Notes under the pieces: generated by a model
Database searches by the model: none
What the model was told of the DNA's origin: nothing
Seen by the model: only the letters and a program-made list of their open reading frames with translations
Part shown: positions 1-64,000 of the stretch, piece by piece
How the letters are laid out: each line of letters starts with the position of its first letter
Numbering within the stretch: position 1 is the stretch's first letter
Made by a program: the position numbers and the translations under genes
Virus record (IMG/VR): IMGVR_UViG_3300027708_000012
Location: 281,370-345,369 of that record
Reading direction: 5' to 3' (one strand)
Length of the DNA stretch: 64,000 nucleotides

Positions 1-1621
1 GCTGATAAACAACACTGACAAGACGTTCAGGTGCATAGTCAAATACTAGTACACTTTCCTTCTCACCTTTAGCCCACGGAGTTTTACAACGGAAACAGCC
101 TTGGAAGTAATCGCTAGCACTCTTGTCGTTGTTCATTTGATGCACACTCCACCATTCGGGAATACTAGTTCCTTCAAGGAAACGCCCGCAAGTTAGTGTA
201 ATAGTACCAAGCCCGCCTTCGATAGTGTCACGTTGAATCAAATCTTTAACAGTTTGAATGTCTTTAACACCTTTGCCGCTAGCATTAATAATTCGTCGCT
301 TGCCAAAAAATTGATGTTGTTTCAACATCTTTTCCAATGCGGCAATTGCAGCAACATCGTTTGGCAATACCCAAAGAGTGTGTCGGCTAACTTTGTCTGC
401 AAAACTAATAAAACGTTTTGGTGGTTTCTTGTAAGTTGTCACAGCAAATGACAAAAATTCATTTACAGCCATTGTGTTTTTAAATGTGCCTTGCTCAGTG
501 GCAAATAGTTTAGGAAATGTAAAGCCATCTTCGCCTAAGAGATCTTTAACCTTGTCTGGAACATTAACCATGGCATAGTTAATATCGGCACGATACTTGA
601 ATTGCTTGGCAAGAACTGTATCAGGAGTCAACAATGCTTGTTTACGCAACTGTTGTTCTTCAACATAGTCAAAGTTATAAATTAGATCTTGTTCATAACG
701 TCCACTAAGCACAGTCTTATAAGGTGTACCACTCAATTCAACTTTCTTACTGAATTTTAATTTGTCCCACAATCGTTGTGTGTTGTCAGTAGTGGTTGCA
801 TAATGTTGCTCATCGAATGCTACCAAATCCCAATACACATTAAAGATATCTTTAAGCAGCTTATTAGGATTATCAAAATGTTTGTTAATAAATTGCAAAC
901 TGACAAATACTACATTTACAGGTCGTTCGCACTTTAGCGTTTTAACTCGTTTGTAATCATGATATTGCCAGTCAGCATAGTTAACGTGACTTTCTTCTCC
1001 GTTAGGCAACAACGCACTCCAGCTGTCATTGACACCAACTTTGGCCGTAACTACCAGTACAGTCTTTGCTTTTTGTGCTCGAGCAATTTCATAAGTCATA
1101 AAACATTTGCCAGCCCGCATAATAGCATTGACCAGAATGTCATTTTTAGTTTTAAATTTATCAACAGCCCAGTCAACAATTTTTTGTTGGTAAGGAAATG
1201 CAGGAAAGTCTTCCAAGGCCATAACACCGTGACGAACTTCGTTAATAAGTTGTTTACCAATATTAACTACATTGTCTACACTTTCTTGTTTTGGATCAAA
1301 GAACCATTCAGATGCGGTATTATCGCTAGGTACCCACATACCCATACGTTTTTGTTTTGGGTGTAGCACACTTTGTTCTAGTTGACGGAGTTTACTCAAA
1401 CTTTCGTGCTTGTCGCCCGTTTCACATATATCACTTACATCTTCAACCCAGAGGATTTCGTAAGGATCGGCAGAATTTGCAGCTGTTAGCTGTTCTTTAA
1501 TTCGAATTTCGGCTGCCTCATGAGCACTATTGGCTTTACGTCTAGCAGAGCCATTTTTAACCTGATGCGCTTTTCGATTTAGCTTAGTAGTATACCAATA
1601 CATCACGCTATAATACTGCAT
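1..1621 (-). CDS. SF2 helicase of type III restriction (Res)-like family with probable N-terminal GIY-YIG/T5orf172-like nuclease region; runs off the left edge
   Basis: Not in ORF track. Manual translation from ATG 1621 (GGAG RBS): MQYYSVMYWYTT...SEWFF...NAIMRAGKC (Walker A)...AFDEQH (Walker B)...LSGTPY...TLTCGRFLEGTSIPEW...YFQGCFRCKTPW; open to position 1. Confidence 0.85.
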   Translation of the reverse strand, partial: MQYYSVMYWYTTKLNRKAHQVKNGSARRKANSAHEAAEIRIKEQLTAANSADPYEILWVEDVSDICETGDKHESLSKLRQLEQSVLHPKQKRMGMWVPSDNTASEWFFDPKQESVDNVVNIGKQLINEVRHGVMALEDFPAFPYQQKIVDWAVDKFKTKNDILVNAIMRAGKCFMTYEIARAQKAKTVLVVTAKVGVNDSWSALLPNGEESHVNYADWQYHDYKRVKTLKCERPVNVVFVSLQFINKHFDNPNKLLKDIFNVYWDLVAFDEQHYATTTDNTQRLWDKLKFSKKVELSGTPYKTVLSGRYEQDLIYNFDYVEEQQLRKQALLTPDTVLAKQFKYRADINYAMVNVPDKVKDLLGEDGFTFPKLFATEQGTFKNTMAVNEFLSFAVTTYKKPPKRFISFADKVSRHTLWVLPNDVAAIAALEKMLKQHQFFGKRRIINASGKGVKDIQTVKDLIQRDTIEGGLGTITLTCGRFLEGTSIPEWWSVHQMNNDKSASDYFQGCFRCKTPWAKGEKESVLVFDYAPERLVSVVYQ

Positions 1622-1650
1622 CTTCACTCCAATTTACTGTTAATGTAATT

Positions 1651-1679
1651 ATTATACACTCAATATTTAAACAAGTCAA
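1651..1679 (-). promoter_or_regulatory. sigma70-type promoter for the helicase gene
   Basis: TTGACT-17 nt-TATAAT on minus strand. Confidence 0.75.
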
Positions 1680-1683
1680 CCAT

Positions 1684-1707
1684 AAAGAAACCCGCCGAAG
1701 CGGGTTC
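1684..1707 (-). terminator. Rho-independent terminator after tmRNA
   Basis: GAACCCGC-TTCG-GCGGGTTTCTTT on minus strand. Confidence 0.8.
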
Positions 1708-1716
1708 TACTATTTT

Positions 1717-2080
1717 TGGTGACAAAGCATAGTTGCTTCGCGAGGGCAGTTTTTTAGGCTGCTAATGCAAATTCTGCATCATTGGCAGAAGCCAATGTTA
1801 CTGGAACTTGAAAATACTCGAATGTAGATGTTTTAGCATTTACTTTAATTTGCTTGATTTACAGTCATCGCCTACTGAGTTGCCGTCTTCAATATCTAAC
1901 CCCGTCGAAACCATGGCAGGCCCATCATAAACACACTCAAATCTGAAAGGTGTCGCCTGTGACGCCTTGTGTTTATAACACCACCACTCGGGACTCAAAC
2001 CCGCATGTGTTTATGGTGGACCTGGCGGGAGTCGAACCCGCGTCCGAGATTCCTTCTATCCAAAGGAATTACAACTATTT
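1717..2080 (-). ncRNA. ssrA: Circularly permuted (two-piece) tmRNA
   Basis: Minus strand order: acceptor piece ending GCGGGTTCGACTCCCGCCAGGTCCACCA (CCA at 2014), 90-nt spacer, then 5' piece GGGCCTGCCATGGTTTCGACGGG (1923). Acceptor stem GGGCCTG/CAGGTCC has G3.U70. Tag frame ends ANDAEFALAA* at 1754. Confidence 0.92.
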
Positions 2081-2092
2081 CATTTAACCCAA

Positions 2093-2296
2093 TTACTTGG
2101 GTTGAATATTTGCTGCCTGCAAGCCTTTTTGACCTTGTACCACATCAAATGTCACTGATTGATTCTCTTGCAGAACTTTGAATCCTGATGTTTGAATCGC
2201 TGAGTAGTGTGCGAAAAGATCCTCGCCGCCGCCGTCTGGAGTAATAAACCCAAAACCTTTGGTTTCATTAAACCATTTTACTTTACCTGTTGCCAT
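2093..2296 (-). CDS. cspA: Cold-shock domain protein
   Basis: [21 protein letters not shown]...DLFAHYSAI...GLQAANI; RNP1/RNP2 motifs. Confidence 0.95.
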
Positions 2297-2404
2297 TTAC
2301 TTAATTTCCTGTTAAAACACTATTATAGTGTATTTTATTTATCAGAGCAAACATTTTGGCTAGAAAAACTAAATACTAGTACATTAAACACCGGGAGCGA
2401 ATCG

Positions 2405-2995
2405 ATGGCATTAGTCGACTCAGTATTAAATTTAATTAACAAGCAACCAAAAGATCCCAACGCACCAAAGCCTCTAGTAGGATCACGTAGCGAACGTGAA
2501 GCCAAACTAAAAGACAAAGCAGGTATGGTAATCAGTGTATTTGCACTATTACTTGCTGTCAACAGCTGGTACGGTGGCACACTCAGCAGTAAGGTATTAA
2601 ACAATACCATTGCTTCAAACAATGTATGGGCATTTTATCAAGCTAAAAGTATCAAACAAACTCTAGCAGAACAAAGCCTTGACGATGCTACTTATCGCAA
2701 AGAAACAGAAAAAATGGCTAAATTACAAGCCAAGATCGATCGTTACGAAAGCGATCCTAAAACAGGCGAAGGCAAAAAAGAATTAATGGAAAAGGCACGT
2801 GCGTTAGAAGCAGAGCGTGACGAAGCTAAAAAACGTAGCCCATGGATTGGTTATGCCAGTACAATGTATCAATTGAGTATTGTGGTGTTGTCAGCAAGTA
2901 TTCTTGCTGTTAGCATGAGCATGTTCTGGGGTAGCTTCTTTGTTGCTGGTTTAGGTGTATTGTTGTCAGCACAAGGCGTATACTTATTTTTCTAA
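2405..2995 (+). CDS. DUF4337-like membrane protein
   Basis: Start likely ATG 2405 after GGGAG and TAAATA; TM helices with WAFYQAKSIKQ and YQLSIVVLSASIL motifs. Confidence 0.7.
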   Translation: MALVDSVLNLINKQPKDPNAPKPLVGSRSEREAKLKDKAGMVISVFALLLAVNSWYGGTLSSKVLNNTIASNNVWAFYQAKSIKQTLAEQSLDDATYRKETEKMAKLQAKIDRYESDPKTGEGKKELMEKARALEAERDEAKKRSPWIGYASTMYQLSIVVLSASILAVSMSMFWGSFFVAGLGVLLSAQGVYLFF

Positions 2996-3003
2996 TTTAA
3001 AGA

Positions 3004-3106
3004 ACCCACCTTAGGGCACGTTAGTCGTCACGGTTATAGGCGTCCGAGCAATTGAACTGCACCTCGTTAGTGTGCCGGGAGATAAAGTAACTCCCACTTT
3101 TTTGGG
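3004..3106 (+). ncRNA. Candidate structured RNA ending in a terminator
   Basis: GGCACGTTAG...TTAGTGTGCC stem with G-U pairs, internal hairpins, then GGGAG-ATAAAGTAA-CTCCC-ACTTTTTT. Confidence 0.4.
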
Positions 3107-3116
3107 TAAATATATA

Positions 3117-3821
3117 ATGAATCCAATTATATATACCCTGATAGTAACACATATTACTATCGTCTGTGTTACCCTATTTTTACATAGAGGTCAAGCACAC
3201 AAAGGAATAGAATTCCACCCAATTCTAAGTCATTTTATGCGATTCTGGTTGTGGTTAACAACTGGAATGATTACTCGTCAATGGGTAGCTATACATCGTA
3301 AACATCATGTGTTCAGTGATAAGGAAGGCGATCCGCATAGTCCGCATATATTTGGCATTTGGAATATAGTATTTAAGGGTGTTACATTTTACGCTCGAGA
3401 AGGACGTAACGCTCAAACTATGATGAGTTACGGAAAAGGTACTCCTAATGATTGGATTGAACGTAATTTGTATACCCCATATAATTTCTACGGAATTCTT
3501 TTAATGTTGATTATAGATCTTGTATTATTTGGTCTGTGGGGATTAGTAATATGGGGTATACAAATGGTGTGGATACCTTTTTGGGCAGCAGGAGTTATTA
3601 ACGGAATAGGACATTGGTATGGATATCGTAACGGTACTACAAGGGATGGGAGTCGTAACATTAGTAACATTGGCATACTTATTGGTGGCGAAGAGTTGCA
3701 CAATAATCACCACTTGGATCCAGCGAGTGTTAAACTAAGTCGGCGCTGGTTTGAATTAGATATAGGCTGGATGTGGTTAAGTTTATTTAGATTTTTAAGA
3801 CTAGCTAAACTTACACGTTAA
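3117..3821 (+). CDS. Membrane fatty acid desaturase (delta-9/DesA type)
   Basis: His boxes HRGQAH, HRKHH, HNNHH; GEELHNNHH and WFELDIGW; ATG 3117 directly after TAAATA. Confidence 0.92.
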   Translation: MNPIIYTLIVTHITIVCVTLFLHRGQAHKGIEFHPILSHFMRFWLWLTTGMITRQWVAIHRKHHVFSDKEGDPHSPHIFGIWNIVFKGVTFYAREGRNAQTMMSYGKGTPNDWIERNLYTPYNFYGILLMLIIDLVLFGLWGLVIWGIQMVWIPFWAAGVINGIGHWYGYRNGTTRDGSRNISNIGILIGGEELHNNHHLDPASVKLSRRWFELDIGWMWLSLFRFLRLAKLTR

Positions 3822-3822
3822 C

Positions 3823-4581
3823 TTATAGATTACTTGCGTATTTTGTTGCTGTTGGAGCACGTTTAGCGGCTTGTACTTTGGCATTAGCTGGTCTTTCAAA
3901 CTTGTGTGTCCATGCTCTACTGGCGGCATCTGCACTAGGGTACTCTCGTCCTATATATCTTGCACCGTCTGGCTCGGATAATGCAAAATCAATTTGTCCT
4001 TGCCAGTTATCTTTCCAACTTGGACCTAATTTTTGTTTTAATTGCGCAAATCGAGGACCGTTATGTTGAAATAATCCTCCACTAGGTAAGCCGTTAGAAT
4101 CAATAGTTTCAACTCCTGATCTAAAGCCAGACTCGTGTGCTATGTTAGCCATCATGCCTGCAATCTGTGTTATGCTCATATTCCATTTTTGTTTGCAATG
4201 ACGAGCGATATCCCGCCAAGGAACAGAACCTGCAACTTGTTTAATTTCAACTTTAGGTTTAGCTACTGGCGGCGCCTTTGCTGTTTGTACTGGTGGCAAG
4301 GATTTAGGCTTGGCCGCTGGTGTAGCAACTGCTGTTGCTTTGGCTTTTGCAATATCTGCAGGACCAGTCATTCTTGTGTCAACGCCCGGAGGGCCAAATG
4401 GTGCTCTGCTAGGTATAGATTTTGGATCTAGTTTACCTGATCCTATTTTAGCAATATCGTCTTCTGCTTCTAGTGCATCAGCAAACTGTTGAGCTGGCGA
4501 ATTAGTTTTTGGTGCTAGGCCTTTAGCTTGTAACAGATTGTCTAAATCGTCTTCTTTAATAGTAAATTCGTTTGCTCTCAT
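3823..4581 (-). CDS. Phage tail lysozyme (Phage_lysozyme2-like) domain protein
   Basis: AGMMANIAHESG...GLFQHNGPR...QIDF...FERPA. Confidence 0.8.
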   Translation of the reverse strand: MRANEFTIKEDDLDNLLQAKGLAPKTNSPAQQFADALEAEDDIAKIGSGKLDPKSIPSRAPFGPPGVDTRMTGPADIAKAKATAVATPAAKPKSLPPVQTAKAPPVAKPKVEIKQVAGSVPWRDIARHCKQKWNMSITQIAGMMANIAHESGFRSGVETIDSNGLPSGGLFQHNGPRFAQLKQKLGPSWKDNWQGQIDFALSEPDGARYIGREYPSADAASRAWTHKFERPANAKVQAAKRAPTATKYASNL

Positions 4582-4588
4582 ACACTAT

Positions 4589-5230
4589 TTATCGCTTTCT
4601 TAGTTCGTTGACAAAATCTAACAGTAGCGCATGATGTTTTCCATTGTGGTACTTGCCTTTCATCCAACTATAGCTATTGTACCAAAATTGTTCACTTTCT
4701 GGATGAGCGCCAATCAGTCCTATACGTCCTTTTATTATAGCCATAGGGTCGTCGTTAGCATACTTGGCAATAGTATCATAATACCCTGTACCAGTAAAGG
4801 CACAGCCATCGTACCAAAACATGTTCATTGGGGTTCCTAGCCATTCTATTTTTATGTTTTTAGCATGCGGGCGGCGAGTATCTGTATTAGGTTGTTTTAG
4901 ATACTGTACAGCATCTATATCGCCTAGTAAATTAAAATAATGTTTGCCAGCCCAATACGCCCCCATGCATATACCAAGATAATAACCACCATTAGCTATA
5001 AACTGCTTAATACGAGCACCGTTATACTTAAACGCACGATTGAAGCTACTAGCATCACCGAAGCCGCCAGGAACTGCTACAATATCTACGCCATCAAAGA
5101 AGTTGTCTTCTAATTCGTTGATGCCAAAGATTTTAAAATTATAAAAGGCACTAAGTGCCTTTATAATACCATTTCCACTCTGCACTGAACACTTAGGATC
5201 GTACAAGAATAGTGCAATTGTAGGTTTCAT
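4589..5230 (-). CDS. BPL_N / class I glutamine amidotransferase-like protein
   Basis: VPGG, YLGICMGAY, HPE motifs; start ATG 5230 overlaps upstream stop. Confidence 0.8.
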   Translation of the reverse strand: MKPTIALFLYDPKCSVQSGNGIIKALSAFYNFKIFGINELEDNFFDGVDIVAVPGGFGDASSFNRAFKYNGARIKQFIANGGYYLGICMGAYWAGKHYFNLLGDIDAVQYLKQPNTDTRRPHAKNIKIEWLGTPMNMFWYDGCAFTGTGYYDTIAKYANDDPMAIIKGRIGLIGAHPESEQFWYNSYSWMKGKYHNGKHHALLLDFVNELRKR

Positions 5231-5355
5231 TTGAATAGTGTATGTTCTGCGTTGATCCACATGATTAACAGTATTAACCATAATACTCTTAATACGTTGT
5301 CAAAAATTCGTTCGTACCAATCTAATAATGTTTTAGTTTCTTTTTGTTGTGTCAT
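5227..5355 (-). CDS. Small membrane protein (42 aa)
   Basis: MTQQKETKTLLDWYERIFDNVLRVLWLILLIMWINAEHTLFK*, ATGA overlap with next gene. Confidence 0.55.
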   Translation of the reverse strand: MTQQKETKTLLDWYERIFDNVLRVLWLILLIMWINAEHTLFK

Positions 5356-5473
5356 TTTTTACTTCTATTTGTTGTACTTCTGGCTCAATATATTTGTCCC
5401 AGACTTTCTGTCCCGAGTTCCAACCAAATACTGTACAAAATCCAATAGCAACATAAGTTAGAATAAATCCCAT
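5333..5473 (-). CDS. Small membrane protein (46 aa)
   Basis: MGFILTYVAIGFCTVFGWNSGQKVWDKYIEPEV...; AAAGGA RBS and upstream TAAATA. Confidence 0.55.
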   Translation of the reverse strand: MGFILTYVAIGFCTVFGWNSGQKVWDKYIEPEVQQIEVKNDTTKRN

Positions 5474-5515
5474 GTCTGTGTCCTTTCATTAACTACTACT
5501 ATTTAGCCGGGCCGT

Positions 5516-5538
5516 AAAAATAGGAACCAAAGTTCCTA
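5516..5538 (-). terminator. Rho-independent terminator
   Basis: TAGGAAC-TTTG-GTTCCTA-TTTTTT on minus strand. Confidence 0.7.
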
Positions 5539-5618
5539 CTGTGGATTACGGATTCCCACGACACCTTATCTTGTGCCCGATTTAAAAATGCTTCCGAAAA
5601 AATTACGGAAGCTGCTTA

Positions 5619-6263
5619 TTACTTCCCCAATAGGCTATCAACCTTTGCTTCAGCAATGTCTAAACGAGCTTCGATAGCATCTAATGCTGGATCTGCTGGA
5701 ACTGCAACTGCTTCAACAACTTGTTGAACTACTTCTGGAGCAACTTCTTCACCTGTTGCGGCTGCAATAACTTCAGCAACTGCGTCAGCGGCAGCTTGTG
5801 CTACTTCTGGAGCTGGCGTTGGCATGTCAGCAACTGCGGCGATGATAGCGGCTGTGATTGCCACTGGATCAACTACAACTTCTGGCTCTGCTACAACAAC
5901 TGCCATAACTGCGGCTGAAACAATATCAGCAACTTCTGAGTGCTCAACTGGTTCTGCTTCGTACTGTGCTGTAACAACATCAGCAACTATGTCAGCGGCT
6001 TCTGCATGATCGGCACTTGGAGATAGTGCAACTACTTCTTCAACTTCAAAAGGTGCATCATTTGCTACGGCAGCAATGATAGCATCAATGTGAGCTTCTG
6101 TTTTTTCGGCAATTAAGTGATCAACTTGAACTTCAACTAGAGACAATCGTGCGTCTAGTTCTTCGATGCTTGTGGCATTGTCTGTATTAACTGATGTACC
6201 AGTTAGTGTTGCTAACTTGGCTTCTACGGAAACTAATCTTGCGGCTAAATCTTCTAATCTCAT
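5619..6263 (-). CDS. Acidic Ala/Val/Glu-rich protein with three short coiled-coil repeats
   Basis: LxARLxxxE(A/V)(K/Q)(L/V)xxL three times; AAGGAG RBS. Confidence 0.75.
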   Translation of the reverse strand: MRLEDLAARLVSVEAKLATLTGTSVNTDNATSIEELDARLSLVEVQVDHLIAEKTEAHIDAIIAAVANDAPFEVEEVVALSPSADHAEAADIVADVVTAQYEAEPVEHSEVADIVSAAVMAVVVAEPEVVVDPVAITAAIIAAVADMPTPAPEVAQAAADAVAEVIAAATGEEVAPEVVQQVVEAVAVPADPALDAIEARLDIAEAKVDSLLGK

Positions 6264-6346
6264 GTGATGCTCCTTAAGGGTTATGAGTGTGTACCACTAC
6301 GGCACACATCTATTTAAGTGATAACCGATTACAGCAGTATTACAAG

Positions 6347-7057
6347 TTAACTCCAATATCGATTATGGTATAAACTATCCCAGTAGGCTTTGTTATTGCG
6401 ATTGATAAAATTCTTAACAAGGTACTTGCCCATGCCAAGGTATCCCATCTTTTTAAATCTACGCGAGTCTTGCCCAAGGTGGTGGCGAACAATCCTAAAC
6501 TTCCTAGGATTGTATTTTTTAGATAAAAAGTAATCTTCACTTGTTAATAAGTTCTCAGGAAACCCGCCGTACTCTTCAAACTTATCTCTGCGTGTGAGCA
6601 TAAACGCACCGACCGCAAATGGACTAAAGAATTTTAGCGTATGGTTAATTAAATTAAATGCTGTGAATCCAATCTTTGCCCTAATATCCTTATCATAGCA
6701 TTTGATATTCAATCCAATAAGGTCTAGTTTTTTACGTTCAATTAATCTAACAGCATCACGAATAACAGTGGGTTTAAAAAATCGTACATCAGCATCAATG
6801 AATAAGATATAAGGTGTAGTGACTAGTCTAGCACCATTGTTTTTAGCAATACTAACAGGGCCGCCATCGATAATTTCTACATTTAAGTTACCCTTCATCA
6901 ATTGAATAACTTCACGTGTATTGTCCGTTGAACAGTCTGCAATGATGATTCTAGTGCTACCTATCATTTGATTGCGTAGGTGTGTTAATAGATAGGGAAT
7001 ATAGTTTTCCTCATTCTTACAAGGAATTACAATAGTAATCTTATCGCTGAATATCAT
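6347..7057 (-). CDS. Glycosyltransferase family 2
   Basis: TIVIPCKNEE, IIADCSTDNT, LFIDADV, SEDYFLS motifs. Confidence 0.9.
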   Translation of the reverse strand: MIFSDKITIVIPCKNEENYIPYLLTHLRNQMIGSTRIIIADCSTDNTREVIQLMKGNLNVEIIDGGPVSIAKNNGARLVTTPYILFIDADVRFFKPTVIRDAVRLIERKKLDLIGLNIKCYDKDIRAKIGFTAFNLINHTLKFFSPFAVGAFMLTRRDKFEEYGGFPENLLTSEDYFLSKKYNPRKFRIVRHHLGQDSRRFKKMGYLGMGKYLVKNFINRNNKAYWDSLYHNRYWS

Positions 7058-7224
7058 TGTTTCTTGCATTCGCCTACTACCTTAAAACTTTTAAACTTTA
7101 GTTGCCACTTCAATGTGCTTAGGACTTGCTCGCAAGTCTTTTGATCGTGGAATGTTAGTTCTACTTTTCCTGGCTGATCCGTCGGATCGTTTACGTGTAT
7201 CGCTATTAGGATCAATAACCACAT
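7054..7224 (-). CDS. Small exported protein (56 aa)
   Basis: MWLLILIAIHVNDPTDQPGKVELTFHDQKTCEQ...GECKKQ*; AGGAG RBS; ATGA overlap with GT2. Confidence 0.6.
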   Translation of the reverse strand: MWLLILIAIHVNDPTDQPGKVELTFHDQKTCEQVLSTLKWQLKFKSFKVVGECKKQ

Positions 7225-7978
7225 TGTCTTTCTCCTGTGTCCATGTAACTATCTCCCAAGTACCGTTATGATGTTCTACTAGGGCTGTACAACTTTCAAC
7301 CCAATCGCCATCATTCATATAAACAACATCATCTATGTTTTTAATTTCAGCATGATGTATGTGCCCGCATATAACACCATCAAAGCCACGCTTTTTACAA
7401 TATCCAGCAAGGTTCTTTTCAAAGTGGAACATAAAGTCCACAGCTTTCTTTACTCGCTTCTTAAGGTACTGACTAAGGCTAAAGTACCCAAAACCAAAGC
7501 GATGGCGTAGCCAATTGAACTTGCTATTAATCGATAAAATGACATCATATGCTTTGTCTCCTAAAAATGCTATCCACGGTGCTAGTCTAGTAATGCCATC
7601 AAACAAGTCACCGTGTGTAACTAAGTAATGATTGCCGTCAGCACCTATGTGTTCTATTTGATTGTGTATCTCAACGAGTCCAAAACTGAATCCATAAGGA
7701 ATCATTGGTCTTAAAAATTCGTCGTGATTTCCTGCAATATAAACGACACGAGTACCACGTTTAGCATGACCGAGAACACGACGCACCACATTAGTGTGGC
7801 TCTGTTTCCATCTCCATTTATTTTGTTGGATTCGCCAGGCATCAATTATATCTCCTACAAGGTATAGGGTATCACAAGAGTTGTGTTTAAGAAAGTTGTT
7901 TAACTTATCTGCTTGACAATCCCTTGTGCCTAAATGCACATCACTAATGAAAATGCTACGATAAGTTTTGGTTTCCAT
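7091..7978 (-). CDS. Metallophosphoesterase, PlcP/LpxH-like phospholipase C
   Basis: FISDVHLG, LVGDIID, GNHDEFLR, HGDLFD, GHIHH, GDWVESCTALVE motifs. Confidence 0.88.
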   Translation of the reverse strand: METKTYRSIFISDVHLGTRDCQADKLNNFLKHNSCDTLYLVGDIIDAWRIQQNKWRWKQSHTNVVRRVLGHAKRGTRVVYIAGNHDEFLRPMIPYGFSFGLVEIHNQIEHIGADGNHYLVTHGDLFDGITRLAPWIAFLGDKAYDVILSINSKFNWLRHRFGFGYFSLSQYLKKRVKKAVDFMFHFEKNLAGYCKKRGFDGVICGHIHHAEIKNIDDVVYMNDGDWVESCTALVEHHNGTWEIVTWTQEKDNVVIDPNSDTRKRSDGSARKSRTNIPRSKDLRASPKHIEVATKV

Positions 7979-8022
7979 ACCATTATTTATCGTAGCATTA
8001 TGTATGCAATATTACAAGAGCG

Positions 8023-8181
8023 TTACACTTGTACTACTGTCCACTTGTGTGTGAATGGTTTGCCTTCGGCCTTGTGTTTCAAGATTTTGGCGAACTCTTT
8101 CAAGCGAAGTTCGTATTGTTTCTCGGCATCGTGGTCGACGCAAGCCTTGTACAGTTTAGCTATTAGCTTTTTCTGTTTCAT
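8023..8181 (-). CDS. Small hypothetical protein (52 aa)
   Basis: [30 protein letters not shown]...; GGAGG RBS. Confidence 0.6.
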
Positions 8182-8201
8182 GGTTGTGTCCTCCTTGATA
8201 G

Positions 8202-8801
8202 TTATTTATTCGCTAACGGATTATCAACCGCTTGTTTAATCTTGTTATCAACTTCTGCTCTTAACGCACGAATCTCAGCTTGTTGTTCTTTTTGATTCTT
8301 AACCAACTCGCGATTGATATCTTTTAGTGTAGCATCAACATCACGCTTGATTTCTTTCACAGTGCCATCGACATCGCGCTTAATTTCCTTCATTCCTGAA
8401 TCTGTTAGTCGTTGATCTGTTTTACTTGAACGCTCAACATTTTCAACAACAGCTTCTAGTCTGCGAACATCGCCTTTAAGATCGTTCTTGATGTTGTTGG
8501 TATACTCGGTCATCTTGCTAGTATTGGCATCCAACACTTCCATCTTTTTATAGATTTCAGCAAGATCAGGTGTAACATATTCCGCAATCTTTTTCTTCAT
8601 CCCCATGTAGTCTTTATACACCTCAAAGCACCCATAAAGCCCGCCCAATAATGATGACGCTAGGGTGAATGCTACCATAAGTTTGGCTGGTGTGAATTCA
8701 TAACCACCAATACTGATAACAGTATCTTTGCTGGCATACTTTTTTACAGCCGCTTCAGCTTCGTCTATTTTTGCATTGACGTCTTTAATTTCTTCTGTCA
8801 T
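8202..8801 (-). CDS. Single-TM coiled-coil protein
   Basis: One hydrophobic helix then heptad repeats ending DNPLANK. Confidence 0.8.
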
Positions 8802-8802
8802 T

Positions 8803-10893
8803 TTACTCTCCTTGCTTATATTGCATGTCTACCATTCTTTTATGTAGGCTATCGCTACTCATTTGTCGCAGTACTTGTACGTTGTCTATGACTTTTTGGC
8901 CTTTATAAACTTCTTTAGGTTCATAAAAAGCCGTATCTCTTAATACAAACGAATATGCTTCAAATCCTCTTGGTTGTGTAGCCATTGATGCAAGATCAAC
9001 ACCTGCGGCTAGATCGTTTGGTTGTACATTTCTATTAACTGTACTTGTCTGTGACTGTATATTTTCTTGCATTAACTCAAAACGCTGTTGCATCATCATT
9101 TCTGACAATGGATTGCCAGCCTTACCCATGCCGCCAAAACTAGCAACTTGCATTGGTGGTGTTTCTACTTCCATAATACGTTCTTGTAATCGTGGCTGAT
9201 ATACAGGTGCGGTTTGTGTAGGTGCTGGACTTATACTAGATAAATTTAATGACCCTAGTGGATTGTAGGCAAACGGATTTCGACTAACTGTTAATCCTGT
9301 ACCACTACTGGCTTGTTGTTGGGATTCTGTTGCTGCAGGTGCTGTAGGTTTTAACATAGCTACTGATGTTGACTGTGTTTCTTGTTGTGCTTGTTGCGGT
9401 GGTGTATATGCAGCTTGTTGAATCTGTACAACACTTCCATTAGATTGTTGTTGTACTTCTTGTTGTACTTCTTGTTGTACTTGTTGTACTACACGACTAG
9501 TCTGTTGCTGTTGCGTAGTAGTCTGTTGCTGTTGTTGCGTATTTTGACTTGTTTGAATTGCGGTCTGCTGGCTAGCTTGTGTATTTTGACTGGAGAACTG
9601 TGCGGCTGCTGTGGCACTGTTAGCACTCATATCTTGATTCATACTGATTGCAAGATTACTAGCGGCTTGTGAACTTTGTTGGGTATTTTCAAATGCTTTG
9701 GCAGCATTTTGTACGGCTGATTGTTGTATTGCTTGTTCTTTGGCCTGTGCTGATTTGACCACACTCATTGCTAATTTGCTAGGGCCACCTCCGCTGGTTG
9801 CAGAGCCTGCTTGTTGTGGGCCTGCCTGACTTGGTCCAGCACTTGGTGGAGGTGCAGATTGTGCTACTTGAGGAGGACCGCCGGCTGGTTGAGGTTGTGT
9901 TGGTGCAGGCCCAGCTTGTTGCGGGCTAGGCTGTGCCGGATTATCTTGTGCTACCGCAGGATTTTGATTTGGATCTTGCCCCGGTTGCTGAGTTGGTAGT
10001 CCTTGTTGTGCAGGTGCTTGCTGTGCAGGTTGTTGTGCTTGCTGTTGTGGACTTGCTTGAGCTAATGCAGGTGCCGCATCGGCTACAGCAGGGGGTGCCG
10101 CCGCTGGTGCAGGTGATGTATAGTTCATTGCAGGTACAAATGAAGTAGCACTTGCATTTGAAACTGTAGATCCTAGTATAGAATTTTTAACAGTAGCTAA
10201 AGCGTATCCTGGGCAAGTAGGACTTGATAATGGGTCGTTTATACACGGATCGGGCTTTACTGTATATTTCAAGCTAAAATTAACATTAATAATTTCTGGA
10301 CCATAATTGCCAGCCCAATAATTATTGTCTCGGCCTACAAAGCCTACCTGTGCATTACTAAAGCTAGTTGCTGGTACAGGACTAGAAAAAGTTTCACTGA
10401 AGTTAAAGTTAGTCCAGTTATATTTCCTATTTGTTTGACTAGTATAATCATAGTTTGCTGCTAGTCCTCCACCGCTATTATAGAACTTAACATACGCACC
10501 TAAATAATCTTGACGTCCATCATCCCAGCCGTTGCCGTTCTTAGCAGTAAACCCGAAATTAAATCCTCCAAGTTGTACACCACTTCCGCCTATAGACAAT
10601 GCCTTGTTTATACTGACAATTTGATTTAAGTCTGTAGTGCCGTATGAATAGTTAATAACACCATCTGGTCTTATACTTGGTTTAGGACCACAGTTACCAG
10701 CCTGACCGGCCTGGAAGCACAGTGTATTAACATAGACACCGTTGTTCCAAATGCTAGTCGTATCTGTAGGCGCAGTACCGTTATTAATTAAATTACCGGT
10801 AGTAGCGTCTACTTGAGCATTAGTGGAAGCCGAATATACGATAAGCAATAACGCCCAGTATACTACCGATACCAACTTTCTTATAAGTGTCAT
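8803..10893 (-). CDS. Exported protein with beta-sandwich domain and Gln/Pro-rich linker
   Basis: Signal-peptide-like N-terminus; DPCINDPLSSPTCPGY motif; long Q/P/A/S low-complexity region. Confidence 0.8.
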   Translation of the reverse strand: MTLIRKLVSVVYWALLLIVYSASTNAQVDATTGNLINNGTAPTDTTSIWNNGVYVNTLCFQAGQAGNCGPKPSIRPDGVINYSYGTTDLNQIVSINKALSIGGSGVQLGGFNFGFTAKNGNGWDDGRQDYLGAYVKFYNSGGGLAANYDYTSQTNRKYNWTNFNFSETFSSPVPATSFSNAQVGFVGRDNNYWAGNYGPEIINVNFSLKYTVKPDPCINDPLSSPTCPGYALATVKNSILGSTVSNASATSFVPAMNYTSPAPAAAPPAVADAAPALAQASPQQQAQQPAQQAPAQQGLPTQQPGQDPNQNPAVAQDNPAQPSPQQAGPAPTQPQPAGGPPQVAQSAPPPSAGPSQAGPQQAGSATSGGGPSKLAMSVVKSAQAKEQAIQQSAVQNAAKAFENTQQSSQAASNLAISMNQDMSANSATAAAQFSSQNTQASQQTAIQTSQNTQQQQQTTTQQQQTSRVVQQVQQEVQQEVQQQSNGSVVQIQQAAYTPPQQAQQETQSTSVAMLKPTAPAATESQQQASSGTGLTVSRNPFAYNPLGSLNLSSISPAPTQTAPVYQPRLQERIMEVETPPMQVASFGGMGKAGNPLSEMMMQQRFELMQENIQSQTSTVNRNVQPNDLAAGVDLASMATQPRGFEAYSFVLRDTAFYEPKEVYKGQKVIDNVQVLRQMSSDSLHKRMVDMQYKQGE

Positions 10894-12187
10894 CTTCACT
10901 CACCTCTGTTTCTTTTGGTAATTTTTCTGGATTTGATTCCCACTCTACTTTAGCTTGGGCTCCAATCTTACCTTCGTACGGGCATGGTGTGCCTGCTGCC
11001 ATCATAGCATCAAATACACGACGATCTTGACACATAGTAGCAACTGCGGCAACTTTCATCCCCATGTCGTATAATGTCTTGCTTAATTTTAATCGTTCAC
11101 AATTCATATCACGAACTGTGCCGCCTGAACTAACACCAAAGATTTGTGTTTGTACTGAACCGCTTGTGCCTGTTGTACATAGGTCAGCATTACCACCTGA
11201 CATCATTGCTGGTGCAACGGCTGTTGGTGGAGGTTGAATAACACGCTGAGTAATATCACTTGTATTAACATTGTTATTTGTCATTGAACCACTGTTAATA
11301 TTCTGATTAACGTTATTATTTGCATTAGTACTTGTACTAGCATTAGTATTATTATTGTTATTGGTCATTGTACCGTTATTGGTATTCTGATTAATATTAG
11401 TCATCGTTCCTGTGTTAATATTGTTATTAGTATTGCTAGTAGTAGCTGTTGTAGTGTTGATATTACGATTGGTCATATCACCTGTATTAACATTATTATT
11501 TGTGTTAACACTGGTACTCGTATTAACATTGTTGTTATTGTTAGTCATTGTACCATACTGGTAGTTAGTATTGGTGCTTGTACTAGTGTTAACATTGTTG
11601 TTATTGTTAGTATTAACACTAGTGCTAGAACTAACATTATTATTGTTATAAGTCATTGTACCTGAATTAATGTTATTATTGGTGTTGACATTATTGCTAG
11701 TACTTGCGCTGACATTGTTGTTATTGTACGTCATTGTACCAGTATTAATATTGTTATTGGTGTTAACATTATTGCTAGTACTGGTACTTGTATTGACATT
11801 GTTGTTATTGTTAGTCATTGTACCTGTATTAACATTATTATTATTAAATGTCTGAGTACCGCTATTAACGTTATTGTTGTTATTAGTGTAGGTTACTGCG
11901 CCACTCATAACGTTGTTATTGTTATTATTGTTGGTCATAGTACCACTATTAACGTTATTGTTGTTATTAGTGTTAGTTGTACCGCCACTTAGCACAGTAT
12001 TATTATTTGTAGTTGTAGTACCGCTATTAACATTATTTGTGTTAATTGTACTTGTGCTAACGCTTGTACTATTAGTATCTACGAGACTTTTAGAATCGTA
12101 GCCGCCTTGGTTAATCACAGTTTGAGGTAGCACGGTGGTGCTTGATAGTACCAACATTAATGCTGGCATTATATTTTTAATACGCAT
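10820..12187 (-). CDS. Exported Asn/Thr-repeat protein with Cys-containing C-terminal domain and TM anchor
   Basis: Signal-like N-terminus; repeats NNNNVN(S/T)GTMT; PPPTAVAP...CERLKLSKTL...GTPCP; C-terminal hydrophobic helix. Confidence 0.85.
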   Translation of the reverse strand: MRIKNIMPALMLVLSSTTVLPQTVINQGGYDSKSLVDTNSTSVSTSTINTNNVNSGTTTTNNNTVLSGGTTNTNNNNNVNSGTMTNNNNNNNVMSGAVTYTNNNNNVNSGTQTFNNNNVNTGTMTNNNNNVNTSTSTSNNVNTNNNINTGTMTYNNNNVSASTSNNVNTNNNINSGTMTYNNNNVSSSTSVNTNNNNNVNTSTSTNTNYQYGTMTNNNNNVNTSTSVNTNNNVNTGDMTNRNINTTTATTSNTNNNINTGTMTNINQNTNNGTMTNNNNNTNASTSTNANNNVNQNINSGSMTNNNVNTSDITQRVIQPPPTAVAPAMMSGGNADLCTTGTSGSVQTQIFGVSSGGTVRDMNCERLKLSKTLYDMGMKVAAVATMCQDRRVFDAMMAAGTPCPYEGKIGAQAKVEWESNPEKLPKETEVSEDDTYKKVGIGSILGVIAYRIFGFH

Positions 12188-12247
12188 GGCTTCGCTCCAA
12201 ATTGCATTAGTATTTAAGTGAGCAATTGTACGAGTAATACTACTGTA

Positions 12248-12934
12248 TTATTTTTTGAATTCTATTATTGCGGATTTTACCAAGCTATCAATACTGTTTA
12301 TTAATGGGATTTCTTGATATTGTTTTTCTCTGACAACTAATGGTATTTCTGTACAGCCTAAAACCACAGCTTGCGCACCTTTTTCAATTAACGATTTAAC
12401 CACAGTCATCAGCATGCCATGTGCTAATATAGGCTTGTTTGCTTTGATCAAATCTATTCCAGGCTGAACATAGTCTTCCATTTCTTTGCTAGTTGGTGTT
12501 ATGCAAGTCCATCCTAATTTGGACAAATGATTGTTATATAAGCCTAGTTGCATTGTAGCCCTAGTTCCCATTACACCAATAGTACCAGTTATGTTTTGAG
12601 CTCGTAATTCATCTGCTACACTATCTACAATATGCGTAATTGGCACACCTAGTGCTGTTAATCTGTCATACCAAAAATGTGCTGTATTGCAAGGAATTAC
12701 AATGTGATCGCAATCTGCATTTTTTAAACCTTGTATCCCACGTTTAAGTTTTTCCCAAGGCAAATCGTCTTTGTTGAGTAAACTTGTACTACGATCTGGA
12801 ACTGTAGGATCACTCCATAGTATTACTGGAATATGTTCTTGATCGCAGGTTGCTGGAGTTTGTTCAGTTAGGCGTACTAGGAATTCTGCACTGGCCGCTG
12901 GCCCCATTCCACCAAGTACACCTAGGCGTTTCAT
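12248..12934 (-). CDS. Aspartate/glutamate racemase
   Basis: GVLGGMGP, IPCNTAH, LGCTEIPL; both catalytic Cys present. Confidence 0.92.
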   Translation of the reverse strand: MKRLGVLGGMGPAASAEFLVRLTEQTPATCDQEHIPVILWSDPTVPDRSTSLLNKDDLPWEKLKRGIQGLKNADCDHIVIPCNTAHFWYDRLTALGVPITHIVDSVADELRAQNITGTIGVMGTRATMQLGLYNNHLSKLGWTCITPTSKEMEDYVQPGIDLIKANKPILAHGMLMTVVKSLIEKGAQAVVLGCTEIPLVVREKQYQEIPLINSIDSLVKSAIIEFKK

Positions 12935-13536
12935 TTTTTATTGTATAGTAAACTGGATGCCACTATCATAACAGTCTGTGCCATCTCAATATCTGAAGGT
13001 TTTTCCTTCCATCCGACACTAATTTGCCCGATAAACAAACCTGGTTCTGCTGGAACACTTATGCGACACATGTAGTTTACACCAGATGCTTTATAAGTAA
13101 ATCCAATATAGCTTTGAGGTCTGTTATAGTCTGCACAGGGAATTTTGCCTGACATTAGACCAATAACATCTTCATTGTTATTTAGATTTTTCGTTAACAG
13201 GCCAACATCTGCACCGTCGTGAGTTTTATCATGGCCGCCACTACGACTGGTTAAGTAAGTTAATTTTCTAGTGTTAAGCACAGTATTAACTTCAAACAAT
13301 GCTACTAGTTCTGCATCTGTATTTTTCAGTATAAAGTTTGCGGCTTCTTCATACTTGCCATTCATTTTGGGTAGTGCTTGTTGAGCACGATAACTGGCCA
13401 TAAAGTTATCTTTTTCGCTGTATACGATCCAGCCTCCAAAAGTAAGGAGGCATAGAAACACAACCGTAAATAGGCGAAAAGGACTTTCGCCTATGAACTT
13501 CAATAGTTCAAGCAGGAACTCTTTCAGCTTGTCCAT
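12931..13536 (-). CDS. Single-TM protein with periplasmic GAF-like domain (T4 holin T-like)
   Basis: N-terminal TM, two Cys, YMCRISVP...FIGQISVGW resembles holin T C-terminal domain. Confidence 0.5.
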   Translation of the reverse strand: MDKLKEFLLELLKFIGESPFRLFTVVFLCLLTFGGWIVYSEKDNFMASYRAQQALPKMNGKYEEAANFILKNTDAELVALFEVNTVLNTRKLTYLTSRSGGHDKTHDGADVGLLTKNLNNNEDVIGLMSGKIPCADYNRPQSYIGFTYKASGVNYMCRISVPAEPGLFIGQISVGWKEKPSDIEMAQTVMIVASSLLYNKK

Positions 13537-14788
13537 GGTCCACGTCTGCTACAAATGCTGTTACACCCATATTACCAATAACATGGCTGGCTGTGCGAAT
13601 CATATCCATTAGAGGATCAACAGCAATAAACAAGACCAATACTGCTTCGCTTGGTAGTTTTAACAAGTCACAAACAACTGCCACTGTAGCCACTGTTAGA
13701 ATACCTGTAGTACCTGCACTTGCTAGTCCTGCTAAAATGCTACCAAGCAATATAACAATCAATCCACTGGCACCTAATGATAAATCATAAATGCCAGCAA
13801 TAAACGCTGTGGCAATGGCATAGTAAACAATACTTCCAATACGGTTAACAGTAAAGCTCAAGGGAGTAGTTAGTTCTACGGCATCTTTATTATAGCCTAG
13901 TTTAACTAAAGCTTCTTGGCTGTAAGGAATACAAGCTAGGCTTGAACGACTACTAACAGCAATCATAAATGTTTCTTGTATGCCATGCATTGTGTCTATA
14001 ATACTCTTGCGAGATTTCCAGGCAATATATGCTGTAGCAATAGCAACAATAATAAATCCGCCCACAGTCTGCTGAATAATAAAATCAACCATAGTACCAA
14101 AAATGCCTACGCCTACCTTGGCTACTTGTGTTGATATCATGGCAAATAGTGCAATTGGTAAGAAGTAGTTTAAGAACTTGAAAATACTAATACTGGCCTG
14201 TTGGACACTTTTGAAGATATCAATCATAACTTCTTGTCCCACAGACTTTATGTTGCCCAGGGCAATACCGAAGATTAAACAGAAAATAACAATCTTAAGA
14301 CTTTCACCAGATTCTAAACTTTGAAAGATATTTTCTGGAATAAACTTCTGTATCATTGCACCAGCACTTGGCTTAGGTACAACTAGCATTGGCTCTTTTA
14401 GTGTAATTGACATTTCGGTCCCTTGGTCTTTGTTGTTGACCAATGCACCAAGTTGTACTTTCTTTTCGGGAGTCATTTCGCTGCCAGTTAATACTGTCGA
14501 ACCAACGCCAACGACAGAAGCCATGAACATACTAACAACAAAGCCAATGACAATCTTTTTAATCATCGACTGGCTACCTTCTTTCTGTAGCAGTCCAACT
14601 ACACCAACTAGAATAGTGGCAAATAAGAAAGGTAATACAACAACCTTTAATAAACTGATGTAGATACTACCAATAGATTCTAATGCCATAACTTCGTGAG
14701 GCAAATATACCCCGCCAGCTACAGCCAACAGAATACTGCCTAAAATAGTCCAAGGACTAGCTAAAAATTTCTTTATATCGATTTTCAT
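13508..14788 (-). CDS. Dicarboxylate/amino acid:cation symporter (DAACS/GltP family)
   Basis: About 9 TM; IPENIF, SSRSSLA, AVDPLMDMIRTASHVIGN motifs. Confidence 0.9.
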   Translation of the reverse strand: MKIDIKKFLASPWTILGSILLAVAGGVYLPHEVMALESIGSIYISLLKVVVLPFLFATILVGVVGLLQKEGSQSMIKKIVIGFVVSMFMASVVGVGSTVLTGSEMTPEKKVQLGALVNNKDQGTEMSITLKEPMLVVPKPSAGAMIQKFIPENIFQSLESGESLKIVIFCLIFGIALGNIKSVGQEVMIDIFKSVQQASISIFKFLNYFLPIALFAMISTQVAKVGVGIFGTMVDFIIQQTVGGFIIVAIATAYIAWKSRKSIIDTMHGIQETFMIAVSSRSSLACIPYSQEALVKLGYNKDAVELTTPLSFTVNRIGSIVYYAIATAFIAGIYDLSLGASGLIVILLGSILAGLASAGTTGILTVATVAVVCDLLKLPSEAVLVLFIAVDPLMDMIRTASHVIGNMGVTAFVADVDHGQAERVPA

Positions 14789-15606
14789 TTGTTTTCCTTG
14801 TATCTATTCATTAATTTTTTAACATCGATGTCACGGTATTCACTGGAAATGACAAAGTTAGCAATGCCTAATAATTGTAAGCAATTGGGTCTAACAGCCA
14901 CGCCAATTTGATCTACGCTGTCACTAATTGTGATTGTTTTTGTAGTCAAGGCCGCTTCAGGTTTTTCAAAACTAATTTTCTTAATTTCAAACTCGTCACG
15001 ATAAGCGGCATTAATTTTACCACTTGTAACATTTGCTATGACCACGCCCCAGTCATCTTCTGGTAAGAATGTAGCTTTGGGAAAGTTGATACGAGCATAA
15101 GTGTCGTAGCTGGAGTTACGTATAAAACTAATCTTACCATTGAAGTCTCGAATAACTTCATAAGGTTCACGTCCTTTAGTATTCTGACTTAACCAAAGAC
15201 GATTGATAATTATGCTTTGTTTTAGTGTTACATAAGGAGCACTGAATCTCAATGCTTGTAGTCGAGGTCCGGTAATACTTAATTTGCTAATAGCAATGTC
15301 AGCACGACCATCGCGAACTTGTTCTGCCACTTCAGCAAAGCTGGCAGCATCTCTACGGAATTCTACTGGCACGCCTAGTTGTTTGCCAATGCTACGAGCA
15401 ATGTCAACATCTAGTCCGTGTAGGTTATCGTCCTTACCACTAAAGAATGGAGGACTGTCTTTGCCGTTCATGGCCACCACTAATTTGCCTGCTTTTTTAA
15501 TAGCGGCAATGTCAGTGGGCAAAGGAACTTTAGAGTCGGGCATTTGTGCATAGCTAGGAAGTATAGCTAACACGCTGAATGTTAAGGATATTAGTAAGTT
15601 TTTCAT
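14785..15606 (-). CDS. Amino-acid substrate-binding protein (SBP family 3)
   Basis: Signal peptide; PPFF...GLDVDIARSIG..LGV; GRADIAIS..SIT.PR...FSAPY. Confidence 0.9.
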   Translation of the reverse strand: MKNLLISLTFSVLAILPSYAQMPDSKVPLPTDIAAIKKAGKLVVAMNGKDSPPFFSGKDDNLHGLDVDIARSIGKQLGVPVEFRRDAASFAEVAEQVRDGRADIAISKLSITGPRLQALRFSAPYVTLKQSIIINRLWLSQNTKGREPYEVIRDFNGKISFIRNSSYDTYARINFPKATFLPEDDWGVVIANVTSGKINAAYRDEFEIKKISFEKPEAALTTKTITISDSVDQIGVAVRPNCLQLLGIANFVISSEYRDIDVKKLMNRYKENK

Positions 15607-15701
15607 AGCAGTATTTATACTATGAAAATAAATTAAACTATCGTATTATTACAGTGATATTACTATAGTTTAAGGGTGTTGGAAAATTGACACCTTAGAA
15701 A

Positions 15702-17573
15702 TTAACGTGCTTTTTCAATTTTAGGAGATTTTGCCACAGCAAGGTATGCAGGAGTTGCACTTTGCTGATCATCGTTAAAGTGGAATCCGCCAGAAACTCT
15801 AACAGATGCTTCGCCTTTGCCCATCATTTTGTCAGCCAAGTCGTCACCGTTTTGAATAATGCTGTAATCTAGCGTTTCTGTATTCAAGAACATGATAGCT
15901 TCTACACCGTCTGCACGGTTATAACTAGCATAGGCCAATTTGGTGTATGCTTCCATCATGGCAGGTACTATAATTGTGCCGTCTTCCATAATTGCATTGC
16001 CTATCAGTTCTTCTGCGTCTACGCCAGGAAAAGCAATTTTTCCATCTGGTGTTAATTTTGGAGACTGTTTACCCTTGCCGGCATTTATCATAACTGGTTC
16101 AGCAACGTCGTCCAAATTGGTTATAAGTTTTGATATGGTACTATAAAACAAATCATATGTTTTGTTATAATCGCTATAGATCAAAACTTCATCATTTAAA
16201 CGTCCTAACATTTTATAAGACCAATTGTAATTACAAGCCTCTTTAAATCTGCCATTGGTCTTGTTGTACGTATTAGGTGAGTAATTTTCTTTGGTCATTA
16301 CTTCTTGTTCGCCGTCTTTTCTTGTTCTAATACCTAATTCTGTTCCAGAAGGGAGTTTTTTGGCTGGTGCAGTTCTGATAATCTTTGTGATTTTTTCAGT
16401 CCAGGTGGGCCATGCAGCTGGTCCTTTGAGAATCTTCTTGCTGTTCAGTCTACCGCCGGACGTTGCACCTGCTTTGATTTCCAAGTTGGTGCCAGCTACA
16501 ATCAAATCGCCACCGTGCTGTGCTTTTTGTGCAGGACTACCCATCATACTCAATGCCATTTCGCCCGGCCCGATAGCACCACTAGATTTACCAGGGCTCC
16601 ATGAGAACACTCCGTAGCTGGAGAACAAGTCCAGCATGTCTTCAAAGTTGGTATTAACATGCTGTTTTACATTTCCCACATCTTGCGATATCAACGACTC
16701 CATGTCAATAACTTGGCCGTTATAACAGGCATCTAAAAATTCCACAATACGTGCTCTGTTAAGTTCTTTATTTTGACTCAACATACGCATAATCATGCCA
16801 AAGAAGGCTTGTTTGAATACTGCGGCAAAGTTCTTTGCGTTATCATGTACTTTCTTTTCTGCTTTGGTCAGCGACTTGTATGTGCCCTCATCGATAGCAG
16901 TATAGCCTTGTACTTTATTTGCTAGGGCTTCGAGTTTGTCAAATATACTATTAGTAATCTCTTCAGCTTTTTGTTGCCATACACCTTCTAGTTTGTTAAA
17001 TTCATTACTAACTTTTTTCTTTTTAGCCACTGCCACTGCCAGTTGAGCCACATCTAAGGTTTGATCTAATTTAATCAATCCTTGCACTTCTAACTCTCTA
17101 ATTGCCGCTAAAATAACAGCTTCTCTACTAGGCGATACAATTTTAGTCGCAGCTTCAGTTAATTCAATGTCAGGCTCTAAATTGTTAATAAGTTTGATAA
17201 CTAATTCTTTAGTAGGTTCCCAGTCAGGCAAAGCATTGGCATCTGCTATTAATCTTTTTAATTTGCTAGTAACAACATTTGCAATAATTGGAACATTTTT
17301 AATTGTTGCCGGTTGCTGTTGTCTAGGTGCAGGCTGTGCTATTGGCTGCTGTTGTGCTGGTTGAATAGGTGCCGGAACTGGCTGTTGTGCAGGTTCAGCT
17401 GGTTGTTGTTCTGGAGCAGGTTCAGCTGGTTGTTGTTCTGGAGCAGGTTCGACAGGCGGCTGTTCTGGAGCAGGTTCGACAGGCGGCTGTTGCCCGGGAA
17501 AAGCGGAAAGACGTTTTTCGTCCTCTTCTGGAGTTGTAGGGGCAAATTCTTTTAAAATATCTAGTACACGCAT
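15702..17573 (-). CDS. Probable virion-internal protein with PD-(D/E)XK nuclease domain
   Basis: MRVLDILKE N-terminus, PQ repeats, GPGEMAL...GDL...LEIKAG motif. Confidence 0.65.
   Translation of the reverse strand: MRVLDILKEFAPTTPEEDEKRLSAFPGQQPPVEPAPEQPPVEPAPEQQPAEPAPEQQPAEPAQQPVPAPIQPAQQQPIAQPAPRQQQPATIKNVPIIANVVTSKLKRLIADANALPDWEPTKELVIKLINNLEPDIELTEAATKIVSPSREAVILAAIRELEVQGLIKLDQTLDVAQLAVAVAKKKKVSNEFNKLEGVWQQKAEEITNSIFDKLEALANKVQGYTAIDEGTYKSLTKAEKKVHDNAKNFAAVFKQAFFGMIMRMLSQNKELNRARIVEFLDACYNGQVIDMESLISQDVGNVKQHVNTNFEDMLDLFSSYGVFSWSPGKSSGAIGPGEMALSMMGSPAQKAQHGGDLIVAGTNLEIKAGATSGGRLNSKKILKGPAAWPTWTEKITKIIRTAPAKKLPSGTELGIRTRKDGEQEVMTKENYSPNTYNKTNGRFKEACNYNWSYKMLGRLNDEVLIYSDYNKTYDLFYSTISKLITNLDDVAEPVMINAGKGKQSPKLTPDGKIAFPGVDAEELIGNAIMEDGTIIVPAMMEAYTKLAYASYNRADGVEAIMFLNTETLDYSIIQNGDDLADKMMGKGEASVRVSGGFHFNDDQQSATPAYLAVAKSPKIEKAR
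17385..17495 (-). repeat. 27-bp tandem repeat in coding region (EQPPVEPAP / EQQPAEPAP)
   Basis: TGTTCTGGAGCAGGTTC recurs at 27-nt period on the plus strand. Confidence 0.8.
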
Positions 17574-17584
17574 AGTACTAATAT

Positions 17585-18265
17585 TTATGCTATTTCAGGG
17601 AACAAGCAATCCTGTATGAAAACCTGTACATCCTCTTCACTAAGCCCTAAGCTAACCATAACTTTAGGAGTATGTGGGTTTTTCTTCTGATTCTCACAAT
17701 AGTAATTCTGAGCGTCAGTAGTATTAGGATGTGTACGTTCGGTTTCTTTTACTGTGGCCAAATAGTGTGTTAGATTCTTACGGGCCATGGCAAGTATTTG
17801 CTCTAGTTCTGCTTCATCGCTGACATTTCCCGCGGCCACCATAGAACCTGTAAAAATACGCTCTGCCCAATCTGGTAACTTGCGAGTTTTATTCCACTCT
17901 AGACGACGAGCTTCTTCAGCAAACCAATCAATCATCGGATGTTCGCTGTCGCCTGCAGGACTAAAATCATGGAAACAGCCTGTGATTTTATTTTTACCAG
18001 CTACAACATCAAATCCAAAGATAGGTGCAGGGTTATCTGTATGCGGGAAAATACAGCAATGCATCATCCATAGACCTTTAGTCTCGCGGGCATCAACTAC
18101 ATCAATATGAGCCCTACGATAAGCACTACTTGTCCAAACTTTGTTTACCCAACCTGGTTGATTAAAACGTTCCATACCAGGCTCTTGAATAATACTACCA
18201 GTTGCATACAACTGACTTTCAAAGTATTCTTCAATTTTAATTAGTGTGTCCCAGACATTACTCAT
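17585..18265 (-). CDS. Ferredoxin-dependent bilin reductase (PcyA/PcyX-like)
   Basis: RRAHIDVVD, MMHCCIFP, PIFGFDVVAG, DFSP, RKLPDWA, QNYYCENQKKNPHT motifs. Confidence 0.88.
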   Translation of the reverse strand: MSNVWDTLIKIEEYFESQLYATGSIIQEPGMERFNQPGWVNKVWTSSAYRRAHIDVVDARETKGLWMMHCCIFPHTDNPAPIFGFDVVAGKNKITGCFHDFSPAGDSEHPMIDWFAEEARRLEWNKTRKLPDWAERIFTGSMVAAGNVSDEAELEQILAMARKNLTHYLATVKETERTHPNTTDAQNYYCENQKKNPHTPKVMVSLGLSEEDVQVFIQDCLFPEIA

Positions 18266-18806
18266 CTTTATACTCGACAATTTCCATCATTTGTTGGAAG
18301 AACCTTGTGGCGAAATCAAAACATACTTTAGCTTCGTCTGCCATGTCGTCGCTTATACGTTCTCTAATAGCTGCCTTAAGTGCTTCAGGATCTTCAAATT
18401 GGTACATGGTGCCCGACCCAGGAACACGTTTGGCAATCATCTGTCCACCAGCTAGATCACCCATGTGTCGCACATATAAGTGCGCCATTAGTTTTTTTGG
18501 ATTATCTCTGATACTCATGATATAATCCATATATTCTTGGACTATAGGAAGTAGTTCTGCATCGTCCTCATCTGTCCATAGTTCTTTATAGTCCGCATTA
18601 ATTTTTGGTGCTCTGCGAATATCAGGCATGCCGGCCAGCATACCGGTTGCCATAGCACACACTTCTAGTATCTCATATTGCGGATGTTGATTTTTTAAAT
18701 AAGTTGCATACAGTTTAGGATTTATTGTGCCTGAAAACAAAATTTTTACAAATTCCTGTCTTTCAGCATTGGTATGCGCTTCTTTAGTTAAATCTCGTAA
18801 GCTCAT
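18258..18806 (-). CDS. hemO: Heme oxygenase
   Basis: LRDLTKEAHTNAE; AHLYVRHMGDLAGGQMI; EAKVCF. Confidence 0.92.
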   Translation of the reverse strand: MSLRDLTKEAHTNAERQEFVKILFSGTINPKLYATYLKNQHPQYEILEVCAMATGMLAGMPDIRRAPKINADYKELWTDEDDAELLPIVQEYMDYIMSIRDNPKKLMAHLYVRHMGDLAGGQMIAKRVPGSGTMYQFEDPEALKAAIRERISDDMADEAKVCFDFATRFFQQMMEIVEYKDE

Positions 18807-19105
18807 TCTTCCTCCAATTTAATTTGGAGAGGAAAATTATTTTCTCTAGCTGTAGATGTTGTTTCTACGGCCTTAGCCTCGGCAATTTCAAAACTATAAA
18901 TTCCCGCTACTCCACTTCCAGTCTCGTGAATTTGAAGCATAATGTCTCTGGCCGAATCAGTTGAATGCCTAAAGATATTGGATAAAATTGATATCACAAA
19001 CTCCATCGGGGTTACATCGTCATTAAGTATAATGACCTTCCAACGTTTTGGTTCACTGATTACTACTTTAATTTTCTCGTCAATTGCGATATCTGTACTT
19101 GACAT
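18803..19105 (-). CDS. clpS: ATP-dependent Clp protease adaptor ClpS
   Basis: WKVIILNDDVTPMEFVI...MLQIHETGSGVAGIYSFEIAEAK...FPLQIKLE. Confidence 0.95.
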   Translation of the reverse strand: MSSTDIAIDEKIKVVISEPKRWKVIILNDDVTPMEFVISILSNIFRHSTDSARDIMLQIHETGSGVAGIYSFEIAEAKAVETTSTARENNFPLQIKLEEE

Positions 19106-19117
19106 TGTGTTCTCTTT

Positions 19118-19142
19118 AAAAAAGGGGGAGTTGCCTCCCCCG
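19118..19142 (-). terminator. Terminator after hsp20
   Basis: GGGGGAG-GCAA-CTCCCCC-TTTTT on minus strand. Confidence 0.75.
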
Positions 19143-19147
19143 GTTGA

Positions 19148-19579
19148 TTATTTAACTGTAATGATACGTGGCTTCAGTGATTCTGGTACAATACGTTCAA
19201 TCCTAATGATTAACATACCGTCCTTTACTTCAGCGTCTTTGATTTCCATGTACTCAGCAAGAGTCCATGTCTGTTCAAAGTTACGGCTAGCAAGACCTCG
19301 ATGTAAATACTCTTTGTCTTCTGCTGAAATATCAGTTTGCATACCGCGAACAACTAATTGATCTTGGTCTACTTCAACTGTAATTTGATCTTTGCTGAAA
19401 CCTGCTACAGCTACTTCAATTGCATAATCTGTGTCACTATATTTTACAATATTATGTGGCGGATAATTATTTGATTGTTGCTGTAATCTTTGATTAAAGA
19501 TTTGATCAAATCCAACTAAAGCTCTACTTAGTTGTGCAAAGTCCGCTGGACTCACTGTTTTTAATTGCATTGTTGCCAT
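19148..19579 (-). CDS. Small heat-shock protein Hsp20/IbpA
   Basis: YPPHNI, IEVAVAGF, YLHRGLASRNF, DGMLII, VPE motifs. Confidence 0.95.
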   Translation of the reverse strand: MATMQLKTVSPADFAQLSRALVGFDQIFNQRLQQQSNNYPPHNIVKYSDTDYAIEVAVAGFSKDQITVEVDQDQLVVRGMQTDISAEDKEYLHRGLASRNFEQTWTLAEYMEIKDAEVKDGMLIIRIERIVPESLKPRIITVK

Positions 19580-19584
19580 TTTTT

Positions 19585-19635
19585 ATCTCCTTATATTAAG
19601 CAAGAATGTATGGGGCCCCATAATGGGCACCCCAT
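19585..19635 (-). promoter_or_regulatory. ROSE-like RNA thermometer in hsp20 leader
   Basis: UCUUGCU-UAAUAUA-AGGAGA hairpin with bulged G opposite the SD, preceded by GC-rich hairpin. Confidence 0.7.
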
Positions 19636-19647
19636 GTTTGTATTATA

Positions 19648-21555
19648 TTACTTTTTGTCAGTAGGGTCAACCTCTGTGAAAGCCGCATTAACTGACTGGC
19701 CTTCTTCAGGTTGTACTGGTGCTGATTGCGCTGCACTTTCTGCAGCTTGCTTCTTGGCCATAACTGGACCTGCTGCCTCAAAAAATGTTTCAACTGATTT
19801 TTGAATAACATCTTTGTCGTCCCCTGCGCAAGCAGTTTCTACTGCTTTAACAGCATCGTCAAACTTAGTCTTTTCTTCTTCAGTCAATTGATCTTTGTAT
19901 GTATCATAGTCTTTCTTGATACTGTGTGTAGTACCTTCAGCATTGTTACGTGCTGTGATTAATTCTGCTTGTTTCTTATCTGCTTCGGCATTTTCCTCAG
20001 CTTCTTGAACCATGCGTTTGATCTCAGCTTCTGTCAATCCGCTATCTGACTTGATAGTGATTTTGTTTTCTTTGCCGGTCTTTTTATCCCTGGCACTTAC
20101 ATTTAAAATACCGTTTGCATCGATATCTAATGTAACTTCAATCTGTGGCATGCCACGTGGTGCAGGATCAATACCTTCCAAGTTAAACTCGCCAAGCGAT
20201 TTATTGTACTTGAATAAGTCACGTTCGCCCTGAGCAACCTTAATAGTTACTGCTGGCTGATTGTCATCTGCTGTACTAAATGTTTGGCTATGTTTGGTCG
20301 GGATAGTTGTGTTTTTAGCAATCAGCTTGGTAAACACACCGCCCATTGTTTCAATACCTAGTGTCAATGGAGTAACGTCCAACAACAATACGTCTGTCTT
20401 GTCGCCAGCTAGAACAGCGCCTTGTACTGCGGCACCAGCGGCAACTGCTTCGTCTGGGTTAACGTCTTTACGTGGAGCCTTACCAAACAGTTTCTCAACT
20501 GCTTCTTGTACTTTAGGCATACGTGTTTGACCACCAACTAGAATAACTTCGTCGATGTCTGCGGCGCTAACTTTAGCATCTGCCATAGCAACTTTACATG
20601 GCTCAATTGAACGCTGGATCAGTCCGTCTACCATTGCTTCAAACTTAGCACGGCTGATAGTTACATTCATGTGCTTAGGACCGTTTGCATCTGCTGTAAT
20701 GTAAGGCAAGTTAACACTTGTACTTGCGGCTGTAGATAATTCAATCTTGGCTTTTTCAGCAGACTCTTTCAAACGTTGTAATGCAAGAACGTCTTGCTTC
20801 AAATCAACTCCGTTGTCTTTCTTGAACTCGTCTACCAAATAGTCCATGATAGCTTGGTCAAAGTCTTCACCGCCTAGGAATGTATCGCCGTTTGTTGACA
20901 ATACTTCAATTTGCTTGTCGCCATCAATGTTAGCGATTTCAATGATTGAAATATCAAATGTACCACCACCCAAGTCATAGACTGCAATCTTGCGATCTTT
21001 CTTGTCTGCTTTGTCAACACCATAAGCCAATGCGGCCGCTGTCGGCTCGTTGATAATACGTAGAACTTCTAAGCCTGCAATACGTCCGGCATCTTTAGTA
21101 GCTTGACGCTGGCTATCGTTGAAGTAAGCTGGAACTGTAATAACAGCTTGGGTCACTGTTGTACCTAAATAGTCTTCAGCAGTTTTTTTCATTTTGCGAA
21201 GTACTTCAGCTGATACTTGCTGTGGTGCAAGTTTTTCGCCGTTTGCTTCGATCCAAGCATCACCGTTGTCTGCTTTAATAATGCTGTAGGGCATCAAGTC
21301 AATATCTTTTTGCACAGCAGCTTCGTCAAACTTGCGACCAATAAGGCGCTTGCTGGCGTAAATTGTATTTTTTGGGTTTGTGACTGCTTGTCGTTTTGCT
21401 GTTGCACCAACTAGGATTTCGTCCTTTGTATATGCAATGATTGATGGTGTTGTTCTTGCGCCTTCGCTATTTTCAATAACTTTTGCTACTCCATTTTCTA
21501 GGATAGCTACGCAACTGTTTGTTGTACCTAAATCGATACCGATGATTTTACTCAT
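19648..21555 (-). CDS. dnaK: Chaperone DnaK (Hsp70)
   Basis: [35 protein letters not shown]; full length 635 aa. Confidence 0.98.
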
Positions 21556-21559
21556 AATT

Positions 21560-21630
21560 TTCTCCTTTAATTAAGCGAGTAATGCGGGCACCATGCCCTT
21601 GTACTAAACCCTTACGGCGTTTCAGCACGT
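21560..21630 (-). promoter_or_regulatory. ROSE-like RNA thermometer in dnaK leader
   Basis: CUCGCU-UAAUUAA-AGGAG hairpin plus two upstream hairpins, downstream of TAAATA at about 21634-21639. Confidence 0.65.
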
Positions 21631-21645
21631 AATTATTTATGTCTG

Positions 21646-21927
21646 TCAAACAGTTTCTTTGAAAATATTTGACCAGATTTTTAGTTTTTCTCGCTTGGCT
21701 TCTGCCGCTTGTTCAATGTTGGTCCAGCTAACTACATCTAGTTCTTGCAGGATTTCAATCATAGCATACAAGTCGCCCAATTCTTCTTCCAAGTGTTCCC
21801 TATTAGTTTTGGGTTTACCTGGCTTAAGATTGTCTAGGCCAAAGCGACTAATCTTACTTACCGCTTGAATAACTTCTGCACATTCTTCTTGGAGAATGTC
21901 CATTACTTCTTTAGTTTGTGAATCCAT
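21646..21927 (-). CDS. MazG-like NTP pyrophosphohydrolase
   Basis: LQEECAEVIQA...LEEELGDL. Confidence 0.85.
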   Translation of the reverse strand: MDSQTKEVMDILQEECAEVIQAVSKISRFGLDNLKPGKPKTNREHLEEELGDLYAMIEILQELDVVSWTNIEQAAEAKREKLKIWSNIFKETV

Positions 21928-21929
21928 AA

Positions 21930-22514
21930 TTACCTCTGATTTGCAAACGGAGCAATATAAGTACCTCCGCTAGTTGTACTTGTTCTTAGTGTGTTATAGA
22001 CATTTTGAATGCCTACCGCCTGGTTCCACGCATCCTCTAAAGCATGGTGGGCCGTTACCGGTGGACGTTGTGGGTTGATTCCTAAATCAAACGCTGTACG
22101 CACATCACGCACTTCCCAAAATTTCCAAGGAATAGCTCTATTGATTTTACGGAATACATGTTCACAAATGATAATATCAAAACAACTGCCATTTGACCAT
22201 ACACGTTTAGCACCCCAGCAAAATTTATAAAGACGAGCAAATGCTTCTTCAATATCAATTCTATCTTCGGGGTCAAAGGCAGCTTCCTGTGCCTCTTTGC
22301 TTTGATTAGCCCACCAAGCGATTGTGTCATCGTTAGTGGTCAATCCAATCCTATCACAACTATCTAAATCTACTTTACAGTAAAAACTATCCATATCTGG
22401 TTCTTTTAATTCGGAACCAAACGGATCAAATTTTACTGCTCCTATTGTTAAAATTGAAGCATCTGGAGTAGTATTAAGTGTCTCCAAATCTATCATTATA
22501 TCTGTTTTAGCCAT
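21930..22514 (-). CDS. DEDDh 3'-5' exonuclease (DexA/RNase AS-like)
   Basis: MIDLETL, WSNGSCFD, RDVRT, HHALEDA. Confidence 0.88.
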   Translation of the reverse strand: MAKTDIMIDLETLNTTPDASILTIGAVKFDPFGSELKEPDMDSFYCKVDLDSCDRIGLTTNDDTIAWWANQSKEAQEAAFDPEDRIDIEEAFARLYKFCWGAKRVWSNGSCFDIIICEHVFRKINRAIPWKFWEVRDVRTAFDLGINPQRPPVTAHHALEDAWNQAVGIQNVYNTLRTSTTSGGTYIAPFANQR

Positions 22515-22541
22515 TAAGTTCTTTCTTTATTGTGAACTTAT

Positions 22542-22570
22542 ATTATAACAGATTTACTATATAATGTCAA
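22542..22570 (-). promoter_or_regulatory. Consensus sigma70 promoter
   Basis: TTGACA-17 nt-TATAAT. Confidence 0.8.
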
Positions 22571-22800
22571 TAGAGTTTTGGTGGAAGTTGTTGATCACGT
22601 AGTTTTTTATTCCAACGACTTTTGGCTGCACCCTTTTTACGTTTGCGTTCAGTCGTTGGTTTTTCGTAAAACTCTTTGGCACGTAAAGCATCTAGTGTAC
22701 CTGCTTCTTCAACCTTACGTTTAAATCTTCGAAGAGAAACGTTGATATTTTCCCCGTCTTTGACAGTAATACCAGTTCCCTTACTCTTCTTGTGAATCAT
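22567..22800 (-). CDS. rpsU: Ribosomal protein bS21
   Basis: [44 protein letters not shown]. Confidence 0.92.
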
Positions 22801-23203
22801 TATCGTTTTCCTCGTCTTCGTCTTGGTTCTCCAATTGTTCAACAATCAAATCAAGATTATAAATTCGATTTTTACTAATTAGACCGTATGGAGTTATTTC
22901 GTCGCTAGTTATGTAGCTTGCATTAGGTTGGGCAATAATAAAAGTAACAAATTTTTGTGTAATGCTGTCACAGTTATCCACATCTACTATTACACAATCT
23001 GCTTGTTGGCATATACTTAAAAGCCAACCAATATCATTATCATCAGTGTCATAGATAAAAACATTTAAATCATCGATGCTTTTACTTAAAATTGTTTGAA
23101 ATTGTTCTTTAACTGATGTACTAGGTTTAATTAGTAGATAACTCAAGTTCATATTAAACAGTTTATCAGGAGGCGTTATTAATGTTATTTTTCCTAAGTT
23201 CAT
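22781..23203 (-). CDS. Hypothetical phage protein
   Basis: [13 protein letters not shown]...; acidic tail; overlaps neighbours. Confidence 0.75.
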
Positions 23204-23513
23204 ATATCTTTTCTGCAAAATAGTCTAGTTCTTCCGTGGGGTAATCGTTAAATTTCGTAGTACCAGTTTTTATATCATTTATAAACTTAACTAACTCGGG
23301 TTCTGTTTTAGAATCAAATATTAAATTGTTAAATTTATTTTCACTATATTCTATATACAATCTGTCTATTGTTTTAAATGGATCTGTGCGACTAGTATTT
23401 TTTATACGTTGCCAAAAACTTTTTGGATCTTTTTGCTCTTCGTTCTGAACATATGTTATTCTTTGTTCTTCACTTGGATTTTCCCCGTTTGATCCTTGAT
23501 CATATATGTCTTT
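23166..23513 (-). other. -1 frame extension of 23456..24604 reached via slippery site (115 codons)
   Basis: Open -1 frame KDIYDQGS...YVQNEEQ...FWQRIK...LYIEYSENKF...NNAS* starting at A_AAA_AAG. Confidence 0.65.
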
Positions 23514-24604
23514 TTTTTTGATTCTTCTTCGACTTTTGTTTCTTCGCCGTTACTATTAATATATGTTTCACCAACAGCTAAACGTTCTTCAATTGTAGAC
23601 TCTTCTAGTTTAACTTCTTCAACTACGATTGGTGTTTGATCTAATTCACTAATTACAACTGTTGAATCTGCCGTTGTAGTATTATTTGGTACTTCAAATT
23701 CTGGACCAGTTTGTATCCACTCACCACCAGGTTCTCGGACACCTTCAAAGTCTGTTTTAGTTTCTTTAGATTCCTCTACTACAATTGGAGCATTGAAAGC
23801 TTCAGTTAATTCATCTGCTTGATCATCAATCCATGTTTTTTCTTTTTGTTCTCTAGCCCAACCAAATGTCATTTGTGCGGCCAATAGCATGATAACTGCC
23901 AGCGGATCAAAGACAACAACAATTAAAATGATGATCCAAGTTACAGCACGTTCGAGCATCGACTCGTCTGGTGCTCGATCGTAGATAAATGCCGCGATAT
24001 ACTTAATTGGGCCAACTTCGGCTTCGACCTTGCGTACTTCTGCACGTATTGGGGCCGCTTCGTCGTTAAGACTTGCAATAAGTTTCTGTTGGGCTTCAAT
24101 ATCTTTGGCAAGCGCAATGCGGTCTTTCTGTTGACTCTTACGTACAGCGTTGGCTTTGTCCGCACCTTTTTCATCTGTTGAGCGACCCATAATTTGGTCC
24201 ACCGCTTCATCCATCTGTTTAAGTTGCTTCCTGTCAGCTTCGATATTCTCTTTGGCTGTTTTGATTTTCTCATCATATATCGCTATCTTACTTCCAACAT
24301 CACCACTTACTAGTGTTTGATCATTGTGTGCTTTAGAGAGGAATCCGAAGATACCCATTGATGTAATTAACATTAACACAACTACAGCAATGGTCATGTA
24401 ATACTTCATGAAACGTGGAACACGTTCCCAATTTGCTTTTAACCAAGAGGCACAAACAAGTTTACCTACTTCCAGGGCAGAGCCCATGATAATAATCGGA
24501 ATAGCGGCAGCAGAAAAAATAGCGGTGAGACCTACTACGGAATAGTAAATCGCCACCGCTGAGATTGTTAATCCTGTAAGCAGAAGCAAATAAGCTAATA
24601 TCAT
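23456..24604 (-). CDS. Membrane protein with coiled coil (4 TM) and acidic tail
   Basis: LEVGKLV, TSMGIFGFLSKAH, VEAEVGPIKYIA, VFDPLAVIMLLAAQ. Confidence 0.85.
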   Translation of the reverse strand: MILAYLLLLTGLTISAVAIYYSVVGLTAIFSAAAIPIIIMGSALEVGKLVCASWLKANWERVPRFMKYYMTIAVVVLMLITSMGIFGFLSKAHNDQTLVSGDVGSKIAIYDEKIKTAKENIEADRKQLKQMDEAVDQIMGRSTDEKGADKANAVRKSQQKDRIALAKDIEAQQKLIASLNDEAAPIRAEVRKVEAEVGPIKYIAAFIYDRAPDESMLERAVTWIIILIVVVFDPLAVIMLLAAQMTFGWAREQKEKTWIDDQADELTEAFNAPIVVEESKETKTDFEGVREPGGEWIQTGPEFEVPNNTTTADSTVVISELDQTPIVVEEVKLEESTIEERLAVGETYINSNGEETKVEEESKKKTYMIKDQTGKIQVKNKE

Positions 24605-24607
24605 TGA

Positions 24608-25216
24608 TTATGCATTAATAACTGTAGTTGTATCAATTAATGTTACAGTAACTTTACCAAGTAAAGTGGATTGTGTAACATTGGCGTTTGCTGTAACAGC
24701 TTGGTCCGTACCTTCACCAGTAGTTGGATTATAAACACGACCCATTTCTGTAGTACCGTTATACAAGCCAAATGCAACTGCGTTTCTAATCACTTTAGCA
24801 GTTGTGTCCATAGCAACATTGGCGGCATCGTTGCCCACTGTTTCAGCACCAATTTTAGCACCAGTCAATGGGATAAATGAATCTCTATCATACTTAACTG
24901 TAAAAGTTAATGAAGTTGCTTGTGCATCTGCATTAGCTTCAGTAATAGTAACATCTAAAACTTGGCAATCTGCTAGTCCAGACAATTGATTGATTACTTG
25001 TTTAAAACGCAAATTACCACGAGCACGACTCATTGCATGAGCTGTTGTGCTAGGTAAGCTACCTGCAGGGAAAAAGTCCCATGCATTTGGTGTGCATCCG
25101 CCATCTGCATGATTAATATCTGTAGTTGGGAACGCTGTTGAATTAGTCATATCAATTGCAACACGGTAAAAGTTTGGCTGTAATTGGTTTGTATCTTGTT
25201 GAAATCCTGATGGCAT
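24608..25216 (-). CDS. Hypothetical protein, probably virion structural
   Basis: AAGGAG RBS and TAAATA promoter; T/A/N-rich composition. Confidence 0.75.
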   Translation of the reverse strand: MPSGFQQDTNQLQPNFYRVAIDMTNSTAFPTTDINHADGGCTPNAWDFFPAGSLPSTTAHAMSRARGNLRFKQVINQLSGLADCQVLDVTITEANADAQATSLTFTVKYDRDSFIPLTGAKIGAETVGNDAANVAMDTTAKVIRNAVAFGLYNGTTEMGRVYNPTTGEGTDQAVTANANVTQSTLLGKVTVTLIDTTTVINA

Positions 25217-25296
25217 TATTATGCTCCTTAATTATCTAGTATTTATCGCAGTAAGCCTAATGTATTATTCTACACTAGACTATGCGCTAAATCAAG

Positions 25297-25638
25297 TTAT
25301 TTGAATACAATTAATGCTAACATTGCAGCTTGTACAAAGAACCCTAATCCGATGGTTACAATGTTTAACAAGTCCTTTTGTATAGTAGCTTTTAGAAAAA
25401 AGCAGAACAATCCAGCCCAGCTAAAAAGCACCATGTCCACAGGGGGCATTTTTTCAGTTAGCCCTGTTAGAACAGCTAGTTCTGTAGGGATTGTTGCCAA
25501 ATGCAACAAAATTACAGCAACCCAGCCCATTGTTTCTGCACTTACATGGGGGGCATGTGTTTTGACATTTTCTACCCACAAGTTCAAATCAAAAAAGTTT
25601 TGTACACCTGTTTTAATTTTTTCTACAATTGCGTTCAT
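25297..25638 (-). CDS. Small multi-TM membrane protein
   Basis: Three hydrophobic segments. Confidence 0.75.
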   Translation of the reverse strand: MNAIVEKIKTGVQNFFDLNLWVENVKTHAPHVSAETMGWVAVILLHLATIPTELAVLTGLTEKMPPVDMVLFSWAGLFCFFLKATIQKDLLNIVTIGLGFFVQAAMLALIVFK

Positions 25639-25647
25639 TTTTAATCC

Positions 25648-26178
25648 TTAATTATAAAATATATGTCGACCAATTTTTGCCACGGGTTTTTTATTCCAAC
25701 CTGGATTTATATAATCTCCGTGAAAGTAAAGTGCTTTCTTTAAATCGGGAAGTCTAAATCCTTCTAACAACACCTTTTTGGCTACTTCCATACTTTCTGT
25801 ATAAATTGGACCGTTCATAGGTTTTTTGGCGCTTGGGCCTTCGCAATACCAACTGAACTGGCAAAGTACTTTTTCATATACTATATTTTTTTGGTAAACT
25901 ACCTTGCAGATATCTCCGGGAAATTGTCCGCTTTCTGCACGGTTAATTGTTACTTGAGCCACTGCTACTTTACCTTCAAAAGGTTCGTACCCGGCTTCAT
26001 GATAGATATTACGAGCTAGACAATCTAATTGAGCTTGTCTCATTTGTGCTGTAATTGGACTCGCTGTTTCTCGAGCTTCTTCTAAATGCTGAAATTTCAG
26101 CAAAACTACGTGTTGGACTGTAAGTCCGATTGCTAGTATAACTAGTAAGTTTACTGCTAATTTGATAATCCGTATCAT
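25648..26178 (-). CDS. Cell wall hydrolase (SleB/Hydrolase_2)
   Basis: CLARNIYHEAGYE..GKVAVAQVTINR..FPGDICKVVYQ..CQFSW..IGRHIFY; AAGGAG RBS before ATG 26178. Confidence 0.92.
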   Translation of the reverse strand: MIRIIKLAVNLLVILAIGLTVQHVVLLKFQHLEEARETASPITAQMRQAQLDCLARNIYHEAGYEPFEGKVAVAQVTINRAESGQFPGDICKVVYQKNIVYEKVLCQFSWYCEGPSAKKPMNGPIYTESMEVAKKVLLEGFRLPDLKKALYFHGDYINPGWNKKPVAKIGRHIFYN

Positions 26179-26346
26179 TTTTTTCTCCTTTACGGTGGAT
26201 GAGGTATCGCTACTACCATCATTGATTATTGCTTGGCTGTGTTTGTTTCTCCTTTTAGTAGCCTTGCCCTCTAAATCTTTAGTGGACAATATATAGTTAT
26301 CCTCTGCTGACAACGGTAAACAACTATTATTATTGTCGACCATGCT

Positions 26347-26742
26347 TTAACGCCTCATACGAGCGATATCAACTGCTTCCTCATCGCTAAAAATTGGCAC
26401 GGCATTGCTTTTGTGCATGGTTGCAATACCTTTTACCTTGGTTCCTGTATAAACTTTTGGTGCAGACAAAGTAGCATTACCGCCGGTGTCTACACTTTTG
26501 AGATGAGATGTAGTATCACGACCTTCGGGAATTTTCAAACTATAATGCCCACTCAAACTGGGTGCTTTCAAAGCACGAGTACGTTTCTTTTCTTCTGCCT
26601 CGATGCCCCATTTCTTTTGGAGCTCTTTCCAAGATTCGTCCAATTCTCTAGCCTTTCGTGCGTGTTCTGCCGATGCGAATTTCTGTTTGCCCTTCTTCTT
26701 GCCATTAAGGCTAAGACTAGGGTGATGCAAATGCATACTCAA
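26347..26742 (-). CDS. Conserved T4-like phage hypothetical protein
   Basis: YTGTKVKGIATMHKSNAVPIF...ARMRR; sigma70 promoter upstream. Confidence 0.75.
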   Translation of the reverse strand: MSMHLHHPSLSLNGKKKGKQKFASAEHARKARELDESWKELQKKWGIEAEEKKRTRALKAPSLSGHYSLKIPEGRDTTSHLKSVDTGGNATLSAPKVYTGTKVKGIATMHKSNAVPIFSDEEAVDIARMRR

Positions 26743-26773
26743 AATATTCTCCAAAAGTTATAACAATACTAGT

Positions 26774-26802
26774 ATTATACTAGATTATACTATTACTGTC
26801 AA
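26774..26802 (-). promoter_or_regulatory. Consensus sigma70 promoter
   Basis: TTGACA-17 nt-TATAAT. Confidence 0.8.
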
Positions 26803-26808
26803 ACAGGT

Positions 26809-27135
26809 TTATACTCGAAAACTTTCACCGCAACCGCAACGGTCACGTTCATTTGGATTGATAAAATCAAATCCTTCATTGAGTCCATTGCGGACCCAGT
26901 CCATTGTTAGTCCGTTTAAGTAGACAAATGACTTTTCATCTACTAATACTACAAAATCATTTTGAGCAAAGTTGATTACTCCAACTTCATGTTCGTAGCT
27001 GTCTACATATTCTAGAACATATGCTAATCCGCTACATCCAGTGGTTCTAACACCTATGCGTATTCCAACGCCTTTACCACGACGTTCTAAAGTTTGTTTA
27101 ATTTTTTTACTTGCCGTGTTGGTTATATTAATCAT
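26809..27135 (-). CDS. iscA: Fe-S cluster assembly A-type carrier
   Basis: TTGCSGLAY; F.FINPNERDRCGCGESF. Confidence 0.95.
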   Translation of the reverse strand: MINITNTASKKIKQTLERRGKGVGIRIGVRTTGCSGLAYVLEYVDSYEHEVGVINFAQNDFVVLVDEKSFVYLNGLTMDWVRNGLNEGFDFINPNERDRCGCGESFRV

Positions 27136-28273
27136 TTATTAAATTATTTAATCTTGGATATAAATCTAAGTTTCCTAAATTTAATTTTAAATTCCAATAT
27201 TCCCACATTGCATATTGAATTTCAAATGCAGGGACACTTGGATCAATAATTTTTAATAACTCTCTAAACTTAGGATCTTCTGCTTTTGATAATATATGAT
27301 TGTATGCCGATAGTCTAGCATGTTTCCAAAATGCAGTATTATATTTGTTTGAACTAAAATAATGCAATAAAATTATTGTTTCAATTTCTGAAACTAGTTG
27401 GAGGAAATAATTATTAACCGCCTCAACCGGGACATTATTATTCCATTGATCATAGGCAAGTTGCTGAACTTTAGTAGAAAGCCATAATGGAGTAGTTTCC
27501 ATAGGTTCTAAAAACATACTTGCACTACCATTGTATACTATTCGTTTAGTAAAATTTTCTTTACGAAAGTAATTTTTCCAAGAAAATGTGCCAGTGTTCT
27601 CGCTAGGTATTAATTGGTATTCTTCAAAGACATTAACAACATCGTCTTTGATGTCATCGACATTATTAATATCTGTATTATATACATACCCAACAGCACA
27701 CCTGTTTTGCAACGGTACACAAAACACCCACCCGTATGGTCTAGCAATAGTCAGTGTTTCATTAAACTTAGGGTAATCCCAGTAACACTGAGTTATATAA
27801 GCGCCGTTTACTGGGATTGAACTAGTAGTCGAATAATCATCAAAATTTGTTGGCCTGCCTGAACAATCAATTACAAAGTCAGAATCTATATCTTCATTTG
27901 CAATATTTTTATCAATAAGTTTTATTCTTGGATTAGTCGATGCATAGTTAACTATATATTCTTGTAGTTTAACAGCATTAAAATGATATCCTACAGCAGG
28001 TGGTGCAAAATAATTTAAAATAGGTTTTTCTGAAAACCCAATTTTTTTAACACCTGTTTTAAAAGTACCATCTATTAAATGCAAATCACTATGTGTAAAT
28101 CCAAATAAATCGTGAAGCTGTTGTGTAAATCCAACAAAGCCGCCTTCACCTACTGGTTGCGGCTTTATATTGCTGTCAAAGTACCAGTCTATTTCCCAAT
28201 CGGTGTATTTTAGAAAATGTCCCACATTCATGCAACCTGCGGTGCCTTTTCCAACTATGGCTAATTTTTTCAT
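27128..28273 (-). CDS. Flavin-dependent tryptophan-halogenase-like protein
   Basis: GKGTAG, VGEG, TFKTGV, IDCSG, GWVFCVPLQNR, FLEPME motifs. Confidence 0.8.
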   Translation of the reverse strand: MKKLAIVGKGTAGCMNVGHFLKYTDWEIDWYFDSNIKPQPVGEGGFVGFTQQLHDLFGFTHSDLHLIDGTFKTGVKKIGFSEKPILNYFAPPAVGYHFNAVKLQEYIVNYASTNPRIKLIDKNIANEDIDSDFVIDCSGRPTNFDDYSTTSSIPVNGAYITQCYWDYPKFNETLTIARPYGWVFCVPLQNRCAVGYVYNTDINNVDDIKDDVVNVFEEYQLIPSENTGTFSWKNYFRKENFTKRIVYNGSASMFLEPMETTPLWLSTKVQQLAYDQWNNNVPVEAVNNYFLQLVSEIETIILLHYFSSNKYNTAFWKHARLSAYNHILSKAEDPKFRELLKIIDPSVPAFEIQYAMWEYWNLKLNLGNLDLYPRLNNLIND

Positions 28274-28650
28274 TTGTGTTTTTCTTTATAGTCTGCTATT
28301 GCAGCTTTGATAGCATCTTCTGCTAGAATTGAACAATGTATCTTTACAGGCGGGAGTGCAAGCTCTTCTGCGATCTGGGAGTTTTTAAGGTTAACAGCAT
28401 CATTAATATGCATACCCTTAACCCACTCTGTAACCAACGACGAACTGGCGATTGCTGAACCGCATCCATATGTCTTGAAACGAGCATCTCTAATAATACC
28501 ATCTTTGTCTACCTTTATTTGTAGTTTCATTACATCACCGCAGGCTGGTGCTCCAACCATTCCAGTTCCTATACCATCTTCATCTTTGGCAAAAGAACCT
28601 ACATTTCGGGGATTTTCGTAATGATCTATTACCTTGTCTGAATATGCCAT
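28270..28650 (-). CDS. iscU: Fe-S scaffold protein
   Basis: YSDKVIDHYENPRNVG; APACGDVM; GCGSAIASSS; LPPVKIHCS. Confidence 0.97.
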   Translation of the reverse strand: MAYSDKVIDHYENPRNVGSFAKDEDGIGTGMVGAPACGDVMKLQIKVDKDGIIRDARFKTYGCGSAIASSSLVTEWVKGMHINDAVNLKNSQIAEELALPPVKIHCSILAEDAIKAAIADYKEKHK

Positions 28651-28655
28651 TGTAA

Positions 28656-30290
28656 TTAACCTTTTGTTATTAATTTATTTACCTCGGGGAGATAAAGGTA
28701 TTTAATTCCTGATCTCCTCAAAGTGCTTAATGCATCATCAATTGTTTCTACTAAGGGTTCTCCTCCTAAATTAAAACTAGTATTAAATAAAATTGGAACA
28801 CCAGTTTGATTATTAAACTCAGTTATCAAATTATAAAAATGAAAATTTTGTTCAATATTAATTGTTTGTACTCGACACGTATTATCCACATGTACAATGC
28901 TTGGTATTTGATTTTTCTTATTTTCTAAAACATTCACAGCATACATCATAAATGGACTGTTAGACGTGTTACGCATATCAAACCATTCGTGTACATGCTC
29001 TTCTAATACAGTTCCGGCAAACGGCCTGTACCATTCTCTTCCTTTTACACGATTAACAATGTCTTTACCTTGTTGTACTCTAGGGTCGAACAAAATACTA
29101 CGATTGCCTAATGCACGAGGTCCAGCTTCTGAACCTCCTTGAAATATAGCTACTATATTTTCAGAAACTAATAGATTAACAATGTCCGAGTAACTAACTG
29201 TTTGCTCAGTTTCATTTGATTCTAATTTATAATTGTAACTAGGAGTTGGACCTAGACAAAAAGATAATTGTTTATTTGGAGTCGTATTATTAGTAGTACT
29301 ATAATAAGCCAGTTTAGCTATACCTATACTTTGCCCCCCATCGTGCGCAGGAGGGTCTATGAATACATTAACGTCTTTAGGAATGTGTTTTAAATATTCA
29401 TAATTAGCTACACAATTTAATGCATAGCCGCCTGATATTACTAAATTTTTAGAATTGGATAATTTAAGTGCGGTTAAAATTAAATCAGTGGCTACTGATT
29501 GAGTAGATTGCTGTACAGCATAACAAAGATTGGCCGCATCATATTGTTCTACTTCGTCAAGGAATGGCGCAGCATACATTGCTGTATTAGGCCTAAACAA
29601 CTGTTTGTTAGGTGTTTTTTTACCGTTAACAGTTACATATATTTGTGGAATAGTTTCATCGTTCTTTCCGTACGAACTTAATCCCATTGCCTTGCCGCAC
29701 TCTAAATTTGTATGCCCTAAAGCAATACTTAGTGCAGAGTATATACTGGCAATACCTTGCTCATTAGCAAAGACTTTTTCTTCGTGAAACTTAGTAAGTT
29801 GATTATAGTTATTTCCAAACTTTTTATATATAGATGTAAATGTTTTTGGAAATTTTGCTAGATATATGCTTTCAACTTCGTATCCGGCTTTGCCAGCTTG
29901 GTCTAATTCGATATATTTTCCAGCAGCATCTATAACTACACATACCGCTTGGTCAAAACCAGAACTATAAAATCCACTGGTTGCATGATATAGATGATGC
30001 TCACCATTATTAAACACTTGCCTGTGATTGTCAATTAATCCAAGTTTTAAGGCAAATTTAATAAACGGGCCTGCTTCATTTGTAGTATCTGATGACCCTA
30101 CAGATATGGCTAGACAATCTACTTTATTCGTGTATTCAAGAACTTTAAGTAGTCCTAAGAATGGACTATCGTCGTATTTTTTTCGACTTAGTCTTTCTTC
30201 TTCTACATAAAAAACAATATTACCATTTTTAAGTAAACAAGTAGATGCGTTATGCCCTGTACTTATACCTACAATCCAGTTGTCACGCAT
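28656..30290 (-). CDS. Carbamoyltransferase (NodU/CmcH/TobZ family)
   Basis: EEERLSRKK, HHLYHA, GPRALGNRSIL, KGREWYRPFA, NTSFNLGGEP. Confidence 0.92.
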   Translation of the reverse strand: MRDNWIVGISTGHNASTCLLKNGNIVFYVEEERLSRKKYDDSPFLGLLKVLEYTNKVDCLAISVGSSDTTNEAGPFIKFALKLGLIDNHRQVFNNGEHHLYHATSGFYSSGFDQAVCVVIDAAGKYIELDQAGKAGYEVESIYLAKFPKTFTSIYKKFGNNYNQLTKFHEEKVFANEQGIASIYSALSIALGHTNLECGKAMGLSSYGKNDETIPQIYVTVNGKKTPNKQLFRPNTAMYAAPFLDEVEQYDAANLCYAVQQSTQSVATDLILTALKLSNSKNLVISGGYALNCVANYEYLKHIPKDVNVFIDPPAHDGGQSIGIAKLAYYSTTNNTTPNKQLSFCLGPTPSYNYKLESNETEQTVSYSDIVNLLVSENIVAIFQGGSEAGPRALGNRSILFDPRVQQGKDIVNRVKGREWYRPFAGTVLEEHVHEWFDMRNTSNSPFMMYAVNVLENKKNQIPSIVHVDNTCRVQTINIEQNFHFYNLITEFNNQTGVPILFNTSFNLGGEPLVETIDDALSTLRRSGIKYLYLPEVNKLITKG

Positions 30291-30303
30291 TTACTCGCTC
30301 ATA

Positions 30304-30615
30304 TTAATTTGGTACTGCTACGATTTTTCTAGTATTAGTTTGTGGATCGATCATTTCTTCCCAATGATATCCTAATGGCGGTGTTTGCACATAGGGTTGA
30401 GGTTGTTGTATAATTACAGGCGGTTGTTGAACAACAACTTGCTGATTGGCACGATTAATTTCGTAACCAATTACTCCACCAATAATTAACGGTGCAACCC
30501 AATTACCGCCACTGTAATAACCACCACCACGATAGTAACCACCATGATGGTGCCATTGTGCGTTAGCCGACCCTACTACTGCCAATAATGACAAAGCTAA
30601 AATTAACTTTTTCAT
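30304..30615 (-). CDS. Small exported Gly/Pro-rich protein
   Basis: Signal peptide; GGYY repeats; VVVQQPPV. Confidence 0.75.
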   Translation of the reverse strand: MKKLILALSLLAVVGSANAQWHHHGGYYRGGGYYSGGNWVAPLIIGGVIGYEINRANQQVVVQQPPVIIQQPQPYVQTPPLGYHWEEMIDPQTNTRKIVAVPN

Positions 30616-30671
30616 AATATACTCCTTTAAGCGTATACTAATATAACGCCTTAGGCTAATATTTAGTTGAC

Positions 30672-30866
30672 TTACTTTGGTTCTTTACGTGCGTTTTTAA
30701 CTGCGGTAACATCGTTACGAGTTTCTTTACACAATTTTGCCAAATCTTGGCAAGCCTTACGAACACGAGTGCCAGCTGCGCCGACTTCTTTATCATAAAA
30801 CTTTTCGAAGTCTGCTTCCATTGCTTCTACGATTGCTGTAAATTCTGCGTATTTGTTTTGAGCCAT
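30672..30866 (-). CDS. Hc1 (histone H1-like) N-terminal domain protein
   Basis: DFEKFYDKEVGAAGTRVRKACQDLAKLCKETR. Confidence 0.75.
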   Translation of the reverse strand: MAQNKYAEFTAIVEAMEADFEKFYDKEVGAAGTRVRKACQDLAKLCKETRNDVTAVKNARKEPK

Positions 30867-30936
30867 TTTAATAATCCTTTATATTAAGTACGAATACTTA
30901 TGCTGTAGTATACAGCAAATTAAAATAAATGTCTAG

Positions 30937-31242
30937 TTAATTGGCAAACACGTTGCCGGATCCGGATGTTATTGCGCCGCCGTCTGTTGAGTCGCCTACT
31001 CTGGCAACACCAACTCCTCCCACAAACACAGTTCCGGATCCGGCGTTAATTGCAGCCGCATGTTGCGCTGAACAATTACGGCCACCATATCTATGGGTAA
31101 CTGTAGGATTCCCTACACATTCAATAGGAATTCCATTTGCAAAAACTTTGGCGCCTGCACCGGTTGGTCCTGTGATAGTCGTGGTACCATCACAACCATG
31201 TCCGGTTGTTGTTGGGTCACCTTGTCTTGCTATAGCTGGCAT
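30937..31242 (-). CDS. PAAR-repeat spike tip protein (gp5.4-like)
   Basis: PAIARQGD, VFANGIP, GSGTVFVGG..VARVGD, GSGNVFAN. Confidence 0.9.
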   Translation of the reverse strand: MPAIARQGDPTTTGHGCDGTTTITGPTGAGAKVFANGIPIECVGNPTVTHRYGGRNCSAQHAAAINAGSGTVFVGGVGVARVGDSTDGGAITSGSGNVFAN

Positions 31243-31250
31243 ACAAATAT

Positions 31251-31541
31251 TTATGCTAGGGCAATTCCCGTAGTGGACTCAATAAATTGATCAGCAAATT
31301 GTTTGTCAGTTGGCTCTGCTACTGTTACTGTTGATTTTTGTAATTTAATTTCTTTATCAGGACTTACCGTAAACAAGTATGGCATTAGTCCTGGTCCTTT
31401 TGGGCCCATTCCGATAACCTGTGGATTTTTTAATTTATAATGTAACGGACCGTCTTCTACTAACTTGGCAACCAGCTCTTCGCCACTTGTTAGTTTGAGT
31501 GTAACTACTTCGCCTTCTGCGAAACCTTTTGAAATAAACAT
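31251..31541 (-). CDS. Small Sm-like fold phage protein
   Basis: VVTLKLTSGEELVAKL...TTGIALA. Confidence 0.7.
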   Translation of the reverse strand: MFISKGFAEGEVVTLKLTSGEELVAKLVEDGPLHYKLKNPQVIGMGPKGPGLMPYLFTVSPDKEIKLQKSTVTVAEPTDKQFADQFIESTTGIALA

Positions 31542-31542
31542 A

Positions 31543-31770
31543 TTATACCTTTTCGAAATGTTTTTTGAGTTCTGTAAACCCGCCAATGTAATTATCGTCT
31601 AAAAATATTTGTGGCACAGTCCTGGCATCAGGTACAGCTTCTAATAATTCTTCTTTAGTATAACCGTCGCCAATTTTACGTTCGTCAATTTGATAACCCT
31701 TAGCTTGCAATAGCTTATATGCTTGATCGCAGTAAGGGCAATGATATTTAGACCACATTGTTGCTTTCAT
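31543..31770 (-). CDS. Glutaredoxin
   Basis: CPYC, TVPQIF, IGGFTEL. Confidence 0.95.
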   Translation of the reverse strand: MKATMWSKYHCPYCDQAYKLLQAKGYQIDERKIGDGYTKEELLEAVPDARTVPQIFLDDNYIGGFTELKKHFEKV

Positions 31771-31779
31771 TCTATTTCC

Positions 31780-32880
31780 TTATAGTGCCGGTAATGCATC
31801 ATAATCCAACGTTTCGCTCATAATGCCAATAACATAATTAGTTGATTCGTTTTCTTGTAATGCTGTTTGTTTTTTACTTGTATCAGTATGTTTATTAAAC
31901 CATGGGATTGGAGTTGACTTTGGTGCAATTTGTTGATATTTAATACCAATGTCCTTTAATGCACCCACTGCTGTATAGTCTACAAAGTCTTTTAAGATAT
32001 TGGCATTTAAACCAATAACAGGACCTTTCTTAAACAAATAGTCTGCCCATTCTTTTTCTTCACGAATAACGTCCATATACATAGAATAGACTTCTTGTTC
32101 GCACTCTTGTTTGGCTTCAGCAAATCTACTATCTTCCTTGACCACTTGATTAATCAAATAGGCGGTCCAACCTTTGTGTAATAGTTCGTCTTGCAAGATC
32201 AAACTAATAATATTGCCGTTACCCATAAAGATTTTATTCTCTACCATTGCTAGACTTGTAGCAAAGCTAACCATAAAACGGAAGGCTTCTAGTGCGTAAC
32301 TGGCATTTAGTGCTAACCAGATAGCTCTAATATGTAATTTTTCACCAACATCTTCACCAAGCTCTTTATGACAATTAATTACGTGCAATTGGTCATAATA
32401 ATTGCCTACACTTGAGGCCATACTGATAATCTCTTGTGTGTCGTGGATAGTGTTGAATACATCCTTAGGAACATTGTAGATATTACGAATGATATGGCTA
32501 TAACTCTTTGAGTGAATGTTTGTTTCAAAGAATCCCCAGTTGTACATTAGTGCTTCTACTTCTGGCAAACTACAGACTGGAGTAAACACTTGTGTAGGGC
32601 CGCGACCTTGCAAACTGTCCAGTGCTGTTTGTCGTAGCAAGTTACTGGTAAAGATATGTTTGACAGCATCGCTGGCATCTTTAAAATCGTTAGCATCTTT
32701 GGTCAAACTAATTTCTTCTGGTTGCCAAAAGAAACCACGTGCTGTAGCTTCAAAGTCTGCAATCTTTTTATACTTGACTTCCTCAAATCTTTGAATGGTA
32801 ACAGGACCTGCTGGGTCTAAGAACATCTTGCGATTAAGATAGTCTGTCTTTGTTTTTAAATTATATTGTTCTTTACTCAT
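31780..32880 (-). CDS. nrdB: Ribonucleotide reductase class Ia beta subunit
   Basis: FFWQPEEI, LDSLQGRGP, ETNIHSKSY, LEAFRF, DELLH. Confidence 0.95.
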   Translation of the reverse strand: MSKEQYNLKTKTDYLNRKMFLDPAGPVTIQRFEEVKYKKIADFEATARGFFWQPEEISLTKDANDFKDASDAVKHIFTSNLLRQTALDSLQGRGPTQVFTPVCSLPEVEALMYNWGFFETNIHSKSYSHIIRNIYNVPKDVFNTIHDTQEIISMASSVGNYYDQLHVINCHKELGEDVGEKLHIRAIWLALNASYALEAFRFMVSFATSLAMVENKIFMGNGNIISLILQDELLHKGWTAYLINQVVKEDSRFAEAKQECEQEVYSMYMDVIREEKEWADYLFKKGPVIGLNANILKDFVDYTAVGALKDIGIKYQQIAPKSTPIPWFNKHTDTSKKQTALQENESTNYVIGIMSETLDYDALPAL

Positions 32881-35198
32881 AGCTTACATGCCTCGCAATC
32901 TTCTTCGTTGTCAAAATCAATAGCTTCTAACATGGTAGGTGCTTCTTCGGCATCTGCTTTACTACCTTGTTTGTTAATCAAACTATAGTAGAATGTTTTC
33001 AATCCCCACACCTGTGCCTGCATTAAATTTTTAGCAATCAATGTAGTTGGCACTTTACGACCTTCAAAGTGCGCTGGGTTATAGAATGTATTAGTACTAA
33101 TTGATTGATCAACATAGGCGGCGAGAACAGAAGCTGTTTTCAAATACCCGTCGCAATCTTTCTGATCCCACATCAACTGATACTTATTTTTAAGTTTATG
33201 GTATTCAGGAACAACTTGTATAAATGATCCTGCTTTTGATTCTTTAACACTGATCAAACTCATGGGCAACTCAATTCCATTAGTGCTGTTTATAACAACA
33301 CTACTGCTTTCGACTGGGGCGATGGCCATTAGTGTAGCATTGCGTACTCCGTACTGTTTCATATTAGTACGTAGCGTTTCCCAATCAAGTTCTGGGGCAA
33401 AGTTTGCTAGTTCATTAACACCTTCTGCTCGTAATTCCCAAGGGAATATGCCTTGACCGTATCGTGTGTGTGAGCTATGCTGACAAGGACCACGCTCTCG
33501 GGCCAAATCAACTGTTGCTTCTGTCAAGTAATAGGCTTGATGCTCCATCCAACTCTTAACATCCTGTAGTGCATCTTTCTCACCATACTTAAATCCACGT
33601 TTGGCGTGCCAGTAGGCTAGATTAGTAACACCAATACCCAGTGGACTAATTTCGTCGTTACTTAATTTGCTCTGGATTGAAAGAAAATCTTGATAATCTA
33701 AAATATTGCACAGGCTACGCTGTAAGATACGGCAAGCTCGGCGCATGTCTTCTGGATTACGGAAGGCTCCCCAGTTGATTGATCCTAGTGTACATAACGC
33801 TATGCGGCCTTCAGCGTCATCCAGACGTTTGAAAGATTTTGTAGGTAATAGGATTTCACAACACAAATTGCTTTGGTAGATAGTGTGATACTCTGGGTCA
33901 AACGGACCCTGGTTCATTACATTGTCAATGAACACTAGATAGATACGTCCTGTATCAGTACGCTCTTTCAATATGCCCGACTTGAATACTTCTTCAGCGG
34001 ACATAGTTTTTGTACGCAGGTCTTTGCGTTTTTCATATTTTACATATAGCTCTTCAAATAGTGCTGTGTTACTATAAAAAGCTTCGTACAAGTCAGGTAC
34101 TTCGTTAGGATCAAAGAATGTTATAGTCTCTTTGTTCTTAAATCGTCTCCAGAAAAATTTAGATAACACAACTCCGTAGTCCATGTGTCTAACTCGAGTT
34201 TCCTCTGTGCCTTGGTTGTTTTTAAGAACAATAAGGTCATCAAACTGATGATGCCAGATTGGATAGAACACAGTAGCACTAGCATTACGAATACCACCTT
34301 GACTACAACTACGCAAGTCACCGAACCATTTCTTTAAGAAAGGGATCATACCAGTATGCATGATTTCGCCACCGCGAATTGGGGAGCCCAATGGGCGAAG
34401 TCGACCGATTTCCAATCCAATCCCCGCACGTTTACTGGCATACTTTGCCATCATTTCACCACTAGCAAATATACTATCGAGGTCATCATCGCTACGTATG
34501 AGAACACAAGAACTAAACTGCTTAGTAGGAGTGCCAAGTCCGGCCAGCACAGGAGTAGCAAGAGTAAACAAACCATCAGAAGCCGCATTGTAATACTCCT
34601 TTATATAACGCATCCTTGCGCTGTTTGGTTCTTCACGATGAAAGACAGTAGCGGCCGCAACCATATATCTAATCTGTGGAGTTTCATAAGTTTCTTTTGT
34701 AGCACGATTACGTACTAGATATTTTTCAATTAGTTGTTCAATAGCTGCGTAACTGTATTGCTCGTCCTTTTCGTGATCGAGCATTGCATCCATTTTGTTC
34801 CAGTCTTCTTCGCTATACCACTCTAGCAGTTCTTTAGAGTACAGACCAATTTTAACATTTTTTTGTACAATAGAAAAAAGGCTTGGAGGTTTGTATGAAC
34901 CGTAAACATCTTTACGCAACATTGACAAACGCTGTTTACCTGCAACATATTGATAGTTTGTATGTCCAATATCAGGATTTGATTCTACGTCTATCAAATC
35001 AACAACAGCACGTAATGTAATCTCGTCAATTTCTTTTGTTGTGATACCATCGTAAAAGTGCGGCTGACTTTTGATCTCAATCATACTCTGACTGACGTCA
35101 GCTATTCCCTTGCATACTTTGGCAATTTGAGCTTGCCATTTTTCTACAGCTAGCAACTCTGTAGTTCCATTTCTTTTTATTACCGTTATGTTGTTCAT
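32877..35198 (-). CDS. nrdA: Ribonucleotide reductase class Ia alpha subunit
   Basis: ATP cone, QFSSCVLI, SNLCCEI, LCTLG, C-terminal CEACKL. Confidence 0.97.
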   Translation of the reverse strand: MNNITVIKRNGTTELLAVEKWQAQIAKVCKGIADVSQSMIEIKSQPHFYDGITTKEIDEITLRAVVDLIDVESNPDIGHTNYQYVAGKQRLSMLRKDVYGSYKPPSLFSIVQKNVKIGLYSKELLEWYSEEDWNKMDAMLDHEKDEQYSYAAIEQLIEKYLVRNRATKETYETPQIRYMVAAATVFHREEPNSARMRYIKEYYNAASDGLFTLATPVLAGLGTPTKQFSSCVLIRSDDDLDSIFASGEMMAKYASKRAGIGLEIGRLRPLGSPIRGGEIMHTGMIPFLKKWFGDLRSCSQGGIRNASATVFYPIWHHQFDDLIVLKNNQGTEETRVRHMDYGVVLSKFFWRRFKNKETITFFDPNEVPDLYEAFYSNTALFEELYVKYEKRKDLRTKTMSAEEVFKSGILKERTDTGRIYLVFIDNVMNQGPFDPEYHTIYQSNLCCEILLPTKSFKRLDDAEGRIALCTLGSINWGAFRNPEDMRRACRILQRSLCNILDYQDFLSIQSKLSNDEISPLGIGVTNLAYWHAKRGFKYGEKDALQDVKSWMEHQAYYLTEATVDLARERGPCQHSSHTRYGQGIFPWELRAEGVNELANFAPELDWETLRTNMKQYGVRNATLMAIAPVESSSVVINSTNGIELPMSLISVKESKAGSFIQVVPEYHKLKNKYQLMWDQKDCDGYLKTASVLAAYVDQSISTNTFYNPAHFEGRKVPTTLIAKNLMQAQVWGLKTFYYSLINKQGSKADAEEAPTMLEAIDFDNEEDCEACKL

Positions 35199-35407
35199 TT
35201 CTTCGCTTTAAATTTGGTTATGCTTTATTATATACTTAATATTGATTAGGAAGTATTTAGTGATGTGAAACACTCGAAGAAATCTATTCGCAGTCAACGA
35301 TTTAAGCGTGATTTTTAATAAATTGTTTTATTAAATATTATTATCACAGGCATGAACTAAATTATATACGCATTTATTAGCGTTGTCTATATAATTTGAA
35401 AGTTAAC

Positions 35408-37129
35408 TTAATTGGTATATACCGTTGCCGAATATGAGTAGTTAAGTTTGCCTTGGTCATTTTGTAACGTATTGGTGTAATAGATTGCAACACTGGCAAT
35501 TACTTGACCTACAGCGCCAGTGTACACGTTGCCGCGAGCATCCAAAAATTTTCCATAAAATGCTAATTTTGTAGATACACCAAGCGCAGTATCAACTCCT
35601 GCAAAATCATATTCATCACTTAGTTGCAAATACTTTTGATTAATATCTGTTGATAAGTGTATAGAACCTGTTCTGGTAAAGTTTCCTGTTGTTATACTCT
35701 TATACACATAATTAATTTTATACGATGCGCTACCAGTTACAATTCCATATGCATCAGTAGAGATTGGTAATCTAAATGCTAATACATTGTTTTGCTGTCC
35801 GAGATCTAGTTGTTCTACACCAAATGAACTATAAGAAACATTACCCGAGACAACAGGAATATATCGAGTGGTTAAATTGAAATTTGATAAATTGGCGCTA
35901 CGGTCACTTTGATTGTTTTCAACGCTATTATTTGTATTTTTAAAATAAATTTGTGGGTATATTGCAAATGCGTTTCCTGCATTGTTATTTCCAACATCGT
36001 ATAATTTACAATTAATAACAGTATTGTATGTACCTCTTTCTATGTATACAGCTTGTTGTTTTACTTTATAAAATTTTACACTAGAAATTGTTGTTTGTCT
36101 TGGACCAAATTGTTCTCCAGTGCTACTACCGTCTGATCCTACGCCAAATGCAAATCCTTGCAATGCGTCATTAACTAAACAATCTTCAAAAGTATTGTTA
36201 AGTATATCTTGTTTGGCTAGTACCGCTGTAGTAACATTTAAAAATTGAATATTTTTAAATATATTATTAAGACATGTAACCACATTGCTCAATGCATTCA
36301 TTGACATGCCAATGTTTGTACTGTTATATGTTGTATAGTTTGATGTATTACCGGATATTTTTATATTTTCAAAACTACTATCTCTTACAGCATCTAGTTG
36401 CATTCCTGAATTTACACCAGAAGGTAAACTTATTGTGATATCGTTAAGTTTAATATTTCTAGGTTGATTTGTAGATTGAGAACTGGAAATTACACTTGCT
36501 ACAGATATTGTAGTAGTATCATTTACAAATCGAAACGCTGATAAAGTATTTCCTGTCGCTGGGAGAAATTTAATAATTGTTTTATCGATTCCCGACCCAA
36601 CAATTGTTGCAAAACTTGGAATGTATACAGGTCTAGTAATTAAATAAGTTCCCGGTAGGATCATTAAAGTTAATCTTGACAAGATTCCGCTACTAGTAGT
36701 AGAATGAGCTAAATTGCTTGGATTTAAAAATAACTGATAGATAGCATTTTGTAACGCATCTGTATCGTCAGTTATGCCATCGCCTATCATTCCAAAATCA
36801 GCACTTGTAATCTGATCGTCTAGCCTTGTTTGAACTGATCTAAATATTGGGCTACTTGCGTCAGCACCAGTGATTATTGTAGAATCACCTTGTTTATAAG
36901 AATATTGTGTTAACGCTAATAAGTTACCCTCTGCCTTTAAATCATTTAAAGTTAAGAGGCGAGTATTTCCAACAGCTGGCGCACCTTCTGCAACACTACC
37001 GTTGCCAATGTATAATTCTTGAGTGTCTACAGCCCATGCCATTTCTCCGCTGGCTAGCTGTGGAATTCCAGTACCCTGTTTGGCCTGGCCGCGTCGTATT
37101 TGAATTCTTGCAATTTGAAAAACAGCCAT
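35408..37129 (-). CDS. Virion structural protein with Mtd-N-like head and pectate-lyase-like beta-helix
   Basis: RIQIRRG..PQLASGEMAWAVDTQELYIGNG; DFGMIGDGITDDTDALQNAI. Confidence 0.8.
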   Translation of the reverse strand: MAVFQIARIQIRRGQAKQGTGIPQLASGEMAWAVDTQELYIGNGSVAEGAPAVGNTRLLTLNDLKAEGNLLALTQYSYKQGDSTIITGADASSPIFRSVQTRLDDQITSADFGMIGDGITDDTDALQNAIYQLFLNPSNLAHSTTSSGILSRLTLMILPGTYLITRPVYIPSFATIVGSGIDKTIIKFLPATGNTLSAFRFVNDTTTISVASVISSSQSTNQPRNIKLNDITISLPSGVNSGMQLDAVRDSSFENIKISGNTSNYTTYNSTNIGMSMNALSNVVTCLNNIFKNIQFLNVTTAVLAKQDILNNTFEDCLVNDALQGFAFGVGSDGSSTGEQFGPRQTTISSVKFYKVKQQAVYIERGTYNTVINCKLYDVGNNNAGNAFAIYPQIYFKNTNNSVENNQSDRSANLSNFNLTTRYIPVVSGNVSYSSFGVEQLDLGQQNNVLAFRLPISTDAYGIVTGSASYKINYVYKSITTGNFTRTGSIHLSTDINQKYLQLSDEYDFAGVDTALGVSTKLAFYGKFLDARGNVYTGAVGQVIASVAIYYTNTLQNDQGKLNYSYSATVYTN

Positions 37130-37155
37130 GAAAATATCCTCTTATCGAATATTTA

Positions 37156-37872
37156 TCAGTTCTGTTTGTAGTACTGCTCCACACGTTGCCACCATTGATC
37201 TTCCCAGTAGCTAAAATCCTCAGGTTTTAGGATAAATTCCTGGTAAGCAGGTTCTCCCCATACCATAGGCGTAATTTCTGGCGGTTTTACACACATTAAT
37301 ACAACACCTTTACGTATGTTTGTACCATATATTTTATTATGTGCCAGTGCATAAGCTGTTAGCTGTAAGTAGTACCCAGTAATCCACTCTAGTTTTTTAG
37401 GTTTATTAGTTTGCTTGTAATCTAGAATAGACTCTTCATTCATGTGTAGACCGCAACCGTCAGAAGTTCCTGCATATAAACCCGGATAGTATAAGGGTAC
37501 TTCAACACCCCATACTTCGTTTACATTTACCAACCCTTGTTCAATAACATGTTTAGCCATTTTGTGACTTTGTACACTATAAGGGTTTGAGCCAGGATCT
37601 CTTAATATGCCGTCTTTAACATAGTCCTCAAGATACTTGTGCATTCGTGTTCCACGATTAGCAGCTTCTGTAGTAATCTCTTGTGCTTTCTTTTCACCCA
37701 CAGCACGTCTCCATGCTTGGAGTGCGGCTTTTTCTTCTTCGGGTTTAGTTTTGTCTAGGATGGTAGTAACGCTAGGAACTTTACTACCATCTGGTGTCGC
37801 ATATAAGCGTTTGCCTTCTACACTTTCTCTACTAATAGAGGTGTAGGAATATCGTTCGTTGAGTAAAGTCAT
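37156..37872 (-). CDS. PD-(D/E)XK exonuclease (Cas4/lambda-exo-like)
   Basis: PSVTTIL, RGTRMH, YAGTSD, DYK, YYLQLTAYA. Confidence 0.88.
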   Translation of the reverse strand: MTLLNERYSYTSISRESVEGKRLYATPDGSKVPSVTTILDKTKPEEEKAALQAWRRAVGEKKAQEITTEAANRGTRMHKYLEDYVKDGILRDPGSNPYSVQSHKMAKHVIEQGLVNVNEVWGVEVPLYYPGLYAGTSDGCGLHMNEESILDYKQTNKPKKLEWITGYYLQLTAYALAHNKIYGTNIRKGVVLMCVKPPEITPMVWGEPAYQEFILKPEDFSYWEDQWWQRVEQYYKQN

Positions 37873-37877
37873 TCGTC

Positions 37878-37906
37878 ATTATACAACAACACAAGACTCG
37901 AGTCAA
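37878..37906 (-). promoter_or_regulatory. sigma70 promoter giving an apparently leaderless exonuclease mRNA
   Basis: TTGACT-17 nt-TATAAT, ATG 5 nt downstream. Confidence 0.7.
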
Positions 37907-37907
37907 A

Positions 37908-38261
37908 TTATTTGAGTTTATCAGAAACAGCGTTCATTGCTGACTGATGAATTTTATTTGGTTTAGGTTTGCCTTGCTCGGGTTCGAGTTCTTCGCCTTT
38001 GGTGTTAATAACAACACCCTGGCCGTCAAAACGAGCAACTAGTTTTTTAATAACAGGATCACTTTCCCAACGTGCGGCAAATCTATCATAATCGATATCT
38101 GGTGCGCCGTAGTTTTGTCCTGCTTGATTAAGTGCGTCCCAAGTCATAGGAGCGTCGATATGAGAATCACTGTCTGCACCTTGGTTGTTGGCGCTAGATT
38201 GTAGAGCCCTTAATGTTAAAATTAAGGGGTCTACGCTTTCTCTAATAGATTGAATTACTTT
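37908..38261 (-). other. -1 frame extension of 38255..39235 reached via slippery site (117 codons); includes ORF 37908..38147
   Basis: Open frame KVIQSIRESVDPLILTLRAL...APMTWDALN...DKLK* beginning at A_AAA_AAG. Confidence 0.65.
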
Positions 38262-39235
38262 TTTTTTGAGTTGAGTAGCATGCCTAGTCGACGACTGTAG
38301 TCAACACTTTCACGCTTTTCGCGGCCTGATACGCCTTCAGGGCCTGCGCCCATGTCAGCTTCGGGAGGCACTTCTGGACCTGCACCCATTGGTGCACCGC
38401 CTGCTGGAGATGCGCCAGGTAATGCTGGACCTGCACCCATTGCAGGTGCTTCTCCGCCTGAAATTAATGCCAATGCGCCTGATAAACCACCGCGGCTTGT
38501 TTCTAATGCCGCATAGATTGCTTCAAGAGCTGGCTTTACTTGTTCGGTATATTGTTGAGCAACATCGCTGCCCATTGCTTCTCTTATAGAGTCTGTTAAT
38601 TCTAAAAGCTGTTCTGCTTTCATGGCCGCTACATCTTCTAGCCAACCAGTAACACGGTCAACCATATCTTTAGTTGCCATGATAACTTCAGCTTTGTCTT
38701 CTTCGCCTTCTGCTAGATATACAATATAATTTGCTGCGTTTTCTGATAAATCATAACGTAATGTTAATTCAGCTGATAATTCTTCTTCGTCGCTTTCGCC
38801 TAATTCTACTCGCTTGATTGCGCTGTTGATCCAACTTTCTGGAACGCTGTGTTCCATGGCCTTTTCTTTTATTTTTTCAGCCTTTAGCTTTTTACGCATT
38901 TCAGCTTTTTGCTCTGCCTTTTCGTCAACGCTTTCTTCCATGCATTCGCAAGGATCTTTGTGGCAATCGCTGCACTTGCCTTCTTCACGTTCCATGATTT
39001 CTGTATTGATACAGTCTAGCATTACGCGAGTCTTTTGATAGTCAGGGCTTTCATTGATGCTATCATAGCTTTCGCTAACTTCAAACTGGCTTAACTTTGT
39101 GCGAAGTTTGTTACGTGCATCTTCTAATTGCACATCGCTAAATTGTTCTAGATTAAGTTTGTAGCCAAATTGCTTTGCTAAACTTTCGTTTAGTTTTTTA
39201 GCTGTCACTGGCTTTGATAATTCTCTTAGTTGCAT
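38255..39235 (-). CDS. Acidic coiled-coil protein, probable prohead core/scaffold
   Basis: Helical, Glu-rich, several (L/I)xE sites; ends NSKKK*. Confidence 0.7.
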   Translation of the reverse strand: MQLRELSKPVTAKKLNESLAKQFGYKLNLEQFSDVQLEDARNKLRTKLSQFEVSESYDSINESPDYQKTRVMLDCINTEIMEREEGKCSDCHKDPCECMEESVDEKAEQKAEMRKKLKAEKIKEKAMEHSVPESWINSAIKRVELGESDEEELSAELTLRYDLSENAANYIVYLAEGEEDKAEVIMATKDMVDRVTGWLEDVAAMKAEQLLELTDSIREAMGSDVAQQYTEQVKPALEAIYAALETSRGGLSGALALISGGEAPAMGAGPALPGASPAGGAPMGAGPEVPPEADMGAGPEGVSGREKRESVDYSRRLGMLLNSKKK

Positions 39236-39266
39236 GGTGGTATCCCTAAACTGTTCTTACTACTAT

Positions 39267-39722
39267 TTATACAAAACTGTACTTAAACATCTTGGAAATA
39301 GCGGCTTGATAATAGTTACTCTTATCTTCGCTATACTCTAACTTGTTTAATAAAATACAAAATCTTTCAAAATCTTTAGTTGTTTTTATGTTCTTTTTGT
39401 AAACTTGTAAATCGCTGTAACTAGCCCAATATTTGTTATCTAAATGTTTGATTTCAAAGAATTTAGTTAAATTTACATTTGAATATGCTTTAGCGGCCAT
39501 TAGCGCACATGTCTTTAGATAATAATCTTCTAACAAATAATTGCTACCTAAATTGTACAATCCCCAACCATTGTCAGTTTTTCTTATTACATACTTAGAT
39601 AGTACTACACTACCGTCTGGTTGAATAGCTATAGGTAATGTTTTTTTAAAGTCTTCCTCAAAGTGAGCTGCAAGTTCTTTAATTGCCTTTGATTGCGGTT
39701 TAAATTTCTTTGTTTTCTTCAT
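39267..39722 (-). CDS. Hypothetical phage protein
   Basis: Long ORF overlapping upstream gene. Confidence 0.7.
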   Translation of the reverse strand: MKKTKKFKPQSKAIKELAAHFEEDFKKTLPIAIQPDGSVVLSKYVIRKTDNGWGLYNLGSNYLLEDYYLKTCALMAAKAYSNVNLTKFFEIKHLDNKYWASYSDLQVYKKNIKTTKDFERFCILLNKLEYSEDKSNYYQAAISKMFKYSFV

Positions 39723-39912
39723 TTGCAACTACCGTAGGATCCTTATGGCCAATTTTAGTTATCAAAGATTTTCTAATCATGGCCTGAACTCTGACTTGCT
39801 CATGTTCGGTAAGGCTACTAATTTTGACTGGATTTTTAAGTTTCTTAAGAAGCTCAATTTCTTCGTTAGTTACCCAGATTTCAAAACTAGATATTAATTC
39901 GTTAATTTTCAT
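39700..39912 (-). CDS. Hypothetical phage protein
   Basis: MKINELIS...; ATGA overlap. Confidence 0.7.
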   Translation of the reverse strand: MKINELISSFEIWVTNEEIELLKKLKNPVKISSLTEHEQVRVQAMIRKSLITKIGHKDPTVVANEENKEI

Positions 39913-40517
39913 TTTAAACCGGCAATAGTTAGCCACTTGTATAATTCATCGTTTTCACTTAGAGGGCTCATTGTGCCTTTATGTGTGCGTTGTGAACGCT
40001 CATAACCTTTATCACGTACTTGGTTTATAAATCGATCAGTTGCATCTCCACCAACAGGATGATTTCCACTTGCAATAGTATCGTGGTGTGTTTCATCCAT
40101 ATCGTTCTCGCCGTGGAATTCACGACTTAACCTATCTGCATGACTATCTAAATCATGTGGGTGAACTTTGCCATGTAGGAAATTACGTGCTTTATGGTGT
40201 ACCGTTTTATAGTCACCACTATCATCGTCAAACGGTGCATACTCACTGTTCATCCAGCTGTCTAGGCTAATATCATGCTGTCCTTCCGCTTCATATTCTT
40301 CGCTGGTAGTTTGAATGTTAACTTGTTCGCCGGATGTTACTTTAGGTATTTCAACTGTTGGTTTGCCATCTGCACCAGTTTTAATTTGATCTGCATCGAC
40401 ATTTACAGGGTTTCCGTCCGCACCTTTGATAGTTACATTACCACCTGGTTCAACTTTGTCAACAGTGCCAGTTTGAATTGGGCCGTCTTCTTTCATTAAA
40501 ATGTCTTTAATCTTCAT
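39909..40517 (-). CDS. Hypothetical, probable head-internal protein
   Basis: MKIKDILMKE...; ends LTIAGLK. Confidence 0.7.
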   Translation of the reverse strand: MKIKDILMKEDGPIQTGTVDKVEPGGNVTIKGADGNPVNVDADQIKTGADGKPTVEIPKVTSGEQVNIQTTSEEYEAEGQHDISLDSWMNSEYAPFDDDSGDYKTVHHKARNFLHGKVHPHDLDSHADRLSREFHGENDMDETHHDTIASGNHPVGGDATDRFINQVRDKGYERSQRTHKGTMSPLSENDELYKWLTIAGLK

Positions 40518-41202
40518 TATTTTCTCCAAGGCTTAGTTTAGCACTTTCTAGTTTAGTTATGTATTTACGCAATTTGTCAATAGATCCTCTAGCTCTGAGT
40601 AGCTTAAAAGCTAGGTTTTCTACACTCTGTTCGCCACCTGTTTCAAGACCTGCTTTGCGTAGACGTTTTAGTTCGTCCATTACACTACGACATTGTTCAA
40701 TATTGTTGCTACGCATAGCAAAGTTAATCTTGCCAGCATAGTTTCGCGCCTTGGCTCGTATATCTTTAGGATCAGTAGTAGGTTCAGTATGCTCGGGCTC
40801 GGTTAACCACTTGTCATCTAGCACACTGTATATTCCTGCACTATGATGCGGCTGGTCAGCAAGTTGTACGTATAGTTCAACTGGAATATTTGAGATTGCC
40901 AAGTTATGTTCGTTATTATATAGATTCTTTTTGGCTGTAAACAATTCATCATTACCGTTAGTTTTACTTACTACTAAATGTAAGTCTATATCACTGTAGT
41001 CGCTATAATTGTAACCAGCACTTGATCCGCTAAGAGTTACGTCTTTTAAATGTAGTATCGGAACATTGAGGTACAGGGCAAAATGACGAGCTATTTTTAA
41101 TAGCTGTAAACGTACATCTTTGCGTAGTTGATTATTATCCCACAGCTTTGGGTTAAGCTCGTGATGATGTGGATTTGGATCAATGAATTCTTGAAAGTTC
41201 AT
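40507..41202 (-). CDS. Pol-beta superfamily nucleotidyltransferase
   Basis: LSGSSAGYNYSDYSDIDLHLV (hG[S]x9-13DhD) and VELYV. Confidence 0.75.
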   Translation of the reverse strand: MNFQEFIDPNPHHHELNPKLWDNNQLRKDVRLQLLKIARHFALYLNVPILHLKDVTLSGSSAGYNYSDYSDIDLHLVVSKTNGNDELFTAKKNLYNNEHNLAISNIPVELYVQLADQPHHSAGIYSVLDDKWLTEPEHTEPTTDPKDIRAKARNYAGKINFAMRSNNIEQCRSVMDELKRLRKAGLETGGEQSVENLAFKLLRARGSIDKLRKYITKLESAKLSLGENNED

Positions 41203-41218
41203 TCTGTATTTAACAGAA

Positions 41219-41620
41219 TTACAAGCCTAAGAACTTTAATATGTGTGGAAAGTTAACAGCGTTGATCCAGCCAGTGCCTGCGGCAAATGCTAGTCCTACC
41301 ATGGCATACATTGTATACTTGTTTTTAACTTTCTCTAATTCGCCAATTTTGCCAGCTAGTTCGTTGTGCTGTGCAGACTGTTGCTCATTTAGGTGATTGG
41401 CATGCTCATAGTATCTTTCAGCATTGCTACGATACTCATCAGTCATTTTGTTTAACTGTGCTAGTACTGTATCGCGAGTCTGATCTAGACATTCGTGCAT
41501 GTCTTTGACATCGCCCTTGAGATCGTCAATTTTTTCTTCAATTGCATGAATTTTTGTTTCAACTACAGCTACCCGCTCGGGTAACATAGCTATTTGTGCT
41601 ACAGCTTCTTTTGTGGCCAT
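41219..41620 (-). CDS. Coiled-coil protein with C-terminal TM
   Basis: ERVAVVETK..., hydrophobic C-terminus. Confidence 0.7.
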   Translation of the reverse strand: MATKEAVAQIAMLPERVAVVETKIHAIEEKIDDLKGDVKDMHECLDQTRDTVLAQLNKMTDEYRSNAERYYEHANHLNEQQSAQHNELAGKIGELEKVKNKYTMYAMVGLAFAAGTGWINAVNFPHILKFLGL

Positions 41621-41740
41621 CTCCGGGCTCTCCAATGTTATAAGTCTTGCGCTCGCTCCGAGCTGGGCCTATTCTATAATTGGTTGTGATTTAAAGTGCC
41701 TAGATAATGATATTTTGCCTACAACTTTATTTAGTTCAGA

Positions 41741-42130
41741 TTACTTTTTAAAAAACACTATGTTTTTACCAGGATCTTGAGTATTGAACACAGCATACCT
41801 CTGATCCATTAGCTCATCCAATCCGCTGATGTAGGGTACTAGATGAAAATCTTGTTTTAAACAGCCCACGGCATCTCCATCTGATTCGTATAAACTGTCT
41901 CTGTCTGTGGTAAAGTCAAACCGCCAAAGACGGATAAGTTCATCTGTGTCAAATCCTGCCAAGTTACCTTTGGTTTCTACAACTACAGGAGTTTGAGTGT
42001 AAGTAACATTAGCACGAATACCCAGGGTCTGTAAAACAGTTTGAAAGTTTTGTTCTTTCCAACGCTCAATGTCAGTTGTGGGTCTTTTAGTGTGTGTGAT
42101 ATCCACCAGTGTGTACAGTTTATAGTTCAT
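41741..42130 (-). CDS. Conserved phage hypothetical protein
   Basis: YTLVDIT...QNFQTVLQTLGIRAN...W.FDF...VPYISGLDE. Confidence 0.75.
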   Translation of the reverse strand: MNYKLYTLVDITHTKRPTTDIERWKEQNFQTVLQTLGIRANVTYTQTPVVVETKGNLAGFDTDELIRLWRFDFTTDRDSLYESDGDAVGCLKQDFHLVPYISGLDELMDQRYAVFNTQDPGKNIVFFKK

Positions 42131-42366
42131 TGCTTCAACAACTTTCGAGTTAAATCAATAACATCCTGTACTGTAGTAATATGTTCGTGACTGTCAGCTG
42201 GATAAACAACATTAAACCTATCTTCCAATACAATCAGCAATTCCAGTGCATCCAGACTTTCAACTCCTAGGTCGTCCTTGAGATGTTTATCTACAGTAAC
42301 TGATTCAGATTTCAATCTTAGCTCGTCGGCTAATATATTGATGACTTGTTGTGTAATATCTTTCAT
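42127..42366 (-). CDS. acpP: Acyl carrier protein
   Basis: DDLGVESLDALELLIVLEDRF...ITTVQDVID; attachment Ser present. Confidence 0.85.
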   Translation of the reverse strand: MKDITQQVINILADELRLKSESVTVDKHLKDDLGVESLDALELLIVLEDRFNVVYPADSHEHITTVQDVIDLTRKLLKQ

Positions 42367-43142
42367 GTTTTTCTATAATTTAGTAAAAGTGAATCGTCGT
42401 GGTCGTTGGGGTGAAAATCTTTTTTATAATAATCAAAATATCGGTTGGTATTTTCTCTAATCATGCCATTTTTAGCAAACAAAAATTGCCAAGCATCCTT
42501 TACAGTGGACCATTTGAAAAGTTGTCGATCTGCATGTAAAAATTGAATTGTTGTTTTACCAACTGACCACCAATATAATATTGTAGCAAATACCATGACC
42601 CATTGTCTAGTAGTTTCTTTACCACTTATGCTACGCCATAGGTCAAAACACACAGATTTGTGTTCTACTTCTTCTACACTGTGCCAGCGCCATATGTGTT
42701 CAAAATGTGGATGCATGCGTTTCATAAAAGTGCGTTTGCGTAAATTATAACCACCTGTCAATGCTGTAATGTGTTCCAAGCCAACAGTAATTGCTAAATT
42801 AGTTTCTGGGCTAAACTTTTTTTGTAACCAGTTCATTCTGTTGAGGTGTTCCTGTGCAGCCTGTTTGGCTGGTAAGCCTTGTTGTTGTAACCATTCATTA
42901 TATTGTTTATGAGCGTAGCCGTGCCAATTTTCTTGTTTGATAAATTCATTTAGTTGAGATGTTAATTCAGAACTGGTCACAGAATCCCTAAACGGTCTAG
43001 TACTATCAATAAAGTATTTTTCACCTTCAGGGAAGATAGCACTCATGGCATTGAGGAAATGAGTGCGAAATGGGTTATTATCGCACCAGTAGCGTGGCAG
43101 GTCTTGTGACCAATCTTGTTTTAATTGATAGCTTTGGAACAT
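42363..43142 (-). CDS. Ferritin-like di-metal protein (annotated family: predicted metal-dependent hydrolase)
   Basis: FPEGEKYFI, QENWH..H, LEHITA, WHSVEEVEHKSVCFD, FHPNDHD. Confidence 0.85.
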   Translation of the reverse strand: MFQSYQLKQDWSQDLPRYWCDNNPFRTHFLNAMSAIFPEGEKYFIDSTRPFRDSVTSSELTSQLNEFIKQENWHGYAHKQYNEWLQQQGLPAKQAAQEHLNRMNWLQKKFSPETNLAITVGLEHITALTGGYNLRKRTFMKRMHPHFEHIWRWHSVEEVEHKSVCFDLWRSISGKETTRQWVMVFATILYWWSVGKTTIQFLHADRQLFKWSTVKDAWQFLFAKNGMIRENTNRYFDYYKKDFHPNDHDDSLLLNYRKT

Positions 43143-43157
43143 ACAATATTTATAGAT

Positions 43158-43183
43158 AAAAAAAGGACCTTGCGGTCCTTTTT
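43158..43183. terminator. Terminator (bidirectional-looking)
   Basis: AAAAAAGGACC-TTGC-GGTCCTTTTT. Confidence 0.8.
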
Positions 43184-43197
43184 ATTTATGGAACTGT

Positions 43198-44742
43198 TTA
43201 AGCCCCTGAGTATCCGCCGTGGTATGGATTGTACAAATACTTGTTAGGCGCACCTAATAGTGCTGTACTATTGCTCCATGCATTAGTACTATTATTTGGA
43301 TTATACACTTGACTAGTTTTAGCCTGTGTTGTAATCCAAGTTTTAACTTGTGTAGGTGTTGCTGTGGGGTTGCCTTGCAAGTATAAAGCAGCTACGCCAG
43401 TAACTTGCGGAGTTGCCATACTAGTACCGGCAATTTTGCAAGCCTTGAATGTTGTTTGTTGTTGTGTGCCAAACACATACTGGAATGGACTAAAACTACT
43501 TTGATTGCTAGTACTACTTGTAATGTCAGTGCCTGGACTGATAATATTGCAACCTGGACCGCGCTCGCTGTAGTAGGCCAGTTGCTCTAAGTAACTACTT
43601 CCATTTTTAACAGTTGCACTATCGCTAGCACTTACACGGATTGTACCACTAGGACTTCCGCCTCTATGATAATATATAGGAGTGTTGGCTGGAGCAATAG
43701 CACCTGAAAAACTATGTGTATAATAGTTGTTGTAATCTGCGCCACCACTCACATCAATTTTATGACCATAGTTGCCAGCTGCTGCTATGTAGACAATACC
43801 AGCTGTTTGACCTTGAGCAATGCGTGTTTCAGTTGCTGGATCGCTAATGCAATGTTCAAACCCTACCATTCCTTTGCTGGGCAAATACTGTGTACCGCTA
43901 GCGTAATTGGTAGTTGTGCCTTCATAAACAATCTTATTGATAGTTTTTTGATTTGGACGATTTGCATTATCGCTGTAATACCAAACATATCCCCAACTCA
44001 TGTTAACAATAGTTGGACGATGATTGCCTGTGGCTATTTTTCTTAAATGCCAAGCACGGAGAATATCAAATGCTGCATAAGTATCAAAACTCTTAGTACC
44101 ACCTGGTGAATTGTCAAATATGCGCAGACTATAGATGTAAGCACCTTTTGCGGCACCGTAGGTTGTGCCAGCGGCTATGCCAGCCACATGTGTACCATGT
44201 TCGCCTTCACCGTAATTGCTGTAATCATAGTAACCAACTGGCATAGTGCCCGATAGTCCAGCTTCTGTGTACCAATTGATTTCTTTTAGTCTTGAACCAA
44301 ACTCTGGATGTCCTGATTGCACACCATCATCCATGATAACAATGTCAACACCAGTACCGTCACGAGAGGCTGCATAAGTTGTGCCCACTGTGCTTTCAGT
44401 AGTGTTAAGTGTTGCTCGGCGCAAGCCCCAATTTACATTATACAAGTCTGGATTAGTAGCACGACGGGAAAAATTGCCAGCTGTGTTATTATAAGCACGG
44501 GGAGTTTCTGTTACATCTGATACAGTATGTGGACGAGCAGCACTGGCAGGTAATTTATAGTGTATGTGTGCCACACGAGGATCAGTTGCTAGTTTGGCAG
44601 CTTCCTCGTCGGTCAACATGTAATGGTAAGTAAGTTCGTTTAAAGGAACTAGATCTGCAATTTCAGTGCCATTGGCCACTAGTTCAGCATGCAAACTATC
44701 TATATCTGCTTCGCTATGTGCGACAATGACACATTCTTTCAT
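43198..44742 (-). CDS. Subtilisin-like S8 serine protease
   Basis: IMDDG, HGTHVAG, AAAGN, GTSMATPQV; N-terminal propeptide-like region. Confidence 0.92.
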   Translation of the reverse strand: MKECVIVAHSEADIDSLHAELVANGTEIADLVPLNELTYHYMLTDEEAAKLATDPRVAHIHYKLPASAARPHTVSDVTETPRAYNNTAGNFSRRATNPDLYNVNWGLRRATLNTTESTVGTTYAASRDGTGVDIVIMDDGVQSGHPEFGSRLKEINWYTEAGLSGTMPVGYYDYSNYGEGEHGTHVAGIAAGTTYGAAKGAYIYSLRIFDNSPGGTKSFDTYAAFDILRAWHLRKIATGNHRPTIVNMSWGYVWYYSDNANRPNQKTINKIVYEGTTTNYASGTQYLPSKGMVGFEHCISDPATETRIAQGQTAGIVYIAAAGNYGHKIDVSGGADYNNYYTHSFSGAIAPANTPIYYHRGGSPSGTIRVSASDSATVKNGSSYLEQLAYYSERGPGCNIISPGTDITSSTSNQSSFSPFQYVFGTQQQTTFKACKIAGTSMATPQVTGVAALYLQGNPTATPTQVKTWITTQAKTSQVYNPNNSTNAWSNSTALLGAPNKYLYNPYHGGYSGA

Positions 44743-44936
44743 TATTTTTTTCCGTGGCGTGCTTCTACTTTAGCCTGTGTTTCTGCACTCATGGGTTTTA
44801 CTTTGACAAGCTGTTTGCCTTCCAAACCCATTTCTGATCGGATAGCTGCAGATTTTTCTTTCATTGAGTCTATTTTGGCCTGAGCGTTAGCACGGACCAG
44901 TGTAACTTTGCTTGGTGAAAATTGTGTGTTAGCCAT
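44742..44936 (-). CDS. Small basic protein
   Basis: MANTQFSPSKV...; AAGGA RBS; stop overlaps protease start. Confidence 0.65.
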   Translation of the reverse strand: MANTQFSPSKVTLVRANAQAKIDSMKEKSAAIRSEMGLEGKQLVKVKPMSAETQAKVEARHGKK

Positions 44937-44946
44937 TATTTTTCCT

Positions 44947-45735
44947 TTATAAGCTATTTGGATTAGCAAGACTCCAACCTGGGTCTCCTGCTAGTGGGCC
45001 TGGAAGGAATCCCCAACCTAAGTCTTGGCATTCCGCTATACTCCAGCCGTCGCCGTTGCCGCCCCAACCGCCTAGAGCTTCCATAGCATCGTATAATGCA
45101 CTGGCCAAGTCTGTTGGAATAGAATTCTCGTCAGCATCGTGTCCTTGTTCTGGCTCATCATAACCTTGCTCGTCATAGTCGCTAGTAGTGAGTTCATCGC
45201 TGATGGCAAATACAAAGTTACCAAAGTTATTTGTATAAGCCTCATGATCATAGTATGTTGGTGCTCCAAGATAGTACACTTCAGCTACTTTTTGTATAGC
45301 ACGAACTATGTATGAATAAAAACTATCTGCATCGTTGAATCCAGCACGGATAATATTTCCGCCAGTCACAGGCTCGCCGTCTTGAAACCAATCAACAGTT
45401 ACGCTGCTTGTTGTAGCGGCCACAACAGTAAACTCACCGTTGTATCGATAATAGTCCATGTCGTAAACATAGATAGTATCGCCAACTGCATAAGGAGCTT
45501 GAGCTTGTTCAGCAAACTCATAAGTTACTTGTCGACCATCAGCTGTACCGCCTGTGACTGCAATATTATCTTGATCGAAATAATAGTTATTAGAATATAA
45601 ATTATAATAGATACTAAAAGTAAAAAACTTTAATTTTCTAGTACCAAACAAACTGCTTGGTGCGGCTCGTTGTGTGTTAACAGCAACTTCTCTTGCGTTG
45701 CTGGGATTGTATAAATTACCTGCGTATTGTGGCAT
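44947..45735 (-). CDS. Paralog 5 of tandem FGTR-family putative virion proteins, with inserted beta domain
   Basis: PSSLFGTRKLKFF...SYIVRAIQKVAEVYYLG. Confidence 0.8.
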   Translation of the reverse strand: MPQYAGNLYNPSNAREVAVNTQRAAPSSLFGTRKLKFFTFSIYYNLYSNNYYFDQDNIAVTGGTADGRQVTYEFAEQAQAPYAVGDTIYVYDMDYYRYNGEFTVVAATTSSVTVDWFQDGEPVTGGNIIRAGFNDADSFYSYIVRAIQKVAEVYYLGAPTYYDHEAYTNNFGNFVFAISDELTTSDYDEQGYDEPEQGHDADENSIPTDLASALYDAMEALGGWGGNGDGWSIAECQDLGWGFLPGPLAGDPGWSLANPNSL

Positions 45736-45744
45736 GATTGATCC

Positions 45745-46629
45745 TTAAAAAGTTAAACCAAAACTAGGGTTTAGTCGCCATATGTATAGGCTGCTAGTAG
45801 AAAGTTCATTGTCTGTTAATACTTTTGCCACAGCTTGTACAAAGTTATACGGATAGTTACAGCTTTGAATTCTGCCGTCGCCGCAATAGCATAATGAATC
45901 TCCAGCTACACCCGAAAAGTCAACATCACCAAAGAATCCGTTACCTTCTGGAAGGAATGGTTCAGCATCATCTGCTACGGCAAATGTAAAACAGTCATAA
46001 CCAAGATCAACATACACATAACCGATTGAGGTACCGCCATCATACACTGTGGTAGTAGCTGTGCTGTTAAACTTCACATAAGTTGTTGTACATTCTGTAA
46101 CAAAGTGTTGGTCATAAAGATTGCAATTGTAACCATTTCCAACATCGGCCACACGCACTGGATCACCAACATTGAATGGCGGCGTTGGTTGTTCTACAAA
46201 TTCTAGTTTGGCAATGGTGCCGTCGCCTGTAGCTCTAGAAACATATATATTCTCACTAAAATATGTTGGCTTAAAAGCATACCAAGGACTTGCTTGATTC
46301 AATGGGCTGGTTGCTGAGTTTTGTGGTTCGCCCACATAGAACAATTCTGCTCCTCCGCCACCGCCTCCGCGGATATCGCCGTTGCCTTCTGTAGGAGCAT
46401 CAATACCCCCTATCATACCACCTTGCTGAATAGCACGAACCATTTGATAGTACAAACTGTTGCTGTCTTGCCAGTTAGCGGCAAGGCCGTAGTCTTGTTC
46501 TATATGTAAACTGTAAAATGCTAGTTTTCTTGTACCGAAGTTTGAACTTGCGGCTGTTCTGCGGTAGTTAAGGGCGGTTATGTTGTTACTGCTACCTTGT
46601 GTGATTTGATCACCTGCATATTTTGGCAT
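45745..46629 (-). CDS. Paralog 4 of tandem FGTR family, with inserted beta domain
   Basis: Start MPKYAG at 46629; LNYRR..SNFGTRKLAF...MVRAIQ...AELFYVG. Confidence 0.8.
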   Translation of the reverse strand: MPKYAGDQITQGSSNNITALNYRRTAASSNFGTRKLAFYSLHIEQDYGLAANWQDSNSLYYQMVRAIQQGGMIGGIDAPTEGNGDIRGGGGGGAELFYVGEPQNSATSPLNQASPWYAFKPTYFSENIYVSRATGDGTIAKLEFVEQPTPPFNVGDPVRVADVGNGYNCNLYDQHFVTECTTTYVKFNSTATTTVYDGGTSIGYVYVDLGYDCFTFAVADDAEPFLPEGNGFFGDVDFSGVAGDSLCYCGDGRIQSCNYPYNFVQAVAKVLTDNELSTSSLYIWRLNPSFGLTF

Positions 46630-46718
46630 TAATTTCTCCCGAATGCGTTTCAAGTATTTATGTGTTCCAGTCAACAAAAAAGGATCCTCAGATCCTTTAG
46701 TGTTCAGTCCCGTAAGGA

Positions 46719-47276
46719 TTAAGAATTGTAAAATGCTTTCAAGTTTGGATCTGGGTTGATGGGTGAATTCTCAACATATTCAAACTTGGTGTAGTACTCT
46801 TGGTAGTCAGAATCAGTAGTCCAACCATAGTCGCCGCTGACTGCTGGATTTTCTCCCAAGCCGCCCAGCAAGTACACTTCTTGCACACTAATGTCATCAC
46901 CATCCACACCAGCTAGAGCTTCTCTTAGAGCATCTTGTAGTGTGGTGGCTTTGGCATTGTAGCCGCTGCCTGGATTGCTTTCGTCCAACGCAAGATTGTT
47001 GCCGTCGTTGAATGTGTCTTCAAACACGCCCACTGTGATACGACCATGATTGTAACCCACATGTGGAGCACCAATGATGGCAATTTCAGCACGAGTTTGA
47101 ATGGTGTCGATCACTGTGTTCAGTGTTGACATAACAATATCGCTAGAGTTTGACTGGGCACTGAAGCGAATTTGTCCAATGTTGAACCATACTACTTTGC
47201 GTGAGCCAAAACGGCTGTATGGCACTTGTTGTGTGCGGTAATTGGCCGCTACACTTGTTCCGATTAATGATGGCAT
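46719..47276 (-). CDS. Paralog 3 of tandem FGTR family
   Basis: VAANYR..SRFGSRKVVWF...TIQTRAEIAIIG. Confidence 0.8.
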   Translation of the reverse strand: MPSLIGTSVAANYRTQQVPYSRFGSRKVVWFNIGQIRFSAQSNSSDIVMSTLNTVIDTIQTRAEIAIIGAPHVGYNHGRITVGVFEDTFNDGNNLALDESNPGSGYNAKATTLQDALREALAGVDGDDISVQEVYLLGGLGENPAVSGDYGWTTDSDYQEYYTKFEYVENSPINPDPNLKAFYNS

Positions 47277-47364
47277 AATAATCTCCTGTATATGCTGTTT
47301 ATATAGTATTTAGTTCAGCCAACAAAAAAGGATCCTAAGATCCTTTTTGTAGAAGCTATACTGA

Positions 47365-47889
47365 TTAATCAGTGAATAGTTCGTTTTCGTATGAGCTTTC
47401 GCCTTGATAGCTATAAGAACCATCAATTTGAATACTTTGTGGGTTAACATAGTTGATAGCACGGTTCCACTCAGCAAATCCGTTGCCGTATAATACAGCA
47501 AGATCTACGTCAGCATTGTCAACACCTAAACTGGCGTTTACTGATTGACCTAATGTACGAGCAAACGCATTTGCATATGCATAATCTTCGTCACGATTTG
47601 GATCGCTGATGTTACCGTCATTCATTGTGTCAGCATAAACACCAATCATAAATGCGCCATCACTTGGGCTACCAATAATTACTACTTCTGCTTGAGCTTG
47701 GATACCACGAACTGCCTTGGCAAAATTGCTGTTTGGCGCATTAGCGTTGAGTGCAAGATCAACACCGTTAACGTGTACTTTCAAGAATTGGATTTGTCTT
47801 GTAGCTAGGCGTGTTGTTGGTGCAACACGTAGATAGTTAGCTACCACTGTTGGATTGTTTGCGATTTGATCGCCGTTGTATTGTCCCAT
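47365..47889 (-). CDS. Paralog 2 of tandem FGTR family
   Basis: VVANYLR..TRLATRQIQF...AVRGIQAQAEVVIIG. Confidence 0.8.
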   Translation of the reverse strand: MGQYNGDQIANNPTVVANYLRVAPTTRLATRQIQFLKVHVNGVDLALNANAPNSNFAKAVRGIQAQAEVVIIGSPSDGAFMIGVYADTMNDGNISDPNRDEDYAYANAFARTLGQSVNASLGVDNADVDLAVLYGNGFAEWNRAINYVNPQSIQIDGSYSYQGESSYENELFTD

Positions 47890-47997
47890 ATTGTTCTCCT
47901 AATAGGTAATCACGCTCTGTGATTGTTGTATTGTATTTATACCAGCCAACAAAAAAGGGCTACAAGAGCCCTAGTTTGCTTCCCATCCCTTTGAGAA

Positions 47998-48576
47998 TTA
48001 ATACTCGTAACCTGGTTGTACAAGTGCTGTACCAATTGGGAATGTTGGCTGTACTGTAACACCGCTATCACCAGTTGCATCGATAACTGCCTGTTGAATT
48101 GTACGGGCATTGCCATTGGCCATGCTAGCGTGTTGCTCATCAGCGTTCATGCTGCCTGCTGTGTCAACATAGATACCTACGATAAACTTGGCTTTTTGGT
48201 TGGTACCAGCTGAGCCTGTAAAAGCAACTTTACCAACAAAGCAAACTTCAGCTGCCAATTGAACGCCGCTTACTGCTTTGTAAATTGCACTGTTTGTTTT
48301 GAAGATTTCACTTTCTGGAATTACAACATTGCCAGAAGCATCCATGATTTCGTATGTTTCACCAGTTCCGCCTGTATTGTTGTTATCGCTAACATCAACA
48401 TAGCCTTCTGCGGTGTTTGTATTTGTTGATAGGTTCTCAACAGCTAAGAAAGCAATTTGGCGTGTGCCAAAATTGCTGAATGGGCTCATTGCACGACGAT
48501 AGTTGGCTGCAACACCTGTAGCTGCTGTGCCGCCGTCTCCGGCTTGTCCGATTAAATTACCTGAATACTGTGCCAT
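47998..48576 (-). CDS. Paralog 1 of tandem FGTR family
   Basis: VAANYRR..SNFGTRQIAF...AVSGVQLAAEVCFVG. Confidence 0.8.
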   Translation of the reverse strand: MAQYSGNLIGQAGDGGTAATGVAANYRRAMSPFSNFGTRQIAFLAVENLSTNTNTAEGYVDVSDNNNTGGTGETYEIMDASGNVVIPESEIFKTNSAIYKAVSGVQLAAEVCFVGKVAFTGSAGTNQKAKFIVGIYVDTAGSMNADEQHASMANGNARTIQQAVIDATGDSGVTVQPTFPIGTALVQPGYEY

Positions 48577-48663
48577 AATTGTTCTCCTCTATATGGTATC
48601 AACCACGCTCTGTGGTCTTGGTAATGTATTTAGCTCGAAGGCCAAAATGTCCAGAGTATAGCG

Positions 48664-48921
48664 TTATATTTGATTCTTAGATTCTTGAATACGTTTGATT
48701 CCACGTTTAAACTTATTGATATCATTGGCTTTAATACTGTTGATAAAACGGCGTTCAAGTTCTGCGGCTGTTTCAATATCGTAGTTTTCACGTATCATGT
48801 CTAATAAGTTAATAGCACTTTGTATAATATTGGAACCACGGCTTTCGATGACAAGTTCAGTGTCCCGACTAAGTCCAATATCGTTTAATTCTTGTAATAT
48901 ACTACGGGTGCTTTTACGCAT
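48664..48921 (-). CDS. Conserved phage hypothetical protein
   Basis: MRKSTRSILQEL...IESRGSNIIQSAINL...ELERRFINSIK. Confidence 0.75.
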   Translation of the reverse strand: MRKSTRSILQELNDIGLSRDTELVIESRGSNIIQSAINLLDMIRENYDIETAAELERRFINSIKANDINKFKRGIKRIQESKNQI

Positions 48922-48984
48922 TATTGTTCTCTTTATACGTTATTTATTTGATTATACAGTCTAATTATCATTAGATCAATAAGG

Positions 48985-49013
48985 TTGATAAATGTTGCGG
49001 TGCAATGTATAAT
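48985..49013 (+). promoter_or_regulatory. sigma70 promoter with palindromic TTGC-N3-GCAA (PhaR-like) operator in the spacer
   Basis: TTGATA-aatgTTGCggtGCAAtg-TATAAT. Confidence 0.6.
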
Positions 49014-49083
49014 GACATAAATACTCAGTAGAAACACTGATAACGTTTTTACTGATTTACACACACCAAAGGAAAAACACAAA

Positions 49084-49239
49084 ATGTTAAAATCTATCAA
49101 AACGCTCTTACAAAGAGTATTACATCAACCAACAGGCATCGAAGCCTTTATCGCAAGTAAAAATCCTCAAAATTGTGCAGATGTTGAGCATTGGATGCGA
49201 GTATACACTCAACGCAATGGAGGTCAATATGGCTTCTAA
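49084..49239 (+). CDS. Small protein, DUF3563-like (51 aa)
   Basis: MLKSIKTLLQRV...IEAFIASKNPQNCADVEHWMRVY; AAAGGA RBS. Confidence 0.65.
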   Translation: MLKSIKTLLQRVLHQPTGIEAFIASKNPQNCADVEHWMRVYTQRNGGQYGF

Positions 49240-49330
49240 ATTCAAACAATTTTTAAACAATATGATTGATGCTTGGATTGAAGCACGTCGTATGCAAGCC
49301 GATGCTTATATTAAAAGCAGGGGGCTATAA
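49229..49330 (+). CDS. Micro-protein (33 aa)
   Basis: MASKFKQFLNNMIDAWIEARRMQADAYIKSRGL*; GGAGG RBS. Confidence 0.65.
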   Translation: MASKFKQFLNNMIDAWIEARRMQADAYIKSRGL

Positions 49331-49431
49331 TGAAAGAGTTTGCTAAAAAATGGGAAGAACGCGAGTACGGCCCTAAACTGGCAATGGCTGCTATTACAGC
49401 TATGATCGTTTATTTGGTAGTAGCACAATGA
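49330..49431 (+). CDS. Micro membrane protein (33 aa)
   Basis: MKEFAKKWEEREYGPKLAMAAITAMIVYLVVAQ*; TAATG overlap. Confidence 0.6.
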   Translation: MKEFAKKWEEREYGPKLAMAAITAMIVYLVVAQ

Positions 49432-49505
49432 CCTACTGGTGGCCCGTAAGTGACGAGGAATGGGAACGTCTAAATTTTCCAGAAAAATTCCAGGAAAACA
49501 AATGA
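49428..49505 (+). CDS. Micro-protein (25 aa)
   Basis: MTYWWPVSDEEWERLNFPEKFQENK*; ATGA overlap. Confidence 0.55.
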   Translation: MTYWWPVSDEEWERLNFPEKFQENK

Positions 49506-49603
49506 ACTTCATTGACACACTATTAATGTTGCTGCGTTGGAAACAAGATGGCTGGGATGTACATCCTATAAATCTTGACTCTGAGTTTAGCGGCTGGTTC
49601 TAA
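49502..49603 (+). CDS. Micro-protein (33 aa)
   Basis: MNFIDTLLMLLRWKQDGWDVHPINLDSEFSGWF*; ATGA overlap, AGGA RBS. Confidence 0.6.
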   Translation: MNFIDTLLMLLRWKQDGWDVHPINLDSEFSGWF

Positions 49604-49618
49604 CCAATAAATACTGGC

Positions 49619-50194
49619 ATGAAACTAGTGTATATACACGGCGCCAATGCCACCAGCGAAAGCTTCAACTATATCAAGAGTAAACTTGGTACGGGAATAG
49701 ACATTGACTACGACAGCCGCAATGGGTTTGAAAACAACCTAAAAGACATGCAGGCTGTGTTGCAAGATCATAAAGATCTAGTATTCGTTGCACACAGTTT
49801 GGGCGGTATATACGCATTGCATTTGGCCAATACTATGCCAGCCGCAATTAAGGGTGCTGTAACATTAAGCACTCCGTATGGTGGCGCTGAAGTAGCAGAT
49901 TATGCTCAATACTTTTTGCCATTCAGCAGACTGATGCGTGACATTGGTCCTAGCTCGTGGGTAATGAAGCAGGCGAGCCGTATCAAGATACAGCATCCGT
50001 GGACTAACATTGTTACTGTGAAAGGGCAAAGTCCTTTTATGCATGAGCCCAACGATGGTGTGGTGACCATTGCCAGTCAAAAGCATCATGCAGATATGGA
50101 ATTAGTAGAAGTGGATTGTAATCACTATGAAGTTGTGCTCAGTGACGTGGTTGTTAAACTTATTAAAGAAAGAGTAAACAAGTTTAAGAAATAA
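49619..50194 (+). CDS. Alpha/beta hydrolase (lipase/esterase)
   Basis: YIHGAN, AHSLGG nucleophile elbow, NDGVV, NH. Confidence 0.9.
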   Translation: MKLVYIHGANATSESFNYIKSKLGTGIDIDYDSRNGFENNLKDMQAVLQDHKDLVFVAHSLGGIYALHLANTMPAAIKGAVTLSTPYGGAEVADYAQYFLPFSRLMRDIGPSSWVMKQASRIKIQHPWTNIVTVKGQSPFMHEPNDGVVTIASQKHHADMELVEVDCNHYEVVLSDVVVKLIKERVNKFKK

Positions 50195-50290
50195 GTCATT
50201 CAGCTTTACACACAGTTTTGTATACTGTATAATAAATACATAGACAGCAATAATGCTGTTATACACAAACATACACACAAGGAGAAAAAT

Positions 50291-50506
50291 ATGTTTACAT
50301 TTGAATCAATCATCGACACCGTTACAGGTGCTCAAACTAGGTTTGTAGAAACTTATGTTACAGACAAGAAAGTTAAAGCTGAAGTTACTAAGCTAATTGA
50401 AGCACAAGCCGCTTTCACAAAAACCACCTATACTAACACATTGGAACTTGCTCAATCAGCAGTTAAGAATTTCAACGAATTAGTTTACTCTAAGAAAGGT
50501 GCTTAA
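50291..50506 (+). CDS. Small amphipathic helical protein, phasin-like
   Basis: IIDTVTGAQTRFVETYV...LIEAQAAFTK; AAGGAG RBS; promoter TTTACA-17-TATAAT at 50205-50233. Confidence 0.55.
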   Translation: MFTFESIIDTVTGAQTRFVETYVTDKKVKAEVTKLIEAQAAFTKTTYTNTLELAQSAVKNFNELVYSKKGA

Positions 50507-50507
50507 T

Positions 50508-50774
50508 ATGTCATTCGAAACACCAAAACTACCAGAAGTTAAATTCAGCAAGAACGGCTACGAAATCCGCACAGACGTGTTGTCCATGGCTAAAGATGCT
50601 GTTATGGAAGAATACCATAGCAAGTTCAAGGGCTGGGAAATGTCAGTTGCTCGTGATGAGAAGACTGGACAAGTTGTAACCCGAGTAGATATGCCAGAGT
50701 TTCCAGGTCTAGACAAGATCATGGAAGCCGCTGAAAAGTTCTATGGTTTCGTCAATACCGGAACCAAGAAATAA
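50508..50774 (+). CDS. Conserved phage hypothetical protein
   Basis: KNGYEIRTDVLSMAK...FPGLDKIMEAAEKFYGFV. Confidence 0.75.
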   Translation: MSFETPKLPEVKFSKNGYEIRTDVLSMAKDAVMEEYHSKFKGWEMSVARDEKTGQVVTRVDMPEFPGLDKIMEAAEKFYGFVNTGTKK

Positions 50775-50810
50775 GCATAGCTTGTTCGCAAGGTAAGCGT
50801 TACTTCCAAG

Positions 50811-50840
50811 CAAAAAGGACCTTAAAGGTCCTTTTTCTTT
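50811..50840. terminator. Bidirectional terminator between convergent genes
   Basis: AAAAAGGACC-TTAAA-GGTCCTTTTT. Confidence 0.8.
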
Positions 50841-50852
50841 GAGCACACTATT

Positions 50853-53204
50853 TTAAGGAGCAGGCCCGTTAGTGAACGTGTAAGTTCCAGATCCTTGTAA
50901 GATAGTTTGATCAATTGAAACAGTGAATTGGCTGTCGTTTACAATGTTTGTGATACTGGTCACTGTGGCCACATCTGATATGCCAGGTCCCGACACATAC
51001 CAACCTGCCATTTGATCTGGAGGAACAGTCGGACCCATGCCACCAAATCCTATACTAATATAGATATTGGAAGATGCTTGTCCAGCTGTAAAGTTACTGA
51101 CAAACGAGTAAGTTGTTGCCGGTGTTGGATTGAACAGTCCGGCTTGTTGTGCTGTATATAACTGTGTAACTTCACTGTTACTTAAAGCTCTACTGTAGTA
51201 GATAAAGTTGTACCAAGTACTTTCTAGAAAAGCACCTGTGCCTAACTCTCCCTCGACCAATGCACCCAAGATCATGTTAGTACCTGCATCAGTTGCAGGA
51301 AACCCGTTAGCTCCTCTTGGTGCTCCCACGTTGGCCCATGCAGTTCCGTTCACAAATATATCAATGCTACCCGTGTTTGCAATGTTGTCCAGTTTCATTC
51401 TAATGGTAAAGAAAGATGGACCATATGTGTGCCAGCCAGATCCAGTCATGTCTATGGCGGCTGTTCCAGTTCCTGGAGAAGTAATCTCAATGTGTGTGGC
51501 ATCAGTCCAATAGGCTCTCAACCCTGCATAAGCACCACTTTGACTACAGTCAAAGATACCTTGTGGGAATGTGCCTGTGGGATTCAATCTGGCTGTAAAG
51601 GCCAAGGTAAAATCGCCAGGCGTCATGTGTATTGGAGTTTGAATATAGCTGGTAGATCCGTCACCTGAATAACCAATTGTACCATTACCGCCAAGAGAAT
51701 AAGTGGCTAGATGATAAAATTTGGCCCATGAGTAACCGCTGGCTTCTGGCCATATGATCGGGTCACCACCAAACTGTCCGGCACCTGGCGCATTCCATCT
51801 TCCCACGATGTTGCCTGTTGGCACACTGGCTGGAGGTGGTGGAGGTGGTGGAGGTGGAACATGTGCAGATATTGTTGTTGTTCCTGTAACTCCATCTTGG
51901 TACGCTGAGACTGTGCCCGATTCCACAGCATTGGCAGGAATAGTTACTAAACCAGTAGAGTCGATGCTGAGGTATTCAGTATCAATGCTCCAACTTGCTG
52001 AATAAGTAAGATCTTGGTTTGAACTGTCATCATAGTAACCTGTGGCCGACATCTGTACACTGTTAGTGATGCTGGAATCAATGTCTTGATTGGCAGGACT
52101 GACATCTATACTCATTAGGGTAGGATTGAACGGAGGTGGAGGTGGTGGTGGCGGAGGAGGTGGTGTTTGGCTGGTGTCGTTTACAGTAACCGTAAATGAG
52201 GTCACCTGCGTACCCCCATATTGGCCGTAATTGCCAGTATACAAATACACACCATACTGTTGCGGATTTGCTATAGCAGTTGTGTTATCTGCTGATATAG
52301 TGATCTCAAACGATGCTGCGTTGGAGTTGATTGTAACTGTGCCAGAGCCGCCAGTAAATCTTCCACTAGTGCCTGCGTTGAAGTTGTCCGCAGTTTGCCA
52401 ATACAATGTGGTGCCATCTGCAACACTTGTTGTAGAGACATTGAATGTTAATGGTACACCTTCGTCTACACTGCTAACTGAGCCTGCTGTATCTAGAGAG
52501 TAAGTTGGAGCTGGAGGCAGAGCATATAAACTGGCTTGACTGTTGTACTGACTAACAATTTGTGATAGATTCAAAGCTGACTCTTGGTACCGTATTTGGA
52601 AAATAGTACCGTGCAACTTGTCGCCCGTGCTGCCGTATCGTGCTCCAATCCACAAGGGATTGGACCAACCTGTGTTGGCAAATGCTAGTGTACCTGATGC
52701 CGCCTGTGCACCATTGCGATAAATCACTAGGCTGGGGCCGTGATAGACAAAGTCCCACCACGCACGGCCAGCAACAGTGCCTGTATAGCTGATGCTGCCA
52801 TAGTCTAGGAATATGCCAGCTGATAGGCCTGAGCCATCGGGTGCCACGTAGCTAAAGATGCTGGTGTTGACACCGCCACTGTATAGGCTGTTCCAGCTGG
52901 GCGTTACAGGCTCAAAGTCTGCGGCAAAGCTCAGAGTAAATGTAGCGTTGGTATTTGTTATATCTTGTATTTCAATATAGCCGTCACCCGTCAGTTGCAC
53001 CCCACCGCCATAGCTGGCATCATAGTACCAAGTGCCCACTATGGCCGCAACAACACCAGAGTTGGAGTCTGCCCAGCTGCCGTAGCCATTGTTGGGCGGG
53101 TTGATCAAGGTGAACACAGTGGGTGGTGGAGGAGGTGGGGGTGGGGGCGGTGGACTGCCCGCAGAATAAGTAGTGGCCGTTATGGCAAATAGTGCGCCCG
53201 ACAT
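50853..53204 (-). CDS. Multidomain adhesin-like virion protein (two LamG/ConA-like and Ig-like domains, poly-Pro linkers)
   Basis: LVIYRNG..LWIGAR..; IFVNG..FIYYSRALSNSEV; SVDEG; three Pro runs. Confidence 0.8.
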   Translation of the reverse strand: MSGALFAITATTYSAGSPPPPPPPPPPPTVFTLINPPNNGYGSWADSNSGVVAAIVGTWYYDASYGGGVQLTGDGYIEIQDITNTNATFTLSFAADFEPVTPSWNSLYSGGVNTSIFSYVAPDGSGLSAGIFLDYGSISYTGTVAGRAWWDFVYHGPSLVIYRNGAQAASGTLAFANTGWSNPLWIGARYGSTGDKLHGTIFQIRYQESALNLSQIVSQYNSQASLYALPPAPTYSLDTAGSVSSVDEGVPLTFNVSTTSVADGTTLYWQTADNFNAGTSGRFTGGSGTVTINSNAASFEITISADNTTAIANPQQYGVYLYTGNYGQYGGTQVTSFTVTVNDTSQTPPPPPPPPPPPFNPTLMSIDVSPANQDIDSSITNSVQMSATGYYDDSSNQDLTYSASWSIDTEYLSIDSTGLVTIPANAVESGTVSAYQDGVTGTTTISAHVPPPPPPPPPASVPTGNIVGRWNAPGAGQFGGDPIIWPEASGYSWAKFYHLATYSLGGNGTIGYSGDGSTSYIQTPIHMTPGDFTLAFTARLNPTGTFPQGIFDCSQSGAYAGLRAYWTDATHIEITSPGTGTAAIDMTGSGWHTYGPSFFTIRMKLDNIANTGSIDIFVNGTAWANVGAPRGANGFPATDAGTNMILGALVEGELGTGAFLESTWYNFIYYSRALSNSEVTQLYTAQQAGLFNPTPATTYSFVSNFTAGQASSNIYISIGFGGMGPTVPPDQMAGWYVSGPGISDVATVTSITNIVNDSQFTVSIDQTILQGSGTYTFTNGPAP

Positions 53205-53205
53205 A

Positions 53206-54330
53206 TTATGCTAGCCCCACGCCTGAAAGCATCCAAGTGGTTGGAGCGATTTTGAGCAGGGTAACCATGCCACGAGGGTTGAGCGCAAATGAGTTTCCAC
53301 CACTGAAGATTGTGGTGCCAGTGCCTGCCTGTATCACTGAGTCACTGTCAACGTCTTCAATGCTAATAGTGGCTGTTGTGGCACCGTCTGTAACCAACAT
53401 GATGGTGGCACCTATGGGAAAAGCCACTGTGGAGTTGGCAGGAATCACAACATCTTGATCGCCACCTGTGATGTACACGTGATGTCCTTGATCTGCATAG
53501 CCCAAGGTGCAGGGCTCAGTGCTCATGACCACTTGCGGCAGGCCTAGATAACCCATGGTGTCACTCTGTGTGAGTTCATTGGGATCGGGCATTGTGACAT
53601 TGCTGTCAGTACTGAATGTCCAGCTGACTGGAGGATTAACTCCCACACCCGCATGAGTATTTTCATTGAATCCAATGTACAAGCCTTCATCGTTGTTCAA
53701 GTACATGGTGTGTCTAAGCACAGTGTTGCTGTGGAAATTGGCGGTGGTCAAGGTACGGTTGGCCCAATCCAACTCAACTCCACCGTGCGTACCCCCAATT
53801 CCGCCCACGCCGTCAGCTATGATTGTGGGATAAGTGTCAGTGGCCCTAATCCAAGGATGAACCTGGTAGCCACTGGGCAAGGTCAAAGTTTGATGTGTGT
53901 CAAACTCCCAACTGCTGCTGCCATTGTTGCCCCCGTGATTGCCATTGGGATAGTTGCTGATGTGTGTGCCATATTCATCTGTGTACACCCAGTTGAATGC
54001 GGTATTGTCCAAGCCCGTGTCCATGGCCTCAGCGGTTATGTCACTCACACTGTCAGTCCAAAACAACTGACTGAAGTAGTTGCTGCCAAATGAGGCGCCC
54101 ACATGGTCGTTGCCCGTAATGGCCACAATGTTACTGGCATCTATGGTGCCACCGTGCGTGAGTCCCAGGCTACCTCCGCCCACTACAAGTCCGCCTGCTG
54201 TTGATCCGTCTGATACTCTTAAACTGCCGCTAGCAGTGTCCCAAAATATAGTGCCTGGTAAGCCCACATATGTGTCTGCGTTGCCCAGGTCTGTTGTAGC
54301 AATGATTCTGCTTAATTGATTAGTTGGCAT
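53206..54330 (-). CDS. Tail fibre-associated structural protein
   Basis: GTIFWD..SLRVSDGSTAGG; VVIPANSTVAFPIGATI; TLLKIAPTTWMLSG. Confidence 0.75.
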   Translation of the reverse strand: MPTNQLSRIIATTDLGNADTYVGLPGTIFWDTASGSLRVSDGSTAGGLVVGGGSLGLTHGGTIDASNIVAITGNDHVGASFGSNYFSQLFWTDSVSDITAEAMDTGLDNTAFNWVYTDEYGTHISNYPNGNHGGNNGSSSWEFDTHQTLTLPSGYQVHPWIRATDTYPTIIADGVGGIGGTHGGVELDWANRTLTTANFHSNTVLRHTMYLNNDEGLYIGFNENTHAGVGVNPPVSWTFSTDSNVTMPDPNELTQSDTMGYLGLPQVVMSTEPCTLGYADQGHHVYITGGDQDVVIPANSTVAFPIGATIMLVTDGATTATISIEDVDSDSVIQAGTGTTIFSGGNSFALNPRGMVTLLKIAPTTWMLSGVGLA

Positions 54331-54454
54331 TGAAATGTCCTCAAAATGTTTATTATCAGTATTTAGCTCAAAATATGTCAACTAATGTCTGGGCTATGGC
54401 GTTATATATATGTAGGGATAGAAATTCTTACATAACCTAAAAGGAAACTTTAAA

Positions 54455-54682
54455 ATGAAAACTATCGCAACTCTAATCGCAACTTTGTTCGCCGCAACAG
54501 CTTTTGCCGCTGATGCACCTAAGACAGCTGAAACTAAGCCAGCTACAGCTCCTGCTGTTACAGCTTCACCTGCTCCAAACAAGACTGAGCACAAGAAAGC
54601 CGAGGCTACTAAAAGCGAAGCAGCCAAGCCTGCTGCGAAAGTCGAGCCAAAAGCTGAAGTTAAAGCCCCAGCAGCTAAGTAA
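54455..54682 (+). CDS. Small exported Ala/Lys/Pro-rich protein
   Basis: MKTIATLIATLFAATAFA signal; AAAGGA RBS. Confidence 0.75.
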   Translation: MKTIATLIATLFAATAFAADAPKTAETKPATAPAVTASPAPNKTEHKKAEATKSEAAKPAAKVEPKAEVKAPAAK

Positions 54683-54856
54683 TGTTGAAATAGACGACAA
54701 TGATGACCTCATAATAGACGATGAGGTCTCATTTGGTCGTAATAGACGAGCTGATGAATTTGGTAAGGTAGTTCACGAAGATGACGATGTTCCTCTAAGT
54801 GACTATGTTATGAATAGATTAGCTCAAGCTAGAGAATTAGCAATGGCTGCATATAG

Positions 54857-54890
54857 AAAAGCCCAGGCATAAGCTGGGCTTTTTTGTTGG
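54857..54890. terminator. Terminator
   Basis: AAAAGCCCAG-GCATAAG-CTGGGCTTTTTT. Confidence 0.75.
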
Positions 54891-54893
54891 CGA

Positions 54894-55514
54894 TTATGCG
54901 TTGTAGTCTTGGAATGGATGGTCTGAACCGTTAGGAGTTTGTCCTGTATCGCCTACACAAGTACCTTGGAACATCCAAACACCTACGCCATCAAAATCAA
55001 TGGCTTTAACTTTAACATAACTTCCGGTCTTGGCATGATGTTGTCCAAGAAAAAGATCGCAAGCTGTGCTAGTTTGTGATGTAGCTGTGTGCAGTTTGCC
55101 TGTGGTGGCATTATCTACACCCACAAAAATCGATCCACGGAACACATCTGTGGTGCCGGTAACACCAGTGTAATAACTCTGTATATGCACTTGTCCGGCG
55201 TCCACTACAAAATAGAACTCAAACTCAACGCCAAGCATATTCTCTGTCATTTGTGGTAATCTCAAAACTAATACGCCGCCAGTAATACGCAACAACTTGT
55301 TGGCATCATTGGCCACGGTCAGCTGATTGATACCAGTTGAGAATGCATCTCCAATGCCGCTTGTGCCACCGCTGACCGTTTTGCCGCCGGCCGTGCCTGA
55401 ATAAGTTCTAAGTGCAGTTGCTGCCGGATCAAACCAAACATCTCCAGGATGGCCAATATGTGTTGATGCAACTGAAGCGATGTCTTTGAAGTGTAGTTTA
55501 CGAGTGTTTGACAT
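54894..55514 (-). CDS. Virion structural protein
   Basis: Beta-rich; N-terminus like neighbouring fibre genes; AGGA RBS. Confidence 0.7.
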   Translation of the reverse strand: MSNTRKLHFKDIASVASTHIGHPGDVWFDPAATALRTYSGTAGGKTVSGGTSGIGDAFSTGINQLTVANDANKLLRITGGVLVLRLPQMTENMLGVEFEFYFVVDAGQVHIQSYYTGVTGTTDVFRGSIFVGVDNATTGKLHTATSQTSTACDLFLGQHHAKTGSYVKVKAIDFDGVGVWMFQGTCVGDTGQTPNGSDHPFQDYNA

Positions 55515-55534
55515 GATATTTCCTGTTTTTTTAT

Positions 55535-55945
55535 TTATTCTATTGAGTCTTTATCAAAGTAAGTAGGATTACGCTTGCCCCAATTACGCATGATCACAGC
55601 CGCACGGGCATTGGCTTCATTTTCCTGCGGTGATCCGGTGGAGCCAGCATCGTCGTCTTCTAGCTCGTTCTTCAAGTCTTGACTATAATGTACAAGTTCG
55701 TGTGCCAGTGTACGGCATACATCCATAATGTGACGATTCTTTACTGTGATAGTGATATGCTCGCCGCCTGGTTGATAACCGCCAAAACTCTTGTGCTGTA
55801 AGCTACGAGCATTGTCAAAACGAAAATCAAACTTTGGCAAAGTCTTTAATCCCAAGTCTTCTGCGGCAAAGCGCACAAAATCATGTAGGATATCAAAAGT
55901 ATCTCGTTTGTTTAGGCTTTCTGTGAGTAGTTCTTTAATCTTCAT
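55535..55945 (-). CDS. HEXXH metallopeptidase-like protein
   Basis: RTLAHELVHYSQ...ENEANARA; MKIKELLTE N-terminus. Confidence 0.8.
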   Translation of the reverse strand: MKIKELLTESLNKRDTFDILHDFVRFAAEDLGLKTLPKFDFRFDNARSLQHKSFGGYQPGGEHITITVKNRHIMDVCRTLAHELVHYSQDLKNELEDDDAGSTGSPQENEANARAAVIMRNWGKRNPTYFDKDSIE

Positions 55946-55963
55946 ACTATACTTATCTCGCAA

Positions 55964-58273
55964 TCAAGATCCCATAATGAGTATACTGGCCCAGAGATCA
56001 AAACTGGCACTTGTTGGACTAGTACCGCCTGCACCACCTGTACTACTGATAGTGCCATCTGCGGCAATAGTAACTCCAGTACCTGCTTTGACACCGCCCA
56101 ATCGTGATGAAGTAGCTATGGGCAAAGAGTATGGAGTAAATGTGAATACGCCTGCACTGTAACTTAGACTTTCCGTACCCGGACTATTGGTTGAAATGCT
56201 TAGACTGCCAGTTGTGATATAAGCTGCATCGTTGGTAAATGTGCTCACATTGGTAGGTGCACCAGTTAATTTGCTGTATGCCAGACTGGTTAGCCAAGTG
56301 GGATTGGCGTAACTTCCAGTGGTATAAACTCCGTTGGTAACTGTGCCAGCATTGCCTGTGGTATCTTGATTGAGTGTTGGAATGTCTGATGCCACTAGCA
56401 GTCGGAAAGTAGGAGCACCAGATGTACTGTTTGGAGCTGCTAGAACATACTTGGCTGTTTTGCTAGCATATGGATTCTGTGTGTCACCATAACCAGTTGC
56501 TAGTGCAATAGTAACAGCACTGGATCCATCAAAACTTGATCCACTTAATCCAGTACCAATTGTAAGTGAATTAGTAGTACTGGCCTTGATAGTTTTCCCA
56601 GTGTCACCCAATGTCAGTGTCACACCATTAAGTTGAATAGTAGTGTTGACTAGATATGAATTAGCAATAGCTGTTCCATTCCAAGTGCCACTGGTAATTG
56701 TACCCACGCTGGTTAAACTTGAACCAGTTACAGCACTTCCCAATGCTGTTGAACTTAATACATCTGTGCCGTTTATCTTATATGTCTTGCCACTTGCTAG
56801 GTCAACGTTTTCACTTGATGTCCAAGCAGTTGTACTCAACACCCAGTTTAATGTCTTGTCAGTTGTGCCATGTAAGGTAATGCCGCCGCCGTTGGCACTG
56901 GCATCGCTGGCTGTGGCTGGACTTACAGGTTTGGCTAATTCAATATTCTTATCGGCAAATGTGCTTGTGGTAGCATTAATAGTTTCTGTAGTGCCGTTTA
57001 CAGTCAAGTTACCACTGACTATCAAATTTCCGTTAGTTGTAGTATCTACCCCAGTTGCACCAATACTGGTCAAACTGGTCAACGCGGTAACACTGGCTGT
57101 AATATAACTGCTTAGGTCAGGCGGAGTATACTTGAACTTGCCTGTTGTATTACTATATGCTACACTACCACTACCGCTTGCGGAACCCGGAGTATCCATA
57201 CTCAAACTTGTGAGTGTTATATAATTATAACCACTCAGCGTTGAACTTGTTACATAGCTGCTCAATGTGCTTGATAAACTAGTACTAGTTACATAACTAC
57301 TTAGTGTACTAGTTAGGCTGGTACTTGTTACATAACTACTCAATGTGCTTGATAAACTTGAACTTGTTACATAGCTACTCAGTGTGCTAGTTAGACTAGT
57401 GCTAGTTACATATGAACTTAGATCTGGCGGAGTGTAGGTAAACACACCAGTTGTATTGTTATAACTTATTGCACCTGTACCACTTGCGGAATTTGGAGTA
57501 CCAGTGCTTAATGATCCATATACTAGATAATCAGTACCAGCAGTTGCTGTTGATATGACACCACTGGTACCTTTTAATAATCCTGTTAGCGTGCCAATAG
57601 CTACTGTACCGTCACTTGCAATGCTTAATGCTGTTGCTGGAGAACTTGCGCCGGCTTTAAATGTTATTGAACTTGCACTTACTGTATAAGGAACATATCC
57701 TGAGATAGTGTTATTAAGAGCATCATTAGCAATTCCATACGCATTGCTACCAGTACCAAAGCCAAATACAGCACCAGTTGTTCCATTCGCAATCTTTAAT
57801 GTATAGTTAGTGCCGCCAGATGTATCTGTAATTGTCTGACCAGTTGTACTTGGTGAAATATAATCAGTACCAGCAGTGGCCTCTGATATAGCTGTACCGT
57901 TGCCTTTTAACAAACCAGTTACTGTAGTCTGTATTGTGATAGCTGGTGTAGTGGTACTGGTTGCTACTGTTCCAGCAAACCCGTTGGTGCTTACAACACT
58001 TACGCTGGTAACTGTGCCGCTACTAGTTACACCACTTGTAACCCATATCAAGTTGCCGTATGAATCTAAAGATAGTATTTGTCCAGTAGTTCCGCCAGAA
58101 GGAAACGGTTGAAGAGCTACAACGCTTTCTGTTGATGCTACGGATTTTTTAAGATATATTCGCCCGTCATAGGTGTTTAAGGCTATTTCACCTAGTGCTA
58201 AGTCTGTAGTCGCTGGTACTTTACCTGCAACCGCACTTCGTTTAAACTTAACGACGTTTGCCGCTGTGGCCAT
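55964..58273 (-). CDS. Tail fibre protein
   Basis: KRSAVAGKVP..LALGEIALNTYDGRIY; GNLTVNGT; S/T/G-rich. Confidence 0.85.
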   Translation of the reverse strand: MATAANVVKFKRSAVAGKVPATTDLALGEIALNTYDGRIYLKKSVASTESVVALQPFPSGGTTGQILSLDSYGNLIWVTSGVTSSGTVTSVSVVSTNGFAGTVATSTTTPAITIQTTVTGLLKGNGTAISEATAGTDYISPSTTGQTITDTSGGTNYTLKIANGTTGAVFGFGTGSNAYGIANDALNNTISGYVPYTVSASSITFKAGASSPATALSIASDGTVAIGTLTGLLKGTSGVISTATAGTDYLVYGSLSTGTPNSASGTGAISYNNTTGVFTYTPPDLSSYVTSTSLTSTLSSYVTSSSLSSTLSSYVTSTSLTSTLSSYVTSTSLSSTLSSYVTSSTLSGYNYITLTSLSMDTPGSASGSGSVAYSNTTGKFKYTPPDLSSYITASVTALTSLTSIGATGVDTTTNGNLIVSGNLTVNGTTETINATTSTFADKNIELAKPVSPATASDASANGGGITLHGTTDKTLNWVLSTTAWTSSENVDLASGKTYKINGTDVLSSTALGSAVTGSSLTSVGTITSGTWNGTAIANSYLVNTTIQLNGVTLTLGDTGKTIKASTTNSLTIGTGLSGSSFDGSSAVTIALATGYGDTQNPYASKTAKYVLAAPNSTSGAPTFRLLVASDIPTLNQDTTGNAGTVTNGVYTTGSYANPTWLTSLAYSKLTGAPTNVSTFTNDAAYITTGSLSISTNSPGTESLSYSAGVFTFTPYSLPIATSSRLGGVKAGTGVTIAADGTISSTGGAGGTSPTSASFDLWASILIMGS
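57235..57420 (-). repeat. 39-bp tandem repeat (LSSYVTSTSLTST) about 5 copies
   Basis: Seen in translation and as recurring GTTACATA on plus strand. Confidence 0.8.
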
Positions 58274-58344
58274 GTGGCATCCTTTTTAATCCGCTATCAA
58301 GCGAGGAAAACTGAGTGAGTATATACCCACTCAGTATTTATATG

Positions 58345-61300
58345 TTAATAGGATCCACCGTCCAAGTCCGCCCAAACAGGAACACCGTTTTGTAACTGCA
58401 ACGTTTGTCCGTTAGTACCGGCTGCTAGTACGGTCAGTGCTGACAATGAAGAACCAGTGCTTCCAGCATACAACAAATCGCCTTTGCTGTAGCCGCCAAC
58501 TCCAGTGCCGCCGTATTGTGCGGTAATTACTGTAGCATTCCAAGTACCCAATGTAACTGTGCCAAGCCCTGTAATTCCCGTGTCAGTTAATGCAGCCCAA
58601 GTAGGTGCACCTGCGCTGTTCATGGTCAACAATGAAGTTGCTGACGGTTTTGTTAGTTTTGATAGTGTATCGCTAGCACTGGAATATAACAAATCACCAG
58701 TGGCATAAGAAGTTAACCCAGTACCACCTCGAGTGGTTGCAATAGTACTAGCACTCCAAGTACCAGTAGTAACAGTTCCAAGTGTGGTGATTGTGTTTTG
58801 TCCAACATAGCTTGCACTGATATCAATGCTGTCAGCATTTACTGTAATTCTGTTGCTGGTTCCAACAATGTCAAGTACACCACTAGTGTATGTTAAACCA
58901 GCACCTGCTACTGTGCTGGCCAGTTGTACATTATCTCCAGATATTTCAATACCGTTGGCAACATTTACATCTAGTGTGTTGCCAGTCTTACTTAATCCTG
59001 CGCCTGCGGTAATCTGTCCAGCACCGCTGAACTGCACAAACGATAAGCTCGTTGTACCTAATGTAATAGTACCGTCTGTAGTTAATACCCATCCGCTGTC
59101 AGCGTTAGTTGTACCTTCTTCAACAAAGGTAAACATTCCGCTAGTAACTTCTACTCCTGGAGCATTATCGCAATCTTCTGCACGGGTCCACGGGCCGCTG
59201 GCAACAACATAAATGCCGTTGTTTTCACCGGTTGATTGATTCTTAACTAAAACACGATTGCCAACTGCTAGAGCAACATCGTCAATTGTTTGTGTGTTAG
59301 TCAGTGTAATGTTGGCAGTTGTTGCCGCACGTACAGATGCCTTAACATCTAATCCTGAACGAGTAGCATCAACATATGCTTTAGTGGCCGCATCTTGTGC
59401 GCCGGTTGGATCAGATAAGTTAGTAATTCTAGAACTGCTTGCATTAATGGTACCAGTGCCGTTTGGGTCAAATACAATGTCCCCGTTTGTGTCAGTACTG
59501 CTAACTGTATTACCAGTTATGCGAATGTTGTTGACATCAATTTGAGTCAGACCAGCTAGTGTAGTACTAGTTGAACCTAAACTAATATCAGTTGTACCAA
59601 CTGTTACTTTACTGTTTACTAACTGTGTGTTGGTAACGCCACCAGATTTGATAGTTACATCGCCACTGCTTACTGAGAAGCTGGCTGTGTTAAATGTAGC
59701 AACACCTTTTTGTGATGATGTTGCATTACTTGCTGTGACTGTTACAGTACTGCCTGTAGCACTTGTTACAATACCCTGTGCGCTTGTACCAGCAATGGTA
59801 AATGCATTAGTAGCTGGAGTTGCTGAACCAGTATCACCGCTGATAGATTGTGCAACGTCGGTTTTTAACGCAACGTCGCCGCCAGTTACAACAAATCCGC
59901 TAGTATTAAATGTAGAAACACCTTTTATGCTTGATGTAGCTGTGGCCACACTGATTGCTATTTGATTGTCTGTTACTGCTGTGCTGATTGCACCGCTACC
60001 TGCAAATGTTAGTGTATCACTACCTAGCGCAACACCATCAGTTCCTGTGTCGCCTGCAATGTTAAGTGTAGTGCTTATAGATGCAGTTGTTACTGCTGTA
60101 ACCAAACCTTTGCCATTTACTGTGACTACTGGAATTAATGTTGTGGAACCAAATGTTCCAACATCGGTGTTTACAGTGTCTAAGGTAACTGTAATGGTTG
60201 TGTCACCCAAGTTGGTCATCGTAGAGTAACCGTCTACATCACCAGCGATAGTAATAACAGGGTCGTTTACATTAAAATCTAGTACGCCGTTTCCCGCGCC
60301 ATTATCTGTGTAGGTTACGCTAATACCACTTTCGGTATTAGAACTAACCATTGCTCCAACAATGTCTTCAATACGTTCCACATTGACTGTAACAGCACCA
60401 GTAGTTACTGTAAAGTCTGTTGAGTCAAAACTAGCAACACCTTTTACACTTGATGTGGCTGTTGCTACGCTGATGGCCACTTGATTATCTGTTACTGCTG
60501 TGCTGATTGCACCATTACCTGCAAATGTTAATGTATCACTACCCAAAGAAACTGAGTCTGTTCCTGTGCCGCCAGCAATACTAAGACTAGTGCTTATTGA
60601 CGCAGTTGTTACTGATGTAACTAGACCTTTGCCATTTACTGTGACTACTGGTATTGCTGTGGTACTACCAAATGTTCCAACTGTGGTATTAACTGTTTTT
60701 AAAGTAAAATCTAATGTGCCTGCGGGATCGTCGTATGTTGCTAATAGGTCAGTTTCTGTTCCAGAAACCATTGCACCAACAATGTCTTGTATTCTTTCTT
60801 CTTTGACTGTAACAGCGCCGCTTGCAACCGTAAAGTCAGTTGAGTCAAAACTTGCCAAACCTTTGGTGCTTGCTGTAGCGTCTGCAACAGCAACGGTCAC
60901 TGTGTTATCTGTAACAGCAACAGTGATTGGTGATGTGGCACCCGCAAATGTTAAGGTGTCACCTACTAAAGTAACAGTGTCAGTACCTGTGCTACCTGCA
61001 ATAGATAAAGTTGGAGATAACCAACTTGTTGTGCCATCTGTGTTGGCTGTAAGTACATGTCCAGTTGTTGCTGTTCTTACAGCAGGCAATGTAAAACTAT
61101 TACTGCTTGTATTGATCTGTACTTTACCAGTACCGTTGGCAGATAATATTACATTTAAGTCGCCACTAGTGGTGCTTAGAGTATTACCATTTAACGATAG
61201 ATCATCAACTAATAGTTCGTCTAGTTTTTTATTAGCATCGACGATTAAAGCTGAGCTGGCTGTTAGTACACCACGCTCGTGGTCCAGCATGTCCGTAAAA

Positions 61301-61506
61301 TACTTACCACCAATAACAATAACATCATTAGCATTGCCGGTAACACCAACACCGTTTGCACCAATGAATAATCTGTCGCCACCGTTGCTAGTAGGGTTCC
61401 CGCTAGCAGTTAAATAGCTATAGGCTAACTCGCCCAGTTTTAACGATGCTGGTGCACCACTCGTGCCCGATCGTTTAATCTTTATAATATTTGCATCATT
61501 AGCCAT
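58345..61506 (-). CDS. Long tail fibre protein with internal repeats
   Basis: IKIKRS..LKLGELAYS; DPTGAQDAATKAYVD; RVLVKNQ..NGIY; repeated GTFGSTT.IPVVTVNGKGLVT modules. Confidence 0.88.
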   Translation of the reverse strand: MANDANIIKIKRSGTSGAPASLKLGELAYSYLTASGNPTSNGGDRLFIGANGVGVTGNANDVIVIGGKYFTDMLDHERGVLTASSALIVDANKKLDELLVDDLSLNGNTLSTTSGDLNVILSANGTGKVQINTSSNSFTLPAVRTATTGHVLTANTDGTTSWLSPTLSIAGSTGTDTVTLVGDTLTFAGATSPITVAVTDNTVTVAVADATASTKGLASFDSTDFTVASGAVTVKEERIQDIVGAMVSGTETDLLATYDDPAGTLDFTLKTVNTTVGTFGSTTAIPVVTVNGKGLVTSVTTASISTSLSIAGGTGTDSVSLGSDTLTFAGNGAISTAVTDNQVAISVATATSSVKGVASFDSTDFTVTTGAVTVNVERIEDIVGAMVSSNTESGISVTYTDNGAGNGVLDFNVNDPVITIAGDVDGYSTMTNLGDTTITVTLDTVNTDVGTFGSTTLIPVVTVNGKGLVTAVTTASISTTLNIAGDTGTDGVALGSDTLTFAGSGAISTAVTDNQIAISVATATSSIKGVSTFNTSGFVVTGGDVALKTDVAQSISGDTGSATPATNAFTIAGTSAQGIVTSATGSTVTVTASNATSSQKGVATFNTASFSVSSGDVTIKSGGVTNTQLVNSKVTVGTTDISLGSTSTTLAGLTQIDVNNIRITGNTVSSTDTNGDIVFDPNGTGTINASSSRITNLSDPTGAQDAATKAYVDATRSGLDVKASVRAATTANITLTNTQTIDDVALAVGNRVLVKNQSTGENNGIYVVASGPWTRAEDCDNAPGVEVTSGMFTFVEEGTTNADSGWVLTTDGTITLGTTSLSFVQFSGAGQITAGAGLSKTGNTLDVNVANGIEISGDNVQLASTVAGAGLTYTSGVLDIVGTSNRITVNADSIDISASYVGQNTITTLGTVTTGTWSASTIATTRGGTGLTSYATGDLLYSSASDTLSKLTKPSATSLLTMNSAGAPTWAALTDTGITGLGTVTLGTWNATVITAQYGGTGVGGYSKGDLLYAGSTGSSLSALTVLAAGTNGQTLQLQNGVPVWADLDGGSY

Positions 61507-61523
61507 TTAAACCGCTCCGTTTT

Positions 61524-62435
61524 TTAAAAAAATCCGCCATCCATTTCGTCGGATCTTAAGTTGTTTACTGTATCCCATCTTTCACTGCTGGCATTATAAA
61601 TTAGCAATGCGCCGTCATTTAATGCCGCTCCGCCAGCTGTTGAATTCACATTAGAAATATCTGTTACTGTATTTATTCCAGCACCTTTTGGAACGCTGAT
61701 TGTACCATCTACAGCAACATTCACATGGGTCACAGCTGGATCGCCAGTTTTTACCACACCAAGTCTATCTGACTTAGCTTTAAGTCCTGGATCGCCTGGA
61801 TCGCCTTTAGGTCCAGTATTTCCTGGCTCACCTTGATCGCCCTTTTGTCCTGGAACACCTTGGTCACCTTGAGCAGCAAAAAGCGCCCAGAAACTTGTTT
61901 CTGTTGTTGGTACTTTGTTGGCACTTGATTGTAAGGCTGCATATGAGTTTCCTCGATAAAAAACCACATCGTTAGTGCGATAAAATGCATTGGCACTCCA
62001 TGTTCCCTTTTCAACAAATCCTGGTCCAGAAGGGCCTGGCGGGCCTGGCGGGCCTGCATCGCCTTTTGCGCCTGCTACTGTAGTAACAGCACTAACCCAT
62101 GCTCCGCCGTATCTTACGTATAAATTACCATCATTTGTATCGTACCACAGGTCGCCATCTTGTAAATTTGTAGTAGGCGGAGTTGGGCCAGCTTGACTGT
62201 AATCTGGAACACTAATAGTACCATCTGGGCCAATTGTTACGCCTGCTCCGGCTTTAACGCCGCCAATTTGGCCGGTGCTGGGTGGAGTCAACACATATGT
62301 ACTAGTTCCAGACATCGGAGGATTACCAATAAATCCTTTACCCAGCCATTTTACTCCATCCCATTTATAGGTAATATTGTTGTCGCCTATATAGGTTTGT
62401 CCTATGTAAGGACTTGGAGGAAAATTAAGTATCAT
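61524..62435 (-). CDS. Collagen-like fibre protein
   Basis: Gly-X-Y runs; GDLWYDT; carbohydrate-binding-like WSANAFY..DVVFY.G. Confidence 0.85.
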   Translation of the reverse strand: MILNFPPSPYIGQTYIGDNNITYKWDGVKWLGKGFIGNPPMSGTSTYVLTPPSTGQIGGVKAGAGVTIGPDGTISVPDYSQAGPTPPTTNLQDGDLWYDTNDGNLYVRYGGAWVSAVTTVAGAKGDAGPPGPPGPSGPGFVEKGTWSANAFYRTNDVVFYRGNSYAALQSSANKVPTTETSFWALFAAQGDQGVPGQKGDQGEPGNTGPKGDPGDPGLKAKSDRLGVVKTGDPAVTHVNVAVDGTISVPKGAGINTVTDISNVNSTAGGAALNDGALLIYNASSERWDTVNNLRSDEMDGGFF

Positions 62436-62450
62436 TCAAGTTCCTTTTAA

Positions 62451-62957
62451 TTAGAATCCCGGGCCAGCTGGGTTATAGTACAACAATCCTGTGAAGTCAT
62501 CTGTCTTGGCGGTTGAGCTGTTGCTCCAGTAAAATGTATATTCACCGCCAGCCACTCTATTACCCCATTGTATGCGTAAGGGATAAGACTGTCCACCAGT
62601 TAGTGATATAGGCGCACTGGTTTTTGGGGTTTCTCCCTCAAACTCGCGTATATCGTAATTACTGTTAGTATATGTTGAAATAGCTTTGTTACCTATCCAG
62701 AAGTAACATGCATCGTCGACATTTGAGTAAAATGTATAGCTGTCTGTAACTTTTGGTCTGAAATACCCTATGATTTGTCTGCTAAGTGGATATACGCCTG
62801 TGCCAAAACTAGTTAAATTATATCTACCAGTTGACGACGTTGGTGTTCGACTAGTAAACCAAGTACTATCGCCATTAAAATATCCACTATAGGTTGAAAG
62901 ATATAATCCAGTACCAGATGTGGCTAGATGTGTTCTATGAAAATTTGCTCTAGGCAT
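62451..62957 (-). CDS. PA14/GLEYA carbohydrate-binding domain protein
   Basis: GYFRPKVTDSYTFYSNVDDACYFWIG..YPLRIQWGN. Confidence 0.85.
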   Translation of the reverse strand: MPRANFHRTHLATSGTGLYLSTYSGYFNGDSTWFTSRTPTSSTGRYNLTSFGTGVYPLSRQIIGYFRPKVTDSYTFYSNVDDACYFWIGNKAISTYTNSNYDIREFEGETPKTSAPISLTGGQSYPLRIQWGNRVAGGEYTFYWSNSSTAKTDDFTGLLYYNPAGPGF

Positions 62958-64000
62958 TAGACAAATCCTGTTACCAAACTTGCGTAGTACACACTACCAG
63001 TGTAGGTAATGGTCAACATGTCAATGGAATCAACTGCGGTGCTTAGAGTTTTAAGTCCACCAGCAAACTTCATAGTACTAGTTAATGTGTAACTGCCACT
63101 GCCGCCTTGTGTAAGAATTAGCGTTACAGTTTGTCCAGTTTGTGGACTAGCAAATTCATTTATTGTAATGCTTCCAGTTAGTGTGACGTTTTGTATAGCA
63201 CCATTGGCCGCGTCTGGAGTAAATGTACTAGCAAACGTAGCATCATAAACTGTATCGCGAACATCTTTAACTAGTAAAGTAGGAGTAGAAATCACACCAT
63301 CAACGTTTAAACTCCTAGTAATACCAACACCACCCGCGATTATTAAGGCGCCCGTTGTACTAGAAGTTGATTGGGTATTGTTCGATACTGTTACAGCACC
63401 ACTGAATGTAGGAGCATCGTCAAATACAAGTTTACCAGTACCTGTAGCACCTGTTGAAGTAACACCTTCTACTGTGATGTGTCCGCTAAATGTTGGCGCA
63501 TTATCAAATACAAGTTTACCAGTACCTGTAGCACCTGTAGTGGTTACTCCTTCTATTGTTGGGTGTCCGCTAAATGTTGGCGCATTATCAAATACAAGTT
63601 TACCAGTACCTGTAGCACCTGTAGTGGTTACTCCTTCTATTGTTGGATGCCCACTAATAGTTAAGTTACCACTTGCAATCTCGGCAACTTTAACAGTGTT
63701 AGAATAAAACTGTATCTGTCCGTCACCTGCACTAAACATACCAGTATCAAGTCCGCCATCGCCTGTAAAGCTGTAGCCAGTAGTTCCATAGCTTCCTGCA
63801 CTGGCTAAGAACATCTTAGACGATAGCGTACCATCAGTGCCATTAAACAACCATTGCTTTGCGCTGCCTGCAGAAGTTGTCCCTGCTAATAGTTTAATGT
63901 TTCCACCTGTACTTTGAGCAAACAATACCAATGCTGTAGCAGAAAGTTCTTTAATGACAGCTTCAGTATAACTGTTTGTGGGTAATGATAATTCGCCATC
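62957..64000 (-). CDS. Tail fibre protein, 5' end outside window
   Basis: Frame stays open from 64000 to 63931; STSSTTGALIIAGGVGI; C-terminal TLILTQGGSGS..IDMLTI domain. Confidence 0.85.
   Translation of the reverse strand, partial: DGELSLPTNSYTEAVIKELSATALVLFAQSTGGNIKLLAGTTSAGSAKQWLFNGTDGTLSSKMFLASAGSYGTTGYSFTGDGGLDTGMFSAGDGQIQFYSNTVKVAEIASGNLTISGHPTIEGVTTTGATGTGKLVFDNAPTFSGHPTIEGVTTTGATGTGKLVFDNAPTFSGHITVEGVTSTGATGTGKLVFDDAPTFSGAVTVSNNTQSTSSTTGALIIAGGVGITRSLNVDGVISTPTLLVKDVRDTVYDATFASTFTPDAANGAIQNVTLTGSITINEFASPQTGQTVTLILTQGGSGSYTLTSTMKFAGGLKTLSTAVDSIDMLTITYTGSVYYASLVTGFV
63400..63655 (-). repeat. 81-bp tandem repeat x3 (SGHPTIEGVTTTGATGTGKLVFDNAPTF)
   Basis: CAAATACAAGTTTACCAGTACCTGTAGCACCTGT recurs three times. 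Confidence 0.9.

What the first reader, a model, noticed from the sequence alone, without database searches (positions are those of the whole stretch)
1754..1837. Apparently extended 27-residue tmRNA tag
Seen: the typical resume context TAAAT-GCT at 1837 opens AKTSTFEYFQVPVTLASANDAEFALAA*, i.e. a canonical 10-aa ANDAEFALAA tag preceded by 17 extra residues with a hydrophobic core (FEYFQVPV). Inference: the extension could add a chaperone- or adaptor-binding site and reroute tagged proteins; the same genome encodes DnaK and ClpS.
Basis: partly seen in the sequence, partly recalled or inferred. Interest (0 to 1): 0.7.

Follow-up and report, generated by a model that had tools for sequence, protein, structure and literature searches.

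The report
Phage tmRNA with conserved long tag
A 345-kb freshwater phage carries its own two-piece ribosome-rescue RNA (tmRNA) whose degradation tag is 27 residues instead of the usual 10, and the extra 17 residues are a conserved, translated peptide module shared by dozens of related uncultured phages but not found in the bacteria sampled.

Summary
Window 1663-2106 (minus strand) is a complete circularly permuted (two-piece) beta-type tmRNA gene in a 345,369-bp IMG/VR phage record. ARAGORN calls the same 27-residue tag.

The resume codon is GCU at 1837, not GCC at 1786.
- It follows the U(-5)A(-4) context, which is invariant in 78/78 related phage tmRNAs.
- It lies 22 nt after the PK1-position hairpin, as in short-tag relatives.

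The extension is translated.
- In 34 unique extended ORFs (8 length classes) the conserved start and the conserved ..AA-stop hairpin share one frame with 0 stops; the other frames carry 65 and 66.
- Substitutions are mostly synonymous (pN/pS 0.21 in the largest subgroup).
- No conserved RNA helix spans the extension.

About 80 viral loci give 57 unique extended peptides sharing A-[NK]-A-[DNS]-T-[FG]-[ED]-[FYV]. All 31 sampled Burkholderiales tags are 10 aa.

The phage has ClpA, ClpP, ClpS, DnaK and a small heat-shock protein, but no SmpB, SspB or Lon.

What the extension does is untested. My best inference is a second recognition module of a bipartite degron. No paper found describes it. I rate it a new variant of a known kind, of moderate to high interest.

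The parts
1663..2106 (-). Whole permuted (two-piece) tmRNA gene as called by ARAGORN
   Evidence: ARAGORN tmRNA*. Rfam RF04321 125.9 bits over 1754-2076 and RF01850 106.1 bits over 1686-2128.
2014..2076 (-). Acceptor piece: 5' strand of helix P2 (from 2076), T-arm (2025-2041), 3' strand of the acceptor stem plus encoded ACCA (2014-2024)
   Evidence: Rfam alignment and coordinates. The acceptor 3' strand pairs with GGGCCUG and gives a G3-U70 wobble (read directly).
1924..2013 (-). Intervening segment between the two pieces, presumed to be removed during maturation (inferred)
   Evidence: It lies between the encoded CCA end and the 5' G of the acceptor stem. Its length and sequence vary among relatives (joints). 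Processing itself is not shown.
1684..1923 (-). Coding piece: acceptor 5' strand GGGCCUG (1923-1917), P2 3' strand, PK1-position hairpin, tag ORF, stop hairpin, 3' helix, terminator
1862..1877 (-). PK1-position hairpin (CAGU-loop-ACUG)
   Evidence: RNAalifold consensus helix with compensatory changes. The resume codon lies 22 +/- 1 nt downstream in both short- and extended-tag relatives.
1838..1843 (-). Resume context GUAAAU (U at -5, A at -4)
   Evidence: U-5 and A-4 are invariant in 78/78 unique related phage tmRNAs. In E. coli the equivalent A86 is essential for frame choice (PMC2481249).
1787..1837 (-). Resume codon GCU (1837-1835) plus the 17-codon extension AKTSTFEYFQVPVTLAS
   Evidence: In frame, stop-free and conserved at peptide level in relatives.
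1757..1786 (-). Canonical decapeptide module ANDAEFALAA
   Evidence: It matches the RF01850 consensus tag and the 10-aa tags of bacterial and short-tag phage relatives.
1780..1797 (-). 7-bp hairpin inside the ORF at the extension/decapeptide junction; GCC 1786 lies in its 3' arm
   Evidence: Present in the RNAfold minimum-energy structure. L096 carries a compensatory pair of synonymous changes and L003 a G-U pair (sequences). It is restricted to the window's closest relatives.
1746..1762 (-). Stop hairpin with UAA (1756-1754) in its loop
   Evidence: RNAalifold helix with 3 compensatory changes in 11 sequences.
1684..1707 (-). Intrinsic terminator (GC-rich hairpin plus U run)
   Evidence: Terminator scan and a covarying helix.
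2093..2296 (-). cspE-like cold-shock gene that ends 17 nt before the acceptor piece; probably co-transcribed (inferred)
   Evidence: NCBIfam CspE 110.6 bits. No promoter-like site between csp and the tmRNA. A Csp ORF sits beside the tmRNA in 32 related loci.

Best explanation
This is a functional, phage-encoded two-piece (circularly permuted, beta-type) tmRNA.

Shown:
- The gene has an intact alanine-type tRNA-like domain.
- The resume codon is GCU at 1837. It follows the invariant U(-5)A(-4) context at the standard distance from the PK1-position hairpin.
- The ORF therefore encodes 27 residues, or 28 counting the alanine carried by the tmRNA.
- The 17 extra residues belong to a conserved peptide module found in a large family of uncultured, mostly huge, freshwater phages. 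That module is under purifying selection at the amino-acid level.

Inferred:
- The RNA is charged by host AlaRS and delivered by host SmpB, because the phage encodes no SmpB.
- It rescues ribosomes stalled on broken host or phage mRNAs during infection.
- It appends a bipartite degron. The C-terminal ..FALAA end is the usual ClpXP/ClpAP handle. The N-terminal part is rich in aromatic residues and prone to form a beta-strand: an AN-x-x-T-F-E-Y start that resembles the adaptor-binding half of a canonical tag, followed by a linker. I infer that it supplies a second recognition or spacing element for an adaptor or protease. Candidates are an SspB-type adaptor, the double-ring ClpA that the phage encodes, or host Lon.

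I put translation of the extension at about 0.9. I put the 'second recognition module' function at about 0.35.
For: - Gene identity.
- tRNA-like domain features (G3-U70, T-arm, ACCA): read directly, coordinates.
- Resume site: the upstream block (PK1 hairpin, 22 +/- 1 nt, then GUAAAU|GCN) is the same in short- and extended-tag relatives. U-5 and A-4 are invariant in 78/78. The alternative site has C-5/U-4 and lies inside a hairpin arm. In E. coli, A86 sets the frame four nucleotides downstream (PMC2481249).
- Translation: 34 unique extended ORFs in 8 length classes are all multiples of 3. Stops in frames 0/1/2 number 0/65/66.
- Purifying selection: in the FTGN subgroup pN/pS is 0.21 and differences by codon position are 0.064/0.062/0.244. 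Window versus L003 shows 4 synonymous and 1 non-synonymous change.
- The same peptides occur on three different PK1 backbones.
- RNAalifold finds no conserved helix across the extension, while flanking helices covary.
- Short-tag relatives are not longer elsewhere, so length compensation does not explain the insert.
- Distribution: 44 + 38 viral loci and 57 unique peptides with a shared N-terminal motif. All 31 sampled Burkholderiales tags are 10 aa.
- A close extended-tag relative appears at word depth about 200 in a freshwater metatranscriptome.
- Phage proteostasis genes: ClpA, ClpP, ClpS, sHSP and DnaK are present; SmpB, SspB and Lon are absent.
- Known tag biochemistry: the ec-SsrA tag holds binding sites for SspB, ClpX and ClpA; the engineered SspB-dependent DAS+4 tag adds four residues (SENY) to the native tag; Mollicute tags are read mainly by Lon (PMC9382460).
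Against: - There is no direct evidence of expression, processing or tagging for this phage. The RNA-library contigs that match it exactly cover neighbouring genes, not clearly the tmRNA.
- The function of the extension is not tested.
- ClpA and ClpS occur equally in short-tag relatives.
- No extension-specific neighbouring gene was found.
- The complex prediction with phage ClpS, the ClpA N-domain and the DnaK substrate-binding domain gave no answer.
- The three peptide subgroups differ in net charge (acidic, neutral, strongly basic), which argues against one simple shared binding partner.
- Within the window's own subgroup the overall pN/pS is only 0.70; it is low only between close pairs.
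- The host is unknown.
Confidence: 0.7

Rival explanations
1. Translation resumes at GCC 1786, so only the canonical 10-residue tag is made. On this view the 51 nt upstream are an untranslated spacer or structure.
For: The RF01850 alignment places the consensus tag at GCC 1786 by opening a 59-nt insertion. The decapeptide alone looks like a complete bacterial tag.
Against: GCC 1786 lacks the invariant U-5/A-4 context; it has C-5/U-4. It lies about 73 nt from the PK1 hairpin rather than 22 and sits in the 3' arm of a 7-bp hairpin. This view does not explain frame conservation across 8 length classes with 0 stops against 65 and 66. It also does not explain the excess of synonymous changes or the family members whose extension is followed by no AND-type decapeptide.
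Confidence: 0.04
2. The extension is translated but functionally neutral. It would be a tolerated relic of an in-frame duplication or insertion after codon 2, carried along in one phage lineage.
For: The N-terminal AN-A-[DN]-T-F resembles a diverged copy of the ANDxxF half of a canonical tag. Intermediates with 2-5 extra residues exist: XacN1 ANANTFDYALAA, and the ANAANDEVYALAA type. In E. coli the tag template can be changed with little effect on rescue (PMC2481249). Most extended tags sit in one clade.
Against: Purifying selection on the extension in the FTGN subgroup (pN/pS 0.21) is stronger than on its own C-terminal ten residues (0.57). The first 5-8 positions are conserved across 57 unique peptides. 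The peptides are kept on divergent RNA backbones, and a second tag type sits in another clade.
Confidence: 0.13
3. The insert is selected at the RNA level rather than for its peptide. Possible reasons are the loop length needed for passage of a pseudoknot-poor two-piece tmRNA through the ribosome, a protein-binding site, or the local hairpin.
For: A 7-bp hairpin with compensatory changes exists in the window's closest relatives. Two-piece tmRNAs have few structural elements.
Against: No helix is conserved across the extension in 11 relatives. Variation concentrates at third codon positions. Short-tag relatives on the same backbones are not longer elsewhere: median coding piece 188 versus 225 nt.
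Confidence: 0.08
4. The gene is inactive as a tagger. It would be a decaying copy, or it would act only through its tRNA-like domain, for example by titrating host SmpB as proposed for the TLD-only RNA of mycobacteriophage DS6A.
For: The phage has no SmpB of its own. A TLD-only phage form is known (PMC4131195).
Against: All parts are intact and score above the Rfam cut-offs. The ORF, stop hairpin and resume context are conserved in about 180 related loci. Coding constraint on the tag is not expected for a decoy.
Confidence: 0.03

Closest known systems
Betaproteobacterial two-piece (permuted) tmRNA, Rfam RF01850 / RF04321 (Sharkady and Williams 2004, cited from PMC11915505)
   Same: The gene order is the same: acceptor piece, intervening segment, coding piece. 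The tRNA-like domain, PK1-position hairpin, UAAAU|GCN resume context, ANDxxFALAA end and stop hairpin all match. Scores are above both cut-offs.
   Different: It is encoded by a phage. It scores far lower than bacterial members (106 bits against 160-296). It carries a 17-codon insertion after codon 2 of the tag ORF. All 7 bacterial permuted examples and the 24 standard ones sampled have 10-aa tags (the 4 permuted ones include one already counted).
Extended ssrA tags of Mollicutes (Mesoplasma/Mycoplasma), read by Lon
   Same: The tag is much longer than 10 residues. The precedent shows that extra tag sequence can carry determinants for a different protease (PMC9382460). That these tags are about 27 residues with multipartite Lon determinants is from my own knowledge of Gur and Sauer 2008 and Ge and Karzai 2009.
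   Different: There is no sequence similarity. The Mollicute tags end in NYAFA, whereas this one keeps the canonical ..FALAA ClpX/ClpA end. Those are one-piece bacterial tmRNAs. Neither Lon nor ClpX was found in this phage record, and the host's proteases are unknown.
Other phage-encoded tmRNAs (mycobacteriophage Bxz1 group, Bacillus phage G, OM43 phage Melnitz two-piece ssrA, huge-phage tmRNAs)
   Same: A complete ssrA gene in a large lytic-type phage, near tRNA genes, with a presumed role in keeping ribosomes available (PMC4131195; PMC9004378; PMC7162821).
   Different: None of these papers reports a conserved tag extension. Melnitz carries an alphaproteobacterial-type RNA behind a glutamine riboswitch. 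Some huge phages also carry SmpB, which this one lacks.
Xanthomonas jumbo phage XacN1 (AP018399.1), unannotated permuted tmRNA
   Same: It is the closest cultured relative found. The RNA type is the same (RF04321 123 bits, RF01850 108 bits) and the tag starts ANANTFDY, which is the N-terminal motif of the extension.
   Different: Its tag is only 12 residues, with the motif joined directly to ALAA. XacN1 has no ClpS or ClpA. Its host is a gammaproteobacterium.
Engineered DAS+4 ssrA tag (a four-residue insertion, SENY, added to the native tag sequence)
   Same: An adaptor-type N-terminal element and a protease-type C-terminal element are separated by added residues (PMC9382460).
   Different: It is artificial and adds only four residues. 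Here the inserted sequence is itself conserved, and no SspB is known for this system.

Membership tests
tmRNA, permuted/two-piece form (Rfam RF04321; beta type RF01850) | Covariance-model score at or above the curated gathering score | tested here: met
   RF04321 125.9 bits (cut-off 47); RF01850 106.1 bits (cut-off 84).
tmRNA, permuted/two-piece form (Rfam RF04321; beta type RF01850) | Circular permutation: the 3' half of the tRNA-like domain (T-arm, CCA) is encoded upstream of the 5' half and the tag ORF | tested here: met
   Acceptor piece at 2076-2014 precedes the coding piece at 1923-1684 on the minus strand. ARAGORN flags the gene as permuted.
tmRNA, permuted/two-piece form (Rfam RF04321; beta type RF01850) | Alanine identity: 7-bp acceptor stem with G3-U70, discriminator A, CCA end | tested here: met
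   GGGCCUG (1923-1917) pairs with CAGGUCC (2024-2018), giving a G-U pair at position 3, followed by ACCA (read from the sequence; coordinates).
tmRNA, permuted/two-piece form (Rfam RF04321; beta type RF01850) | Resume codon (GCN) preceded by the conserved upstream context with U at -5 and A at -4, a short distance after PK1 | tested here: met
   GUAAAU|GCU at 1843-1835. U-5/A-4 are invariant in 78/78 relatives. The distance from the hairpin is 22 +/- 1 nt. The role of A86 is taken from PMC2481249.
tmRNA, permuted/two-piece form (Rfam RF04321; beta type RF01850) | Short ORF ending in hydrophobic residues (..ALAA), with the stop codon in a hairpin loop | tested here: met
   The ORF ends ..FALAA-UAA. 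The stop hairpin at 1762-1746 covaries. The ORF is 27 codons rather than the modal 10.
tmRNA, permuted/two-piece form (Rfam RF04321; beta type RF01850) | Maturation into two base-paired RNA pieces | tested here: inconclusive
   Only assembled contigs of RNA libraries could be laid. They show relatives' tmRNA sequence at high depth but no molecule ends.
tmRNA, permuted/two-piece form (Rfam RF04321; beta type RF01850) | Works with SmpB | not testable with these tools
   No SmpB is found in the phage record. The partner would have to be the host's, and the host is unknown.
Mollicute-type extended, Lon-directed ssrA tag | C-terminal NYAFA-type motif recognised by Lon | tested here: not met
   The tag ends ..EFALAA; the motif is as described in PMC9382460. 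I therefore treat this family as an analogy only, not as membership.
Mollicute-type extended, Lon-directed ssrA tag | Tag much longer than 10 residues with extra determinants upstream of the C-terminal end | tested here: inconclusive
   The length is met (27 aa) and the upstream part is conserved. Whether it is a protease determinant was not tested.
SspB-type bipartite ssrA degron | N-terminal AANDxxY adaptor site plus C-terminal LAA ClpX site | tested here: inconclusive
   The decapeptide ANDAEFALAA has both elements. The extension start A-K-T-S-T-F, like the family consensus A-N-A-D-T-F, keeps an aromatic residue at the matching position. No SspB is present in the phage, and the host's complement is unknown.

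The most novel reading that the evidence does not exclude
Phages of this lineage have evolved their own tag 'dialect'. In this reading, the conserved N-terminal peptide module marks proteins rescued by the phage tmRNA as distinct from those tagged by the host tmRNA. It would then direct them to a different fate. One candidate fate is preferential engagement by the phage-encoded double-ring ClpA-ClpP machine, despite ClpS. Another is tandem adaptor binding. Either would turn host quality control into a phage-controlled recycling route. The second, strongly basic tag type (GEVTVSGK.. / VKVTV..), found on unrelated backbones, would then be an independent solution to the same need.
Probability: 0.3. 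Interest if true: 0.8.

Novelty: new variant of a known kind. Interest (0 to 1): 0.62.

Why it matters
Why large phages carry tmRNA genes is an open question. Proposed answers are maintenance of the hijacked ribosome pool, recycling of amino acids, and sensing of host state.

A tag module that is specific to phages, conserved as a peptide and not found in the sampled bacteria argues that the fate of the tagged proteins matters to the phage, and not only ribosome release.

It also gives a concrete handle for experiments. The 27-residue and 10-residue versions can be compared directly in degradation and pull-down assays.

Natural extended or bipartite degrons are also useful as orthogonal degradation tags in synthetic biology, as the Mesoplasma tag has been.

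Finally, the family shows a weakness of automatic tools. ARAGORN chose a later, downstream start in 3 of the related loci (L003, L108, L082). The beta_tmRNA model aligns the window's tag to the wrong start.

Tried and rejected
1. Extension-specific partner by gene content. ClpS and ClpA-like genes are present in both extended-tag and short-tag relatives, so they do not discriminate.
2. Extension-specific neighbour gene. ORFs of 101 loci were clustered. Only Csp (23 extended versus 9 short) and two small clusters (8:1 and 7:1) lean towards extended loci, which fits shared ancestry; none is exclusive.
3. Complex prediction. The tag was tested against phage ClpS, ClpA residues 1-150 and the DnaK substrate-binding domain. 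The score was 0.02, verdict 'no answer', so it is not evidence either way.
4. Expression and processing. Logan contigs of lake metatranscriptomes show relatives' tmRNAs, including an extended-tag one at depth about 200. For this phage only neighbouring genes match exactly. No molecule ends are visible, so two-piece maturation is not shown.
5. Bacterial occurrence.
   - The genome-contig scan with an extension pattern stopped at 120 rows, almost all chance matches in AT-rich genomes. The only real hit is a 2-kb contig binned into a Dehalococcoidia MAG, probably a phage fragment.
   - The pattern was not found in 400 sampled Gammaproteobacteria.
   - These are samples, not proof of absence.
6. 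RNA-length compensation was rejected.
7. A paralogous peptide motif elsewhere in the phage genome was not found.
8. Literature. No paper or tmRNA-database supplement held in the library contains these peptides or describes extended phage tags. Sharkady and Williams 2004 is not held.
9. Cultured close relatives. The GenBank phage collection holds none beyond the T-arm, except XacN1.

Full report
**What is there.** The window is the last 64 kb of a 345,369-bp IMG/VR virus record with a CheckV completeness of 94% and a GC content of 38%. Rfam confirms the gene with two models. tmRNA_permuted scores 125.9 bits (cut-off 47) and beta_tmRNA scores 106.1 bits (cut-off 84).

The anatomy, read from the sequence with coordinates, is as follows.
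- **Acceptor piece, 2076-2014.** It holds one strand of helix P2, the T-arm at 2041-2025, and the acceptor 3' strand plus ACCA at 2024-2014.
- **Intervening segment, 2013-1924.**
- **Coding piece, 1923-1684.** It starts with GGGCCUG, which pairs with the acceptor 3' strand and gives the G3-U70 alanine identity pair.
- **PK1-position hairpin, 1877-1862.**
- **Resume context GUAAAU, 1843-1838.**
- **Tag ORF, 1837-1757.**
- **UAA stop, 1756-1754,** in the loop of a hairpin spanning 1762-1746.
- **A 3' helix and an intrinsic terminator, 1707-1684**.

A cspE-like gene (2296-2093) ends 17 nt upstream of the acceptor piece. No promoter-like site lies between the two, so co-transcription is likely but not shown.

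**Where translation resumes.** The two Rfam alignments disagree. RF04321 aligns the consensus UAAAUGC to position 1837. RF01850 instead opens a 59-nt insertion so that the consensus tag aligns to GCC 1786. Comparative data settle the question.

A scan of viral contigs with the acceptor 3' end returned 119 loci, of which 101 hold permuted tmRNAs.
- In these loci the block 'PK1 hairpin, 22 +/- 1 nt, then (G/A)UAAA(U/C)|GCA' is the same whether the tag is 10 or 23-33 residues long.
- At the called resume site U(-5) and A(-4) are invariant in 78 of 78 unique sequences.
- In E. coli the five nucleotides upstream set the frame, and A86 (position -4) is the key, almost universally conserved determinant (PMC2481249).
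- GCC 1786 has C(-5)/U(-4), lies about 73 nt from the hairpin, and sits in the 3' arm of a 7-bp hairpin (1797-1780).

The insertion therefore lies inside the ORF, after codon 2, and not in front of it.

**Is the extension translated?** Several independent lines say yes.
- **Frame.** Among 34 unique extended ORFs in 8 length classes (72-102 nt including the stop), the conserved start context and the conserved ..AA-stop hairpin are always in the same frame with no stop between them. The other two frames carry 65 and 66 stops, in 33 and 30 of the 34 sequences.
- **ARAGORN's alternative calls.** In L003 and L108 ARAGORN chose a later start, but both are open from the conserved context and then give window-like tags. 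L082 also starts two codons further upstream than called.
- **Substitution pattern.** In the largest subgroup (the ..FTGN.. type, 17 unique sequences) differences by codon position are 0.064/0.062/0.244 and pN/pS is 0.21. That is lower than for the last ten codons of the same tags (0.57). The window differs from its close relative L003 by 4 synonymous and 1 non-synonymous change in the extension.
- **RNA structure.** RNAalifold on 11 relatives recovers the PK1 hairpin, the stop hairpin, the 3' helix and the terminator, all with compensatory changes, but finds no conserved helix across the extension. The 1797-1780 hairpin is confined to the window's nearest relatives. There it is kept by paired synonymous changes (L096) or by a G-U pair (L003).
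- **Backbones.** The same peptides occur on three different PK1-region backbones.
- **Length.** Short-tag relatives are not longer elsewhere. The median coding piece is 188 nt against 225 nt, so a pure RNA-length requirement does not explain the insert.

**How widespread it is.** A second viral scan, using a pattern from the start of the extension, found 38 further extended-tag tmRNAs with other acceptor sequences. Together the scans give about 80 loci and 57 unique peptides of 23-33 residues.
- The first positions are strongly conserved: A (57/57), N/K, A (50), D/N/S, T (54), F or G, E/D, F/Y/V.
- Three types follow: TFEYFQVPV.. (the window's type), TFDFSAMSFTGNTV.., and a basic type that looks like a beta-hairpin (GEVTVSGKNVKF.. 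/ VKVTV..GF.F).
- The C-terminal end is LAA in 36 of the 57. The rest end in LAV, FAV, VAA, IAA, AFA, VLA or MAA.
- On a tree built from the non-ORF parts of the RNA, 30 of 34 extended forms fall in one clade. The basic type sits among short-tag backbones. The tree needs at least 8 changes of state, against 26.5 for shuffled labels. This points to one long-lived lineage plus a second origin or a transfer.
- Contigs range up to 383 kb.

**Bacteria.**
- In 151 sampled Burkholderiales genomes only 3 have a permuted beta-type tmRNA above the cut-off, and 4 of 61 do in one family.
- All 31 bacterial tags read from that sample are 10 residues long.
- The extension pattern was not found in 400 sampled Gammaproteobacteria.
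- In the truncated scan of species genomes the only real hit is a 2-kb contig binned into a Dehalococcoidia MAG.

These are samples, so the claim is 'not found in those searched', not 'absent'.

The closest cultured carrier is Xanthomonas jumbo phage XacN1. Its unannotated permuted tmRNA encodes ANANTFDYALAA, which is the N-terminal motif joined directly to ALAA.

**Context in the phage.** The record has 29 tRNA genes on the same strand, 7-22 kb upstream of the tmRNA.
- **Not found:** SmpB, SspB and Lon.
- **Present:** a ClpA of 758 aa (TIGR02639, 881 bits), a bona fide ClpP, ClpS (window 18803-19105), an IbpA-like small heat-shock protein (19148-19579) and DnaK (about 19756-21546).

However, ClpA and ClpS also occur in short-tag relatives. 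No neighbouring gene is specific to extended-tag loci. A complex prediction of the tag with ClpS, the ClpA N-domain and the DnaK substrate-binding domain gave no answer.

**Expression.** Lake metatranscriptome contigs hold relatives' tmRNA sequence at high depth. One is an extended-tag form (..KRIEVAVALN..) at word depth about 200. For this phage only neighbouring genes match exactly. Contigs show no molecule ends, so expression of this copy and its two-piece maturation remain inferred.

**Mechanism.**
- **Shown:** a complete phage tmRNA gene, the position of the resume codon, and a conserved, selected peptide extension.
- **Inferred from established trans-translation biology:** host AlaRS charges the RNA. 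Host SmpB delivers it to ribosomes stalled on broken mRNAs during infection. The nascent chain receives Ala plus 27 residues, and the ribosome terminates at UAA.
- **Inferred, with low confidence:** the tag works as a bipartite degron. The ..FALAA end is the classical ClpX/ClpA handle. The N-terminal AN-x-x-T-F-E-Y start resembles the adaptor-binding half of a canonical tag (AANDxxY, aromatic residue at the same position). The aromatic linker, which is prone to form a beta-strand, could separate the two sites; the engineered SspB-dependent DAS+4 tag likewise carries four added residues. Alternatively it could add a determinant for another machine. The Mollicute tags read by Lon are the precedent (PMC9382460).

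The differing net charge of the three peptide types argues against a single simple partner.

**Comparison and novelty.** The RNA passes every testable membership criterion for a permuted beta-type tmRNA. It differs from bacterial members by its phage origin, its much lower model score and the 17-codon insertion. Long tags are known in Mollicutes and phage tmRNAs are known. I found no paper, and no database supplement held here, that describes a conserved tag extension in phage tmRNAs. I rate it a new variant of a known kind.

**Verdict.**

| Item | Result |
|---|---|
| Observation | confirmed |
| Extended tag is translated | about 0.9 |
| Adaptor/chaperone 'rerouting' function | plausible but untested, about 0.3-0.35 |
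| Interest | 0.62 |

Noticed in passing
window 18803-19105 (-), 19148-19579 (-), about 19756-21546 (-); also G000 181509-183785 and 231617-232207 (outside the window): The phage carries a full proteostasis set. ClpS, an IbpA-like small heat-shock protein and DnaK lie in one minus-strand cluster. A ClpA of 758 aa and a bona fide ClpP lie elsewhere. SmpB, SspB and Lon were not found. ClpA-like genes of 746-784 aa recur in related huge phages.
   Followed up: partly
window 2093-2296 (-): A cspE-like cold-shock gene ends 17 nt before the tmRNA acceptor piece. A Csp ORF sits next to the tmRNA in 32 related loci, which suggests a conserved csp-tmRNA transcription unit.
   Followed up: partly
L280 (Xanthomonas phage XacN1, AP018399.1, about 37.2-37.6 kb): This cultured jumbo phage has an unannotated permuted beta-type tmRNA (RF04321 123 bits) with the tag ANANTFDYALAA. 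It lies 1 kb downstream of two annotated suppressor tRNAs.
   Followed up: yes
L006, L012, L051, L065, L079 (related huge-phage loci): tRNAs with a CTA anticodon (amber suppressors, labelled tRNA-Pyl by ARAGORN) lie within a few kb of the tmRNA in several relatives. Suppressor-driven read-through would create more non-stop events and so more need for tmRNA. No such tRNA was found in the window's own phage.
   Followed up: no
G000 261-276 kb (outside the window, upstream of the tmRNA): An array of 28 of the record's 29 tRNA genes lies on the same strand as the tmRNA, so the tmRNA sits at the end of a translation-RNA region.
   Followed up: no
L003 10.6-10.8 kb, L108 2.7-2.9 kb, L082: ARAGORN chooses a later start in these loci, although the frame is open from the conserved GUAAAU|GCN context. 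Automatic tag calls therefore under-report extended tags. The RF01850 alignment of the window makes the same kind of error.
   Followed up: yes
window 1780-1797 (-): A 7-bp hairpin lies inside the tag ORF, at the junction of the extension and the decapeptide. It is kept by paired synonymous changes in L096 and by a G-U pair in L003. Its role is unknown.
   Followed up: partly
window about 2405-2995 (+), 3072-3821 (+), 3823-4581 (-), 6347-7069 (-): Neighbouring genes are a DUF4337 protein divergent from csp, a fatty-acid desaturase family protein, a phage tail lysozyme domain protein and a family-2 glycosyltransferase.
   Followed up: partly
L138 / L242 (2,038-bp contig binned in a Dehalococcoidia MAG): This is the only 'bacterial' record found with an extended-tag tmRNA (basic type). 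The tiny contig is probably a mis-binned phage fragment.
   Followed up: partly

What the first reader, a model, noticed from the sequence alone, without database searches (positions are those of the whole stretch)
1717..2080. Phage-encoded circularly permuted (two-piece) tmRNA
Seen: the tRNA-like 3' half with CCA lies upstream of the 5' half; G3.U70 alanine identity; the spacer is closed by ATAAACACA/TGTGTTTAT; ATAGTTGT at the front pairs with GCAACTAT near the end. Known: permuted tmRNAs occur in Alphaproteobacteria, some Betaproteobacteria and some cyanobacteria. Inference: the phage supplies its own ribosome-rescue RNA, probably co-transcribed with the cold-shock gene just upstream.
Basis: partly seen in the sequence, partly recalled or inferred. 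Interest (0 to 1): 0.75.

Follow-up and report, generated by a model that had tools for sequence, protein, structure and literature searches.

The report
Jumbo-phage two-piece tmRNA, long tag
A 345-kb freshwater phage carries a complete, circularly permuted ribosome-rescue RNA (tmRNA) placed directly behind a cold-shock gene. Phage tmRNAs of this kind are already known, but this lineage encodes an unusually long, conserved degradation tag.

Summary
ARAGORN and two Rfam covariance models (tmRNA_permuted 125.9 bits, beta_tmRNA 106.1 bits, both above the curated cut-offs) call a permuted tmRNA on the minus strand at window 2078-1684. The window is the end of a 345-kb virus record with 29 tRNAs and no SmpB. 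The ATAGTTGT/GCAACTAT pairing is probably not the working helix: that 5' strand pairs with CAACU at 1882-1878 (helix P2), where the inner pairs covary strongly.

Phage-encoded two-piece tmRNAs are already published (Buchholz 2022), so the core finding is a member of a known kind. Comparison with 86 IMG/VR relatives adds three things:
- The tag is 27 aa rather than about 10. Its frame shows third-codon-position variation and a conserved N-terminal motif, and this tag type was not found in 185,579 bacterial species genomes.
- The cold-shock gene abuts the tmRNA in 13 of 16 long-tag lineages against 1 of 49 short-tag ones, which supports co-transcription.
- Long-tag jumbo phages also encode ClpA and ClpP.

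Expression and processing into two pieces remain untested.

The parts
2322..2350 (-). Candidate promoter of the csp-tmRNA unit: -35 TTGCTC (2350-2345), 17-nt spacer, -10 TATAAT (2327-2322)
   Evidence: Read from the sequence. The -35 matches only 3 of 6 positions, so the consensus scan did not list it. This is an inference.
2093..2296 (-). Cold-shock protein gene (67 aa), closest to the CspE type
   Evidence: Pfam CSD 1.7e-29. NCBIfam CspE model 110.6 bits, below the 120-bit cut-off. Found directly upstream of the tmRNA in at least 25 related viral loci.
2086..2103 (-). Hairpin CCCAA-GUAA-UUGGG that holds the csp stop codon in its GNRA-type loop. It is a possible processing site between the mRNA and the tmRNA.
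   Evidence: Sequence. A like hairpin (CAGC-GUAA-GCUG) occurs in relative L084. Its function is not tested.
2014..2078 (-). Acceptor piece of the two-piece tmRNA. The 5' end is approximate; the 3' end is the encoded CCA at 2014.
   Evidence: ARAGORN 3' tRNA domain and the Rfam alignment. In relatives without csp a TATAAT box lies about 8 nt upstream of this start.
2072..2076 (-). 5' strand of the outer P2 helix (AGUUG)
   Evidence: Rfam structure and cofold. Compensatory types GUUG/CAAC, GCUG/CAGC and GUCG/CGAC occur in relatives.
2050..2068 (-). Local hairpin UUCCUU...AAGGAA inside the acceptor piece
   Evidence: Folded. The stem sequence differs in relatives (CCUUC/GAAGG, GCCUU/AAGGC, CCCUU/AAGGG). 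The Rfam beta model instead pairs this stretch with the coding piece, so the point is unresolved.
2025..2041 (-). T-arm GCGGG-UUCGACU-CCCGC
2014..2024 (-). Acceptor 3' strand CAGGUCC, discriminator A and CCA
   Evidence: It pairs with GGGCCUG to give G3.U70.
1924..2013 (-). Intervening spacer (90 nt) to be excised. It has a 9-bp closing helix and an internal T-arm-like hairpin CGGG-UUUGAGU-CCCG (2003-1989).
   Evidence: Fold z = -2.5. Closing helix conserved across 44 unrelated spacer clusters. 97% identical to the spacer of L034, whose tag differs.
1684..1923 (-). Coding piece of the tmRNA, from the 5' G of the acceptor stem to the terminator
   Evidence: ARAGORN 5' tRNA domain at 1923-1897. 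The Rfam beta_tmRNA alignment runs to 1686.
1878..1882 (-). 3' strand of the outer P2 helix (CAACU)
1862..1877 (-). PK1 hairpin CAGU-AGGCGAUG-ACUG
   Evidence: Rfam alignment. The second stem of the pseudoknot was not verified.
1754..1837 (-). Tag reading frame: resume codon GCU at 1837-1835, 27 codons, stop UAA at 1756-1754. The peptide ends in ...ANDAEFALAA.
   Evidence: ARAGORN. The resume context UAAAU-GCN is conserved, and variation falls mostly on third codon positions in relatives.
1707..1741 (-). Post-stop hairpin (1741-1722) whose loop ACUAU can pair with AUAGU (about 1712-1708), forming the terminal pseudoknot of the beta type
   Evidence: Fold. The Rfam beta model pairs ACUAU with AUAGU. 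The stem covaries in relatives (CGGUA/UACCG, GGUA/UACC).
1684..1707 (-). Intrinsic terminator GAACCCGC-UUCG-GCGGGUUU followed by a U-tract
   Evidence: Covarying hairpins sit at the same place in relatives.

Best explanation
This is a functional, phage-encoded, circularly permuted (two-piece) tmRNA gene of the betaproteobacterial structural type. It lies on the minus strand of a roughly 345-kb freshwater jumbo phage.

Proposed mechanism:
1. Inferred: the gene is transcribed as the distal part of a csp-ssrA unit that ends at the terminator at 1707-1684.
2. Inferred from the family: the precursor folds so that a 9-bp helix closes the 90-nt spacer. Host tRNA-processing enzymes then cut at the 5' G (1923) and after the CCA (2014).
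3. Shown by covariation: this leaves an acceptor piece and a coding piece held together by the acceptor stem and P2.
4. Inferred: the RNA is charged with alanine through G3.U70 and, with the host's SmpB (the phage has none), enters stalled ribosomes.
5. Translation then switches to the internal frame, which adds a 27-residue tag ending in ALAA. Coding selection shows that the whole long frame is read.
6. The tag most likely marks the rescued peptides for Clp-type proteolysis, possibly by the phage's own ClpA/ClpP.

The net effect proposed is that ribosomes stay free during infection, alongside the phage's 29 tRNAs.
For: Detection and context:
- Two independent detectors agree.
- The gene sits in a virus record flanked by phage genes.
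- The tRNA-Ala identity elements and CCA are in the sequence.

Structure:
- The inner P2 pairs are canonical in 63-66 of 66 unique relatives, with U-A, C-G, A-U and G-C types.
- The spacer-closing helix is conserved across 44 unrelated spacer clusters.
- A terminator is present.

Tag frame:
- All 17 unique long-tag relatives keep the frame open from the same UAAAU-GCN resume context.
- The other two frames hold stops (16 of 16 sequences in +1, 14 of 16 in +2).
- Within close groups the variable sites fall 1/3/14 on codon positions 1/2/3, with 9 synonymous and 5 conservative columns.

Link to csp:
- csp abuts the tmRNA in 13 of 16 long-tag lineages against 1 of 49 short-tag lineages.
- Only 3-15 nt separate the csp stop codon from the first helix strand.

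Partners:
- No SmpB in this phage or in 5 relatives.
- ClpP (258 bits) and a ClpA-like unfoldase (880 bits to TIGR02639) are encoded in the same genome, and likewise in long-tag relatives G001 and G002.
Against: - There is no direct evidence of transcription, processing or tagging. The metatranscriptome contigs that could be laid showed only pieces shared with relatives, plus csp.
- The host is unknown, so compatibility with its SmpB and AlaRS is assumed.
- The Rfam beta model aligns only the last 10 codons to its consensus tag and treats the upstream 59 nt as an insertion. The long tag therefore rests on comparative evidence only.
- The long-tag phages are related to each other, so the co-occurrence with csp and ClpA/ClpP is not a set of independent events.
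- One relative with a long tag (G003, 79% complete) showed no ClpP.
Confidence: 0.8

Rival explanations
1. The tmRNA is real, but only the last 10 codons (ANDAEFALAA) are translated. The resume codon would be the GCC at 1786-1784, as in ordinary betaproteobacterial tmRNAs, and the upstream 51 nt would be untranslated RNA.
For: The beta_tmRNA model aligns its consensus tag region to GCC AAU GAU GCA GAA UUU GCA UUA GCA GCC UAA and calls the preceding 59 nt an insertion. That short peptide looks like a standard beta tag.
Against: - The conserved resume context UAAAU-GCN sits at the upstream site in all long-tag relatives.
- The upstream codons vary mostly at third positions and keep a peptide motif A-x-x-x-T-F-[ED]-[YF] through synonymous changes (TTC/TTT, ACA/ACT).
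- Length differences between lineages are multiples of three.
- Several long tags (for example ...GKSKVALAA and ...ADSRLVA) have no internal ANDxxF module at which translation could resume.
Confidence: 0.1
2. The RNA acts mainly as a decoy. It would soak up host SmpB or compete with the host tmRNA, as proposed for the tRNA-like-domain-only molecule of mycobacteriophage DS6A, rather than rescue ribosomes for the phage's benefit.
For: - The phage and its relatives encode no SmpB, so any activity draws on the host's pool.
- A tRNA-like-domain-only phage molecule that inhibits tmRNA is on record (PMC4131195, PMC11915505).
Against: A decoy needs only the tRNA-like domain. Here the resume context, a frame under coding selection, a canonical ALAA end, PK1, the terminal pseudoknot and the terminator are all kept.
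Confidence: 0.06
3. The gene is a passenger: host DNA picked up by the phage, an attachment-site remnant or an assembly chimera, with no role in infection.
For: - Many temperate phages carry tmRNA fragments as attachment sites. Most blastn hits in the phage collection are such 40-60-nt pieces.
- tmRNA genes are common integration sites.
Against: - The gene is complete rather than a 3' fragment.
- No integrase is found in the genome.
- The same csp-tmRNA cassette, with shared neighbours (fatty-acid desaturase, BPL_N, metallophosphoesterase, DUF4337), recurs in dozens of independent viral contigs from many samples.
- The long-tag resume motif was not found in any tmRNA of 185,579 bacterial species genomes: the scan gave 7 chance hits and none is a tmRNA.
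Confidence: 0.04

Closest known systems
Betaproteobacterial two-piece tmRNA (Rfam RF01850 beta_tmRNA; merged model RF04321 tmRNA_permuted, PMC11915505)
   Same: - Same gene order: acceptor piece with CCA, then spacer, then coding piece.
- Same tRNA-like domain, P2, PK1 hairpin, post-stop pseudoknot hairpin and terminator.
- Full-length match to both models above their cut-offs.
- The tag ends in the typical ANDxxFALAA.
   Different: - It is encoded by a phage with no SmpB gene beside it.
- There are 59 extra nucleotides between PK1 and the consensus tag region, giving a 27-residue tag with a conserved N-terminal module.
- It is fused behind a csp gene.
- ARAGORN reports 'Tag not identified'.
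Phage-encoded two-piece tmRNAs of marine myophages (Melnitz, pelagimyophages, cyanophages; Buchholz et al. 2022, PMC9004378)
   Same: A complete permuted ssrA in a lytic aquatic phage without SmpB, read as an aid to the hijacked translation machinery. That survey already counted 53 two-piece forms among 133 unique phage tmRNAs.
   Different: - Melnitz carries the alphaproteobacterial type with a glutamine riboswitch and its own early promoter.
- The present gene is the beta type, freshwater, sits behind csp, has a long tag and lies in a jumbo genome that also encodes ClpA and ClpP.
Xanthomonas jumbo phage XacN1 (AP018399), unannotated permuted tmRNA at about 37.18-37.60 kb
   Same: - It is the closest isolate in the phage collection (74.7% identity over 39% of the query).
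- It has the beta type (107.8 bits) and tmRNA_permuted (123.2 bits).
- Its tag ANANTFDYALAA carries the same N-terminal module.
- It has no SmpB.
   Different: - Short tag (12 residues), with no csp upstream.
- A 114-nt spacer of unrelated sequence.
- Only a weak ClpP-like match and no ClpA.
- A GOLLD RNA lies 1 kb downstream.
- As far as I know, its Xanthomonas host has an ordinary one-piece tmRNA (general knowledge, not tested here).
One-piece tmRNAs of mycobacteriophages (Bxz1 group) and Bacillus phage G (PMC4131195, PMC12484599), and tmRNA/SmpB in huge phages (PMC7162821)
   Same: Large phages with many tRNAs that also carry ssrA. Phage G also encodes ClpP and ClpX.
   Different: Those genes are not permuted and have short tags (13 residues in phage G). 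Some huge phages bring their own SmpB. No link between tmRNA and Clp genes was drawn in those papers.
Long ssrA tags of Mollicutes that are read by Lon rather than ClpXP (from memory, not checked here)
   Same: A tag of about 27 residues whose extra length carries recognition determinants for a different protease.
   Different: That is a bacterial one-piece tmRNA of unrelated sequence. The phage encodes ClpA and ClpP, and no Lon was found.

Membership tests
tmRNA, circularly permuted form (Rfam RF04321 / RF01850) | Covariance-model score above the curated gathering score over the full model | tested here: met
   RF04321: 125.9 bits against 47, model positions 1-213 of 213. RF01850: 106.1 bits against 84, model positions 1-331 of 331.
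tmRNA, circularly permuted form | Permuted gene order: T-arm, acceptor 3' strand and CCA lie upstream of the acceptor 5' strand, separated by an intervening segment | tested here: met
   ARAGORN 'Permuted': 3' tRNA domain at 2052-2014 and 5' tRNA domain at 1923-1897, with a 90-nt spacer between them.
tmRNA (any form) | Alanine identity: G3.U70 in a 7-bp acceptor stem, discriminator A, CCA end | tested here: met
   GGGCCUG pairs with CAGGUCC and is followed by ACCA, read from the sequence. Charging itself was not tested.
tmRNA, two-piece | The two pieces are held together by P2 pairing, supported by covariation | tested here: met
   Inner P2 pairs are canonical in 63-66 of 66 unique viral relatives, with 3-4 pair types each. 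Outer helix pairs are canonical in 36-53 of 66 on a plain MAFFT alignment, with compensatory types (cofold).
tmRNA (any form) | Resume codon for alanine after a U/A-rich context, then a short frame ending in hydrophobic residues and a stop | tested here: met
   UAAAU-GCU, then 27 codons ending ...FALAA-UAA. The frame is conserved and under coding selection in relatives. It is longer than the family norm.
tmRNA (any form) | Pseudoknot PK1 upstream of the resume codon | tested here: inconclusive
   The 4-bp PK1 hairpin of the model is matched. The second stem of the pseudoknot is not in the covariance model and I did not establish it.
tmRNA, two-piece | The precursor is cut into two stable RNAs with ends at the CCA and at the 5' G | not testable with these tools
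   Only assembled contigs of metatranscriptomes could be laid. They show conserved pieces from relatives and no ends.
tmRNA-SmpB system | A dedicated SmpB partner | tested here: not met
   No SmpB (PF01668) in G000 or in five related phage records, with controls positive. The RNA must use the host's SmpB, and the host is unknown. This is usual for phage tmRNAs and does not argue against the RNA family.
Phage-encoded gene (not host or attachment-site DNA) | Lies inside a viral genome, is complete, and recurs in related viral contigs | tested here: met
   Virus record 94% complete. Phage genes lie on both sides and there is no integrase. The cassette and its neighbours are shared with many viral contigs.
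ClpAP substrate tag (working hypothesis for the long tag) | The tag is bound and degraded by the phage's ClpA/ClpP | not tested
   The evidence is co-occurrence only. ClpA-like and ClpP genes occur in G000, G001 and G002. G003 has the ClpA-like gene only. Both are absent from short-tag G004 and from XacN1.

The most novel reading that the evidence does not exclude
An abundant lineage of freshwater (mostly jumbo) phages carries a phage-specific trans-translation cassette.
- A csp gene is fused to a permuted tmRNA whose tag has grown to 22-31 residues. The tag has a conserved N-terminal module (A-x-x-x-T-F-[ED]-[YF]) in front of the usual ALAA-type end.
- The long tag would be a private degron read by the phage's own ClpA/ClpP, so the phage both frees ribosomes and decides what happens to the tagged proteins.
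- The excised spacer of the permuted gene serves as a swappable cargo slot. In several lineages it encodes 23-32-residue hydrophobic peptides.
- Because the csp stop codon sits 3-15 nt from the tmRNA's 5' end (in this phage, inside a hairpin loop), cutting out the tmRNA may also trim the csp message. This could couple Csp output to tmRNA processing.
Probability: 0.3. Interest if true: 0.75.

Novelty: new variant of a known kind. Interest (0 to 1): 0.55.

Why it matters
Why phages carry tmRNA is an open question, and published cases offer little to test. This lineage offers three concrete handles:
- A long tag with a conserved extra module that is seen only in viral contigs.
- A fixed fusion to a cold-shock (RNA chaperone or antiterminator) gene.
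- Co-encoded ClpA and ClpP.

Together these suggest that the phage brings a tag-and-destroy kit rather than a simple spare part. That idea can be tested with reporters and purified proteins without culturing the phage. A cultured relative (XacN1) carries the short form of the same RNA, so far unannotated.

The hypervariable spacers with conserved closing helices show how permuted RNA genes can host cargo. If none of this holds, the finding is still a clean, correctly read example of a known kind.

Tried and rejected
- **Expression evidence.** Two run searches and one read-laying run (30) gave only assembled metatranscriptome contigs. These matched conserved tRNA-like parts of relatives and csp, so they say nothing about this gene's transcription or ends.
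- **Host identity.** Searches with Csp and ClpP returned only near-identical copies (93% or more) from related phage contigs. The contigs encoding 92-93% identical Csp were all phage-like.
- **Bacterial comparison set.** No bacterial genome handle could be obtained. I could therefore not sample bacterial beta-type tmRNAs directly. The claim that the long tag is phage-specific rests on one exact-pattern scan and on the Rfam consensus.
- **Isolate relatives.** Megablast of 8 kb against the phage collection found nothing. The helicase had only distant hits. The large phrog_22485 protein turned out to be DnaK and gave no phage relatives.
A simple complementarity count could not separate it from P2, because the U-rich strand finds G.U-tolerant partners everywhere. 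The judgement rests on the covariance models, the cofold results and the local hairpin.
- **GOLLD RNA.** It is present next to XacN1's tmRNA but was not found in G000. That search's controls were silent, so this result is weak.
- **Other RNA families.** The sub-threshold cspA thermoregulator match (38.7 against 78 bits) is taken as coding-sequence similarity. No riboswitch like that of Melnitz was seen.
- **Other proteins in G000.** No SspB, RF-1/ArfB or Lon was found.
- **Complex prediction.** I did not run a tag-ClpA complex prediction.

Full report
**What is there**

The stretch 1717-2080 lies inside a gene on the minus strand. ARAGORN finds one tmRNA in the 64-kb window, marks it as permuted and places it at 2106-1663. 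It gives:
- the 3' tRNA-like domain at 2052-2014;
- the 5' tRNA-like domain at 1923-1897;
- a tag frame at 1837-1754.

Rfam agrees through two models, and both matches cover the full model. The merged tmRNA_permuted model scores 125.9 bits against a gathering score of 47. The betaproteobacterial beta_tmRNA model scores 106.1 bits against 84 (repeated). No other curated RNA family reaches threshold there.

The window is the last 64 kb of a 345,369-bp virus record with 38% G+C, estimated 94% complete. That genome holds 29 tRNA genes. Twenty-eight of them form an array on the same strand that ends about 7 kb upstream of the tmRNA. It has no SmpB and no integrase. The window also holds ribonucleotide reductase, virion proteins and other phage families. 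The RNA gene is therefore phage-borne.

- *Acceptor stem.* GGGCCUG (1923-1917) pairs with CAGGUCC (2024-2018). This gives G3.U70, followed by A and an encoded CCA that ends at 2014.
- *Is the closing helix more than chance?* I collected 92 viral contigs from IMG/VR with a pattern for the two halves of the tRNA-like domain. ARAGORN calls a permuted tmRNA in 86 of them. Their 63 unique spacers fall into 44 clusters with no sequence likeness. Even so, the first and last 14 nt form a helix of median 10 bp, against about 6 bp when 5' and 3' ends of different spacers are combined.
A post-stop hairpin (1741-1722), its pseudoknot partner and an intrinsic terminator (1707-1684) follow the stop codon.
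- *Front/end helix.* The one detail I do not accept is the pairing of ATAGTTGT (2078-2071) with GCAACTAT (1736-1729). The complementarity is perfect. However, AGUUG is the 5' strand of helix P2 in both covariance models and pairs with CAACU at 1882-1878. GCAACUAU is itself buried in a local 8-bp hairpin.
- *P2 support.* Across 66 unique relatives the inner P2 pairs are canonical in 63-66 cases, with U-A, C-G, A-U and G-C all represented. The outer helix shows GUUG/CAAC, GCUG/CAGC and GUCG/CGAC. A crude complementarity count could not separate the two proposals, so the rejection rests on the models and folds.

**The tag**

ARAGORN reads 27 codons from GCU at 1837 (AKTSTFEYFQVPVTLASANDAEFALAA) and notes 'Tag not identified'. 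The beta model aligns only the last ten codons to its consensus tag and treats 59 nt before them as an insertion. The question is therefore whether the long frame is real.

Seventeen unique viral sequences have tags of 22-31 residues that start from the same UAAAU-GCN context. The evidence that the frame is read is as follows:
- All keep the frame open, while the other two frames carry stops.
- Their lengths differ by whole codons.
- They share an N-terminal module A-[KNT]-[TA]-[SDN]-T-F-[ED]-[YF], maintained through synonymous changes (TTC/TTT, ACA/ACT).
- Within three groups of close relatives the variable sites fall 1, 3 and 14 on codon positions 1, 2 and 3. Nine variable columns are synonymous and five are conservative.

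This is the signature of a translated frame. I therefore take the 27-residue tag as the product and keep the 10-residue reading as a rival at about 0.1.

An exact-pattern scan for the long-tag resume region in one genome of each of 185,579 bacterial and archaeal species gave seven hits. None lies in a tmRNA. With the caveat that the pattern is exact, this tag type is seen only in viral contigs.

**The cold-shock gene**

The gene at 2296-2093 is a 67-residue CSD protein, closest to the CspE type.

Within the window:
- No terminator and no consensus promoter lies between csp and the tmRNA.
- The csp stop codon sits in the GUAA loop of a hairpin at 2103-2086, 15 nt before the tmRNA's first helix strand.
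- A TATAAT with a weak -35 lies upstream of csp (2327-2322 and 2350-2345, read).

Comparison is more telling:
- A csp gene of 72-91% identity lies directly upstream, on the same strand, in at least 25 of the viral loci.
- On unique sequences with enough flank, 13 of 16 long-tag genes have csp upstream, against 1 of 49 short-tag genes (Fisher p = 4.5e-10). The lineages are related, so these are not independent events.
- In most of them only 3-15 nt separate the csp stop codon from the P2 strand.
- The long-tag relatives without csp (L073, L012, L034) carry a TATAAT box about 8 nt upstream of the same point.
- Further contigs found through near-identical Csp proteins show the same cassette (L109, L111-L113). 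Others have csp without a tmRNA.

Co-transcription is therefore well supported by anatomy, though no transcript has been seen.

**How it most likely works**

- *Shown:* the sequence and structure features of a two-piece tmRNA, the pairing between the pieces, a translated long frame, and the fixed link to csp.
- *Inferred from the family:* excision of the spacer by tRNA-processing enzymes, charging with alanine, entry into stalled ribosomes with SmpB, and tagging for proteolysis.

SmpB must come from the host, because neither this phage nor five relatives encode it.

The same genome encodes a bona fide ClpP. It scores 258 bits to Pfam and 296 bits to NCBIfam NF001368, above that model's cut-off. 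The genome also encodes a 758-residue ClpA-like unfoldase with Clp_N, two AAA modules and the D2-small domain. Its best NCBIfam model is ClpA at 880 bits, below the 993-bit equivalog cut-off. No ClpX, Lon or SspB was found.

Among relatives:

| Record | Tag | ClpP | ClpA-like |
|---|---|---|---|
| G001 (long-tag jumbo) | long | yes | yes |
| G002 (long-tag jumbo) | long | yes | yes |
| G003 (79% complete) | long | not found | yes |
| G004 (complete) | short | no | no |
| XacN1 | short | weak ClpP-like match only | no |

I therefore propose, as a hypothesis only, that the long tag feeds the phage's own ClpAP.

**What is known already**

- Phage tmRNAs have been listed since the mycobacteriophage and phage G cases (PMC4131195).
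- Huge phages with tmRNA and SmpB were noted in PMC7162821.
- The 2025 tmRNA database holds 79 unique phage sequences (PMC11915505).
- Buchholz et al. (PMC9004378) described a two-piece tmRNA in phage Melnitz. They counted 53 two-piece forms among 133 unique phage tmRNAs, mostly from marine phages.
- Phage ClpA genes are known in PA5oct-like phages, and phage G has tmRNA plus ClpXP (PMC12484599).

A phage-encoded permuted tmRNA is therefore not new as a kind. I did not find the long conserved tag, the csp fusion or the tmRNA-ClpAP pairing described in the open literature I could search. That search cannot see subscription journals.

**Closest isolate**

Xanthomonas jumbo phage XacN1 has an unannotated beta-type permuted tmRNA (107.8 and 123.2 bits). 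Its 12-residue tag, ANANTFDYALAA, is the N-terminal module joined directly to ALAA. It is a cultured entry point for experiments.

**Limits**

- The host is unknown. The runs that hold the sequence are freshwater lake metagenomes.
- There is no evidence of expression, processing or tagging.
- I could not assemble a bacterial comparison set.
- The co-occurrence arguments rest on related phages.

**Verdict**

As a kind the gene is already known. As a lineage it is a new variant with testable features.

Noticed in passing
Relatives L007, L008, L017, L019, L036, L039, L049, L051, L054, L066: the spacer between CCA and the 5' G of the tmRNA: Ten of 63 unique spacers, from five unrelated spacer families, hold an ATG-ORF of 23-32 codons. 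Each starts 11-15 nt after the CCA and stops 1-2 nt before the mature 5' G. The peptides are strongly hydrophobic (GRAVY 1.15-2.3). Shuffled spacers give 1.4 such ORFs on average, with mean GRAVY 0.18. They look like small membrane peptides carried in the excised segment. The window's own spacer has none.
   Followed up: partly
window 1924-2013 compared with L034; spacer type shared by L012/L015/L016/L058/L064/L084: Spacers are swapped between tmRNA genes with different tags. L034 shares the window's T-arm, spacer and 5' coding end at 96.9% identity although its tag and flanks differ. Another 101-nt spacer type occurs with seven different tags. The invariant tRNA-like halves on either side probably serve as recombination arms.
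   Followed up: partly
L035, L067 (also L020, L070, L056) spacers; window 1989-2003: Some spacers contain tRNA-like or T-arm-like elements. ARAGORN at a relaxed threshold calls a tRNA in the spacers of L035 and L067. The window's spacer has a hairpin CGGG-UUUGAGU-CCCG.
   Followed up: no
L003 (XacN1, AP018399) 2949-3368 and 4342-4755: The published XacN1 record has no annotation for its beta-type permuted tmRNA (107.8 and 123.2 bits). It also lacks annotation for a GOLLD RNA (227 bits) about 1 kb downstream, amid tRNA genes.
   Followed up: partly
G000 C1:231626-232168 (-) and C1:181509-183785 (-), outside the window: The phage encodes a full ClpP and a 758-residue ClpA-like unfoldase. Related long-tag jumbo phages do too.
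   Followed up: partly
window 19648-21555 (-): A full-length DnaK (Hsp70). It scores 963 bits to the NCBIfam DnaK equivalog, above the cut-off, and is about 67% identical to proteobacterial DnaK. Together with Csp, ClpA and ClpP it gives the phage a protein- and RNA-quality-control gene set.
   Followed up: no
L054, L091, L048, L057 and L056, L047: between csp and the tmRNA: Some relatives carry extra mini-ORFs between csp and the tmRNA. One is a 22-residue hydrophobic peptide (MKAYQFIVAV...). In L056 and L047 there are two short, very basic peptides. In each case the stop codon lies just before the tmRNA's first helix strand.
   Followed up: no
window 2086-2103 (-): The csp stop codon lies in the GUAA loop of a 5-bp hairpin just before the tmRNA, and relative L084 has a like hairpin. 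If the tmRNA's 5' end is made by a cut here, the csp message would end at or near its stop codon. From memory, this recalls how arfA mRNA is made non-stop by cleavage. This is untested speculation.
   Followed up: no
window 1651-1679 (-): A near-consensus sigma-70 promoter (TTGACT, 17 nt, TATAAT; 11 of 12 positions) lies right after the tmRNA terminator. It drives the ResIII-type helicase gene at 2-1627. This suggests that this part of the phage is read by host RNA polymerase.
   Followed up: no
window 2405-7978 and relatives L043, L053, L058, L065, L073, L091, L105-L113: The tmRNA neighbourhood is shared in shuffled order among many related viral contigs. It comprises a DUF4337 protein, a fatty-acid desaturase, a BPL_N/GATase-like protein, a GT2 glycosyltransferase and a metallophosphoesterase.
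   Followed up: no
L024, L061: Two viral loci give an odd ARAGORN tag (GATIYDEMINGLQVATSERVSGLVMA followed by three stops) with a different P2 sequence. This is either another lineage or a miscalled resume codon.
   Followed up: no
G000 C1:261025-275644 (-): Twenty-eight tRNA genes lie in one 15-kb array on the same strand as the tmRNA, ending about 7 kb upstream of it. One further tRNA-Met is at C1:5282-5358.
   Followed up: no

What the first reader, a model, noticed from the sequence alone, without database searches (positions are those of the whole stretch)
6347..8027. Phage PlcP-like phospholipase plus glycosyltransferase with pho-box-like repeats: mining host membrane phosphate
Seen: phosphoesterase, small exported protein and GT2 overlap in one operon; upstream TGTAAC-N5-TGTAAT 11-bp direct repeat (8011-8027). 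Known: PhoB-controlled PlcP releases diacylglycerol that a glycosyltransferase (usually GT4 Agt) converts to P-free glycolipid. Inference: the phage triggers lipid remodelling to free phosphate for DNA synthesis, using a GT2 partner and a host-regulator box joined to a phage late promoter.
Basis: partly seen in the sequence, partly recalled or inferred. Interest (0 to 1): 0.7.

Follow-up and report, generated by a model that had tools for sequence, protein, structure and literature searches.

The report
Phage lipid-remodelling operon behind a Pho box
A 345-kb freshwater jumbo phage carries a bacterial-type PlcP phospholipase C, a small conserved protein and a glycosyltransferase behind a phosphate-starvation (Pho) box fused to a late promoter, so it probably swaps its host's phospholipids for sugar lipids when phosphate is scarce.

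Summary
On the minus strand lie a 295-aa metallophosphoesterase (7091-7978), a 56-aa ORF (7054-7224) and a 240-aa GT2 (6347-7069), overlapping in turn. Upstream are TGTAAC-N5-TGTAAT (8011-8027) and a T4-type late promoter, GATAAATA (7984-7991).

The interpretation passes every test I could run:
- **PlcP, not LpxH.** The enzyme nests inside the bacterial agt-linked PlcP clade (46-58% identity). It is split 100/100 from the true LpxH of the same bacteria and scores far below the LpxH cut-offs.
- **Glycosyltransferase slot.** In about 20 of 80 sister-phage loci a full-length Agt-type GT4 fills the GT2's slot. The two have been swapped repeatedly.
- **Pho box.** The repeat is kept upstream of plcP across sister phages, sometimes as canonical TGTCAC-N5-TGTCAC. 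It sits 11 or 21-22 nt before TAAATA. It also precedes phage pstS genes and the next gene here. E. coli PhoB binds TGTAAY-type sites in vivo.
- **Small ORF.** It is a real gene under purifying selection, but nothing shows it is exported.

Enzyme activities, the GT2's acceptor, PhoB binding and the host remain untested. This is a new variant of known kinds: bacterial PlcP-Agt lipid renovation, and phage Pho-regulon auxiliary genes.

The parts
8011..8027 (-). Pho-box-like direct repeat TGTAAC-N5-TGTAAT (11-bp period), 21 nt upstream of TAAATA. Its first half-site overlaps the TAA stop of the upstream 52-aa gene (8023-8181).
   Evidence: 2 observed against 0.07 expected. Conserved in sister loci. 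Phased spacing to TAAATA. TGTAAY-type sites are bound by E. coli PhoB in ChIP-seq (PMC10294691).
7984..7991 (-). T4-type late promoter GATAAATA, 5 nt before the plcP ATG. The mRNA is probably leaderless or has a very short leader.
   Evidence: ATAAATA is 20-fold enriched in intergenic DNA. 58 of its 72 copies lie 0-60 nt upstream of gene starts, including tail-lysozyme and tail-spike-like genes.
7091..7978 (-). plcP: PlcP-family metallophosphoesterase (phospholipase C of lipid renovation). The catalytic domain is about aa 1-250. The tail (aa 251-295) is an unconstrained read-on over the next gene.
   Evidence: all metal-binding motifs kept; 46-58% identity to bacterial agt-linked homologues; tree; tail not conserved.
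7054..7224 (-). SM: conserved 56-aa protein of unknown function with two invariant Cys. It has its own Shine-Dalgarno sequence (AGGAG 9 nt before the ATG). It is present in all 80 sister loci and in none of the 80 bacterial plcP loci.
   Evidence: (changes by codon position 1/2/3 = 22255/12285/30460 in the SM frame; aa identity 63% against 38% in the PlcP-tail frame).
6347..7069 (-). GT2-family (GT-A) glycosyltransferase, 240 aa. Its start overlaps the SM stop by 16 nt. It is the proposed diacylglycerol glycosyltransferase standing in for Agt.
   Evidence: PF00535 72 bits; PF13506 Glyco_transf_21 27.7 bits against a 21.7 cut-off; invariant D92-A93-D94 and E178-D179. Replaced by a GT4 Agt in sister loci.
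6328..6344 (-). Second Pho-box-like repeat, TGTAAT-N5-TGTAAT, 11 nt upstream of TAAATA.
   Evidence: 11 such sites upstream of this gene's homologues in sister loci.
6311..6316 (-). TAAATA core of a late promoter for the next gene.
5619..6263 (-). NX: 214-aa acidic Ala/Val/Glu-rich protein with no family. It has its own box and promoter, so it is co-regulated with the operon.
5607..5626 (-). Terminator-like hairpin followed by a T run, just after the NX stop. It is the likely 3' end of the transcripts.

Best explanation
This is a phage-borne lipid-renovation module.

**Proposed mechanism.**
- The first gene encodes a PlcP-type, probably Mn-dependent, phospholipase C. It cuts the phospho-head group off host phospholipids and leaves diacylglycerol.
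- The GT2 is translationally coupled through the small SM gene. It is proposed to put a sugar on that diacylglycerol, so the membrane is refilled with phosphorus-free glycolipid while the head-group phosphorus becomes available.
- Transcription starts at a T4-type late promoter. That promoter carries, one or two helical turns upstream, a direct repeat with the form and position of a proteobacterial Pho box. Host PhoB is therefore expected to raise expression, or allow it earlier, when the infected cell is phosphate-starved.
- The same box marks a small phage 'pho regulon': plcP-SM-GT, the next gene NX, and pstS in sister phages.

**Shown.** Family membership of PlcP, the GT2/GT4 swap, conservation and phasing of the box, its link to pstS, and selection on SM.

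**Inferred.** Substrates, products, PhoB binding, and the benefit to the phage.
For: **PlcP identity.**
- Bacterial homologues are 46-58% identical. Characterised PlcPs are only 46-51% identical to each other (PMC8528852; PMC9239053).
- In 62 of 80 bacterial loci the next gene is a full-length homologue of the phage GT4, which is the canonical plcP-agt operon.
- The tree places the phage proteins inside this clade, split 100/100 from true LpxH.
- On TIGR01854 true LpxH scores 185-336 bits, the bacterial PlcP paralogues about 42, and the phage protein 32.
- All metallophosphoesterase motifs are kept.

**Glycosyltransferase.**
- 17 of 59 distinct sister loci carry a 335-aa GT4 at the same junction.
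- It keeps Agt's H104, the RVxxEKN motif and the FPSxxxTFG motif.
- The GT2 and GT4 labels need 14 changes on the PlcP tree, at least 4 of them forced by well-supported branches.

**Pho box.**
- 82 exact TGTMAY-N5-TGTMAY sites lie in 579 kb of sister loci, against 3.2 simulated.
- 54 lie upstream of plcP, 11 upstream of NX and 12 upstream of pstS. The pstS genes score 391-401 bits on PstS model NF008171, cut-off 339.
- Spacing to TAAATA is 11 nt in 52 of 66 distinct sites and 21-22 nt in 11.
- Half-site type (A or C at position 4) is concordant between genes of one genome.
- The same pattern, with at most 1 mismatch, finds sites upstream of 18 of 78 bacterial plcP genes, against a background of 0.004 per 370 nt. 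It also finds the Pho box of a bacterial pstS, 10 nt before its -10.
- E. coli PhoB ChIP-seq sites include TGTAATAGTTCTGTAAC and TGTAACCCGTATGTAAC.
- No PhoB-type winged helix is encoded by the phage.

**Presence in nature.** Lake metatranscriptome contigs hold pieces of all three genes, some identical to the window.
Against: - No activity has been measured for any of the three proteins.
- The GT2 has no homologue next to plcP in the 80 bacterial loci, and its acceptor cannot be read from sequence.
- Its AlphaFold model was too poor to use, pLDDT 51.
- In this window the box spacer is GCTC, not A/T-rich, and the box sits 21 rather than 11 nt from TAAATA.
- PhoB is known to act through sigma-70 region 4 (own knowledge). 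How it would act on a T4-type late promoter is unknown.
- No late-sigma or clamp homologue was found with PF04542 or PF02916, which is a weak test.
- The first half-site overlaps the stop codon of the upstream gene in part of the loci, which explains some of its conservation.
- Sister loci are related, so site counts are not independent events.
- RNA-library contigs do not prove transcription.
- The host is unknown.
Confidence: 0.7

Rival explanations
1. The enzyme is PlcP-type and remodels lipids, but the GT2 does not act on diacylglycerol. It glycosylates another acceptor (a polyprenol-phosphate or LPS precursor, another lipid, or a cell-wall polymer) and is merely co-transcribed.
For: GT2 is a vast family. 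The best named matches are only generic: TIGR04283 at 65 bits against a 182 cut-off, TarS-like and chondroitin synthase chains in the PDB, and automatic cluster names such as carotenoid glycosyltransferase. No bacterial plcP locus has this GT2.
Against: It occupies exactly the slot of a bona fide Agt, with the same overlap with the SM stop codon. It has been swapped with Agt several times in one phage population. It passes the Glyco_transf_21 cut-off; that family holds the lipid-directed Pgt enzymes (PMC8231724). Bacterial plcP is known to pair with several glycosyltransferase families (PMC4796936; PMC8115612).
Confidence: 0.2
2. The module remodels the membrane for a purpose other than phosphate economy, such as superinfection exclusion, changed receptor display or control of lysis. 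The direct repeat would then be the site of a phage-encoded regulator rather than host PhoB.
For: Lipid renovation changes phage adsorption in Ruegeria and Pseudomonas (titles and abstracts of PMC9938194 and PMC9804370). The repeat is mostly TGTAAT, not TGTCAT. Two of its three target genes in this genome (NX and a 147-aa orphan) have no known link to phosphate.
Against: The same box drives pstS, the archetypal Pho-regulon gene, in 12 sister loci. Some lineages use canonical TGTCAY boxes. The geometry equals that of bacterial Pho promoters. PhoB binds TGTAAY sites in E. coli. No PhoB-like DNA-binding domain is encoded by the phage.
Confidence: 0.1
3. The current database annotation is right: the enzyme is LpxH (UDP-2,3-diacylglucosamine pyrophosphatase) acting in lipid A synthesis, with a GT2 for LPS modification.
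For: Source names given by JGI and by GenBank for the Mosig and S-SRM01 homologues. The only solved relatives are LpxH. Virome papers count viral 'lpxH' as an LPS gene.
Against: Scores are 44 and 32 bits against cut-offs of 134 and 190. Matches to solved LpxH have E-values of only 1e-3. The tree splits it from LpxH with full support, and each bacterium tested has both a true LpxH and a separate PlcP paralogue. Synteny with agt and pstS, and the Pho boxes, also argue against it.
Confidence: 0.03

Closest known systems
Bacterial PlcP-Agt lipid renovation pathway (S. meliloti SMc00171, Phaeobacter MED193, SAR11 HTCC7211 PlcP/GTcp, P. aeruginosa PA3219/PA3218)
   Same: - The same enzyme family, at 46-58% identity.
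- The same gene order, plcP then a glycosyltransferase.
- A Pho box upstream.
- Sister phages even carry the orthologous GT4 Agt, with its catalytic His and both UDP-sugar motifs.
   Different: - It is encoded by a 345-kb lytic-type jumbo phage.
- The promoter is a T4-type late promoter, not a sigma-70 promoter.
- A 56-aa gene, absent from the bacterial operons searched, is wedged between the two enzymes.
- In this window Agt is replaced by an unrelated GT-A (GT2) enzyme. As an inverting enzyme (inference from the family), it would make a beta-linked rather than an alpha-linked glycolipid.
Cyanophage Pho-regulon auxiliary genes (pstS, phoA, phoH) driven by host PhoBR (Zeng and Chisholm 2012; own knowledge, not checked here)
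   Same: Phage genes for phosphate economy carry host-type Pho boxes and are expected to respond to the host's phosphate status. Sister phages of this one carry pstS behind the same box.
   Different: - The cargo is a lipid-remodelling operon, not a transporter or phosphatase.
- The hosts are probably heterotrophic freshwater Proteobacteria.
- The box is fused at a fixed phase to a late promoter.
LpxH (UDP-2,3-diacylglucosamine pyrophosphatase)
   Same: The calcineurin-like metallophosphoesterase fold and metal-binding motifs. It is the closest solved structure by sequence.
   Different: - A separate clade, well below the family cut-offs.
- A different genomic context.
- Bacteria that have the PlcP-type gene also have a separate true LpxH.
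'LpxH' of Pelagibacter phage Mosig (Mosig_00120) and Synechococcus phage S-SRM01
   Same: These are phage-borne PlcP-type homologues (46% and 37% identity). In Mosig the gene is divergently paired with pstS, and Mosig groups within the PlcP clade in the tree.
   Different: - No glycosyltransferase or SM gene lies next to them.
- They belong to a different phage family (Kyanoviridae).
- The repeats in the shared Mosig intergenic region are TGTTAA-type.

Membership tests
PlcP (lipid-renovation phospholipase C, metallophosphoesterase) | Intact metallophosphoesterase metal-binding motifs (DxH, GDxxD, GNHD/E, H, GHxH) | tested here: met
   D13, H15, D43, N84, H85, H122, H206 and H208 are invariant in alignments with 45 and 8 relatives. 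Pfam Metallophos, 47 bits.
PlcP (lipid-renovation phospholipase C, metallophosphoesterase) | Groups with agt-linked PlcP proteins and apart from LpxH in a phylogeny | tested here: met
   The split from true LpxH of the same genomes has 100/100 support. The phage clade nests among proteobacterial PlcP-type proteins. No experimentally characterised PlcP sequence could be put in the tree.
PlcP (lipid-renovation phospholipase C, metallophosphoesterase) | Identity to known members at the level seen among characterised PlcPs (about 46-51%) | tested here: met
   46-58% identity to homologues in Pseudomonas, Azospirillum, Bradyrhizobium, Roseibium and others. Benchmarks come from PMC8528852 and PMC9239053.
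PlcP (lipid-renovation phospholipase C, metallophosphoesterase) | Operon with a diacylglycerol glycosyltransferase (or other P-free lipid gene) | tested here: met
   Sister phages have plcP-SM-agt with a GT4. This window has plcP-SM-GT2 at the same junction. The GT2's acceptor itself is untested.
PlcP (lipid-renovation phospholipase C, metallophosphoesterase) | Pho box upstream (Pho regulon member) | tested here: met
   An 11-bp-period direct repeat at 8011-8027, conserved and phased in sister loci and shared with pstS. Binding itself is not tested.
PlcP (lipid-renovation phospholipase C, metallophosphoesterase) | Mn-dependent phospholipase C activity on PG, PE or PC that yields diacylglycerol | not testable with these tools
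   Needs an enzyme assay or lipidomics.
LpxH | Reaches the curated equivalog cut-offs (NF003743, TIGR01854) | tested here: not met
   44 bits against 134 and 32 bits against 190. True LpxH of the test genomes scores 185-336 bits.
LpxH | Groups with LpxH in a tree | tested here: not met
Agt/GTcp clade of GT4 (diacylglycerol glucosyl/glucuronosyl transferase) | GT-B GT4 domains with catalytic His104 and the motifs GRVAxEKN and FPSxTDTFG | tested here: not met
   The window's enzyme is a GT-A GT2 with no GT4 domain. The sister-locus 335-aa protein does meet the feature: 36-45% identity to plcP-adjacent Agt, with H104, RVxxEKN and FPSxxETFG.
GT2 glycosyltransferases | PF00535 above the gathering score, and a DxD motif | tested here: met
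   72 bits against 23.3. D92-A93-D94 and E178-D179 are invariant in 21 homologues.
Pho box (PhoB binding site) | Two direct repeats of the TGTCAY type with an 11-bp period | tested here: met
   TGTAAC-N5-TGTAAT here. Sister loci have TGTAAY or canonical TGTCAY. TGTAAY sites are PhoB-bound in E. coli.
Pho box (PhoB binding site) | A/T-rich 4-bp spacer between the 7-bp repeats | tested here: not met
   The spacer here is GCTC. In the 66 distinct sister sites the spacer columns are mostly A/T.
Pho box (PhoB binding site) | Fixed position about 10 bp upstream of the -10-like element, in place of a -35 | tested here: inconclusive
   52 of 66 sites lie 11 nt before TAAATA. This window's plcP site lies at 21 nt, one helical turn further, and the NX site at 11 nt. 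A bacterial pstS control has 10 nt.
Pho box (PhoB binding site) | Present at archetypal Pho-regulon genes of the same genome or lineage | tested here: met
   Upstream of pstS in 12 sister loci, several with three tandem half-sites. This genome itself has no pstS.
Pho box (PhoB binding site) | Bound by phosphorylated PhoB, with phosphate-dependent expression | not testable with these tools
   Needs EMSA or footprinting, and expression data.
T4-type late promoter | TATAAATA-like element close upstream of late (structural) genes; late sigma (gp55-like) encoded | tested here: inconclusive
   The motif enrichment and position are met. No sigma-70 region 2 or gp45-type clamp was found by Pfam, but these models are poor probes for gp55 and gp45 relatives.

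The most novel reading that the evidence does not exclude
A phage runs its own phosphate-gated membrane renovation. Host PhoB would act directly on a T4-type late promoter, a class of promoter not known to take response-regulator input. That would turn on a PlcP phospholipase together with a non-Agt GT2 that makes a different, probably beta-linked, glycolipid. A phage-only 56-aa protein would couple or control the two enzymes. GT2 and GT4 versions would circulate as interchangeable cassettes in one abundant freshwater jumbo-phage population.
Probability: 0.25. Interest if true: 0.85.

Novelty: new variant of a known kind. Interest (0 to 1): 0.72.

Why it matters
- **A new kind of phage phosphate gene.** Known phage auxiliary genes for phosphate take up or release external phosphate (pstS, phoA). 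This module would instead tap the host's own membrane, one of the cell's pools of phosphorus. A 345-kb genome has a heavy phosphorus demand.
- **Abundance.** The gene is common in lakes: more than 600 viral contigs and thousands of metagenome proteins. It is also seen in lake RNA libraries.
- **Misfiling.** The gene is at present filed as 'LpxH, LPS biosynthesis' in annotations and virome surveys. Viral effects on lipid and phosphorus cycling are therefore being misread.
- **Test material.** The natural GT2/GT4 swap and the phased Pho-box/late-promoter fusion offer ready material for two questions: which glycosyltransferases can serve lipid renovation, and how a host response regulator can feed into phage late transcription.

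Tried and rejected
- **LpxH reading.** Rejected on scores, tree and synteny.
- **GT2 structure.** The AlphaFold model from a shallow alignment had pLDDT 51 and its C-terminal half was below 50. It was too poor for any fold search, so none was run.
- **PlcP-SM complex.** The prediction gave 'no answer' (score 0.16, mark 0.32). It is not evidence either way.
- **First scan alignment.** The 46-sequence alignment was too diverse for the locus scan. A 9-sequence alignment worked.
- **Phage-encoded PhoB or PstS.** No PhoB-type winged helix and no PstS in this genome. PhoH is present at genome 188598-189215 but has no box upstream.
- **Late-transcription proteins.** PF04542 and PF02916 found nothing.
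- **Alternative glycosyltransferases in bacteria.** Genes downstream of plcP in the 18 bacterial loci without agt are not glycosyltransferases.
- **RNA elements.** No Rfam family lies in or near the operon. The leader hairpins fold no better than shuffles, z = -1.0 and -1.3.
- **Host search.** One bacterial genome has a PstS 73% identical to the phage's, but its GC is about 65% against the phage's 38%, and its PlcP is only 52% identical. It is therefore not taken as the host.
- **Literature.** No paper in the library links PlcP to phage auxiliary genes.
Full report
**What is there.** The window is the last 64 kb of a 345,369-bp single-contig virus record. The record has 38% GC, CheckV rates it 94% complete, and it comes from fresh water. 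Its nearest cultured kin by DnaB helicase are jumbo phages of Proteobacteria: Pseudomonas phage PA5oct at about 50% and Agrobacterium phage Atu_ph07 at 51%.

Three ORFs on the minus strand overlap in turn:
- a 295-aa metallophosphoesterase at 7091-7978;
- a 56-aa ORF, here called SM, at 7054-7224;
- a 240-aa GT2 at 6347-7069.

Pfam gives Metallophos at 47 bits and Glycos_transf_2 at 72 bits. The repeat TGTAAC-N5-TGTAAT lies at 8027..8011. The window holds two matches where shuffles give 0.07. The second match, at 6344..6328, follows the GT2 stop directly and precedes the next gene, NX (5619-6263).

**The promoter.** ATAAATA is the most enriched intergenic 7-mer of the genome: 49 of its 72 copies are intergenic, a 20-fold enrichment. 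Fifty-eight of the 72 lie 0-60 nt upstream of a gene start on the same strand, including the tail-lysozyme and tail-spike-like genes. This matches the T4 late-promoter consensus TATAAATA (own knowledge). GATAAATA sits 5 nt before the phosphoesterase ATG. More than a dozen genes share this very short distance, which suggests leaderless late mRNAs.

**PlcP, not LpxH.**
- The protein scores 44 and 32 bits on the two LpxH equivalog models, whose cut-offs are 134 and 190. It matches solved LpxH chains only at E about 1e-3.
- A scan of one genome per prokaryote species found homologues with 46-58% identity in Alpha-, Beta- and Gammaproteobacteria.
- In 62 of those 80 loci the next gene is a full-length homologue of a GT4 that sister phages carry, which is the classical plcP-agt operon.
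- Characterised PlcPs are themselves only 46-51% identical to one another (PMC8528852; PMC9239053).
- Five of these bacteria each hold a true LpxH (185-336 bits on TIGR01854), and four of them also a second, PlcP-type hit at about 42 bits.
- In a maximum-likelihood tree the two groups split with 100/100 support. The phage proteins nest inside the PlcP-type group, next to a Hyphomonas/Mosig branch and a Pseudomonas branch.
- All metal-binding residues are kept.

I could not place an experimentally characterised PlcP sequence itself in the tree. The link to the characterised proteins rests on agt synteny, identity levels and Pho boxes.

**The glycosyltransferase slot.** Eighty IMG/VR loci hold the phosphoesterase at 77-91% identity, on contigs of up to 345-367 kb, one of 525 kb.
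- All 80 keep PlcP, and all but two SM.
- The next gene is the GT2 in most.
- In 17 of 59 distinct loci it is instead a 335-aa GT4 that starts at the same junction, overlapping the SM stop.
- This GT4 has Glycos_transf_1 and Glyco_transf_4 domains.
- It is 36-45% identical over its whole length to the bacterial plcP-adjacent Agt.
- It keeps the catalytic His104 and both UDP-sugar motifs described for SAR11 GTcp and Agt (PMC8231724; alignment).
- On the PlcP tree the GT2 and GT4 labels are scattered. They need 14 changes, at least 4 of them forced by well-supported branches, and are no more clustered than shuffled labels.

The two genes thus behave as interchangeable cassettes. This is the main argument that the GT2 does Agt's job. 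Independent hints are weak:
- the GT2 passes the Glyco_transf_21 cut-off (27.7 against 21.7 bits), and that family holds the lipid-directed Pgt enzymes;
- its DxD and ED motifs are invariant;
- bacterial plcP is known to pair with several glycosyltransferase families.

No bacterial plcP locus in my sample has this GT2, and its structure could not be modelled well.

**The small gene.**
- In the 129 nt where SM overlaps the PlcP tail, differences among 56 distinct sequences fall on SM codon positions 1/2/3 as 22255/12285/30460.
- Amino-acid identity is 63% in the SM frame and 38% in the PlcP frame.
- The PlcP stop wanders from 11 to 46 codons past the SM start.

SM is therefore a real gene, with a good Shine-Dalgarno sequence and two invariant cysteines. 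The last 45 residues of 'PlcP' are an unconstrained read-on. SM has no family and no counterpart in bacterial operons. Its short hydrophobic N-terminus lacks a basic n-region, so 'exported' is unsupported. A complex prediction with PlcP gave no answer.

**The Pho box.** Upstream of plcP, 30 of 60 distinct sister sequences have an exact TGTAAY-N5-TGTAAY although their upstream neighbour genes differ. Others have TGTCAC-N5-TGTCAC/T, the canonical proteobacterial half-site.
- *Counts.* In 579 kb of sister loci there are 82 exact TGTMAY-N5-TGTMAY sites against 3.2 in simulations. Fifty-four lie upstream of plcP, 11 upstream of NX and 12 upstream of a gene that is PstS by curated models (391-401 bits, cut-off 339).
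- *Spacing.* Among 66 distinct sites the distance to TAAATA is 11 nt in 52, 21-22 nt in 11 and 32 nt in one, so all lie on one face of the helix. Spacer columns are mostly A/T, and several pstS and NX promoters carry three tandem half-sites.
- *Covariation.* Within one genome the half-site type (A or C at position 4) agrees between different genes, with few exceptions. This is what one trans-acting factor per host would give.
- *Controls.* The same pattern with at most one mismatch finds sites upstream of 18 of 78 bacterial plcP genes, against a background of 0.004 per 370 nt. It also finds the Pho box of a bacterial pstS 10 nt before its -10.
- *Precedent.* E. coli PhoB ChIP-seq sites include exact TGTAAY-N5-TGTAAY instances and the strongly PhoB-dependent phoE site, which begins TGTAAT. 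That paper also stresses strict spacing between the Pho box and the core promoter (PMC10294691).
- *No phage regulator.* The phage encodes no PhoB-type winged helix.

In this genome only three intergenic sites exist, all in sense orientation upstream of genes: plcP, NX and a 147-aa orphan.

The window's own plcP box has weak points. Its spacer is GCTC, it lies 21 nt rather than 11 nt from TAAATA, and its first half-site overlaps the stop codon of the upstream gene.

**How it most likely works.** The steps below are inference. When the host is phosphate-starved, PhoB~P occupies the box. It then raises transcription from the overlapping TAAATA element, or allows it earlier. Later, the phage's late machinery uses the same element. 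PlcP removes phospho-head groups from PG, PE or PC. The glycosyltransferase (GT2 here, Agt in sister phages) converts the diacylglycerol to glycolipid, keeping the membrane intact until lysis, and the released phosphorus feeds nucleotide synthesis. How PhoB would cooperate with a promoter that lacks a -35 contact partner is open.

Contigs from four lake metatranscriptomes cover parts of all three genes, some without a mismatch. One contig spans the PlcP end, SM and the GT2 start. This shows presence in RNA libraries only.

**Comparison and novelty.** The enzyme pair and the Pho box are the bacterial PlcP-Agt system. Phage genes behind host Pho boxes are known from cyanophage pstS and phoA (own knowledge). 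New here are:
- the location on a jumbo phage;
- the fusion to a late promoter;
- the phage-only SM gene;
- the GT2 in place of Agt;
- the GT2/GT4 polymorphism.

No paper in the searched library connects PlcP with phage auxiliary genes. Databases and virome surveys call the gene lpxH. Other phage homologues exist. In Pelagibacter phage Mosig the gene is paired divergently with pstS, and Synechococcus phage S-SRM01 also carries one.

**Verdict.**
- Biochemistry and regulation are untested.
- It is a new variant of a known kind, with interest of about 0.7.

Noticed in passing
window 1686-2128 (-): Phage-borne tmRNA. It matches Rfam beta_tmRNA (RF01850, 106 bits, gathering score 84) and permuted tmRNA (RF04321, 126 bits). 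This hints at a betaproteobacterial host.
   Followed up: no
whole genome; in the window e.g. 4592, 7990, 15618, 31254, 43153, 49607 (first base of ATAAATA): A class of late promoters has the ATG only 4-5 nt after ATAAATA, in more than a dozen genes. This implies leaderless or near-leaderless late mRNAs. Other late genes have 17-30-nt leaders with GGAG.
   Followed up: partly
window 5619-6263 (-), with box at 6328-6344: NX is a 214-aa acidic Ala/Val/Glu-rich protein with no family hit. It has its own Pho-box-like repeat 11 nt before TAAATA, and 11 such sites lie upstream of its homologues in sister loci. It is a co-regulated gene of unknown role.
   Followed up: partly
genome G000:C1:11433-11449 (-), locus L172: The third intergenic copy of the repeat (TGTAAT-N5-TGTAAT) lies at the end of the DnaB-like helicase gene. 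It sits 31 nt before a TATAAT and upstream of a 147-aa orphan gene at 10937-11380.
   Followed up: partly
L015, L024, L030, L044, L045, L046, L051, L058, L061, L069, L075, L076 (e.g. L024:2879-3883): Sister phages carry a pstS gene near the plcP cluster, behind the same box and late promoter, some with three tandem half-sites. This genome has no pstS.
   Followed up: yes
L001 (Pelagibacter phage Mosig) 4717-4866: In Mosig the PlcP-type gene (annotated LpxH) is divergent from pstS. The shared intergenic region holds several TGTTAA repeats, two of them 11 bp apart (4775-4780 and 4786-4791).
   Followed up: no
L030, L044, L051, L081 upstream of plcP (e.g. L081:3925-4003): In one sub-lineage the box and late promoter lie about 65-100 nt upstream of plcP and are followed by a conserved leader with two small hairpins. 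The fold is no better than shuffles, z = -1.0.
   Followed up: partly
window 19648-21555 (-); 28656-30290 (-); 32877-35198 (-); genome 188598-189215 (+): The phage encodes a DnaK/Hsp70 (66-70% identical to bacterial DnaK in phage-database records), a Nol-type carbamoyltransferase, a class I ribonucleotide reductase large subunit and PhoH.
   Followed up: no
window 8803-10899 (-) and 10820-12187 (-): Two large ORFs encode extremely low-complexity proteins: one Gln/Pro/Ala-rich of 698 aa and one Asn/Thr-rich of 455 aa. Both have N-terminal hydrophobic segments.
   Followed up: no
L011:6098-7177 (+), box at L011:5913: In one GT4-type sister locus the box and late promoter after the glycosyltransferase precede a radical-SAM protein instead of NX.
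   Followed up: no
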